DNA of 39,655 bases. It comes from a virus (taxonomy: Duplodnaviria; Caudoviricetes). The notes under the pieces were generated by a model. The model searched no databases. It saw only the letters and a program-made list of their open reading frames with translations, and was not told the DNA's origin. Below, one piece after another: positions 1 to 39,655 of this stretch (positions are counted from its first letter, which is position 1; each line of letters begins with the position of its first letter). The translations under genes and the position numbers were made by a program. Location of the stretch: positions 1 to 39,655 of the IMG/VR virus record IMGVR_UViG_3300032295_000873; one strand, written 5' to 3'.

Positions 1-259
1 AGATTCAGACACTTGGCGAGTTGACACCGTTTATCTTGGGAGCGATGCACGAAATTCATCAGAGAAAGACCCCACCATCCAGGCGCTTGGTATGGGTGGG
101 CAGATTTATGGAGCACGTGCTGACCTCATCATTCTTGATGACTGTATAACTACAGCCAACGCCCATGAGTGGGAAAAGCAAATCAACTGGTTACAAAAAG
201 AAGTTATTACCCGTCTGGGTAAAAATGGCAAGTTACTAATCGTAGGGACACGAATTGCA
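1..259. repeat. Left copy of imperfect terminal direct repeat (circular overlap within terL)
   Basis: Aligns without gaps to 39397-39655 (offset 39396); about 19 mismatches by hand count, mostly synonymous. Confidence 0.95.
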
Positions 260-1291
260 GCGCAAGACTTCTATAAAGAACTCCGTGAAACCAAACACTG
301 GTCTGGTGGTAAAAGCCCTTTTACTTATATGGGCATGCCTGCTGTTTTGGAATATTCAGAAGACCCTAAAGACTGGAAGACGCTCTGGCCTAAGTCGGAC
401 CTTCCGTGGGATGGGGATTCTGACGTACCTGACGAAGAGGGCCTCTTCCCGAAATGGGATGGGATAGCATTAAAGAAAAGACGTAGTGAAGTAACACCGT
501 CAACATGGGCTTTAGTTTATCAGCAGGAGGATGTCGAAGAAGATTCCATCTTCCCACCCGCTTTGGTGCAAGGCAGTACCAACGGGCAACGCAGAAAAGG
601 TCCATTGCGCCAAGGGGCGGTGGGACATCCGACTGCAGTTGAGGGTTACACAATTATTGGATTTGACCCAGCGATGGGAGATAAGGCTCATGCAGCCTTC
701 GTAGTAGTTACCTATAACAGAATAGATTCTAGAATATATGTTTTAGATTGTATTAACATGGGTGAACCGAACCCGCAAAAAATTAGAAGTACGATAGAAG
801 AACTTGTATTGAAATACAAGCCACAAGAATTTAGAGTAGAAATTAACGCCCACCAGAAAGCATACTCATTAGATGATGACTTGCGACAATGGCTTGGTAT
901 GTATGGCGTAAGACTTGAATCTCATGTTACTAACAAAAATAAGTGGGACGCATCATTTGGTGTAGCATCTATGTCTACCCTGTTTGGAACCATGCGAGAA
1001 GAAAAGTTCCAGAAGAACAATATGATTGAACTTCCATCTACTACTGATTCTGAAGGACTTAAGTCTCTTACTCAGCAGTTGATTACCTGGAAGCCAAGCA
1101 CTAGAGGTAAGACCGACTGTGTTATGGCACTATGGTTCGCTGTGCTTAGAGCACGGGAGTTTATGCAACAAACAAATCACTTGCAGAAGTTTTCATCTAA
1201 TAGGTGGACAACCCGTGCACAGTCAGCGCAAAGATATACAATCAATCTAGATGAGGCCTTTTCAGAACAATGGGCCGAACAATACGGATAA
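2..1291 (+). CDS. terL: Terminase large subunit, C-terminal part (continues in frame from 38795 across the join)
   Basis: Walker B LIILDD, coupling motif IVGTR, RNase H-like nuclease motifs IIGFDPA and DCVMALWFA; upstream of portal. Confidence 0.93.
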   Translation, partial: DSDTWRVDTVYLGSDARNSSEKDPTIQALGMGGQIYGARADLIILDDCITTANAHEWEKQINWLQKEVITRLGKNGKLLIVGTRIAAQDFYKELRETKHWSGGKSPFTYMGMPAVLEYSEDPKDWKTLWPKSDLPWDGDSDVPDEEGLFPKWDGIALKKRRSEVTPSTWALVYQQEDVEEDSIFPPALVQGSTNGQRRKGPLRQGAVGHPTAVEGYTIIGFDPAMGDKAHAAFVVVTYNRIDSRIYVLDCINMGEPNPQKIRSTIEELVLKYKPQEFRVEINAHQKAYSLDDDLRQWLGMYGVRLESHVTNKNKWDASFGVASMSTLFGTMREEKFQKNNMIELPSTTDSEGLKSLTQQLITWKPSTRGKTDCVMALWFAVLRAREFMQQTNHLQKFSSNRWTTRAQSAQRYTINLDEAFSEQWAEQYG

Positions 1292-1300
1292 GGACATAAC

Positions 1301-1723
1301 ATGGCACTTCCATTAATTGCAGCAGGTATTGCTGCAAAAGTAGTAGCAAAAAAATTAGCAACAAGAGCCGCTGGCGGTATTGTAGGTAAAGGTGCTAAGA
1401 GCGTTAACCCTGTTTATAAAAATATGGGTTCAAGCGTAAAAGTTGTTCCAAGTAAAACCGCTCCTAAAACTGGTCTTGAAAATCGTGGTAATAAAATTAC
1501 TACTGAATCTCAAAAAAAAGCGGCTACTAAAATTAACGAAGATAGATGGGAAAAGTATGCAGAACAACGTTTTGATACATTCCCAGGTGGACCACGTGCT
1601 GACCAAACAGGAATTTCTCGTGGAGCAACAAGAAAAAAAATTACTCAAAATAAAAAAATAGCAAAAGCGCAAGATAAAAAACTACCAATTAAAATTAATA
1701 GCAACCCAATGCGTGGCAAGTAA
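1301..1723 (+). CDS. Basic hypothetical protein
   Basis: 140-aa ORF, RBS AAGGA, Lys-rich with hydrophobic Ala/Gly N-terminus. Confidence 0.7.
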   Translation: MALPLIAAGIAAKVVAKKLATRAAGGIVGKGAKSVNPVYKNMGSSVKVVPSKTAPKTGLENRGNKITTESQKKAATKINEDRWEKYAEQRFDTFPGGPRADQTGISRGATRKKITQNKKIAKAQDKKLPIKINSNPMRGK

Positions 1724-1750
1724 ATAATTTTTTTCTATCGTTAGGATATA

Positions 1751-3505
1751 ATGTTATCAATTAGTCAAATTGCAGCGAGGGTAGAATCTTTACGCTCCCG
1801 TTCATCAGAACGAGACCGTAGACAACTAGACGTTCTTGCTGTTCGTAAAGGACAGATATCACAGGTATACCCTGAGTTTTTTCCAGAGGGTGTAGATGCT
1901 AACGTAGTAGCAAACTTTATTGACATTGTTGCCCGTGACCTATCAGAAGTTATGGCACCGCTGCCAGCAGTAAACTGTTCTGCAGCCAACCAAGTATCAG
2001 ATAGAGCAAGAGTCTTCGCTGATAAGCGTACTCGTATTGCAACAAATTATTTTAGCAATTCAGATTTACAAGTGCAGATGTATCAAGGTGCAGACCAATA
2101 CATCACATTTGGTTTCGTCCCATTCATTGTTGAATTAGACGAAGAAGCAGGGCTACCACGTATCCGAATAGAAAGTCCGATTGGGGCTTACCCAGAGTTT
2201 GACCGCTACGGACGTTGTATTGCCTTTGCAAAGAAATACTCACTTACACTTGCGGAACTGGTTGCACAGTATCCTGAGTTTGAGATTCAACTATTAGGTG
2301 CTGACCGTTATGAGCAGAACCTAGATGCACGTATTGACATTATTCGTTATTACGATAAAGAGCAATCAACCATCTTTATTCCATCACGGAATAACTTAGT
2401 TTTATCTCAAGTCAAAAACCCACTTGGTAAAATGCAAGTTGTGGTGGCAAAGCGTCCATCACTAGACGGTGAGATGCGTGGTCAATTTGATGACGTACTA
2501 GGTATCCAACTGCTTCGTAATAGGTTCGCATTACTTGCGATGGAAGCAGCAGAGAAATCAGTACAAGCACCAATTGTTGTACCAGGCGATGTTCAAGAAC
2601 TACAGTTGGGTGGAGATGCAATTATCCGCACCAACTCACCAGCAGGTGTGCGCCGTGTAGATTTAAATATTCCAGCGGGTGCATTCACCGAACAACAAGT
2701 ATTACTTAATGAGTTGCGTACTGGAACACGTTATCCAGAGTCAAGAACTGGAAACATAGATGCATCAATAGTCACGGGACAAGGCGTTCAAGCGCTTATG
2801 GGTGGCTTTGATACACAGGTTAAATCAGCCCAAGCAATCTTTGCTTCTGCTCTTAAAGATGTTATCTCTATCTGTTTTGAGATGGATGAGAAATTATTTA
2901 ACTTTGTTAAAACAATTCGTGGTGTTGATGCTGGTTCACCTTACTCACTTGAGTACACACCATCAAAGGATATTAAAGCCGATTACACAGCCGATGTTCG
3001 CTATGGCATGCTTGCTGGTCTTAATCCAGCGCAGGGACTTATCTTCATGCTACAAGCACTTGGTGGTAAATTAATTTCTAAGGATATGGCTATGCGTGAA
3101 CTACCATTTGGTATTAACGTAACCCAAGAACAAGAAAAGATTGAAGTGGAAGAAATGCGTAATGCTTTAGTGGGTTCACTACAAGCATACACACAAGCAA
3201 TTCCACAACTAGCAGCATCAGGCGGAGATGCATCTGATATCGTAAAGAAAATTGCACAAGTAATCAAAGCCCGTCAAAAGGGTATTTCGATTGAAGATGC
3301 GATTGAAGATATCTTTGCTCCAGAATTACCTCCCGCTGGTGCCCAAATGGTTGAGCAAACGTCCCCTGCTCCCGCAGAGGCTCCAGCAGGAGGCTTACCT
3401 TCACAACTACCACAACAACAAGGCGGAGGACTACAAAGTCTTTTATCTAGTTTAAGTGCAGGCGGTACGGCTAGTGCTAGTGCAAGGACAGTAATAAGAA
3501 GATAA
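1751..3505 (+). CDS. Portal protein
   Basis: 584 aa, downstream of terminase, helical composition and Pro/Gln-rich C-terminal tail typical of podovirus-like portals. Confidence 0.85.
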   Translation: MLSISQIAARVESLRSRSSERDRRQLDVLAVRKGQISQVYPEFFPEGVDANVVANFIDIVARDLSEVMAPLPAVNCSAANQVSDRARVFADKRTRIATNYFSNSDLQVQMYQGADQYITFGFVPFIVELDEEAGLPRIRIESPIGAYPEFDRYGRCIAFAKKYSLTLAELVAQYPEFEIQLLGADRYEQNLDARIDIIRYYDKEQSTIFIPSRNNLVLSQVKNPLGKMQVVVAKRPSLDGEMRGQFDDVLGIQLLRNRFALLAMEAAEKSVQAPIVVPGDVQELQLGGDAIIRTNSPAGVRRVDLNIPAGAFTEQQVLLNELRTGTRYPESRTGNIDASIVTGQGVQALMGGFDTQVKSAQAIFASALKDVISICFEMDEKLFNFVKTIRGVDAGSPYSLEYTPSKDIKADYTADVRYGMLAGLNPAQGLIFMLQALGGKLISKDMAMRELPFGINVTQEQEKIEVEEMRNALVGSLQAYTQAIPQLAASGGDASDIVKKIAQVIKARQKGISIEDAIEDIFAPELPPAGAQMVEQTSPAPAEAPAGGLPSQLPQQQGGGLQSLLSSLSAGGTASASARTVIRR

Positions 3506-3520
3506 CTTAAGCGGGGGATG

Positions 3521-4090
3521 ATGACAGTAATAGTCGGCATACAAGGTAATGGCTGGGCTGTCTTAGCAGCAGATTCAATGACTACATATACTGAAAGACC
3601 TTATGTAGCAAAGGGTTATGACAAGATAGTTAAAGTTGGTGAGTATCTAATTGCAGTAGCAGGTGATGCTATAGCAGGAGATGTCCTTAATAACTTATGG
3701 CAACCGCCTAAAGTAATTAAGACGCAAGACCCAGACCGTTTTATGATGATAAGAGTATTACCATCTATAAAACAAACATTAGCAGATGCAGGTTATGAAC
3801 CAGCACCTAAAACCAAAGGCGAGGATGACTCTGGTTGGGATGCATTAGTTTGTTTTAATGGAAAGTTATATCAAGTTACCGATGACTTTGGATATATGCG
3901 AGATGACAAGAATCTATATGGAATTGGTTCTGGTGGAGGATTAGCCCTTGGTGCATTAGCATCAATGGAACTTGAAACAAAGACACATGCGAAAGCATCA
4001 AGCGCTGCTAAGAAGGCAGTAAACATTGCAATTCAATATAATATTTGGTGCGGTGGACCCGTTCATATAAAAACACAATTTACTAAGTAG
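3521..4090 (+). CDS. Ntn-hydrolase (proteasome beta/HslV-like) threonine peptidase
   Basis: M-T1-VIVG start, AAD17S, K34 in DKI and GIGSGG match the proteasome beta-subunit catalytic pattern. Confidence 0.85.
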   Translation: MTVIVGIQGNGWAVLAADSMTTYTERPYVAKGYDKIVKVGEYLIAVAGDAIAGDVLNNLWQPPKVIKTQDPDRFMMIRVLPSIKQTLADAGYEPAPKTKGEDDSGWDALVCFNGKLYQVTDDFGYMRDDKNLYGIGSGGGLALGALASMELETKTHAKASSAAKKAVNIAIQYNIWCGGPVHIKTQFTK

Positions 4091-4095
4091 GAGGA

Positions 4096-4503
4096 ATGAT
4101 GGAGCAAGGTGGATATAGAAAACCGAATAACCCAGCCCCAGTATCAGGCCCTGGCTCTCTTAGTCAACGTACTGATGGGGGTCCAACACAAGGTGCAACC
4201 TATATGTCAGGATTACCATATGGACAAGGACAACAAAACTACGACAACCAAGTAGCAGCGCCTATGGCTGGTAATCCAATTCCTAAAATGGAAATGCCAA
4301 CACCACTAAGTGCCCCTACCGCTCGTCCTTCAGAACCAATTACTGCAGGTATTGACCGTGGTCCTGGTCCAGGTTCAGAAGCAATGGGAGTCTTGCCTAA
4401 TAGGGCTTTTACAATTACAGAAGTATTTAGAAATTTAATTGCCTATGACCCATCTGGAGATTCAGAATTAATTTATAGACAATTAGTTGACGAAGGGTAT
4501 TAA
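4096..4503 (+). CDS. Pro/Gly-rich hypothetical virion-associated protein
   Basis: RBS AGGAGG; stop overlaps next start. Confidence 0.7.
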   Translation: MMEQGGYRKPNNPAPVSGPGSLSQRTDGGPTQGATYMSGLPYGQGQQNYDNQVAAPMAGNPIPKMEMPTPLSAPTARPSEPITAGIDRGPGPGSEAMGVLPNRAFTITEVFRNLIAYDPSGDSELIYRQLVDEGY

Positions 4504-7500
4504 TGTCTGTAAAAGTTAATTTTATAGTAGCAAAGACTAACCCTAATCTTTATGCTGCTGCTAAGGCTGCCAACTTGCCACAAGACCAAGTATCTCAATT
4601 AGAACAATTTTCTTGGACAGTTGATAAAAATAAAAAACTTAATCAATTATCTACTGATGCTGCCAGAAAAGAATATAACGAGTTAGACCCAGAGATTCAA
4701 AATAAACTTAAGTATTTATATCCTAAAGCAGATTACATGCAAGCACCACCAGATGCTAGCGACTATGCATTAGGTGCATTAAAGACTGTTGGTAAGATTG
4801 CAGCAAGCCCATTGATTGGTATATTCAAGGCTGCTGGTGTTTACAATAGAGTAATCAATACTCCTTACCTAGTAGCACGTCAGGCTTCTCAAGGTGAAGG
4901 TTTGTTTTCTATGCAAACCTGGACAGATGCTTGGGATGGTCGTAGAATATTTGACCACGGTGCACTGGCTGAAACTATTAATACTTTTGGTAATGAAAGA
5001 GTAGAGGTTGCAAAAGGATTTCTAGCGGGTAAAACACCTGGAGAAATTATTGCAGCATCTGGCGGTACAGTAAATCAAAAACTATTAGATGCTTTAGAAG
5101 AGTCACTTAACAATCCAGATGAGTTTAAGCAAGTAATGGATGGCGTTAAGTATGCACAGGTATCTCCAGGTAGAGATATAGCCCGTTCATTCTATAGCAA
5201 AAATCCAAATAGCAGTACTGCTACTGGAGATTACATTGATGGTAAAACTAAAGACCTGTCAGGTAAAATAGATTTCTTTTATCAATTAGCAATTGACCCA
5301 CTTACTTATTTTACTGGTGGTTTATCAAGCGCAGCCCGTGCTGGTACTAGAGCAGTAAAGACAATACAAAAATTTCCAAATGCCACTGGTGTTAAAATGG
5401 TATTTGATGATGAAAAAAATGGTGTTCGTAAGTTATGGGATGACCAACTTGGCCCTAAGGTTTCAAACCTTATAGATGCTAAAAAAGCAGGGGATAGAGT
5501 AGCGGCAAAAACAATTACCGATGATATTAAATTAAATCATCCTGCATATAATAACGATTCAGCAATTAAAATGTTAGAAGAAAATAATATTGTTAATGCT
5601 AAATCTGCAATAGATTACTTTTCACAAGCAGAAAAACTACCTTACTTTATGGGTGGTCGTGTTGATGGTATTCAATACTCCCGCAATGGTATTGCTACTG
5701 CAAATACTCATAGAAAATTAGCAATAGGTGTTTCTAAGTTTACAGAAAAGTTTATTAACCCAAAAGTTTTTGGTACTCCTGAAGAAGCGCTTAAAGCATC
5801 TGATGATGCCTGGGATTCTTTGCTTAAACAGTCTCCAGAAAATTCATCTATTGCTCCAGAAGCAACTGACTTAAAGAAATTTCATGATAGTTTAACATTA
5901 AAACAAAAACTTCAGGTTGGTTTATCTCGTCAACTTACCCGTTCTCCACAAAATGCTGTAATAAAACTAGGAACAGATGCAGTAGAAACTGCTAATGCCT
6001 TTAGATTAACCGCAAGACAGGTTATGCCTAAAGACATGGCTGAGTTTATGACTCAAAAGTTTATTACATCTACACAAAATGACCAGATTTCTATTATGAA
6101 AGCAATTGACTACGCAATTATTGAGCGTTATGGCATTACAGGCGTACCTGGTGGTAAAGATTTAGCAATGGAAATCATAAATACCAAGTATGGTATATCC
6201 AATGCCATGGATGAGGCTGCAGAATTAGCAGTTCGTCCAGATGTAGCCCAAATTTTATCTAAAGATACAATAGTTTATCGTGATGGTGTGGCTTATAAAA
6301 AAACTGGAAGCGTTATTCAACCATTCCAAGAAACAAATGCAGTTGCTGCTCTTGATTACTTTATGTTAAGTGAGTATGCATTCCAAGCAAAAAGAAAAAA
6401 GAACTTTTTATTAAGCATACAAGGTTCAACTTCATCTAAACTTGCAACTGAATTAGTAAATGGTTGGTCTTTGTTTACTCTTTTCCCACGATTGGGTATA
6501 CGAAGTGCTATTGATGAGTCAATGATGTACATCCTTACCGCACCTGCTAAAAACATAATGGATGTTTTTGTTCCTGGATTTTTAAAAGGAGATGTAGGTC
6601 TTGGTAGAAAAGGAAGCATAGCCTCAAATATTGCTTCATCATATTCTGGCTCTAAGTCTGGCGAAAAGTTACGTCAAGGTCTTGCTCGTAAACTTGGACT
6701 CAAGAATCCAGCAGAGGCTTTAGATATTCAGGCTAGAGAAAATGCGCTCATTAAATATGCTAAAGAAAAAGGACTGGCAGATACTGGCGAGTTAACTTCA
6801 AGCCAACGTAAATATGCACAAGCCCTTGCTGCTACAGATATTTACAATAGTAGATTGATGGGCAAGTTAGACCCAGATGAAAAAGATTATTTAGTTCAAG
6901 CCCTTGCTTTAAATTCACAATATTTGGGTGCAGCAACTCGTTCTATTACCAGCGCTGCCAACATTACTGGCAAGCAAGCCCCAGAGGTTGCTGAAGAGTT
7001 TTTAGATATGAATCAATTTGACCGCTTGCTTAAGTCCCTTCAGGAAAACTTTAGAGTCGAAGGTGCAGCAAAAGGTAAAGATGTTGATGTTTCAAAGTTA
7101 GTAAGAGATGGCGTTCTTAATGGTATGGGCGTTGGAGTTATACACTTTGAAAACTTTGTAAAACGTTTTTATGGAAACCGTAAAAACGTTTATGGTTTTC
7201 TACAAACCTATAACTTTAATCCAGCCACAGTATTCTTAAACAATAATGCTTTAAGAGATACTAACGACTGGAATCGTGCCAGAAATCAATTACTATCTAA
7301 GGTAGGCATTGAGCGCAATGTAGAGGGAGTCTTTGATGACGTTACTCAACAGGCTATGGATGAACTACAAGGTAAATTTTTATATAGTATAAGAGATAAA
7401 AAGGCTTTAGATAGTTTCTTGCAAAGCAGAGGTTACACAAATACAAGACGCTCAGAAGGCGTAGATGATATTGATATTGCCCGTGACTTAGTAGAACAAA

Positions 7501-9674
7501 TCTTGGCTGATACTTATAGATATTTCCATGGAGATTCTCAAAAGTATAATCAAGGATTAGTTGATGCTATTAAATCAAAGCATAGCCAAATTGTAAAAGA
7601 TAAACCAGAGTTTGTTCCTGGTGCTTGGCGTGAAGCAGCGAAGGCTATAACATACGATGAGTTTACTGAGTTAACTAAAGGATTCCAACCATCTGGAAAG
7701 ATGTATACATCCCTTGCAATAGAGGGATTAGATGACTTTGGTAATCTTTACACACGCTTTGGTAACAAAGCAATGGAAATTATGGACCGTCAGGTTACTG
7801 GAATTATCCGTCAGCCTGCAACTATGGTTACTTACCTAAGACTTCGTAAGTTTTATGCACAATCAGAAAAGCAATATACCGAAGATTTGCTTAAACAAAT
7901 AGAAGCAGAAGCAATTCAAAGTGGAAAAAGTTTTAATAGAGCAGATGCTTATCAGATTGCTGAAGTACAAGCACAGAAGTATTTCTCTGAAATATCTATA
8001 CAGCAGGCTGCAGATGAAGTATTAAAGTTTGTTGATAACCCAACTATTCGTTCTAATTTTTCTGTATCAGCCAGAAACGTAGGCAGATACTATCGTGCTA
8101 CTGAAGATTTTTGGCGCCGTATCTATCGCTTGAAAGATGTAGCACCACGAGTCTTATATCGTACTAGATTGGCGCACCTAGGCTTAGATGCTGCTGGTGG
8201 TATATATGAAGACCAAAATGGTGACCCATATGTAATGATGCCTATGGATGATATTATCTTTAAGACAGTAGATAATGTTGTTCGTACATTAACACCTGGT
8301 GAAGCAGGATTTGGTCAACCAATATTTAATGACTTTACCATGAAGTTAAAATTGGCTAACCCATCCTTTACTCCAGATGCAGGTTTACCTACACTATCTG
8401 GACCAATTGGTGCACTAAGCGTTCTTGCTATGAAGAACATACTTGGTCAAGTTGGCGGTACTGCTGGAGTAAAAGCAGGAGAAGAGTTAGATAACTTTGC
8501 GCTAGGTAGCATTGGCGATAACATTGATATTGTAAGAGCAATTGTGCCTTCATCTTTGTTAAAGTTATATGCAATACTTCCACAAAACGAGAAGAGTAGA
8601 CAAGAAGCCACAGCAGCAATGCAGGCTATTGCATACAATGCATCTCAGGGCTATATGTTAGACCCTAGTGCCACTGACCAAGAGAAGTTTACATACTTAA
8701 AGAACATTCGTTTATCAGCACACAATATCGTAGTTATGCGTTCTATCTTGGGATTAATATCCCCAGTTGCTCCATCTATGCAAGAGTCAATAGATGTACC
8801 TAGTTACTTAAAAGAAGTAGGTATTACTGGATTACGTCCAGAGTTCTTTGATATATTAAATGCAGTTACTCAAAAGTATAAGGGTGATATCCAAGACCCA
8901 TACGAGTTAGCAGTGGCTACATTTATTGGCAAGAATCCAGGAAAGTTAATCTACACAGTATCTCGTGATGATAAGAAAACCAATGTTATTATTAATAAAA
9001 CAAAAGAATTAAAAAACTGGGCTATAGAAAATAATGATAATATTAAAGCCTACGGTGAGTCAGCATTTATATTTGCACCAAATACTGGCGACTTTGATGT
9101 TAGTACTTATGCTTGGCTAGAGGGTGCTGGACTACTAGGCAATAAAGACCTAGAAACTTATTATAGAGATGTATTGGTTTCTAAAGATAAACAAGCCTAT
9201 TACGATATAGCCAAAGAAGAGAAAGCATTTCTTGCTACATCTGGTGATACTATGTTGCGTAAGGCTATGATTGCAACCTCTACTAGAAGACGCAATGCAT
9301 TAAAGGCTAGCAACCCATTATTAGAATCAGCACTTGTTGGTGGCGGTAATGAGGTTGGCAGCGAGTTAGCAATGTTAACTAGCATAGAACAAATCTTAAT
9401 AGATAATAAAATTGCTGTAGATGCTGGTACTAAACAAAGAATGGCTATGGTAAGTTCAAGATTAAGACAATTTGTTTCCCTTGCCAATGACCCATCAAAG
9501 AGAGAACTATCTAACTTCTCTGATATTAAAAGAGAGATGAAACAAGATATCGAGGCTTTGATTAAAGACTTAGAGACTGGAGACCCAATTTTGAAAGAAG
9601 CAAACAGGGCTGTATTCAGGGCTATCCTTGATTTCTACTCCCGTGATACTTACACTGCAAGGGAGAGATTCTAA
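4503..9674 (+). CDS. Large (1723 aa) probable internal virion/ejection protein
   Basis: Size, position in the structural operon and helical composition; no catalytic motif recognised. Confidence 0.6.
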   Translation: MSVKVNFIVAKTNPNLYAAAKAANLPQDQVSQLEQFSWTVDKNKKLNQLSTDAARKEYNELDPEIQNKLKYLYPKADYMQAPPDASDYALGALKTVGKIAASPLIGIFKAAGVYNRVINTPYLVARQASQGEGLFSMQTWTDAWDGRRIFDHGALAETINTFGNERVEVAKGFLAGKTPGEIIAASGGTVNQKLLDALEESLNNPDEFKQVMDGVKYAQVSPGRDIARSFYSKNPNSSTATGDYIDGKTKDLSGKIDFFYQLAIDPLTYFTGGLSSAARAGTRAVKTIQKFPNATGVKMVFDDEKNGVRKLWDDQLGPKVSNLIDAKKAGDRVAAKTITDDIKLNHPAYNNDSAIKMLEENNIVNAKSAIDYFSQAEKLPYFMGGRVDGIQYSRNGIATANTHRKLAIGVSKFTEKFINPKVFGTPEEALKASDDAWDSLLKQSPENSSIAPEATDLKKFHDSLTLKQKLQVGLSRQLTRSPQNAVIKLGTDAVETANAFRLTARQVMPKDMAEFMTQKFITSTQNDQISIMKAIDYAIIERYGITGVPGGKDLAMEIINTKYGISNAMDEAAELAVRPDVAQILSKDTIVYRDGVAYKKTGSVIQPFQETNAVAALDYFMLSEYAFQAKRKKNFLLSIQGSTSSKLATELVNGWSLFTLFPRLGIRSAIDESMMYILTAPAKNIMDVFVPGFLKGDVGLGRKGSIASNIASSYSGSKSGEKLRQGLARKLGLKNPAEALDIQARENALIKYAKEKGLADTGELTSSQRKYAQALAATDIYNSRLMGKLDPDEKDYLVQALALNSQYLGAATRSITSAANITGKQAPEVAEEFLDMNQFDRLLKSLQENFRVEGAAKGKDVDVSKLVRDGVLNGMGVGVIHFENFVKRFYGNRKNVYGFLQTYNFNPATVFLNNNALRDTNDWNRARNQLLSKVGIERNVEGVFDDVTQQAMDELQGKFLYSIRDKKALDSFLQSRGYTNTRRSEGVDDIDIARDLVEQILADTYRYFHGDSQKYNQGLVDAIKSKHSQIVKDKPEFVPGAWREAAKAITYDEFTELTKGFQPSGKMYTSLAIEGLDDFGNLYTRFGNKAMEIMDRQVTGIIRQPATMVTYLRLRKFYAQSEKQYTEDLLKQIEAEAIQSGKSFNRADAYQIAEVQAQKYFSEISIQQAADEVLKFVDNPTIRSNFSVSARNVGRYYRATEDFWRRIYRLKDVAPRVLYRTRLAHLGLDAAGGIYEDQNGDPYVMMPMDDIIFKTVDNVVRTLTPGEAGFGQPIFNDFTMKLKLANPSFTPDAGLPTLSGPIGALSVLAMKNILGQVGGTAGVKAGEELDNFALGSIGDNIDIVRAIVPSSLLKLYAILPQNEKSRQEATAAMQAIAYNASQGYMLDPSATDQEKFTYLKNIRLSAHNIVVMRSILGLISPVAPSMQESIDVPSYLKEVGITGLRPEFFDILNAVTQKYKGDIQDPYELAVATFIGKNPGKLIYTVSRDDKKTNVIINKTKELKNWAIENNDNIKAYGESAFIFAPNTGDFDVSTYAWLEGAGLLGNKDLETYYRDVLVSKDKQAYYDIAKEEKAFLATSGDTMLRKAMIATSTRRRNALKASNPLLESALVGGGNEVGSELAMLTSIEQILIDNKIAVDAGTKQRMAMVSSRLRQFVSLANDPSKRELSNFSDIKREMKQDIEALIKDLETGDPILKEANRAVFRAILDFYSRDTYTARERF

Positions 9675-11236
9675 TGTCAATGAGCGGTATGGGGTTTTCG
9701 AAACCTCCTAAAAAAACTGACACACAAATAATTCAAGACAGCATAAATAAACTTAATAAGAAACTTACTTCATATAGTGGACCTGATGCTAAGTTAAAAA
9801 AACTTACTGTTGGTACTCCAGAATATATTAAAGTTGCTGCTGAGGCTAAAAAATTAAGAGATGATATTAATGTTCTTAATGTAAAACTTGCTACATCTAA
9901 AAGAACTGCAGTTCAAGATGCATTACAAAAAGCAAGAGATTCTGGTAATAGCGATGAAGTGGCTAGAAGAACAGAAGAACTTGCTGGATTAAATGCAACT
10001 ATTAATAATCCTGGTGACCCTAAAATTACTGGACCTCAATTTGTAGAGGGTGATGATTTAGGTAATGGTATTAGAGAAGCAGGATTAATTGTAGATACTG
10101 ACCCAGATACTGGCGAAAGTATGATTAAGTCTGATTCACAATCATGGGCACAGGCTGGACAAGAACACCTTATATGGGTAAATAAAGATGGAACAAATAC
10201 TAAAGTAAATATTAATGCTGGAGTTAATGCTTTACAAAAATTAATTCTTGAAGATGCTCAAAAACAACCAGGTGGATTACAGTCTTTATTTGACAGAATG
10301 CTTAAAGCAAGATTAATTTCAAAACAAACTTATGATTCAAAATCAACTACAAGTAATGAATTTACTAAAGGTCTTCTTTACTCTTTAAGAGAGTTTAGCA
10401 AGAAAACTGTTCGTGATTATGAACTATCTGGCGTTAAAGTACCAATGACGTTTGATGAATATCTTGATAAAGAGTTCAAACCAGAAGGTCCAAAGGTAAG
10501 TTATGATTCAGTAACTACTACTCGTGTTACTGCAGCATCTGATTTAAATAGATTCTTTATACAGTATCTTGGTACTGGTGCTAGCAAAGAACAGCACGAT
10601 GAATATTATAAAGAACTAAGAGCCTTAGAAAGAAAGGCTATTAGAACTACTACAACAAGTGGGAATAGTCAGAATTTTGCTGGTGAGTTTCTTGATGACA
10701 TGGATAAAATGGAAGTCATGCGTAAGGTTGCTGGTAAAGCCCTTGAAGGTACTAACATTGATACAGTATTAAAGGCTGGTGCTGGAGCAGCACAGGCTGT
10801 CAATGGTGTATTAGCCTATGCTCGTTCATATGGCGTTAATCTTAGCAATAAAGATGCTTTAAATTATGTAGCCAATGAATTAAAATTAGGCCAAGGCGAT
10901 ACTAAAAAAATCAATGCAAAGATATTGGCTATATCAAAATCTACCTATAGTAATTTATCTGACTCACTCTCAGAAGATGTTAATCTAAAAGAATTATCTA
11001 GTAACTTTATCTATAACATGGGAAAGACTTTAGAAATAAACCCAGACGCTATTGATGCTTTAGACCCAACAATTCAAACAGCACTTAAGAACAATGGAAA
11101 CAAGGGAACAATGAACTTAACTGATTTTGATAGGATGTTGCGTAATGACGCACGCTGGGCCAGAACAAGTAACGCTAGAGAAGAAGCATCTAAGTATGCT
11201 ATAGAGGTCCTTAAGGACTTCGGATTGATGGCATAA
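9674..11236 (+). CDS. Probable internal virion protein
   Basis: 520 aa, translationally coupled (TAATG) to neighbours; function inferred from context. Confidence 0.55.
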   Translation: MSMSGMGFSKPPKKTDTQIIQDSINKLNKKLTSYSGPDAKLKKLTVGTPEYIKVAAEAKKLRDDINVLNVKLATSKRTAVQDALQKARDSGNSDEVARRTEELAGLNATINNPGDPKITGPQFVEGDDLGNGIREAGLIVDTDPDTGESMIKSDSQSWAQAGQEHLIWVNKDGTNTKVNINAGVNALQKLILEDAQKQPGGLQSLFDRMLKARLISKQTYDSKSTTSNEFTKGLLYSLREFSKKTVRDYELSGVKVPMTFDEYLDKEFKPEGPKVSYDSVTTTRVTAASDLNRFFIQYLGTGASKEQHDEYYKELRALERKAIRTTTTSGNSQNFAGEFLDDMDKMEVMRKVAGKALEGTNIDTVLKAGAGAAQAVNGVLAYARSYGVNLSNKDALNYVANELKLGQGDTKKINAKILAISKSTYSNLSDSLSEDVNLKELSSNFIYNMGKTLEINPDAIDALDPTIQTALKNNGNKGTMNLTDFDRMLRNDARWARTSNAREEASKYAIEVLKDFGLMA

Positions 11237-12432
11237 TGGCAACCAGTGCTAATCAAAGAGAAAATAGAATTCCCGCTCCTAAACCTGTTTATAATCCTTT
11301 ATCTGGAATAGTTACTAAACCTGTAGCCTCTGCTGCTAAACCTGCTGCTAAACCTGTTGTTGTTTCTAAACCTAAAACCGATGCAGAGATATCTAAAACT
11401 GCAGATGATATATTAAGACAACTTGGAGAAGCGGGTGTCCGTGTTGATGAGCAAGAAAAAAGAGTAGCAGCATTATTAAAAGAAGAACAAGATAGATTAA
11501 GTAGAGTAGCAGCAGGTCAAGCAGAATTAGATAAAAAAGCAAAAGAAGATGAGATAAGTAAAGATACTAGAAATGCTTTTGCTATCCTTAAAGATACATT
11601 TTCTTTTTATGGTTTAGATTCTTTGGCAGATGAGATTTCTAAATATATGAAAGAAGGACTAGGAACTGGTGAGGCTACAATTAGATTAAAGCAATCTAAA
11701 GCCTATACAGACCGTTTCAAAGGTAATGAATTACGTCGTGCTGCAGGGCTTAATGCAATTGACGAAGCAGCGTATTTAGACTTAGAAAACAGTTATTCAG
11801 AAACTTTAAAAGCCTATGGATTACAAGATTACTTTGGTGTGGGCGTAACCCCTGCTCAGCGTTTAACTCGTCAACAGGCAATGGCAGAAGTAATTGGCAA
11901 AGATGTATCTGCTATTGAATTTAAAGACAGAGTATCTACATCAGTAAGTAGAGTTAAGATGGCTGACCAATCGACAAAAGATGCTTTCCAAAAATTCTAT
12001 GGTATTGGTGAAACAGAACTTGTTAAATATTTCTTAGACCCAGCAAAAAGTTTAGCAAGTCTTAAAGAGAAGGCAACTGCTGCCGAAATTGGTGGTGCCG
12101 CAATTGGTCAAGGATTACCTGCAACTATGACATCGGCTGAAGACTTGGCTAGATTTGGTATTAATAGAGAACAAGCACAAGTAGGATATGGCACAATTGC
12201 AGAAGAGTTACCTGTTGCTTCTAAACTTAGCAACATATATTCTCAAGAGGGTGTTACTTATACTCAAGCAGATGCAGAATCTGCAACCTTTAAAGGTTTA
12301 GCATCTGCTAAGCGAAAGAAAGAAACATTAGTAGCCCGTGAAAAGGCAGAATTCCAAGGTTCATCTGGCGTGGGTGCAGCAGGGTTATCAACTACATACT
12401 TGCGTAGAGGTTCCTCAGCAGGTCAGTTCTAA
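11236..12432 (+). CDS. Probable internal virion protein
   Basis: 398 aa, coupled start, Ala/Lys/Glu-rich helical. Confidence 0.55.
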   Translation: MATSANQRENRIPAPKPVYNPLSGIVTKPVASAAKPAAKPVVVSKPKTDAEISKTADDILRQLGEAGVRVDEQEKRVAALLKEEQDRLSRVAAGQAELDKKAKEDEISKDTRNAFAILKDTFSFYGLDSLADEISKYMKEGLGTGEATIRLKQSKAYTDRFKGNELRRAAGLNAIDEAAYLDLENSYSETLKAYGLQDYFGVGVTPAQRLTRQQAMAEVIGKDVSAIEFKDRVSTSVSRVKMADQSTKDAFQKFYGIGETELVKYFLDPAKSLASLKEKATAAEIGGAAIGQGLPATMTSAEDLARFGINREQAQVGYGTIAEELPVASKLSNIYSQEGVTYTQADAESATFKGLASAKRKKETLVAREKAEFQGSSGVGAAGLSTTYLRRGSSAGQF

Positions 12433-12440
12433 ATAGATTC

Positions 12441-12530
12441 CCTACACGGATAGACCAGCCCCGTGAGGTGTATAAGTCTGGTAGCAAGAGCCAACCAATT
12501 TCCCCGAATTGACTTGAGGCTTGCGACTAA
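12441..12530 (+). promoter_or_regulatory. Structured leader upstream of scaffold/capsid genes (possible pseudoknot)
   Basis: CACGG/CCGTG stem (12445-49/12461-65); loop ACCAG pairs with CTGGT (12478-82); second stem GCAAG.GCC/GGCTTGC. Confidence 0.45.
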
Positions 12531-12558
12531 TCAACGAATAGAAGGGTGGGTGGTTGCT

Positions 12559-13038
12559 ATGAGCAACAACTACTGGGATGAAGAAGAAGAAGACGACCTA
12601 GATACCGACACAAATGTGGGTGATGGCAGTGACTTACTTAAAAAGTTACGTAAAGCCAAACGTGCAGATGAAAAACGTATTAAGGAACTCACAGAGCAAC
12701 TTGAGGGATTATCCAAGGTGCAGCGTGAGCGTACTATTAAAGAAGTCCTGGAAAAGAAGGGCGTAAACGCTAAGGCTGCAAGGCTTATTATCAAAGACTT
12801 AGAAGACATTAACGAAGAGACAGTGAATAACTGGCTCGATGATAATGCTGATTTGTTTGGATTAAAAGTTGCAGAGCCTGTAAATCCTGAGCAAGAGAAT
12901 AATCGAGCAGCCTTACGGCAGCAAGATGTTCTTACTCAGAATGCGTTAACCCCTGAACGCACGGAGGATTTACAAACAAAAATATCTAATGCCGAATCAG
13001 CAGAAGAAATTCTTGCTATCCTCCAAGCAAATCAATAA
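12559..13038 (+). CDS. Capsid scaffolding protein
   Basis: Acidic N-terminus plus coiled coil, directly upstream of capsid; ATG 12559 preferred over GTG 12463. Confidence 0.75.
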   Translation: MSNNYWDEEEEDDLDTDTNVGDGSDLLKKLRKAKRADEKRIKELTEQLEGLSKVQRERTIKEVLEKKGVNAKAARLIIKDLEDINEETVNNWLDDNADLFGLKVAEPVNPEQENNRAALRQQDVLTQNALTPERTEDLQTKISNAESAEEILAILQANQ

Positions 13039-13078
13039 AACAAATCATAGTTTCTAGTCACTTGGAGGTGACAACACA

Positions 13079-14284
13079 ATGCCTAATGCATACACAGGAA
13101 TAGGTTCTGCCACTCTTGGCGGTACCGTAGGTGGTGCAGGTCTTGTCCAGCAAGCGTATGACCGCTTATTGGAGTTCGCTCTCCGTTCTGAACCACTAAT
13201 TCGTTCAGTCGCAGATAAAACACCTGCCCGTCAATCAATCCCAGGTTCAACCGTAGTTCTACAGAAGTACGTTGACTTGGCACAAAAGACATCTACTCTA
13301 TCTGAGACAACTGACCCAGATGCAGTAGCACTATCAACACCAACAACAGTTTCTATTACTCTTAACGAGTACGGTAACTCAGTGTTGGTAACACGTGCGT
13401 TGGAACTATTCAGCCTTGCTGATGTAGACCCAGCAATCGCAAACATTATTGCTTACAACCTAGCAGATTCTATCGATGCAGTAGCAATGGAAACATTGCG
13501 TGGCGGAGATAACAAGATTTTCTCAGGTGCTACAGCAACATCTACAGTAACAGTTACAGCAGCAGCAACAATTGACTCAGCAGACATCCGTAGGGCTGTC
13601 GCTAAGTTACGTTCTGCTAAGGCTGTAGCACGTAAGGGTTCACTATACTGGGCTGGTATCCACCCAGAGGTATCCCATGACCTACGTGCAGAGTCATCAT
13701 CTGGCCAAGGCTGGCTACTTCCTAACCAATACGGTTCTTCACAGGACCGCATCTGGGCTGGAGAAATTGGTAACTACGAAGGTGCATTCTATATTGAATC
13801 ACCACGTCTTTACTCAGCCAAGGATGGTGCTGACCAATCAACATTAGCAACAACAGCAGTAACAGTAGCAGGAACATCAGCAGGATTTACATTCGGCGTT
13901 GCTTCTTCTGCAGTAATTGCTAGCCGTGCTGAGGTTGGAGACAAGATTTCAGGAACAGGTGTTGCTTCAGGTGCAAAAATCACCGCAATTTCAACATCAG
14001 GTTCAACAACAACATTCACTGTAGACACAGCAAACACTGCTGCAGTTACAGCGACAACAGTTGTAACCGTAACTCCTGTAACTCGTGTATTCCGTACAAT
14101 TATTGCAGGCCAGCAAGCAATGGCACAAGCCGTTGCCGAAGAGCCACATGTAGTTATCGGACCAGTAGTTGACAAGTTAATGCGTCATCGCCCAATGGGT
14201 TGGTATGGCGTTCTTGGCTTTGCTCGCTACCGTGAAGAAGCACTGTATCGAATCGAATCAGGTTCATCAATCGCTGCTCTTTAG
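13079..14284 (+). CDS. Major capsid protein (HK97 fold, N4-gp56-like)
   Basis: Strong RBS GGAGGTG; TLNEYGN, IHPEVSHDLR, GEIGNYEG and MGWYGVLG motifs; followed by a hairpin. Confidence 0.9.
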   Translation: MPNAYTGIGSATLGGTVGGAGLVQQAYDRLLEFALRSEPLIRSVADKTPARQSIPGSTVVLQKYVDLAQKTSTLSETTDPDAVALSTPTTVSITLNEYGNSVLVTRALELFSLADVDPAIANIIAYNLADSIDAVAMETLRGGDNKIFSGATATSTVTVTAAATIDSADIRRAVAKLRSAKAVARKGSLYWAGIHPEVSHDLRAESSSGQGWLLPNQYGSSQDRIWAGEIGNYEGAFYIESPRLYSAKDGADQSTLATTAVTVAGTSAGFTFGVASSAVIASRAEVGDKISGTGVASGAKITAISTSGSTTTFTVDTANTAAVTATTVVTVTPVTRVFRTIIAGQQAMAQAVAEEPHVVIGPVVDKLMRHRPMGWYGVLGFARYREEALYRIESGSSIAAL

Positions 14285-14291
14285 TAGCAAT

Positions 14292-14323
14292 GAGGGGTGG
14301 GGCTTACGCCCTGCCCCTCTCTT
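14292..14323 (+). terminator. Hairpin after capsid gene (terminator/attenuator)
   Basis: GAGGGGTGGGGC-TTAC-GCCCTGCCCCTC with two G.U pairs; weak U tail. Confidence 0.65.
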
Positions 14324-14337
14324 AATAAAGGACTAAA

Positions 14338-14607
14338 ATGACTACATATATTTTTGATACACCAATAGTTAGAGAAGGTCCAGCGGGTGGACACCGCCTA
14401 TTTTACTTTTATAAATTAAATCGTGGGATAACTATTATCCGAGATAACGGGATATACAAGCAGGTACGCTACTTAGTAGATGAAGACTTGCAGAATTACC
14501 AAGAGGTTTATCTTGGTGGAAGCCGTCACATAGTTGACGATGCTACAAAGGCTAGATTAATAGCAGCCAATGTTGGGGTAACGGAAGAAAATTTTATAGC
14601 ACAATGA
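14338..14607 (+). CDS. Hypothetical protein
   Basis: 89 aa, RBS AAGGA. Confidence 0.75.
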   Translation: MTTYIFDTPIVREGPAGGHRLFYFYKLNRGITIIRDNGIYKQVRYLVDEDLQNYQEVYLGGSRHIVDDATKARLIAANVGVTEENFIAQ

Positions 14608-14921
14608 GTTTGCATCAATTAAGAACACATCCAGAATTTGTAGAAGATTGCTTTGGATGCAAGATAAGCACACTAGAATTAAGTACAGGTGATGCTAATG
14701 GTAGAGCATCTATGCCATTACGTAAGTGGGAGGGCGAACTGCAAGCATATAGAGATGCTCGTAAACAGGGTATCCAGCCAGCAGGAACTACTATGGCTAA
14801 AATAGAAGCAGCACAGAAAGCATCAGAGAATTTGGGTAGGGCTTACAACGCTGAGAAGGACCCAAATGCTAGACACATAGATAAAAAAACCGCTAAAACA
14901 ATTAACGAACTAGGAGCATAA
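14604..14921 (+). CDS. Hypothetical protein (His/CxxC N-terminus)
   Basis: 105 aa, overlapping start, H...H...CFGC. Confidence 0.7.
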   Translation: MSLHQLRTHPEFVEDCFGCKISTLELSTGDANGRASMPLRKWEGELQAYRDARKQGIQPAGTTMAKIEAAQKASENLGRAYNAEKDPNARHIDKKTAKTINELGA

Positions 14922-14922
14922 T

Positions 14923-15057
14923 ATGCCAATGGTAGACGGAAAGAAGTTCCCTTACACAATGAAGGGCAAGGCTATGGCTAAGAAAGCAGCCAAAAAGTCA
15001 GACAAGAAAATGGTTATGAAAAAAACTGCAATGAAAAAAATGGGTAAGAAGAAGTAA
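14923..15057 (+). CDS. Small Lys/Met-rich protein (44 aa; absent from ORF track)
   Basis: MPMVDGKKFPYTMKGKAMAKKAAKKSDKKMVMKKTAMKKMGKKK; RBS AGGAG. Confidence 0.75.
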   Translation: MPMVDGKKFPYTMKGKAMAKKAAKKSDKKMVMKKTAMKKMGKKK

Positions 15058-15058
15058 C

Positions 15059-15298
15059 ATGGCTGCTAAGAAAAAGATTACTTTAAAAGATATTGCTAAT
15101 CGACTGGAAACATTGCAAGATAGAAATGCCAAAAAGTCAGTTCCTATTCCTAAACGTATGGGTGCTGGTGACCCTAATTATATTAAAAATATGATTGCTG
15201 CTGGCAAGGCTAGACGAGCACAACTACCAAAAACGACAGCAAACGATAATTCATATGTTGATAGAATGTATGGACCTATTGCTGGTTCAGGAAAGTAA
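15059..15298 (+). CDS. Small basic protein
   Basis: 79 aa, MAAKKK start, tight packing. Confidence 0.7.
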   Translation: MAAKKKITLKDIANRLETLQDRNAKKSVPIPKRMGAGDPNYIKNMIAAGKARRAQLPKTTANDNSYVDRMYGPIAGSGK

Positions 15299-15307
15299 AG
15301 GATTAAT

Positions 15308-15499
15308 ATGGCAATGCCTAAGAAGAAATTAACGGACAGCCAAAAGCGTGAAGAGATTCTTAAGCAACATCAAAAAAGAATATCTCCTTCAGGTGTGGCT
15401 GCCGCTGAGGCTGCTGCTAAAGCAGCGCTTGAAAAGAAATATCCAGGACTGTTTATACCTGAAACTAAAATTTCAGCACCTGGACGTAGAGGTAGATAA
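15308..15499 (+). CDS. Small basic protein
   Basis: 63 aa, RBS AAGGA. Confidence 0.7.
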   Translation: MAMPKKKLTDSQKREEILKQHQKRISPSGVAAAEAAAKAALEKKYPGLFIPETKISAPGRRGR

Positions 15500-15672
15500 T
15501 GAAAGCCAAAAAGGGAATGGGCTTCAAAACAGCCCAGAAGCAGATTGCAAAGAAGCAAGGAATATCTATGGCAGGTGCTGGCGCTATCTTGGCTGCGGGT
15601 GCAAGGAAAGCAAGTAAGTCTGCTAAGAAAAAAAATCCAAACCTATTAAAGGTTAAGGGTAAGAAAAAATAA
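15499..15672 (+). CDS. Small Lys-rich protein (57 aa; absent from ORF track)
   Basis: MKAKKGMGFKTAQKQIAKKQG...KVKGKKK; TAATG coupling on both sides. Confidence 0.75.
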   Translation: MKAKKGMGFKTAQKQIAKKQGISMAGAGAILAAGARKASKSAKKKNPNLLKVKGKKK

Positions 15673-15833
15673 TGGCATCATCTGGCAGTTATAAGCGCCA
15701 TGATGGTTTTAATCCAGTTCAAATTAAAGATGGCCTAGTGGTTCGTATAAATAAAAATGGAACCATTAGGTCTATTCTTGGAAGGTACGGGGAGCATGGC
15801 AAAGACAGCAGCATGGCAAAGAAAAGAAGGTAA
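15672..15833 (+). CDS. Small basic protein (53 aa; absent from ORF track)
   Basis: MASSGSYKRHDGFNPVQIKDG...; TAATG coupling. Confidence 0.65.
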   Translation: MASSGSYKRHDGFNPVQIKDGLVVRINKNGTIRSILGRYGEHGKDSSMAKKRR

Positions 15834-16092
15834 GAATCCTAAGGGTGGACTTAACGCTAAGGGCAGAGCATCTTACAAGGGTGGAACACTCAAGGCGCCC
15901 GTGAAAAGCGGCGACAACCCCCGTAGAGCCTCATTCTTGGCCCGTATGGGCGGGATGCCAGGACCTGAGCGTAAGCCTGATGGCTCACCAACAAGATTAC
16001 TTTTATCACTACAAGCATGGGGTGCTAGTTCAAAGTCAGATGCTAAGGCTAAGGCAGCAGCAATCTCTAAAAGAAATAAGAGTAAGAAGTAA
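15796..16092 (+). CDS. Basic protein, DUF6321-like
   Basis: AWQRKEGKNPKGGLNAKGRASY...RRASFLARMGG recalled family pattern; RBS GGGGAG before ATG 15796. Confidence 0.65.
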   Translation: MAKTAAWQRKEGKNPKGGLNAKGRASYKGGTLKAPVKSGDNPRRASFLARMGGMPGPERKPDGSPTRLLLSLQAWGASSKSDAKAKAAAISKRNKSKK

Positions 16093-16277
16093 TGGCAGCG
16101 AAGAAGGCTAAGTCTAAAGTTAATGCCGCTGGTAACTACACCAAGCCTGGTATGAGAGCATCATTGTTTAAGAAGATTAAGGCTGGCTCAAAGGGCGGAG
16201 ACCCTGGGGAATGGTCAGCACGTAAAGCACAACTACTTGCTGTGCAATACAAGAAGGCTGGCGGAGGATACAAGTAA
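16092..16277 (+). CDS. Basic protein, DUF5872-like N-terminal half
   Basis: NYTKP...IKAGSKGG.PGEWSARKAQLLA..YKKAGGGY. Confidence 0.7.
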   Translation: MAAKKAKSKVNAAGNYTKPGMRASLFKKIKAGSKGGDPGEWSARKAQLLAVQYKKAGGGYK

Positions 16278-16513
16278 TGGCCCTTGCTAAGTCTCAAGCA
16301 TCACTTAAGAAGTGGACTGCTCAGAAGTGGAAAACTTCTGATGGTAAACCATCTAAAGGCAAGAAAAGATATTTACCTGAAAAAGCATGGGCTGCATTAA
16401 GTTCTGCCGAGAAGGCTGCAACCAATAAGGCTAAGGCTGCTGGTAATAAACGGGGCAAACAATTTGTTAAACAACCTAAATCAATAGCCAAAAAAACATC
16501 TAAGTACAGATAA
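16277..16513 (+). CDS. Basic protein, DUF5872-like C-terminal half
   Basis: SLKKWT.QKW...RYLPEKAW..LS..EK.ATN..K...GKQFV. Confidence 0.7.
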   Translation: MALAKSQASLKKWTAQKWKTSDGKPSKGKKRYLPEKAWAALSSAEKAATNKAKAAGNKRGKQFVKQPKSIAKKTSKYR

Positions 16514-16524
16514 GGTAAATTATA

Positions 16525-17439
16525 ATGTCAACCCTACAAGATATGACTGATGAGGTTCTTATCAACCTTGCTGGCTATACGCTACAGCAAGATAAGTCTA
16601 CACATCTTACTGCAGCATTAGCCACTACCACATCTACAATTGCTAGCCCTACAATTTTACAACTTGCAAGTACAGACCTTGGTAAAGGTACTGTTGAAAT
16701 TGGCGAAGAATTATTATGGATTGACTCCTTTGACCGTATTGCTAATACAGCCACTGTATCTCCGTATGGTCGTGGGTATCTAGGTACTACCGCAGCCACT
16801 GCTGCTGCTGGAACTAGGGTAGTTATCAGCCCAACCTTCCCACGTTATGTAGTTAAGAAGGCTATCAACGATACTATCCGTGCCTTAGGCGCATCTATTT
16901 TTGCAGTTAAACAAGCAACCTTTACATACAATGCAGCAATTACTACATATGAATTAGAGAATAAAAATATTAGAAACATTTTAACAATGCACTGGGAAAG
17001 TATTGGCCCATCTAAAGAATGGATTCGTGTTAAGAGATTTGACTTTGATGCTTTGCCAGAGATTAACACTTGGGGTGCAACAACTCAGACAGTAACTATC
17101 GGTGACATTATTACCCCAGGTAGAACTGTAAAGGTTGTCTATGCTACAGAGCCAGAAACATTAAGTTCTAACTCAGATGTATTTACAACTGTTACTGGAT
17201 TACCTGAATCAGTTCGTGATGTAGTAATTATTGGTGCAGCATACAGATTACTTACATATCTTGACCCAGCCCGTTCTGCAATGGTTAGCCCACAAGCAGA
17301 TGAGACAGACTCAAAGCGTCCATTTGGTTCATCTGGAAATTCAACAAGACAACTCTTTGCTCTATACACACAACGTTTGGCAGAGGAAACAAAAGCACAA
17401 CAGCAACAGTATCCAGCCAGAGTTCACTACAGCCGATAG
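16525..17439 (+). CDS. Probable head-tail adaptor / tail tubular protein A
   Basis: 304 aa, first gene of the tail module; inferred from position and helical N/C termini. Confidence 0.55.
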   Translation: MSTLQDMTDEVLINLAGYTLQQDKSTHLTAALATTTSTIASPTILQLASTDLGKGTVEIGEELLWIDSFDRIANTATVSPYGRGYLGTTAATAAAGTRVVISPTFPRYVVKKAINDTIRALGASIFAVKQATFTYNAAITTYELENKNIRNILTMHWESIGPSKEWIRVKRFDFDALPEINTWGATTQTVTIGDIITPGRTVKVVYATEPETLSSNSDVFTTVTGLPESVRDVVIIGAAYRLLTYLDPARSAMVSPQADETDSKRPFGSSGNSTRQLFALYTQRLAEETKAQQQQYPARVHYSR

Positions 17440-17447
17440 GAACATAA

Positions 17448-19019
17448 ATGACAACACGTAAATACTCATCCCGCTCACAGCAAACTACATTAACATCAGC
17501 CATTACGGCTGGTGCTACTACTATGGTTGTTGGTTCTGGTACATCACTACTAGGTGGTGCAACAGTAACTGGAACCGAAAGGTTCACAGTAGTAATTGAC
17601 CCAGATACAGCCCTTGAAGAAATTGTAGATGTCAGTTTAGTATCAACTAATACCCTAACCATAGCCCGTGGTATTGAGGTTGGTGGTACAGGTCAGGCTC
17701 ATTCTGCTGGTGCAGTAGTTAGACATATGGCAATTGGCCGTGACTATCGTGAGGCCAACCTACACATTGAAGCAACTGGTGCTTATAACGATGGAACTGG
17801 TACTCATGCTATGCATGGTATTGCTTCAGGTGAAGGTGATGTAGTAGGTACCCTTAAGGCACAAACCCTTACAAATAAAACTTTAACATCTCCTACAATT
17901 ACTAACCCAACAATTACTTCTGGTGCTGGGGCAGAGTTTACCTCTATTATATTTGAAGGTGCTACTGCAGATAATTTTGAAACTACACTTACAGTAACAG
18001 ACCCTACTCAAGATAATACAATTACTTTACCTAATACAACTGGTACTGTTGTAATTGCAGATGCTACTCAAACTTTAACTAACAAAACTTTAACTAGTCC
18101 TACTATTTCAGGTAGCCCAACCATTACTGGTTTATCTAGTGCAGGTATGTCAGCAACATCTGCTACTCCAAAGGATTATGTAGATAACATTCTAGGTTCA
18201 GCAACAGCAGCATCTACTTCGGCTACTTCAGCCGCAGCCAGTGCTACAGCCGCTGCTACCTCCGCTACTAGTGCAGCAGCCAGCGCAACCGCTGCAGTAA
18301 CTAGTGCTACCTCTGCTTCTAATAGTGCCACAGCAGCCTCTACAAGCGCCTCTAGCGCTTCTACAAGCCAGACTGCTGCAGCAACCTCAGCGACATCTGC
18401 TGCTGCTTCTGCTACCGCTGCTGCTACTAGCGCAACTAGTTCTGCAACAAGTGCTAGTGCTGCTGCTACATCTGCTACTAGTGCATCTAATTCTGTAACA
18501 TCTGCTCAGACTTCAGCAACCTCCGCTGCTGCAAGCGCTACTGCCGCTACCACTTCGGCTACTAGTGCTAGCAACTCTGCTACTGCTGCTGCTTCTTCGG
18601 CCACTGCTGCTGCAACTTCAGCATCAAGTGCTGCTACATCTGCATCAAGTGCTGCTACAACTTATGATAATTTTGATGACCGATACTTGGGTTCTAAAAC
18701 TACAGCCCCAACTGTAGATAATGATGGCGATGCTTTAATTACTGGTGCATTATATTTCAACTCAGTAACTGGAGTTATGGGAGTATGGTCAGGTTCTGCT
18801 TGGGTTGCTATCAATACAACAAGTACATACTCAGCACCAACCCTTGGCTCAACTCTTATTCCATCTGGAACAACCGTAACAACTCTTGCGGGATTAAGTT
18901 TAACAGCACCAACCTTAACTGGAACAGTAACTGCTAGTGGAGATATTAATTTATCTGCAGCAGGTGGCCCAGGAAGTCTAATAGATGAACTAACATTGCT
19001 TCTTATGGGAGCACTTTAA
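17448..19019 (+). CDS. Tail fiber protein with Ala/Ser/Thr repeats
   Basis: Two QTLTNKTLTSPTI repeats, long SATAAATSA(T/S) repeat tract, YDNFDDRYLG motif. Confidence 0.75.
   Translation: MTTRKYSSRSQQTTLTSAITAGATTMVVGSGTSLLGGATVTGTERFTVVIDPDTALEEIVDVSLVSTNTLTIARGIEVGGTGQAHSAGAVVRHMAIGRDYREANLHIEATGAYNDGTGTHAMHGIASGEGDVVGTLKAQTLTNKTLTSPTITNPTITSGAGAEFTSIIFEGATADNFETTLTVTDPTQDNTITLPNTTGTVVIADATQTLTNKTLTSPTISGSPTITGLSSAGMSATSATPKDYVDNILGSATAASTSATSAAASATAAATSATSAAASATAAVTSATSASNSATAASTSASSASTSQTAAATSATSAAASATAAATSATSSATSASAAATSATSASNSVTSAQTSATSAAASATAATTSATSASNSATAAASSATAAATSASSAATSASSAATTYDNFDDRYLGSKTTAPTVDNDGDALITGALYFNSVTGVMGVWSGSAWVAINTTSTYSAPTLGSTLIPSGTTVTTLAGLSLTAPTLTGTVTASGDINLSAAGGPGSLIDELTLLLMGAL
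18196..18660 (+). repeat. Degenerate coding repeat (about 7/14-aa period, SATAAATSATSAAA)
   Basis: Periodic at protein level, codon-diverged at DNA level. Confidence 0.85.
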
Positions 19020-19038
19020 CAAGGAAAGGTAGTAACTA

Positions 19039-19353
19039 ATGGCTACAATAACTAAGGCTCTTGCTAGAACAGCAGCGGCCACATCAAGCACAACCCTATA
19101 CACGGTGCCAACTACAACAACTATAACAGTTGTATCAAACATTGTATTGGCTAACGCAGCAACCTCAACCTCAACAGCAACCATTGCTATTGATGGCGTA
19201 ACGATTGTACCTACTGTATCAATTCCTGCTAACTCACTTGTAGGTTTTGACCTTAAGCAGGTTATACCCGCTAATGCAACTCCTAAAGTAATTAGTGGTT
19301 CGGCATCAACTACTGCAGTATCAATTCATATTAGCGGAGTGGAGATAGCGTAA
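19039..19353 (+). CDS. Small beta-rich tail-associated protein
   Basis: 104 aa, Thr/Val-rich, lies between fiber genes. Confidence 0.65.
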   Translation: MATITKALARTAAATSSTTLYTVPTTTTITVVSNIVLANAATSTSTATIAIDGVTIVPTVSIPANSLVGFDLKQVIPANATPKVISGSASTTAVSIHISGVEIA

Positions 19354-20921
19354 TGGCAATTAATCAATTCCCAGCCCCTGATACAGGTGGTATACCTTCT
19401 GGTAATACCGCTGGTCGTCCCGTTGCTCCTGTAATTGGTGATACATATTATAATGGTCAAACAGGAATACTTGAGATTTATACAAGTTCTGATTGGCAAC
19501 CTTGTTCAGCCCCTCCAGCGGTTCCAACAAGCGCTGTTGCTACAGATGTTGGAGCAGTTGATTTTACCTCTGGCGGTTCTCTTTCAGTTGCATTTACTCC
19601 TGGTGTTGGTGGAGGAATAGCAACTCAATTTACTGCCGCTACAACTTCTGGCGGATTTACTGCAAACGCAAATTCATCTCCAGTTGTAATTACTGGATTA
19701 ACAATAGGTAGTTCATTTATTGCCAGTGTTATAGCAAAAAATGGTTTTGGTAATAGTATTTCAAGCAATAATACTGAAAGTATTACTGTTACGACTAGAC
19801 CGCAAGTTCCAACAATTGGTACAGCAACTGCATTAAATGCGTCTGCTAGCGTAGTATTTACTGCTGGCGCAACAGGTGGAAAGTCAATTACTAACTACAA
19901 GTATTCTCTAGATGGAAGTACATATACTGCATTTTCTCCAGCACAAACTACATCTCCATTAACAATTAGTGGATTAACAAATGGCACTACATACACAGTT
20001 AGAATAAAAGCAGTTAATGCTAATGGTGATTCACCTGCTTCGTCAGCGTCAAATTCATTTGCGCCAACAGATGCTGTGCCTGTTGAATATTTAGTTGTTG
20101 CGGGAGGTGGAGGTGGTGGAAACGCTGCTGGCTCCAACTCAACCGCTGGCGGTGGTGGTGCTGGAGGATTTAGAACTAATATAGGTGGCACTGCACTTTC
20201 ACTTACTCAAGGAACTGCTTATGACGTTGTAATTGGCGGTGGCGGAACTGGTGGTTCTAGCGGTTCTGGAACAAGCGGTACAAACTCACGCCTTGCTTCT
20301 ATCTACTCAACTGGTGGTGGATTTGGTGGCGGTCCAGAAAATAATAGTGGTGGCAATGGTGGCTCTGGTGGTGGTTGCGGACACGGTGCCTCTACATTCC
20401 CTGGCACTGGTAATGCTGGTAATTATACTCCCGTAGAAGGTTTTGATGGCGGAGACGGAAGCGGTGACGGTGCTGGTGGCGGTGGTGGTGCTAGTGAAGT
20501 TGGTACTACATCAACAAGCCTAAGTTATAATGGTCCTGGTGGAGATGGTTCAAACGCTTGTTCAGCCTGGGCAACTATAACTTCATCTGGTGAAGACGGC
20601 TATTACGCAGGCGGCGGCGGCGGAGGTTCGTACGAAGCAGGTAACGATACCGACAATGGTGGTCTTGGTGGCGGTGGAGATGGTAAATCTCGTGCTGGTG
20701 CAGGTGGTGCTGGTACCACAAACACAGGTGGCGGCGGTGGTGGCGCTGGAGGTTCATCTGGCTCATATGGTAATGGTGGAAATGGTGGAAGTGGTATTGT
20801 AATTATAAAATACCCTGATGCTCTTACTGCAACCTTTAGTGGTTTAACTACTACTACCACAACAACTAGTGGATATAAATATACTAAAATTACAGCAGGA
20901 ACAGGAACGGTGACTTTCTAA
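19353..20921 (+). CDS. Tail/receptor-binding protein with Fn3-like and glycine-rich domains
   Basis: Fn3 signature ITNYKYSLDG...SGLTNGTTYTVRIKAVNANG; VEYLVVAGGGGGG...GGSGIVIIKY glycine-rich domain. Confidence 0.8.
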   Translation: MAINQFPAPDTGGIPSGNTAGRPVAPVIGDTYYNGQTGILEIYTSSDWQPCSAPPAVPTSAVATDVGAVDFTSGGSLSVAFTPGVGGGIATQFTAATTSGGFTANANSSPVVITGLTIGSSFIASVIAKNGFGNSISSNNTESITVTTRPQVPTIGTATALNASASVVFTAGATGGKSITNYKYSLDGSTYTAFSPAQTTSPLTISGLTNGTTYTVRIKAVNANGDSPASSASNSFAPTDAVPVEYLVVAGGGGGGNAAGSNSTAGGGGAGGFRTNIGGTALSLTQGTAYDVVIGGGGTGGSSGSGTSGTNSRLASIYSTGGGFGGGPENNSGGNGGSGGGCGHGASTFPGTGNAGNYTPVEGFDGGDGSGDGAGGGGGASEVGTTSTSLSYNGPGGDGSNACSAWATITSSGEDGYYAGGGGGGSYEAGNDTDNGGLGGGGDGKSRAGAGGAGTTNTGGGGGGAGGSSGSYGNGGNGGSGIVIIKYPDALTATFSGLTTTTTTTSGYKYTKITAGTGTVTF

Positions 20922-21283
20922 TGGCACACTATGCATTTTTAAATGATGACGATGTAGTTACTGAAGTAATTACAGGTATAGATGAAACTGAACTTATTGA
21001 TGGGTTAACCCCTGAAGTTTGGTACAGCAATTTTAAAGGTCAACGTTGCTTAAGAACATCTTATAATGGAACTATTCGTGCAAACTACGCAGGTATTGGG
21101 TTTAAATACGATAAAGACTTTGATGTATTTATTTCTCCAAAACCATATCCTTCTTGGAAATTAAACTATACAACTTTCAAATGGGAAGCACCTATTGCTC
21201 AACCAAATGAAGTTGAAGGATATTGGTGGAAGTGGTCTGAAATAAATAAAGAGTGGATACAGGTAGTAATACCTTCTAACTAA
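20921..21283 (+). CDS. Tail-fiber-associated hypothetical protein
   Basis: MAHYAFL...TSYN..IR.NYAGIGF.YD...DVFI.PKPYPSW, a pattern I recall next to Gly-rich fibers. Confidence 0.7.
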   Translation: MAHYAFLNDDDVVTEVITGIDETELIDGLTPEVWYSNFKGQRCLRTSYNGTIRANYAGIGFKYDKDFDVFISPKPYPSWKLNYTTFKWEAPIAQPNEVEGYWWKWSEINKEWIQVVIPSN

Positions 21284-21299
21284 TAGATAAGGGGACGTA

Positions 21300-22046
21300 G
21301 TGATTAGAAATAACGAAACAGTTACCATTGCTTGGTGTGATAATGGTATGGTAGATGGCAAGTTTGCCGAAGGTTTAGCCTACGTAATACTCACAGCCCC
21401 ACAAGCGGGTATGCATATTAACAATGCTATGCGAGTACAGGGTAACCAGATTGGCAGACAAAGACAGATAGCCCTTGATAAATGGGCTGATGATGTTAAG
21501 ACAGACTGGATACTGTGGGTAGATTCAGACATATATCTAACTACAGATGTACTTAAAAAGGTATGGGATGCAGCAGATAAAAATCTACGTCCAATAGTTA
21601 GTGGTGTTTACTTTATTTCAAAGGAGAATGAGTCCTCAGTAATGAGGCCATTCCCTTGTATATTTAAGAATATATCTGAGTATGAAATCCAGTACATACA
21701 TCCATTACCTAAAGATAAACTAATAGAGGTTGACTCTGCTGGTATGGGGTTTGTGCTAATGCACAAATCTATCGTGCCAAAACTGCGTGCTAAGTATCCT
21801 GGCCAATCTATGTTTGCTGAGCAAGAAGGATTAGGCGACCAGTTTGTTGGTGAAGATATTGTTTTCTTCCGCAAGGTTAGGGCTGCTGGTATACCAGTAC
21901 ACGCCCATACAGGTGCGTTAGTAAAGCATATGAAACGATTTAGTTTAGATATTGATTACTATGCGCTGTATTGGAACATGGCTGCAATGCAAGAACAAGC
22001 AATGAAATTAAAAGAAGAAGCAGAAAAACTAAAACCTAAGGAGTAA
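21300..22046 (+). CDS. GT-A fold (GT2-like) glycosyltransferase
   Basis: DxD motif WVDSD, AGMGFVLMH, GEDIVFF, H.G..VKH. Confidence 0.8.
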   Translation: MIRNNETVTIAWCDNGMVDGKFAEGLAYVILTAPQAGMHINNAMRVQGNQIGRQRQIALDKWADDVKTDWILWVDSDIYLTTDVLKKVWDAADKNLRPIVSGVYFISKENESSVMRPFPCIFKNISEYEIQYIHPLPKDKLIEVDSAGMGFVLMHKSIVPKLRAKYPGQSMFAEQEGLGDQFVGEDIVFFRKVRAAGIPVHAHTGALVKHMKRFSLDIDYYALYWNMAAMQEQAMKLKEEAEKLKPKE

Positions 22047-22047
22047 C

Positions 22048-24012
22048 GTGGCTGGTCGTGATATTACCGAAGGTGACGATAATGTACACCCACTGGCAGA
22101 TGATGGTTTACCTACCGCTCGTGGTATTGCAGAAATTGGTATCTTATCTTCATCTTCAACATGGCAAAACTCAGGTGAGTCATACGATGTAGCCTTAGGT
22201 GGACAACCATTCTTATACGCTATTGGTGATGCACGCCCATATATTAGACAGACTGCTCCATATCGTAAAGAACAATTTGATAATAACCAAGAGCCAGGTG
22301 AGCAATCACTTACAGGCTGGTGGTTAAGAAGCCAATCATCCTTTCATAATGGTACTGGGATTAAGTTTTATGACCCATCTGCTGGCGAGATAGTTGCACA
22401 TAGGTTTACAGATAATAACAATGTAGATGTTTGGACTAAAGGTGAGGTTACCTTACTTAAAGAGACAGCCAATCTTAGCGGTGTAACTAGCGGTGTATAT
22501 AAATCTTTATCTATTGTAGATGGTTCTACAGATAAACTGCTTGGCTGGATTCCAGCAAGTACAACTATTAATAACTACACATCTGCTGGTACTGCAGTTG
22601 CTTATACACATGTAACTAGTATAGGAACACCTTTAGATACTGCAATCCTTGATATTGCAACAGATGGTTCTTATCTTTTTATAGCAGACAATGACCATAT
22701 CTATACAGGTCCTATTGCCACACCTGCTGCAGGATACTCTCGTTATTATAATACTGGTAGTGAGAAAGTAGTACTTGGCTGGGTTAAGCAACGTCTTATT
22801 GCCTGTATTGGTGCATCTGTTTATGAATTAACTAATGCTAAAGGTAGCACTCATGCTTTACCTACTGCTGCATACACTCACCCAAATGATGATTGGACCT
22901 GGACATCCGTGTCAGAGGGTGGCTCTGCTATCTATGTTGCTGGATATTCTGGCACTAATGGTACTATCTATAAGTTTACTTTATCTACTGCTGGTGTTAT
23001 GCCAACTCTTACCTCAGGTATTATTGCAGCGCAACTACCTAGTGGTGAGTATCCCCATAAAATTGAATCTTATTTAGGCTATCTATTAATTGGTACTAAC
23101 AAAGGTGTCCGTGTAGCCACAATATCAGATACTAATGGAGACCTATCTTATGGTCCATTAATTATTGAAGCAGCCAATACTGGGTTAGATTTTGCATTTA
23201 GAGATAGATTTGCGTGGGTAACTGGTTCTGTTAATGGTTATGCTGGGCTATATAGAATTGATTTAGGTAACGAACTTGAGACATTACGATTTGCTTACGC
23301 TAAAGATACCTACCTAGATGGGGCTACTGGCTACGCTACTACTGTAAATTTTGTAGGTAACTCAAATCAGATAGCATTTACTACATCGGGTAGCAATGGT
23401 ATTGCTATTCAATCAACCTCAGTCTTAGCCACAACTGGTTATATAACTACAGGTTATATCAGATACGGCACCCTTGAGCCTAAAAACTTTAAACGTCTAT
23501 TAGCACGTGGTGACTTTACTAAAGGTTCATTAACGCTAGCAACTATAGATAAGAATAATGTTCCATACGACCACATTACTTATGAAGCAGGGGTAACTGC
23601 TGTTGAGGTAACTACATCTCAGCCTCAAACTGCACAAGAATATGTAGCATATAAGTTTACATTTAATCGTGACTCAAGCACCACATCAACTGGTCCTATA
23701 TTTAAGGGTTATCAGGCCAAGGCTACTATTGCTACGCCTAGACAAAGAAACTTAAAGTTTCCTGTTTATTGCTTTGATATAGAGACAGATAGATACAATG
23801 TAATATCTGGCTATGAAGGCTCAGCATTACAGAGATTACAAGTACTAGAAAACATAGAAGAAAATGGCGATGTTGTTACTTGGCAGGATTTAACCACTGG
23901 TGAAAGTCGTCAAGTAATTATTGACCAAATATCTTTTACTCGTATGACTCCACCAGACAGAAGGTTTGATGGATTTGGAGGCGTAATTGAGATTACGATT
24001 AGGACAGTATAA
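22048..24012 (+). CDS. Probable tail nozzle / tubular protein B
   Basis: 654 aa, beta-rich propeller-like composition; last tail gene before lysis. Confidence 0.55.
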   Translation: MAGRDITEGDDNVHPLADDGLPTARGIAEIGILSSSSTWQNSGESYDVALGGQPFLYAIGDARPYIRQTAPYRKEQFDNNQEPGEQSLTGWWLRSQSSFHNGTGIKFYDPSAGEIVAHRFTDNNNVDVWTKGEVTLLKETANLSGVTSGVYKSLSIVDGSTDKLLGWIPASTTINNYTSAGTAVAYTHVTSIGTPLDTAILDIATDGSYLFIADNDHIYTGPIATPAAGYSRYYNTGSEKVVLGWVKQRLIACIGASVYELTNAKGSTHALPTAAYTHPNDDWTWTSVSEGGSAIYVAGYSGTNGTIYKFTLSTAGVMPTLTSGIIAAQLPSGEYPHKIESYLGYLLIGTNKGVRVATISDTNGDLSYGPLIIEAANTGLDFAFRDRFAWVTGSVNGYAGLYRIDLGNELETLRFAYAKDTYLDGATGYATTVNFVGNSNQIAFTTSGSNGIAIQSTSVLATTGYITTGYIRYGTLEPKNFKRLLARGDFTKGSLTLATIDKNNVPYDHITYEAGVTAVEVTTSQPQTAQEYVAYKFTFNRDSSTTSTGPIFKGYQAKATIATPRQRNLKFPVYCFDIETDRYNVISGYEGSALQRLQVLENIEENGDVVTWQDLTTGESRQVIIDQISFTRMTPPDRRFDGFGGVIEITIRTV

Positions 24013-24215
24013 TGAGTAGCACAGATTGGGCTGGCTTAGCGGTAGCAGTCGCAACTATTGTAGCCAGTTTTGCTGGTTCAATTAGATGGCTAGTAAAACA
24101 TTATCTATCAGAACTTAAACCTGATGGCAACGGGGGACACAACCTAGAGGGACGCATTACTCGATTGGAAACCCGTGTCGACCAAATCTATTTTCTTCTT
24201 TCAGAAAAGAAATAA
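24012..24215 (+). CDS. Small membrane protein (one TM plus coiled coil)
   Basis: WAGLAVAVATIVASFAG hydrophobic segment; ITRLETRVD. Confidence 0.7.
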   Translation: MSSTDWAGLAVAVATIVASFAGSIRWLVKHYLSELKPDGNGGHNLEGRITRLETRVDQIYFLLSEKK

Positions 24216-25377
24216 TTTACTAGCAGTATTCTTTTTAGTATTTGGAACATCTATTTTTATGATTCCATCTGCTAATGCTGATATTGCAAACACGTCAGTT
24301 ATATGTGCTAACCCTGCAGGGGAACAACGTACATTTCAAATAGGTTGGGATAACTCTAATCAGTTCTTTGCTGATAAGGGATACATACCAGCCTTCTATT
24401 GCACAGGTGGTTATGCTCTTCCTTATAACATTTATGTCAGTGATACTCTTAACGGTAGTGCTCTTGGTTATTACGACGGAGTAATTACTGACCCTTCAAG
24501 TCCCACTCCATCTGAACCAACTCCTTCTCCTTCACCAAGTGAGACTGTAACTGCAACTCCTGAACCAACTCCTTCAGAGAGTGCAACTCCAACTCCGAGT
24601 CCGTCAAGTAGCCCTGAACCTTCACCAACTCCTTCTCCAACTCCCGAACCTTCGCCTTCTGCGAGTTCTGAACAAGAGACACAGACCAGCCAAACAGAAA
24701 CCCAAACAGTAACCCCAGCACCAACTGATACATCTACAGTTCCTTCCGATACATCAACAGTTCTTTCTGATACGGCAACCATTGTTGCACCAGTAGATGG
24801 TAGCACGGCTACCTCTCAACCTACCCCTCCTGAGCCTGCTCCTGTTCCTCCAGTTCCACCTGCAGTTGAGCCAGACCCTCCTGCTGTGGTACCTGAGCCT
24901 CCATTAGTTGAGCCTGAACCACCTACTCCAGTAGAAGAAGCCCCAGAAGAGGCTCCAGAGCCTCTTATTGAGGCAGAAGAACCTCCACCTGTAGCAGAGG
25001 AACCACCTGCTGAGGAAGAAGAGCCACCTATTGAAGCAGAGGAACCACCTATTGAGCCAGAGATGGTGCAGATAGATGAGGTAGACCTAGAAACTTTAGC
25101 CCCTGATACACCAGTTCAATTAGAAAATGGTGTAGTTCTTGAGGCTGGTGTTGTAATAGCACTTCAGTTACTAGAAAATCCAGCAGAATTATTAGCAGAA
25201 ATATTTACAAACCCAGCAGAAGTGCTTACGGCTTTGTCAAATATAGGGGCGGATATGTCGCCAGAGGTAAGAGAAGAATCTGAAAAGGTAATCATCTCTG
25301 CAGTTATTGCTGGAAATATTGCAACACAAGCAGCAGCATCCGCTGGTGCAGTAGCCGCTATAAGGAGGAAACCATAA
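24175..25377 (+). CDS. Exported Pro/Thr/Glu-rich protein
   Basis: Signal-peptide-like N-terminus ending ANA-D, PTPSPS and EEPP repeats; start codon uncertain. Confidence 0.7.
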   Translation: MSTKSIFFFQKRNNLLAVFFLVFGTSIFMIPSANADIANTSVICANPAGEQRTFQIGWDNSNQFFADKGYIPAFYCTGGYALPYNIYVSDTLNGSALGYYDGVITDPSSPTPSEPTPSPSPSETVTATPEPTPSESATPTPSPSSSPEPSPTPSPTPEPSPSASSEQETQTSQTETQTVTPAPTDTSTVPSDTSTVLSDTATIVAPVDGSTATSQPTPPEPAPVPPVPPAVEPDPPAVVPEPPLVEPEPPTPVEEAPEEAPEPLIEAEEPPPVAEEPPAEEEEPPIEAEEPPIEPEMVQIDEVDLETLAPDTPVQLENGVVLEAGVVIALQLLENPAELLAEIFTNPAEVLTALSNIGADMSPEVREESEKVIISAVIAGNIATQAAASAGAVAAIRRKP

Positions 25378-25547
25378 TGAAAGCCTGGTTCTCAGATATT
25401 TTTAATCAACTATGGACATTGCTGGGTATGTTTATTGCCTGGGTTGTGCTGGAAGGTTCAGCCAAAACTGTAGTTGGTTATGCAATTGTTTTATCCCTGT
25501 TTGTATGGGGTATTACTTTCAAACTACGTAACCCAAAGGATGAATAA
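25377..25547 (+). CDS. Small two-TM membrane protein (56 aa; absent from ORF track)
   Basis: MKAWFSDIFNQLWTLLGMFIAWVVLEGSAKTVVGYAIVLSLFVWGITF...; RBS AAGGAGG. Confidence 0.75.
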   Translation: MKAWFSDIFNQLWTLLGMFIAWVVLEGSAKTVVGYAIVLSLFVWGITFKLRNPKDE

Positions 25548-25858
25548 TGGCCTCACTTAAAAATGTATTAATGCGTATCGTTGCTGTCTTTGCAGCATCT
25601 GGTCTGTCTGTGATTGGTGCTGGTGCTATCGCTGGCGTAGATACAATTACAGCAGTAACTGTGGCTGGTCTTACAGCAGTAGCAGCAGTAGTAGAGAAGT
25701 TAGCCCGTGCATTTATGGATGATGGCAAACTATCTCTTGATGAAATCAATGCAGCATTTTCTGCAGTAGATAAAGGCGCAAAGACTGTTGCCGATACAGA
25801 GGTAGAGACTCGTCAGGCTGCAGACAAGCAAGCAAAGATTGACCCTAACTATAACTAA
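25547..25858 (+). CDS. Holin-like membrane protein
   Basis: Two hydrophobic segments, DDGKLSLDEI tail, directly upstream of endolysin. Confidence 0.6.
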   Translation: MASLKNVLMRIVAVFAASGLSVIGAGAIAGVDTITAVTVAGLTAVAAVVEKLARAFMDDGKLSLDEINAAFSAVDKGAKTVADTEVETRQAADKQAKIDPNYN

Positions 25859-26595
25859 TGAAAAAGGGAACAGTCGCTGCAATCATTGAGATTGCCAAAA
25901 AAGAAGTTGGAACTATTGAAGGTCCAAAAGATAATGAAACTAAGTATGGTGCTTTTACTAAGGCAAACTTCCTACCTTGGTGTGGTTCATTTGTTATGTG
26001 GTGTGCTAACCAAGCAGGAGTAAAGGTACCTAATATGGTATCTACTGTGGCTGGTGCTGGTGCATTTAAAAAGATGAACGTTTGGACTGATGCTAAGAAT
26101 GCTAAGCCAGTACCTGGCGATATTGCTTTCTTTGATTTCCCTGGAGATAACGTAGATAGAATTTCTCATGTTGGTATCGTAATTGAAAACAACGGAGATG
26201 GAACTCTTACTTGTATTGAGGGTAATACTGCTGGTAATCCTAAGGGAGACCAGCGTAATGGTGGTGAGGTAGCGGTTAAGACTCGTGGATATATTGCCAA
26301 TAAGAAAAAGGTAATGGTATCTATCGTTGGCTTTGGTCGCCCTAACTACACAGGCAATGAAGTTAATGTTGCTATACCAGTATCAGATAAGCCAGAATTT
26401 CCTGGGACTATTAAGCCTGGGGATAAGAGCAATGGTGTTAAGGTTGTACAGAAAGCCCTTGGTTTAATTGCTGATGGAATCTATGGTCCTAAGACCAAGA
26501 CTGCTGTAATTAAGTTCCAAGATAACCATGACATAATTGATTCTAATGGCATCATCGGTCCAAAAACTTGGGCTGAGTTAGTTAAGTTCCTTTAA
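25858..26595 (+). CDS. Endolysin: CHAP domain plus peptidoglycan-binding domain
   Basis: PWCGSFV (Cys), SHVGIV (His), IEGNT; C-terminal ADGIYGPKT..AVIKFQ...GIIGPKTW. Confidence 0.92.
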   Translation: MKKGTVAAIIEIAKKEVGTIEGPKDNETKYGAFTKANFLPWCGSFVMWCANQAGVKVPNMVSTVAGAGAFKKMNVWTDAKNAKPVPGDIAFFDFPGDNVDRISHVGIVIENNGDGTLTCIEGNTAGNPKGDQRNGGEVAVKTRGYIANKKKVMVSIVGFGRPNYTGNEVNVAIPVSDKPEFPGTIKPGDKSNGVKVVQKALGLIADGIYGPKTKTAVIKFQDNHDIIDSNGIIGPKTWAELVKFL

Positions 26596-26603
26596 GGAGA
26601 ACC

Positions 26604-26795
26604 ATGATAGACAAAGAAAAAGCAAAACAAATTGCACTCTCATACATTCGTGCCGCTGCTGCCGCAGCAGTTGCGTTGTATACAGCAGGACAACGTGACC
26701 CTAAAGTATTAGCAGCAGCATTTGTTGCAGGTTTAGTTGGTCCTATCCTGAAAGCATTGGATAAGTCAGCGCCAGAATTTGGGCTTACTAAGTAG
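26604..26795 (+). CDS. Holin-like small membrane protein
   Basis: 63 aa, two hydrophobic segments, RBS AAGGAG. Confidence 0.65.
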   Translation: MIDKEKAKQIALSYIRAAAAAAVALYTAGQRDPKVLAAAFVAGLVGPILKALDKSAPEFGLTK

Positions 26796-26802
26796 CACTA
26801 GC

Positions 26803-26854
26803 AAAACAAAACCCCCCTTCCAGTTTTATCTGGTCGGGGGGTCTTTTTTGTTTT
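26803..26854. terminator. Bidirectional intrinsic terminator between convergent arms
   Basis: A tract, ACCCCCC..CCAG/CTGG..GGGGGGT stem, T tract. Confidence 0.85.
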
Positions 26855-26873
26855 CTAGATAGTCTTCCCCTAA

Positions 26874-27257
26874 CTACCTAGATAACTCTGCTACTATCTC
26901 AAATACTTTATCGGGTCTAATTAGATAGCCCTTGCTTGGGTTGGGCGGTATGTTACAGGTAATTGGCTTGCCATGTATGCTAACAGCATGCCTTAAATCT
27001 TTTGTTGGCACAATAAATATTGAACCTTCTAATACAAATGCCCAGTAGTCAGCCTTAGTTGCAGATAATCCTGATGGGTACCACTCATCATTGTTGTGTG
27101 ACCAGCACACAGTTTCTATATATAAGTTACCAGTGTTTTTCCACTTAAGGTCTGTCTTAACTTCAATTGTTTTACCACCAGTTAGTAGTTCATTAACTAA
27201 TGCTTCGCCTTCATGTCCAACGGACAGGTCTAAATCAAAGTCAGATAGTTTTGACAT
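26874..27257 (-). CDS. PD-(D/E)XK-like protein
   Basis: GHEGE...IEVKTD...TGNLYIE...SGL.ATKADYW; start at MSKLSDF. Confidence 0.6.
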   Translation of the reverse strand: MSKLSDFDLDLSVGHEGEALVNELLTGGKTIEVKTDLKWKNTGNLYIETVCWSHNNDEWYPSGLSATKADYWAFVLEGSIFIVPTKDLRHAVSIHGKPITCNIPPNPSKGYLIRPDKVFEIVAELSR

Positions 27258-27768
27258 ACTGCTCCAAGGGTAATGTATCCATTGATGAGAGATATGTTGC
27301 AGGAACATACCAAGATTTTTCATTATACTTAAACATATCTACTTTACATTGACTACCATATAACCAACCAATTGCTTTGTATGGAACTCCTAACCAATCA
27401 GGTGCAGTACGTCTAGTCTTATGACGTAATCCATCAGCCATTAATATATAAACAAGAGAATCATTATCTCTATTTGTATATCTTAATTTAGGTTGGTCAT
27501 TAAATGTATAACGAACTTCACCAAGACCAGGAATATCTAATTCATTTTTCCATTTATTAAAATGAGGAACGAAAGTTGTATTGCCAACTATTCTAGCAAA
27601 TGCTAGTTCACTACCAGCAGCAACAACATGTTGCCATAACTCCCAAAGGTCTCCTTCTGAATAATTTATATTACGAGTAGGGTCACCAAAGTATGGTTTT
27701 TGTCTTTGATAACCAACCTCAACTGCAATGGCTTCTTCTTCTGGAGTTAAAGAATATAGTCTACTCAT
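27241..27768 (-). CDS. Hypothetical protein
   Basis: ORF overlaps both neighbours; start at MSRLYSL. Confidence 0.65.
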   Translation of the reverse strand: MSRLYSLTPEEEAIAVEVGYQRQKPYFGDPTRNINYSEGDLWELWQHVVAAGSELAFARIVGNTTFVPHFNKWKNELDIPGLGEVRYTFNDQPKLRYTNRDNDSLVYILMADGLRHKTRRTAPDWLGVPYKAIGWLYGSQCKVDMFKYNEKSWYVPATYLSSMDTLPLEQYVKTI

Positions 27769-28033
27769 AGTTACTATTAAATACAGAGATTGGAACAACT
27801 GTCTTACCAATTATCCCATGTTTACTTCTGTACTTATCCCTTTCTTTCTTGTTAGTTCCTGCCCATATTCCATGTACTAGATTCTCTATTGCATAGTCAA
27901 AACATTCGGTTAGTACAGGGCAAGTATCGCATATCCTTTTGATATAAGCAAAGTGTGTATGCTGACCTTTGTCTTCTGAGAAGAATAATTCTGTATCGAT
28001 ACCATCACATGCTGGCCTATCGCTGAATCTCAT
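27761..28033 (-). CDS. whiB: WhiB-family Fe-S transcription factor
   Basis: C...FF...ICDTCPVLTECFDYA...GIWAGT four-Cys pattern with G(I/V)WxG turn. Confidence 0.93.
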   Translation of the reverse strand: MRFSDRPACDGIDTELFFSEDKGQHTHFAYIKRICDTCPVLTECFDYAIENLVHGIWAGTNKKERDKYRSKHGIIGKTVVPISVFNSNYE

Positions 28034-28194
28034 TAGCCCCCTGTTGAGTAGAATCCACTTCCTTTAAAATGGGTTGGTACTGCTGACCATATACGAACCA
28101 TGACCGCTCCGCAACTTGTGCAAGTTGGTGGTATAGGTTCATCAATCTCTACTAACTTGGTACATACTTTGCATTCAAAATCATAGTAAGGCAT
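28033..28194 (-). CDS. FmdB-family zinc ribbon protein (53 aa; absent from ORF track)
   Basis: MPYYDFECKVC...CTSCG..M.R.WS....FKGSGFYSTGG. Confidence 0.85.
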   Translation of the reverse strand: MPYYDFECKVCTKLVEIDEPIPPTCTSCGAVMVRIWSAVPTHFKGSGFYSTGG

Positions 28195-28433
28195 TAATCA
28201 CAATCCATTCCTATATTATCTAGAGGTGTAGGTAAGGTTACTAGTGAGCCACAGTCTACACATTCACCATCTAAAAAGTAAAAACATATTTCTCCATACT
28301 CAAAGGCTGCTATGATTGTAAATAATTCTGAGCCACATATACATATGTCTCCAATAGGATGACCACGTAGGTCCATAGCATTGGTGTAATCTTTCTTAAA
28401 CAATTCTTTTATCTCTTTAGGTTCCTGGGTCAT
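28194..28433 (-). CDS. Zinc-binding hypothetical protein
   Basis: CICGS...ECVDCGS..TLPTP. Confidence 0.7.
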   Translation of the reverse strand: MTQEPKEIKELFKKDYTNAMDLRGHPIGDICICGSELFTIIAAFEYGEICFYFLDGECVDCGSLVTLPTPLDNIGMDCD

Positions 28434-29085
28434 TGGTTTCTTCATCTTCATTTTTATCTAGTACTACATCTGTATCATTAAAGGTACGCCATCCACCCAG
28501 GATTCTAACCAATGAATTAATTGCACGTTCGACTCGCTTGCGTGCACCATCAGCCGATGTATCTAGTTCTTTGCCTAACTCACTCCACTCACAGTTCTCC
28601 GTTGTAAACCTTAGCCTTAAAATATTTTGTTTAGCCTCTGCTAGTTGGTTGAATGCTTTCTCTATGTCTGACCTAAGAACTAGCCAGTTATTTCCATCTG
28701 TAACTTCTCCTGATTTACCAAACTGAAAGTTAAGGTCTTTAATTTTAGTTGGTATCTCATAACTATCTGCCAAAATAGATGGCAAAAATGCTTCGATGAC
28801 TGACGGGTCATAGTAGTAAAGGTCAGCCATATCGTAGCCAAACTTACGGGCTTTTTCTTTTTCGCAATAGGCTAAGGCTGCGTTGCGTAATGACTTAGCA
28901 ATTAATTTTTCTTTATCCTTTGGTGGTAACTCAGACCACTCTTTATATTTTTTGGGGTGTGTAACAAACCACATCCATAGTATTTGTTTTATATCAGATG
29001 GTTCAACTATAGAATATTTTTTGGAATATTCCATGCCAAGCGTAGACACAAGCAAATCATATTCTTGTACCCACTCTTGATTCAT
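28417..29085 (-). CDS. Sigma-70/ECF-like factor
   Basis: Region 2-like DIKQILWMWF...LRNAALAYC; region 4 HTH KQNILRLRF...SELGKELDTS....RKRVERAINSL. Confidence 0.75.
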   Translation of the reverse strand: MNQEWVQEYDLLVSTLGMEYSKKYSIVEPSDIKQILWMWFVTHPKKYKEWSELPPKDKEKLIAKSLRNAALAYCEKEKARKFGYDMADLYYYDPSVIEAFLPSILADSYEIPTKIKDLNFQFGKSGEVTDGNNWLVLRSDIEKAFNQLAEAKQNILRLRFTTENCEWSELGKELDTSADGARKRVERAINSLVRILGGWRTFNDTDVVLDKNEDEETNDPGT

Positions 29086-29226
29086 TTATTTACATTTACC
29101 ACAATAATTATATACTCGTACATTATTTATATGTAATTCAAAATTTTTAGAACAACGATAACAAACTACAAGTAAAGTTTGTTTAGGTCTATCTATCCAA
29201 TAAAATGGACTTCTAATTTTCCACAC
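29086..29226 (-). CDS. Small zinc-finger protein (46 aa; absent from ORF track)
   Basis: GTG start, CYRC...CGKC, fills the intergenic gap exactly; very AT-rich. Confidence 0.6.
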   Translation of the reverse strand: MWKIRSPFYWIDRPKQTLLVVCYRCSKNFELHINNVRVYNYCGKCK

Positions 29227-29507
29227 TAATTAATGCCTTCCCACTGTCCTCTTTGTACCAATAGTCCGATTATAGCGTAGTTAGCCAGGTCTATAAGGGT
29301 ATCTTCAATTGATTCAAAATTGGGCGTGGCGTCCTTACCAGCCATGTTATTTAATCTAGCCAGTTTGTCATACATCCTCACACGCAGCCCATTCATCGCA
29401 CCGCCAGGGGCAAGGGCGATGTTCAAAGGTCCGTAATCTTCCTGCTTCTTCATCATAATAGTACGCAGTTCGTTGAGGATTACATCAACATCACTTGGGT
29501 TTTTCAT
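29226..29507 (-). CDS. DUF1599 (nucleotide modification associated domain 1) protein
   Basis: KQEDYG...VRMYDKLARLNN...ESIEDTLIDLANYAII. Confidence 0.8.
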   Translation of the reverse strand: MKNPSDVDVILNELRTIMMKKQEDYGPLNIALAPGGAMNGLRVRMYDKLARLNNMAGKDATPNFESIEDTLIDLANYAIIGLLVQRGQWEGIN

Positions 29508-29802
29508 CTAACATCTCCTTCATGCTGGTATCGAATTGTTCCATGGCTGATACTACCTGTATCTCATCGGCAAATTCTTTGCCTTCTCCTATGCTGCTTG
29601 CATATATAACTGTGCCTAATAGTGTAAGCATCTTGAGTGCATCTTGTGGTTCTTCTTGTATAGTTAGATAGATATCTCTTAGTGCATTGAGTATGTCTAG
29701 CCCTTGATTGCCAGAGATAGCGATGCCAACTAACTTTTTATTGTTTCCAATAAAATTCCAGAAGTCATCATTGCTGTCCCAAACATTTTTTAATTCGCTC
29801 AT
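29491..29802 (-). CDS. Hypothetical protein
   Basis: 103-aa ORF overlapping both neighbours. Confidence 0.65.
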   Translation of the reverse strand: MSELKNVWDSNDDFWNFIGNNKKLVGIAISGNQGLDILNALRDIYLTIQEEPQDALKMLTLLGTVIYASSIGEGKEFADEIQVVSAMEQFDTSMKEMLDEKPK

Positions 29803-30403
29803 CTATCCACTCCTTTCCTTCTTGCACAATAATACTATTAACATCATGCCCTTCTGGCATTTGCAATAGGTTAACATTATGTAGTTCTCGGCTTAGTCTT
29901 TTGCCAAACTCTAAGCCAGCATTGTCACCGTCTGCTAATACGATTACTGTTTCAAAGTCGTCTAGTATCTTGGCATAGTATGGTCTCCAGTTGTTAACTC
30001 CAGGTATACCAACTGATGGATGCCCTGTCTTAACTGACAAAACAACTGTGTCAATTTCACCTTCAGTTACACATACATAACTACCTGCCGTTAGTACTAC
30101 TTGTGCATTGAACATCGTAGTCTTAGCCCCAGGTACACCCATATACTTTGGGTCTTCGTTATTGTTTATACTTCTAAAACGTATATCAACTACACCTGAC
30201 GGTGTGATGTAAGGGATTGCTAATCTATTTCTGTATGCCTCATGTCCTGGCAATGGGTCTGCCACTACACCCAGACTAAATGTTCTGCCCTCTTCTACCG
30301 ATAGATGCCGAGTTGAAAGATACTTTTCTGCCAGATGTAAATCCTTTTTGTACTGGTCTGTTGCCTGCAAGAGATATGCTCTCTGCGAATTTGACAGCCT
30401 CAA
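29768..30403 (-). CDS. DNA primase, Toprim part
   Basis: RLAIPY, PKY, TEGEID, DGDNAG. Confidence 0.9.
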   Translation of the reverse strand: MRLSNSQRAYLLQATDQYKKDLHLAEKYLSTRHLSVEEGRTFSLGVVADPLPGHEAYRNRLAIPYITPSGVVDIRFRSINNNEDPKYMGVPGAKTTMFNAQVVLTAGSYVCVTEGEIDTVVLSVKTGHPSVGIPGVNNWRPYYAKILDDFETVIVLADGDNAGLEFGKRLSRELHNVNLLQMPEGHDVNSIIVQEGKEWIDERIKKCLGQQ

Positions 30404-30617
30404 TATAATTACCTCCTTCTTTATACATTATTAAATCATATACATCGCCTTGTGCTTCGCAGCCAAAGCATTTAAATCTATTGTCATCATAGTTTATTGC
30501 TGCTGATGCATGCTTGTCACCATGAAAAGGACACTTCATCTTGCGCCAGCCATGCCCAACTGCTGGCAGGGTGGCGCCTACGTGTAGTAGATAGCCAGAT
30601 ACATCATGTTTTATCAT
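30276..30617 (-). CDS. DNA primase, CHC2 zinc-binding part
   Basis: CPFHGDKHASA...FKCFGC...GDV. Confidence 0.9.
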   Translation of the reverse strand: MIKHDVSGYLLHVGATLPAVGHGWRKMKCPFHGDKHASAAINYDDNRFKCFGCEAQGDVYDLIMYKEGGNYIEAVKFAESISLAGNRPVQKGFTSGRKVSFNSASIGRRGQNI

Positions 30618-30945
30618 TGATTTTATTGATTAATTCTATCCATAATTTTGCTGGCATTGTTGCATACCATTCTCCTACATCTCCTTTACCTATACGTTTG
30701 TGTAATACTACGCCTGTCCATGCTTTGTCATTCTTTATTTCTATTTCTAATTCTTTTATCCATGCAGATAAATCTATTCGTCTATGATTCTTTACTTCTA
30801 TAACTACACCGTTAACTCCTGCTATATCTCCTTTGTCTAGATGTGCCCCTGCTATTCTACGTTCTGCGTATGGAAACCATTTTTTTAACCAATTAACTAC
30901 ATCTCTTTCTGCGCTAGAACCTTTTGCTTTGCGTGGGTTACTCAC
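30604..30945 (-). CDS. Holliday junction resolvase (Hjc-like PD-(D/E)XK)
   Basis: KG...ERDVV..L...GDI...VIEVKN. Confidence 0.8.
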   Translation of the reverse strand: MSNPRKAKGSSAERDVVNWLKKWFPYAERRIAGAHLDKGDIAGVNGVVIEVKNHRRIDLSAWIKELEIEIKNDKAWTGVVLHKRIGKGDVGEWYATMPAKLWIELINKINDKT

Positions 30946-31763
30946 TCTAATTCCTCCTGATGTGGTGGCATGTACCTGACTATGACATCATCTAGATACA
31001 TAGACTCAGGATTAAATGCGAGAGTAACATAGTTGTTGCCTGTTTGGTCGGCTTTGCCATAGCGATTCTTAACTGCGGCTACACATAGGTAGTTCATATC
31101 TGCTTGTTTCATCTGACCAATAGTCAATACCATTGCTGGTATCTGATTGACTAGCCCTTGGATAGATGACCTTGGCTGACACGGACTGCCTTCATATCCT
31201 TCTTTAGTATGGTGCAATACAAGTAGTGCTGCATTTGTATCTCTGGCTAGATACTTAAGTTCTTTCATGGCTGCACGCATACCACCAAACTCATCGTGTC
31301 CATCCATTGCTATGTCCATAAGATTATCTACAACTATAAGTGCTGGGCTTCTGCCCCATATAGTTTCGAATGCTGATACTTCTTCATCTAAATCTTTTAG
31401 TGTGGGGCTGGATTCAAAACACCAGAACAAGTGGTTGCCATTACCTAATACTTCTTTTGCTTTGTCTGGTTGCCGTTTGATTAACTGTTCGGCTTGCTGT
31501 TGGCTGATGTTGCCAGTCATTGCAATTAATCTCATTGCCATTGTATGTGCGTTAGTATCCGCACTAAAGTAAAGGGTTGGTAGTTTAGTTTTTGCTGCAA
31601 TTGCTAGAGCAATTGATGACTTACCTGCGCCAGGTGTACCTGCTATGACTGTTACTTCTGCTCTGCGTAATATCATACCTGCGTTTTCAAATACTTTAAA
31701 CACTGCTGGTAGTGGCTCGCCACCTACATTAGTATTGTTAACACTTCTAATTAATGTTTTCAT
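30942..31763 (-). CDS. DnaB-like (SF4) helicase
   Basis: Walker A GTPGAGKS, Walker B IVVDNL, LHH, VKNRYG. Confidence 0.88.
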   Translation of the reverse strand: MKTLIRSVNNTNVGGEPLPAVFKVFENAGMILRRAEVTVIAGTPGAGKSSIALAIAAKTKLPTLYFSADTNAHTMAMRLIAMTGNISQQQAEQLIKRQPDKAKEVLGNGNHLFWCFESSPTLKDLDEEVSAFETIWGRSPALIVVDNLMDIAMDGHDEFGGMRAAMKELKYLARDTNAALLVLHHTKEGYEGSPCQPRSSIQGLVNQIPAMVLTIGQMKQADMNYLCVAAVKNRYGKADQTGNNYVTLAFNPESMYLDDVIVRYMPPHQEELE

Positions 31764-31777
31764 TGCTCTCCTTTATT

Positions 31778-31816
31778 AGAAACGGGGCGTAGCACTTTAT
31801 CTACGCCCCGTTTTCT
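31778..31816. terminator. Perfect 13-bp hairpin (terminator or processing site)
   Basis: AAACGGGGCGTAG / CTACGCCCCGTTT. Confidence 0.7.
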
Positions 31817-31824
31817 ATCAGACA

Positions 31825-32280
31825 CTAAGCAAAGATTGGCTTAGTACGTAGTTCTGCTGGGATTTTAGGCCCTGACCAGTTAGGTCCTGCTGCTGGGTCA
31901 TAGAATGCTTTGTATGGCTTGCCTGTGCTTTGTGCTTTTCCATACTTAAGAACCATAACTCCACGTTCACATGATGGTGCACCTGGTTTGTTGTATACCC
32001 AAGTGTTACCCCATTTATCTTCTACTGTTTCTTCTCCACCTGATTCTGTGGATGAGATGTTTGAATTAAAACTAGAAGCAATATCTGCCACGGACATAGG
32101 CTTGTTGCCTGTTGTTCCTTTGACTGCTAGTTCTACTTCAGTAACTGCATCGGTAATTGTATGTATACCTTGTGCAATCATGTCAGCAAATTGGTCTGCT
32201 GTATCTGCACGCAAAGTTATCTGCGTACCTGCTGCTGTTTTGAGATTGATACTGATTGGTGATTCTGTACTACTCATCAT
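31825..32280 (-). CDS. Hypothetical protein of the recombination module
   Basis: Lies between exonuclease and helicase; RBS AGGAG. Confidence 0.7.
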   Translation of the reverse strand: MMSSTESPISINLKTAAGTQITLRADTADQFADMIAQGIHTITDAVTEVELAVKGTTGNKPMSVADIASSFNSNISSTESGGEETVEDKWGNTWVYNKPGAPSCERGVMVLKYGKAQSTGKPYKAFYDPAAGPNWSGPKIPAELRTKPIFA

Positions 32281-32284
32281 TCTC

Positions 32285-33052
32285 CTATTCAAATTCAGTG
32301 GTCAGACCTTTCTGGTCCCTCCACTGTCTTGCTTTCATGGCTAATTGTAAACCTTTCCAGCCCTCTTTAATATCTATCCACATTAACTTGCACGTGCCTG
32401 TTCCTGCGGGTAGATGGATAATGATTGCCTTGTCTTTGTTCACTTCGCCCCATGTACTACGGGTTGCCGTAGCACCATCATACGGCAAGCCGTTAGCATA
32501 GATTGCTAACTGTATTGCGATATTACTTGGATGGTCTATGCGACCAGTTTTAATATCTGCAATAAACAACTCGCCTTTATACTCAACAACCCTGTCTGGT
32601 GTACCAGCAACTTTGTATTTGTCTAGCACACTGAACTGTTCAATGAATTTGTTGTTGAGAATTTTAGTTGCATGTTCATAGGCTTTAACATCTGGTAACC
32701 ATTCTGCTGGTACCGCACCTAGGTCATGCCCTAAATCTAATTGTTCAGCAAATGAATGGATTGCTGTTCCGATGTTGGCTGCTTTGTTTGCACCTGCTAC
32801 TTGCATAGCATCTTCAATCAAAGAGTTAACTGCCATCTTATCTTCTTGTGCTGCACTAATAGATAATAATATATCTGGTCGTGTAGTCAACCCGATTGCT
32901 GCCATCCGCATTTTCCATGCTACTAATGCTGATGCATCATCTAATGAGTTAGCAATTGTGGTTGCTCTTGTATAGGCTATTGCTTTGCCACCTTTAGGTG
33001 GCACTATCAATGGTCTACCGTACCTATCTCTATCTATTTCTATTGATGTCAT
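32285..33052 (-). CDS. PD-(D/E)XK exonuclease (RecE/RecB-like)
   Basis: GTAIH, E, AGTPDR, IADIKTG, QLAIYA. Confidence 0.88.
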   Translation of the reverse strand: MTSIEIDRDRYGRPLIVPPKGGKAIAYTRATTIANSLDDASALVAWKMRMAAIGLTTRPDILLSISAAQEDKMAVNSLIEDAMQVAGANKAANIGTAIHSFAEQLDLGHDLGAVPAEWLPDVKAYEHATKILNNKFIEQFSVLDKYKVAGTPDRVVEYKGELFIADIKTGRIDHPSNIAIQLAIYANGLPYDGATATRSTWGEVNKDKAIIIHLPAGTGTCKLMWIDIKEGWKGLQLAMKARQWRDQKGLTTEFE

Positions 33053-33064
33053 GTTCTCCTTTTA

Positions 33065-33121
33065 TGAGTTGCCCTGAGAAAGGAGATAGCCGAAACCAGG
33101 GCACTCAAGATTAGTATATCA
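33065..33121 (-). promoter_or_regulatory. Extended -10 promoter plus leader hairpin with anti-RBS loop
   Basis: TGaTATACT at 33121-33113; 11-bp stem 33107-33097/33076-33065; loop contains CTATCTCCTTT. Confidence 0.6.
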
Positions 33122-33125
33122 CATA

Positions 33126-33584
33126 CTATGCTTCAGGATGTACTGACTGTATCTCAATGTCGTCTACCCAGATGTCGCCATCATCATTGTAGGTAACATC
33201 AATATTATCTTTAGCCATTTCTTCTGCTGTTTCTTTATCTGGTGCATCTATACCTGTAATTGTGGCTGTAATAAATATTGTTGCTGACCAAGTGGTAGTT
33301 AGTTGGTCTACTCCTAGACCTCTAAGCAATTCATTTATGTCTTCAATTGAGCAACATATATCTTCATTAATATTGTTGCCTTCTTTTCTTGACTCAAAGA
33401 ACTCTCGTACATCCCAGCCCATACTCTTAACTTTACGTTCGGCTTGGGCTACTTCTACCTTCAGGTTCTCTTTCTCTTCTATTAATCTTGTAAGAGATTC
33501 ATTGGTAAAGGTATACTTGGTACCTGATACTTGGATGGATACTGTTGGTTCAGCACCATCTACTTCACTGTAATACATTGTCAT
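33126..33584 (-). CDS. Acidic hypothetical protein
   Basis: 152 aa, RBS AAGGAGATAG. Confidence 0.75.
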   Translation of the reverse strand: MTMYYSEVDGAEPTVSIQVSGTKYTFTNESLTRLIEEKENLKVEVAQAERKVKSMGWDVREFFESRKEGNNINEDICCSIEDINELLRGLGVDQLTTTWSATIFITATITGIDAPDKETAEEMAKDNIDVTYNDDGDIWVDDIEIQSVHPEA

Positions 33585-33593
33585 TCTATCTCC

Positions 33594-33746
33594 TTATATT
33601 TTTATAGATGTTTGTGGATATGTAGCACCCTCTGCTTTATCGCAGTCATCACACCAATAGCCATACAAACCATTGGCAAATAATGATTCAGATACTACTT
33701 GCTTCTGTTGTCTACATACATTGCATTCTTTATACTGGGATATCAT
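33594..33746 (-). CDS. Small zinc-finger protein
   Basis: CNVC...CDDC; start at MISQY. Confidence 0.6.
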   Translation of the reverse strand: MISQYKECNVCRQQKQVVSESLFANGLYGYWCDDCDKAEGATYPQTSIKI

Positions 33747-33750
33747 ATAA

Positions 33751-34749
33751 CTATACTCCCAATAATTCAAGGGCTTTGGATTTAATACTATCATTACGTC
33801 CAGCCATTGTGCTAATCGCAAGGTTCTTGCCCTTAGCATTGTAGTCAGCCCACTCTATAACTGCATGCCACATACCAAACTCAGTGCCTCGTATGTTTTC
33901 TTGGGTAGGTGATTTTGAATAGATATTGAATGCTAAGTTTCTAGCGTTCATAGCATTTGTATATTGTTTTTTCTCACCTGTAGATAGCAGTTCATATGGT
34001 GCTTCTTCTAACTTAGAAGGCAATCCAAACACACGCTTGAAATAATTCTTAGCATGTTCATGGCTTGCTTGTCTGTCTAATAAAGTATCAGCCAACGCTG
34101 TGTAATCATTAGCCATATCATAGGTTAGTTGTATGATGTTAGCAATCTCTGATACTGATAGCACTGCGTTGCTTGTATGGTTTAAACTATAAGTATATTT
34201 ATTCTTGTTTTTATATATCTTATTGATTTGATTCATACAAAATAAACGCTCAATCACTGGTTTAATTATGACTGAACTGCTGCCATCATGGCTGGTCCTG
34301 GCTAGTAAGAAGGCTGAGTGTGGGTCATTGGCTATTGTCATCTCCATTGGAGTTTCCATTAGCATCCAAACTTTTGCACCACCATCATACTCACCTGCTG
34401 CTGCGTATCTAATACCACTAGAGTCAATAAGATTATCTAGTGTGCTAAAGATTTCAGCATTCTGAAATACTTTGTAGCGGTTACCTACTACACCAATGGC
34501 AGATGTCTGTCCATATGGGTCTGTTTTAATAACTGCTTTTTTGTTTTCAATTGGAATATAATCTTTAACCAAATTTATTCCATTCTCACCTGGAATTGTA
34601 TAGGTTGCAGTTATATCATGCAATGATACTGACCAGTCTAATCCTGCTTGACTGGCTACCTCACTGGCTGATGTAGCCTCTACTGCTACACCTGCTTTGT
34701 GCCATGCTGCTTTGCGTGCAGTTCCGTGTATGAGTGTATCAGTTGTCAT
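33751..34749 (-). CDS. DUF932 phage/plasmid-like protein
   Basis: AWH, AGLDWSV, GVVG.RY...QN, TSHDGS, R.FCMNQ, HT, GT.FGMWHAVIEW.D. Confidence 0.85.
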   Translation of the reverse strand: MTTDTLIHGTARKAAWHKAGVAVEATSASEVASQAGLDWSVSLHDITATYTIPGENGINLVKDYIPIENKKAVIKTDPYGQTSAIGVVGNRYKVFQNAEIFSTLDNLIDSSGIRYAAAGEYDGGAKVWMLMETPMEMTIANDPHSAFLLARTSHDGSSSVIIKPVIERLFCMNQINKIYKNKNKYTYSLNHTSNAVLSVSEIANIIQLTYDMANDYTALADTLLDRQASHEHAKNYFKRVFGLPSKLEEAPYELLSTGEKKQYTNAMNARNLAFNIYSKSPTQENIRGTEFGMWHAVIEWADYNAKGKNLAISTMAGRNDSIKSKALELLGV

Positions 34750-35287
34750 CTGACACCTCTTGTACCTCTATTGAGTAAATAGAATCAACAACCTTTGAGT
34801 GTAGTTGTTCAGCCATCTCTTTGAAACTTCCTGCTGGCCACTCTGCTGCAAAGACTCTGCTTAATAATTTTGCTAATGCATACTCTGGATTAAGAGTAAG
34901 CACATCAAGCAACATAGTCTTGGCTAGTTCTACTTCTTCGGTTTGATATAGGTATCCACAAAATACTGTGGCTAATGGAACTGCTTTATCCTTAACAACA
35001 ACATTACCAAGTAATGATATGTATTCACCTACATAATCAATGTCCTTTTCTAATTGGACACCCATTAAGAAGTCACGGATATTTAGATTGTCATTGGTAG
35101 CAATGGCTACTTCTGCTATATGTTTGGCTGATGGTATAACACCATCTGCTAGTCCATCGATTGCTTTACGAATGTCCTCAACAATACGAACATTTGTATC
35201 ACGGTCCTCTGGATTGTATTTACCTTCTTGATTAATCAACTCATCCTTAACTTCAGTGCGAAGTGGATTGTAGTCTATCTCTATCAT
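34739..35287 (-). CDS. DUF4192-like protein
   Basis: IRDF...A.PLAT....Y...A...L..VL..NPEYALAKLL pattern recalled from the actinobacterial family. Confidence 0.6.
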   Translation of the reverse strand: MIEIDYNPLRTEVKDELINQEGKYNPEDRDTNVRIVEDIRKAIDGLADGVIPSAKHIAEVAIATNDNLNIRDFLMGVQLEKDIDYVGEYISLLGNVVVKDKAVPLATVFCGYLYQTEEVELAKTMLLDVLTLNPEYALAKLLSRVFAAEWPAGSFKEMAEQLHSKVVDSIYSIEVQEVSDDN

Positions 35288-35305
35288 TTTATCTCCTTTG
35301 TCTGA

Positions 35306-35334
35306 GGGCGTCTCGCCCCTTCTGGCGGACGCCC
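35306..35334. promoter_or_regulatory. GC-rich intergenic hairpin next to RBS
   Basis: GGGCGTC(T)CGCC-CCTTCT-GGCGGACGCCC. Confidence 0.6.
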
Positions 35335-35340
35335 GTCTTG

Positions 35341-35769
35341 CTACAAGTAACGGGCTATTGAATTGTAAGTAGATGTTGACACCACTTCCTCATCAGTAAG
35401 TTTAAGGATACGAATGGTGCTGTTGATTTCCTCTACCATTTCTTCGTATGCATGTGAGTTCATTTGTTCATAATCACGACTTGGTTCTTTAGGAAACTCA
35501 TCTTGACTAATGATTAAATCGAAGTCAACATTAAGTGTTGAGTTCCATGCACGATAGTTAGTGCGTAGATTCTCAGCCTTTGATACATTGTCCATTGCAA
35601 ATTTAATAACTTGTTTTCTCCAAGTTTCCATTTGCTTCTGATATTTTTTCTCATTCTCATCTTGCTTTGCATAGTCACCCTTAATCTGGGTTAACTTAGA
35701 TTCCAATGCTGCGATTACCTTAACTGTAGGTATTTTGACATTGATTGTCTTGCCGTTTCCTCTTGCCAT
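35341..35769 (-). CDS. Hypothetical protein
   Basis: Start MARGNGK after RBS AAAGGAGATA. Confidence 0.75.
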   Translation of the reverse strand: MARGNGKTINVKIPTVKVIAALESKLTQIKGDYAKQDENEKKYQKQMETWRKQVIKFAMDNVSKAENLRTNYRAWNSTLNVDFDLIISQDEFPKEPSRDYEQMNSHAYEEMVEEINSTIRILKLTDEEVVSTSTYNSIARYL

Positions 35770-35793
35770 TTTATCTCCTTTGTTAGTTGTTAG

Positions 35794-35920
35794 TGTTCCG
35801 TGTTCGCAGGTAGCGGAACAACCCACCTTCCATAATCATCTATCCAGATGGTGCGAATTTTTGGCATAAACTACGCTGCTTTTCAGAGGGTTACTCCTTA
35901 CGCTGGTTCACTATGCCAAA
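35794..35920 (-). promoter_or_regulatory. Structured intergenic leader with H-type pseudoknot
   Basis: AGGUGG/CUACCU and UGUUCCG/CGGAACA interleaved stems; upstream UUUGGCAUA/UAUGCCAAA stem. Confidence 0.5.
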
Positions 35921-35921
35921 C

Positions 35922-36344
35922 TTAATACCATCCGTTGGCACGCCAATGTGCCCATGCAACTGATGGTCTTTCATAACGGTGCTCGATGTAAGCCAAGCCC
36001 CGTTCAATTTGATACGGGGCTGGCGTTTTTGGGTCAAGTCCTAGTATCTGTGGAATACCACCAGCAGTAGACTCTTTGTTGTCTGCTTGATGCCGCCAAT
36101 TACTTTCTTTGGTCCAAAGTTTTTCTAGTGCTACCCACTCAGACCTGTTCCAATGTGGGTAATCCCATTTGATTAGGGCCTTGGCGTATGCTTTGGCTGT
36201 TCGTGGTGTCCAAAGTGTTAAGTCGTTTAAGCAGTTGGCTTCCAACTGTGTTGCCACTGCCACTGCGTAGGCTGGAGTCGGAAAGAATGGCGCTGATAAG
36301 AACGCCAGTAGCCAACTCAAATACCCTGCTAATATCCTTTTCAT
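35922..36344 (-). CDS. Secreted lytic transglycosylase (SLT/Rpf-like)
   Basis: Signal peptide ending AYA; KESNW (catalytic Glu), A.N..STAGGIPQ, QI..GL.YI..RY, AW.HW...GWY. Confidence 0.85.
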   Translation of the reverse strand: MKRILAGYLSWLLAFLSAPFFPTPAYAVAVATQLEANCLNDLTLWTPRTAKAYAKALIKWDYPHWNRSEWVALEKLWTKESNWRHQADNKESTAGGIPQILGLDPKTPAPYQIERGLAYIEHRYERPSVAWAHWRANGWY

Positions 36345-36439
36345 CTAATAAACCTCCATGTGATATAGCCAAAGAGTATGAGGAATGTCCAGGTTTGTGA
36401 TGGCGTGAGGTATGAATTGATAATGAAGTTGTCAATCAT
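36341..36439 (-). CDS. Small membrane peptide (32 aa)
   Basis: MIDNFIINSYLTPSQTWTFLILFGYITWRFIR; ATGA overlaps on both sides. Confidence 0.5.
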   Translation of the reverse strand: MIDNFIINSYLTPSQTWTFLILFGYITWRFIR

Positions 36440-36621
36440 CTCACCCTAACAATCTCTTGGCCATGCTTTACACCCTTATCAAACTCTACTACATACCAAT
36501 TGCTGGGGTCATCAAGGGCCTCATCACCTGCTGTGTCTATGTTTATATGTGTGGTTCGGCATCTAACTTTGGCTAGTATCCACACGGTATGCTCCCATTG
36601 TGGGGTATCCTCATCAAGCAT
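36436..36621 (-). CDS. Hypothetical protein
   Basis: Start MLDEDTP after GAGGA. Confidence 0.6.
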   Translation of the reverse strand: MLDEDTPQWEHTVWILAKVRCRTTHINIDTAGDEALDDPSNWYVVEFDKGVKHGQEIVRVR

Positions 36622-36775
36622 TTGATTCCTCATCATTTTTTAGAAGGTCATTAACTGTAGGTTCATCTACATATACTCTGCCTGTTGCAAGTAACTCATC
36701 GTATACATCAAGCAGGTCAAGCATTGCATATGCAAAGGCTTCTTTAATTTTAAGTAGTTCCTCTCTGCTACGCAT
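36614..36775 (-). CDS. Acidic hypothetical protein (53 aa; absent from ORF track)
   Basis: MRSREELLKIKEAFAYAMLDLLDVYDELL...; RBS AAGGGA. Confidence 0.6.
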   Translation of the reverse strand: MRSREELLKIKEAFAYAMLDLLDVYDELLATGRVYVDEPTVNDLLKNDEESNA

Positions 36776-36929
36776 TGATATCCCTTCTTGTTCTCTCGTA
36801 GTTGTTCCTAGTTAGACGCTCAATGTGTCTATCTTGTAGCCTGATTATATAGAATGCATAGCATAATGCAAGCATACAACTAACTAATGCTATGATAATT
36901 CCAATCATTGTTCCTGTATCTAAATACAT
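36768..36929 (-). CDS. Small single-TM protein (53 aa; absent from ORF track)
   Basis: MYLDTGTMIGIIIALVSCMLALCYAFYII...; RBS AGGAGATAG. Confidence 0.7.
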   Translation of the reverse strand: MYLDTGTMIGIIIALVSCMLALCYAFYIIRLQDRHIERLTRNNYERTRRDINA

Positions 36930-37000
36930 ACTATCTCCTATTCGACTCGTAATGTGCTCAGTTCAACTAGTAGCGCTCCGTTGCAACTACCTCAGCCTGT

Positions 37001-37046
37001 AAAAAAAAAGGTAGGCAGGGTGAGAGCCTAAGCCCCCACCCTGCCT
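37001..37046 (-). terminator. Intrinsic terminator
   Basis: AGGCAGGGTG/CACCCTGCCT stem with G.U extension on - strand, then U9. Confidence 0.88.
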
Positions 37047-37051
37047 GATTG

Positions 37052-37354
37052 TTATACTAGTGCTATATCAGTAACGATTTTGTTATCGTACCACTTCTCG
37101 TTTTTCTCGGAGTAAGTGCTGGTTTCATAGCCAGTGATATTGACTTTGTACTCAGATGTAGCATTGAAATTTTGGCGAACGAACTCCACCAAAATTGGGT
37201 CAGTGAATGTTACTTGACGAGCGGATACGAACTTGGATTTTGTGGAACCATCTGGTTGCACATCATCTCTACGGTCAACCACCGTGCCTTTGATTACTGA
37301 CTGGTAATCACGGACACCCTTAAGGATTGACTCTGTGTATGTGAATGTATTCAT
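37052..37354 (-). CDS. Possible OB-fold ssDNA-binding protein
   Basis: 100 aa beta-rich; VNITGYETSTY....KWY...IVTDI resembles the SSB C-terminal strands; no acidic tail. Confidence 0.45.
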   Translation of the reverse strand: MNTFTYTESILKGVRDYQSVIKGTVVDRRDDVQPDGSTKSKFVSARQVTFTDPILVEFVRQNFNATSEYKVNITGYETSTYSEKNEKWYDNKIVTDIALV

Positions 37355-37377
37355 TTCTGTATCTCCTTTATCTGATT

Positions 37378-37418
37378 GGGGCGGCTTCCCCTATCACGAA
37401 GTGTAGGGGAGTCGCCTT
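37378..37418 (+). promoter_or_regulatory. Long GC-rich hairpin with cGAAg loop on the template strand
   Basis: GGGGCGGC(T)TCCCCTA(T)CAC-GAA-GTGTAGGGGAGTCGCCTT; three G.T pairs form only on +. Confidence 0.6.
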
Positions 37419-37424
37419 GGTTAG

Positions 37425-37871
37425 TTAGTTGCAGTTAGGACAAACTGCGTGTTTGTTTATTGTATAGTGGCAATTAGAGCATATACACTCGAAGACTTGG
37501 AGTTCGATAGAATCCTCCAAGTCGAAGAGCCTGTCTATGAGCCATGAGGACTGCTCGAAGAATTCAGCCCTGATAGTCTTGATTTCTATACCATTGGTTC
37601 TATCGTAGTTATCAATGGTTGTTTTTTCTACATGAGTCACTACCTCACTTGAAATCCAGTCATGAGCCGAAGGCTCATCTTGGATTTTGCTCATGCTGGT
37701 ATACATTGGCTTGTATCTGTATATGTCCTCATCAACCAGTTGGTTGGCGATGACTGCGTCTCGAGCCTCTTTGGCTTCGAGGCAGTCGGCGCATAGTTCA
37801 TTCAGTTGCTGACAATGGAAGCATTCGTTCATTAGGGTAAGTTGGTTTTGAACTATGATTTCATTATTCAT
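37425..37871 (-). CDS. Cys-rich (zinc-binding) early protein
   Basis: CFHC..CADC and CSNC...CPNC; RBS AGGAGATAG; first gene of the - arm. Confidence 0.75.
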   Translation of the reverse strand: MNNEIIVQNQLTLMNECFHCQQLNELCADCLEAKEARDAVIANQLVDEDIYRYKPMYTSMSKIQDEPSAHDWISSEVVTHVEKTTIDNYDRTNGIEIKTIRAEFFEQSSWLIDRLFDLEDSIELQVFECICSNCHYTINKHAVCPNCN

Positions 37872-37897
37872 TTCTATCTCCTATTCTATATATTTCA

Positions 37898-38590
37898 CCA
37901 GCACATACTGGCGGTATCCCGTGCTCCGAATGTCAAAGCGAGCGAAGCGAAGCGGTAAGGCGAGAGCGTAGTTCGGGGCATAATCTAGTGCGACTGTATA
38001 TGGCTGTTACACGCATGGCGTTAGCCATGGGCGAGCGTGGTAACGCGAGTCAGCCATAGGAGCATATGCCCCTGCTCGAAGCCGTTGACAAAGGAGTAGG
38101 GTTAAGCGGGCTGCGAGTAGCCGTTAAGCCGAGCCAGAGCGAGGTAGGCTACGAGTGTAGGCTCGAACAGAAACTGGCGATAGCCAGTGAGAGCCGTGGC
38201 CTGCGTCCGACTGTGTGTGTTGGTAGGTGAGCGTATTGCGTGTAGGGGCTGTGCACCGTAACGCTTGGAGCGAACACCAATACTCTTAGCCGATTGCAAT
38301 TCTGCGAATGCCAAAGGCATTCCAGCGCAGAGTTGCAGATGAGGCTTAGAGCATGCACAAGGAACTGACATAGCAACCAGTTCTGATTTTGTTTTTAGTT
38401 TTAACTGAGGCGCCCATTGTGCTTGCACTGGCGCCGAAGACTGCTGTCCGCTCAGCGTCCATCTGTACTGTACAAGAAGGCTCTGTAAAGTCTTATACTG
38501 TTCTAATCTTGACCCCAGATTGATTAATACTGGGCTGAGTATGTATATGTATCTACATAAAAGATTTTCCCGTACAGCAGTAGCAGTATA
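37898..38590 (+). other. Large structured non-coding element (ssDNA structure or ncRNA)
   Basis: More than a dozen nested helices found by eye; two sampled 60-nt lines (37921, 38101) are 60% GC against an AT-rich genome; no credible ORF. Confidence 0.75.
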
Positions 38591-38713
38591 TACAGTGTCC
38601 TAATATGTCCTAATTTGTATAGGTTTTTTGCATGCTTTAAAAAATACTTTCTTTTAAAACGTCCGTTTTACCTGTTTGGACAGATTATACTATATAGAGG
38701 CTGTTTCTTTTCT

Positions 38714-38769
38714 TAACAGTAGCAAGTCCTTGAGGGACTTGCGTTACAGGCTGTATCTAATTACTGTTA
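38714..38769 (+). promoter_or_regulatory. Structured leader upstream of terminase
   Basis: GCAAGTCC/GGACTTGC hairpin nested in TAACAGTA/TACTGTTA. Confidence 0.5.
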
Positions 38770-38794
38770 CAACTGATGAAAACGGGACAGGACT

Positions 38795-39655
38795 ATGACA
38801 TTTACAAAAGAGGGAAACAACCCTCAATCTTTGGCTATGGCAGGAGCAAAGGCTAAAGTTTTAGCCCTAGTGGCCGAAGGCCACTCTGTTCACAAAGCCA
38901 TGGAAATGTGTGGCAAGAAACCTGACACAGTAAGAATCTGGTGCCTCAGGGATAAGAAGTTTGCTGCCGACTTAACAGAGGCCAAGGCAACCGCAAAGGA
39001 TGCTTCCCTTGCCGCCCTAGGTATCCCCAAGGAAGAGATAGACTTCCCTCAGTTCTCGCAAATTTTTTTAAATCAAAGATTGTTTCCACACCATCAAGAT
39101 TGGATTGACTTACTAGAAGATAGGGAGCCTTCATGGCTCCACCCTAGTATGGTTTACGAAAAGAACGACCCAACCCGTCTATTGGTTAACGTGCCACCTG
39201 AGCACGCCAAGAGTACGGTGGTCACCGTAAACTACTCCACATATCGCATCGCCCTCAATCCTAATGTCCGCATAATTGTGGTTTCAAAAACGTTAGTCAA
39301 AGCACGTGAGTTCGTGTACGCAATCAAGCAGAGACTCTCCCATCCACGCTGGTTAAAGTTGCAAACAACTTTTGGCCCCGAAGGTGGTTGGAAAGAGGAT
39401 TCAGACACTTGGCGAGTTGACACCGTTTATCTTGGGAGCGATGCTAGAAATTCTAGCGAGAAGGACCCCACCATCCAAGCACTTGGTATGGGTGGGCAGA
39501 TTTATGGAGCACGTGCTGACCTCATCATTCTTGATGACTGTATTACTACAGCAAACGCACATGAACATGAAAAGCAAATCAACTGGTTACAAAAAGAAGT
39601 TATTACCCGTCTGGGTAAAAATGGTAAGTTACTAATCGTAGGGACACGAATTGCC
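38795..39655 (+). CDS. terL: Terminase N-terminal part: HTH-like domain plus ATPase (630 aa when circularised; absent from ORF track)
   Basis: Open frame from ATG 38795 to the window end; Walker A variant VPPEHAKST; in frame with 2..1291. Confidence 0.9.
   Translation, partial: MTFTKEGNNPQSLAMAGAKAKVLALVAEGHSVHKAMEMCGKKPDTVRIWCLRDKKFAADLTEAKATAKDASLAALGIPKEEIDFPQFSQIFLNQRLFPHHQDWIDLLEDREPSWLHPSMVYEKNDPTRLLVNVPPEHAKSTVVTVNYSTYRIALNPNVRIIVVSKTLVKAREFVYAIKQRLSHPRWLKLQTTFGPEGGWKEDSDTWRVDTVYLGSDARNSSEKDPTIQALGMGGQIYGARADLIILDDCITTANAHEHEKQINWLQKEVITRLGKNGKLLIVGTRIA
39397..39655. repeat. Right copy of imperfect terminal direct repeat
   Basis: Matches 1-259 without gaps. Confidence 0.95.

Follow-up and report, generated by a model that had tools for sequence, protein, structure and literature searches.

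Host-polymerase promoters that act on single-stranded DNA are known from conjugative plasmids and from ssDNA replicons, which have a built-in single-stranded stage. The origins ssoA and M13 prime toward the loop of their fold, and 6S and Ms1 RNA mimic a promoter by a long stem with a pre-opened region. Four tetraloop classes exist in DNA, and RNA has a YNMG class. The design of the plasmid Frpo promoters is described in the available sections of PMC9849209, PMC11541004, PMC12672017 and PMC13478746, and the accessible part of PMC13037366 reports that GNA and GNNA mini-hairpins are far more stable as DNA, that their loops mark ssDNA origins and N4 promoters, and that functional RNAs favour GNRA and UNCG loops.

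Here we analysed a stretch of viral DNA of 39,655 nucleotides (the window), in which a first-pass annotation had described a ~700-nt folded element with ssDNA-type loops, leaving out the -10-like box, the SSB unit that the box faces, the exchangeability of the element and the likely genome end. On balance, we favour the reading that this element holds a candidate Frpo-like fold-back promoter or primer site, used by the host polymerase on single-stranded DNA near the genome end. Our literature search found neither such an element nor a host-polymerase ssDNA promoter in a tailed actinophage; a fragment may sit in the alignments of PMC10690425, and the available part of PMC10202952 does not mention the element.

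The phage, its SSB unit and the predicted genome end

The window represents a nearly complete phage genome that has been opened within terL, with rightward structural genes (terL, portal, capsid and tail) faced by a leftward arm that encodes WhiB, a sigma factor, primase, a DnaB-like helicase, RusA, an exonuclease and DUF932. The WhiB gene and the lake-water samples carrying the phage point to a freshwater actinophage. Its nearest cultured terL relatives are the Planktophila phages E7 and F5 and the Streptomyces cluster BF phages, at ~54% identity, and no conjugation genes were detected among the 52 proteins scanned. DUF932 (TIGR03299) and DUF4192-like genes lie in the early arm at 33751-35287; DUF932 is linked to plasmid leading regions. 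Positions 1-260 repeat the terL stretch 39397-39655 with differences and no exact overlap, which is a circularly permuted assembly joining two strain variants. The lowest folding z of the genome (-6.5) was seen at 26751-26950, where the two arms converge, probably at a bidirectional terminator. Ahead of terL, the conserved TGTCCTA repeats, TATACT, GCAAGTCC hairpin and TGTTACA repeats at 38600-38790 are probable late promoter and terminase or regulator sites.

The features of the right end are collected in Table 1. For the Cys-rich protein encoded by the first gene of the two-gene unit no family was found, all atlas matches being below 0.85, and we regard it as a candidate immediate-early host-takeover or anti-defence factor. 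The alignment-based AF2 model of the second protein, which replaced a single-sequence model of pLDDT 52, reached pLDDT 94, and Foldseek matched it to bacterial SSBs with a probability of 1.0 and a TM of ~0.69. The SSB and Cys-rich pair, in either order, is present in 62 of 134 distinct loci, many of the others being too short, and a T run follows the pair at 43-49 nt in 40 of the 41 loci that extend far enough; in the L013 type the first ORF gave a weak match to SSB (E 0.15). The hairpin ahead of the ssb ribosome-binding site folds better on the + strand than on the mRNA strand (-34.2 versus -20.9 kcal/mol with RNA parameters, -12.6 versus -10.7 kcal/mol with DNA parameters), which suggests that the folded-strand design reaches at least 1.2 kb inward from the predicted end.

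Table 1. Features at the right end of the phage genome, in window coordinates
Feature	Position	Strand	Basis or remark
Intrinsic-terminator-like hairpin and T run closing the two-gene unit	37013..37046	-	
SSB-fold (OB) protein, 100 aa	37052..37354	-	AF2, Foldseek
cGAAg-capped hairpin preceding the ssb ribosome-binding site	37379..37416	+	
Cys-rich protein, 148 aa, first gene of the unit	37425..37871	-	no family
Folded non-coding cassette, whole variable element	37897..38385	+	folding, pair probabilities; boundaries from relatives (flanks kept, inside replaced)
Outer-helix 5' arm, pairs with 38207-38224; predicted template strand at the putative start site	37897..37914	+	probability 0.94-1.0
Promoter-like stem, 5' (template) arm including TGTCAA 37931-37936	37918..37936	+	pair probabilities
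Inner branched domain, among fetched loci only in this copy	37937..38084	+	thermodynamic support only
TTGACA, -35-like, paired, 3' arm	38085..38090	+	
TAGGGT, -10-like TAnnnT, 3' arm; wobble, bulge and mismatch opposite	38097..38102	+	TAAGGT/TAGGGT in aligned relatives
Branched domain looped out between -10 box and outer helix; cGATAg hairpin 38173-38188	38106..38204	+	conserved, without two-sided changes
Right-hand domains: long stem 38283-38351 (exchangeable tip), hairpin 38361-38384	38228..38384	+	
Spacing-conserved terminus block: T tract, GAGGCGCC 38407, GACCC 38511, TTAA to 38527, AAAGATTTTCCCGTACA 38560-38576	38400..38576	.	
Terminase large subunit, 5' part (continues at window start)	38795..39655	+	

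The element had been drawn as one unit extending to 38590, but its fold ends at ~38385, and the stretch resolves into the cassette and a separate terminus block made of short words at fixed spacing. The block is weakly folded and shows no + strand preference (38390-38590, z -2.2/-0.8 on the + strand and -3.0/-2.1 on the minus strand); the GTG-CTTG-CAC sequence assigned earlier to the large element is present, but it is part of this block and is replaced in most relatives. In 212 of 233 anchor loci, 32 nt separate GACCC-N8-TTAA from the anchor that follows it, and the BF phages have the same spacing, so that the block matches, by motif spacing next to terL, the terminal-repeat end of these phages, whose exact terminal repeats measure 275 and 264 bp. 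By this comparison the genome would end at ~38550 with a direct terminal repeat of ~150 bp (~38400-38550), and the cassette would lie just inside the end, ~165 nt from it and ahead of the early arm. Four contigs start exactly 158 nt before the anchor and others at 105-126, and since the start points differ, contig ends are weak support for this terminus. A packaging signal, one of the functions first proposed for the element, probably applies to the right-hand block and not to the cassette. Leftward promoter-like TTGAC-N17-GAnnnT sites, with G in place of the first T, occur in the BF phages (L476:8600-10095 and L477:3455-5222) and in E7 (L479), and several of them overlap short hairpins in the right-end non-coding region of these phages.

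Folding and exchange of the cassette

The ~490-nt non-coding cassette is strongly folded, and the fold is real. All the sequences named in the first-pass annotation were found at their positions or within 1 nt of them. Compared with 20 shuffles for each strand, the whole of 37898-38590 gave z values of -4.15 (+) and -2.38 (minus) with DNA parameters and of -2.52 (+) and -2.33 (minus) with RNA parameters; the two lowest-energy of the 197 200-nt windows of the genome fall within it, its z being only the second-lowest. Pair probabilities, computed on 37895-38390 and given here in the order DNA/RNA parameters, upheld seven of the proposed helices at 0.79-1.0, namely CTCC/GGAG (0.98/1.0), TGTCAA/TTGACA (0.98/0.91), GGGGCATA (0.91/0.93), TATGGCTG (0.93/0.79), the CATGGC hairpin (0.94/0.86), the ACTGGC hairpin (0.97/0.99) and TGCAATTCTGCG (0.96/0.94). 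Two others were lost: TGTGTGTG/CATGCACA had a probability of 0, the outer helix 37897-37914/38207-38224 (0.94/1.0 for 37898-37908/38213-38223) forming instead, and the GGCTGC-GA-GTAGCC hairpin reached only 0.16/0.02. Two-sided changes were seen in 2 of the 17 outer-helix pairs among nine aligned sequences, and by RNAalifold in 1 of 64 pairs of the shared right-hand part, where the sequences are too alike. The inner domain holds two overlapping GCGAAGC words (37942-37953) and the cGTTAg and tGGTAa hairpins. A search for homologs of 37937-38084 gave no viral match, and none of the 114 metagenome matches to a 17-mer from it was homologous by BLAST; the helices of this domain are predicted on thermodynamic grounds.

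Among the relatives (80 of 599 terL relatives kept, plus anchor matches), the flanks are kept while the inside of the cassette is replaced. The 168 loci with a usable boundary yielded 98 distinct intergenic regions of ~90-1000 nt in 31 clusters, of which L130 and L186, as chance anchor matches, were dropped before the cassette types were counted; for L142, a version of its contig with a better boundary was used. A relative with a 99% identical terL (L001) has an unrelated cassette, and modules recur among the cassette types in differing combinations. Region 37897-38385 is a hypervariable cassette, represented by ~30 sequence clusters at one spot and swapped between relatives. Contigs from two other samples span the folded element, which rules out an assembly artefact. 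Types L005, L013 and L058 have a conserved TCTTTCC apical loop in common.

Folding is shared across this diversity. In the 15 of 29 types that were scored (12 shuffles), the DNA z of the + strand ranged from -3.7 to -19 and was lower on the + strand in 11 types, higher in 3 and tied in 1. Pairing also covaries among homologs: in a three-way module, aligned from 12 of its 18 distinct copies, 98.8% of cells are paired and 8 of 27 pairs changed on both sides, a level reached by 0 of 500 shuffles. The three-way-junction pattern gave at least 120 viral matches among those listed (5 of 64 parts scanned), with the full module only in four family loci, and 79 matches in genomes, none with the full module; DNA similarity to cultured phages was limited to a single 32-nt chance match. 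No conserved reading frame was found, the three short ORFs being without a PHROG match and aligned relatives carrying 1-nt indels. No Rfam family reached its gathering score in the window or in 20 relative loci, and the best hit, CC3552 at E 0.33, was taken as chance. A single conserved 700-nt ncRNA, one of the options raised at the outset, is not supported by a variable cassette next to a separate block.

Strand chemistry and promoter-like boxes

Loop classes were counted on hairpins with stems of at least 5 bp in 29 types. The 90 loops of the + strand contained 7 GNA, 5 GNYA, 4 GNNNA and 11 CNNG loops and neither GNRA nor UUCG, while the minus strand had 1 GNA, 2 GNYA and no GNNNA loops and shuffles gave fewer than one of each of these three classes; with 4-bp stems in 34 types, the + strand had 12 GNA, 7 GNYA and 2 GNRA loops. 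CNNG loops are uninformative because they are strand-symmetric, and the CGAG, CAAG and TTAG loops of the cassettes also fit the RNA YNMG class and so count against a pure DNA reading. In this copy, GNYA loops (GTTA, GGTA and GATA) close all three of the capped hairpins that have Watson-Crick stems, and cGNAg caps no stem of at least 3 bp. Its middle domain had a z of -4.9 with RNA versus -3.5 with DNA parameters.

Single G·A versus C·T mismatches within helices numbered 44:7 on the + strand and 5:56 on the minus strand with RNA parameters, and 124:8 and 12:29 with DNA parameters. This count is a better strand marker than G·T pairing: the excess of G·T pairs on the + strand noticed earlier holds for this copy with DNA parameters (12 versus 4; RNA, 13 versus 10) but disappears across families, where the asymmetry of G·T versus A·C is not significant (47 versus 36, p=0.27). 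The terminator of the ssb unit is a true RNA element and serves as a control running the opposite way, with a preference for the minus strand. The loop classes and the G·A mismatches favour folding of the + strand as DNA, in support of the proposal that a single DNA strand, the template strand of the early genes, is what folds.

Unrelated cassette types have a long stem near the ribosome-binding site, at 20-75 nt from it, whose 3' arm reads TTGAY...TAnnnT. The two boxes occur together on the + strand in 19 of 34 types, 11 times at a spacing of 6-8 nt and 8 times at 15-16 nt, compared with 2 and 0 on the minus strand and with means of ~1.2 and 1.0 (maxima 5 and 4) in 300 shuffles, and 17 nt is used in 0 of the 34. 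TAnnnT lies on the 3' arm of the rule-picked first stem in 17 of 24 types, for 6.7 +/- 2.1 expected, whereas the complement of the 5' arm carries it in only 5; the rule gave no stem in 10 types, and a few of the 17 are not the intended box. Since the motif was defined after inspection of the types, which have modules in common, these counts overstate significance. The full paired motif is missing in 15 of 34 types, the two largest clusters included. Spacer sequences of the three-way module turn over, but the pairing and T-A---T are kept, and only the middle of the box varies (TAAGGT, TAGGGT, TACGCT, TACACT, TACGAT). A later scan added one unrelated type, which carries TTGACA-16-TATGTA on the same arm, the final T missing, and two new variants with TGT-TACCAT.

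In this copy TTGACA is 6 nt from TAGGGT (7 nt on the template arm), and in the three simple rods of the 15-16-nt class where it was readable the template-arm spacing is 17-19 nt. Since a 6-nt spacer is too short for sigma-70 region 4, this copy would rely on its -10 box alone. Actinobacterial promoters often have no -35 box. A consensus scan of both strands of the element detected no canonical sigma-70 promoter. WhiA was considered as a reader of the short-spaced TTGACA and rejected, as WhiA and WhiB act upstream of the -35 box according to the available part of PMC10243135. Two further variants were seen. At L018:3276-3394 a deletion of ~65 nt loses the -10 box but brings another TAGGCT to 4 nt from TTGACG, so that a TAnnnT is again present; this could reflect natural recombination or assembly collapse. 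In types L043, L058 and L545 an all-purine-rich internal loop (8x8 or 8x7) comes after the TTGACA stem, with YA at 16 nt and the final T missing.

A candidate fold-back promoter, its rivals and known systems

A single-strand promoter or priming site fits these data best among the functions first listed for the element. We propose that the + strand near the predicted right end would become single-stranded on entry or during replication, through 5'-to-3' resection or unwinding of the entering end or as a 3' overhang from linear-genome replication. Because the + strand has its 3' end at that end, resection or incomplete lagging-strand synthesis would expose it. Host AdnAB-type enzymes or a phage nuclease could carry out the resection. 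The exposed strand would fold so that the 3' arm with TTGACA...TAGGGT serves as the non-template strand and the 5' arm as the template of the leftward genes. Sigma-A holoenzyme would then bind the stem, open it at the mismatched -10 box and head to the stem base, starting leftward near 37910, ~40 nt before the ATG at 37871, and making a ~0.9-kb SSB message, an RNA primer or both. Second-strand synthesis would switch the promoter off, and the extra branched domains might hold the strand in its fold, withstand nucleases or SSB, or slow the fill-in. A bolder version, which we consider possible but doubtful, holds that these lytic dsDNA podoviruses deliberately present the first ~1.5 kb of the entering end single-stranded, that the exchangeable folded promoter makes SSB before duplex promoters act, that nuclease attack is the on-switch, and that the 6-8-nt class is a geometry undescribed for sigma-A.

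If the proposal is true, the entry or end replication of a dsDNA phage includes a programmed single-stranded step. It raises a direct question about the state of the first-entering DNA and the switching-on of the first genes in phages of a freshwater bacterial group that ranks among the most abundant, and the ~30 natural folds with one shared output would be a ready series for testing the requirements of RNA polymerase on folded DNA.

Since the boxes face rightward in duplex DNA, an ordinary promoter is a real rival, if a rather unlikely one. It would produce a structured ncRNA or, in concatemers, transcripts that run on into terL, and the fold would belong to an RNA or to a polymerase decoy of the 6S kind; TTGAY-15/16-TAnnnT is usable in this way on the + strand in 8 of 34 types. 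Its RNA could end at the hairpin and T tract at 38361-38403, and the middle domain, with its z of -4.9 under RNA parameters, and the tandem G·A pairs are also RNA-like. However, the covarying stem needs a 5' arm that lies upstream of such a start, GNRA and UUCG loops are nearly absent while GNA and GNYA are enriched, Rfam gave no match and the 17-nt spacing is avoided.

It is likewise unlikely that the cassette is a folded ssDNA end structure from which the ssb unit is not transcribed, bound by polymerase or sigma only as a primer site, as a decoy or as a roadblock, be it sso/ssi-like or a shield against nucleases and ssDNA sensors. Such a structure would account for the 300 nt of additional branched domains, for the fast exchange of cassettes, for the short spacers and for the types lacking the full motif. 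In line with it, the accessible text of PMC13037366 places mini-hairpin loops at ssDNA priming sites and describes them as poor binders of SSB, and a plasmid ssDNA promoter hairpin delays second-strand synthesis, according to that of bioRxiv 10.64898/2026.01.09.698686. On the other hand, the phage encodes its own primase and helicase, the stem keeps its 20-75 nt from the ribosome-binding site, and the unit has its own terminator, with no canonical promoter seen by consensus scan.

A structured 5' leader of the minus-strand early mRNA, serving SSB autoregulation as in T4 gene 32, appears improbable. The cassette does lie directly upstream of the SSB unit, minus-strand RNA z is also negative and the available part of PMC10690425 reports structured RNAs ahead of gp32 genes, but the G·A/C·T and loop asymmetries favour the + strand, no minus-strand promoter was found upstream in the element, and TAnnnT on the + strand would be left unexplained. 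More improbable still are N4-type hairpin promoters read by a virion RNA polymerase. GNA-capped template-strand hairpins do occur in relatives, and a large unannotated ORF among the virion genes (1723 aa, 4503-9674) is a candidate polymerase; yet sigma-type boxes are conserved instead, this copy has no GNA-capped stem, and searches of the ORF against Pfam, NCBIfam, PHROG and PDB were without a match, nor were polymerase motifs seen in it. The ORF sits between the portal and capsid genes, its nearest named atlas neighbours are LPD38/LPD3/MuF-C polyvalent proteins, and it is likely an ejected protein. Equally improbable, a packaging or terminal-repeat maturation signal would suit a cassette adjoining the putative terminal repeat and terL, but the conserved fixed-spacing signal is the right-hand block, and the cassette is replaced even at 99% terL identity.

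We then set the cassette, in its preferred reading as a fold-back promoter, beside the known systems. The right ends of the BF phages (Beephvirinae) and of E7/F5 share with it the leftward early genes, the non-coding gap, the terminal repeat and terL (54% identity), and the BF phages also the spacing of the terminus motifs in the window. However, their TTGAC words are on the minus strand, in the ordinary leftward orientation, and inspection of the folds of E7, F5 and two BF phages revealed no such cassette, so it is not universal in the wider group. 6S and Ms1 RNA differ in that the cassette has no Rfam match, DNA-type loops, and TTGAC and TAnnnT conserved as sequence. The origins ssoA, M13 and G4/alpha3 and ssiA resemble it as folded ssDNA with mini-hairpin loops, cGTTAg being the loop at the St-1/alpha3 origin in the accessible part of PMC13037366, but their replicons have a known ssDNA stage, and the boxes of the cassette point to the stem base, unlike the direction of priming at ssoA and M13. 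The early promoters of coliphage N4 are likewise template-strand DNA hairpins with GNA loops near the genome end of a podovirus-like phage. They have short stems and their own virion polymerase, whereas in this phage such a polymerase was not detected and it is the host sigma-type boxes that are conserved; the N4 hallmark, a GNA-loop stem of 5-7 bp just upstream of the start, is absent from this copy.

The closest likeness is to the plasmid ssDNA promoters Frpo1 and Frpo2 of F, ssi1-3 of ColIb-P9 and pESBL class 2/3, in which, as in the cassette, a long imperfect stem of the template strand rebuilds the -35 and -10 boxes. As in these, the stem-loop is on the template strand upstream of the genes it would serve and the -10 box (TAGGGT 38097-38102) is on the folded-back non-template arm; ssb would be among the first genes served, the element is GC-richer than its flanks and a DUF932 gene lies further along the early arm. 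The cassette differs in its spacers of 6-8 or 15-16 nt, this copy having no -35 spacing usable by sigma-70, in having no sequence similarity to any of 72,556 plasmid records, and in being a multi-branched, exchangeable element of a tailed phage with a likely actinobacterial host and no conjugation genes seen. Thus, we conclude that although the cassette departs from Frpo in the spacing of this copy and in sequence similarity, it resembles Frpo in design, as a variant and not a member.
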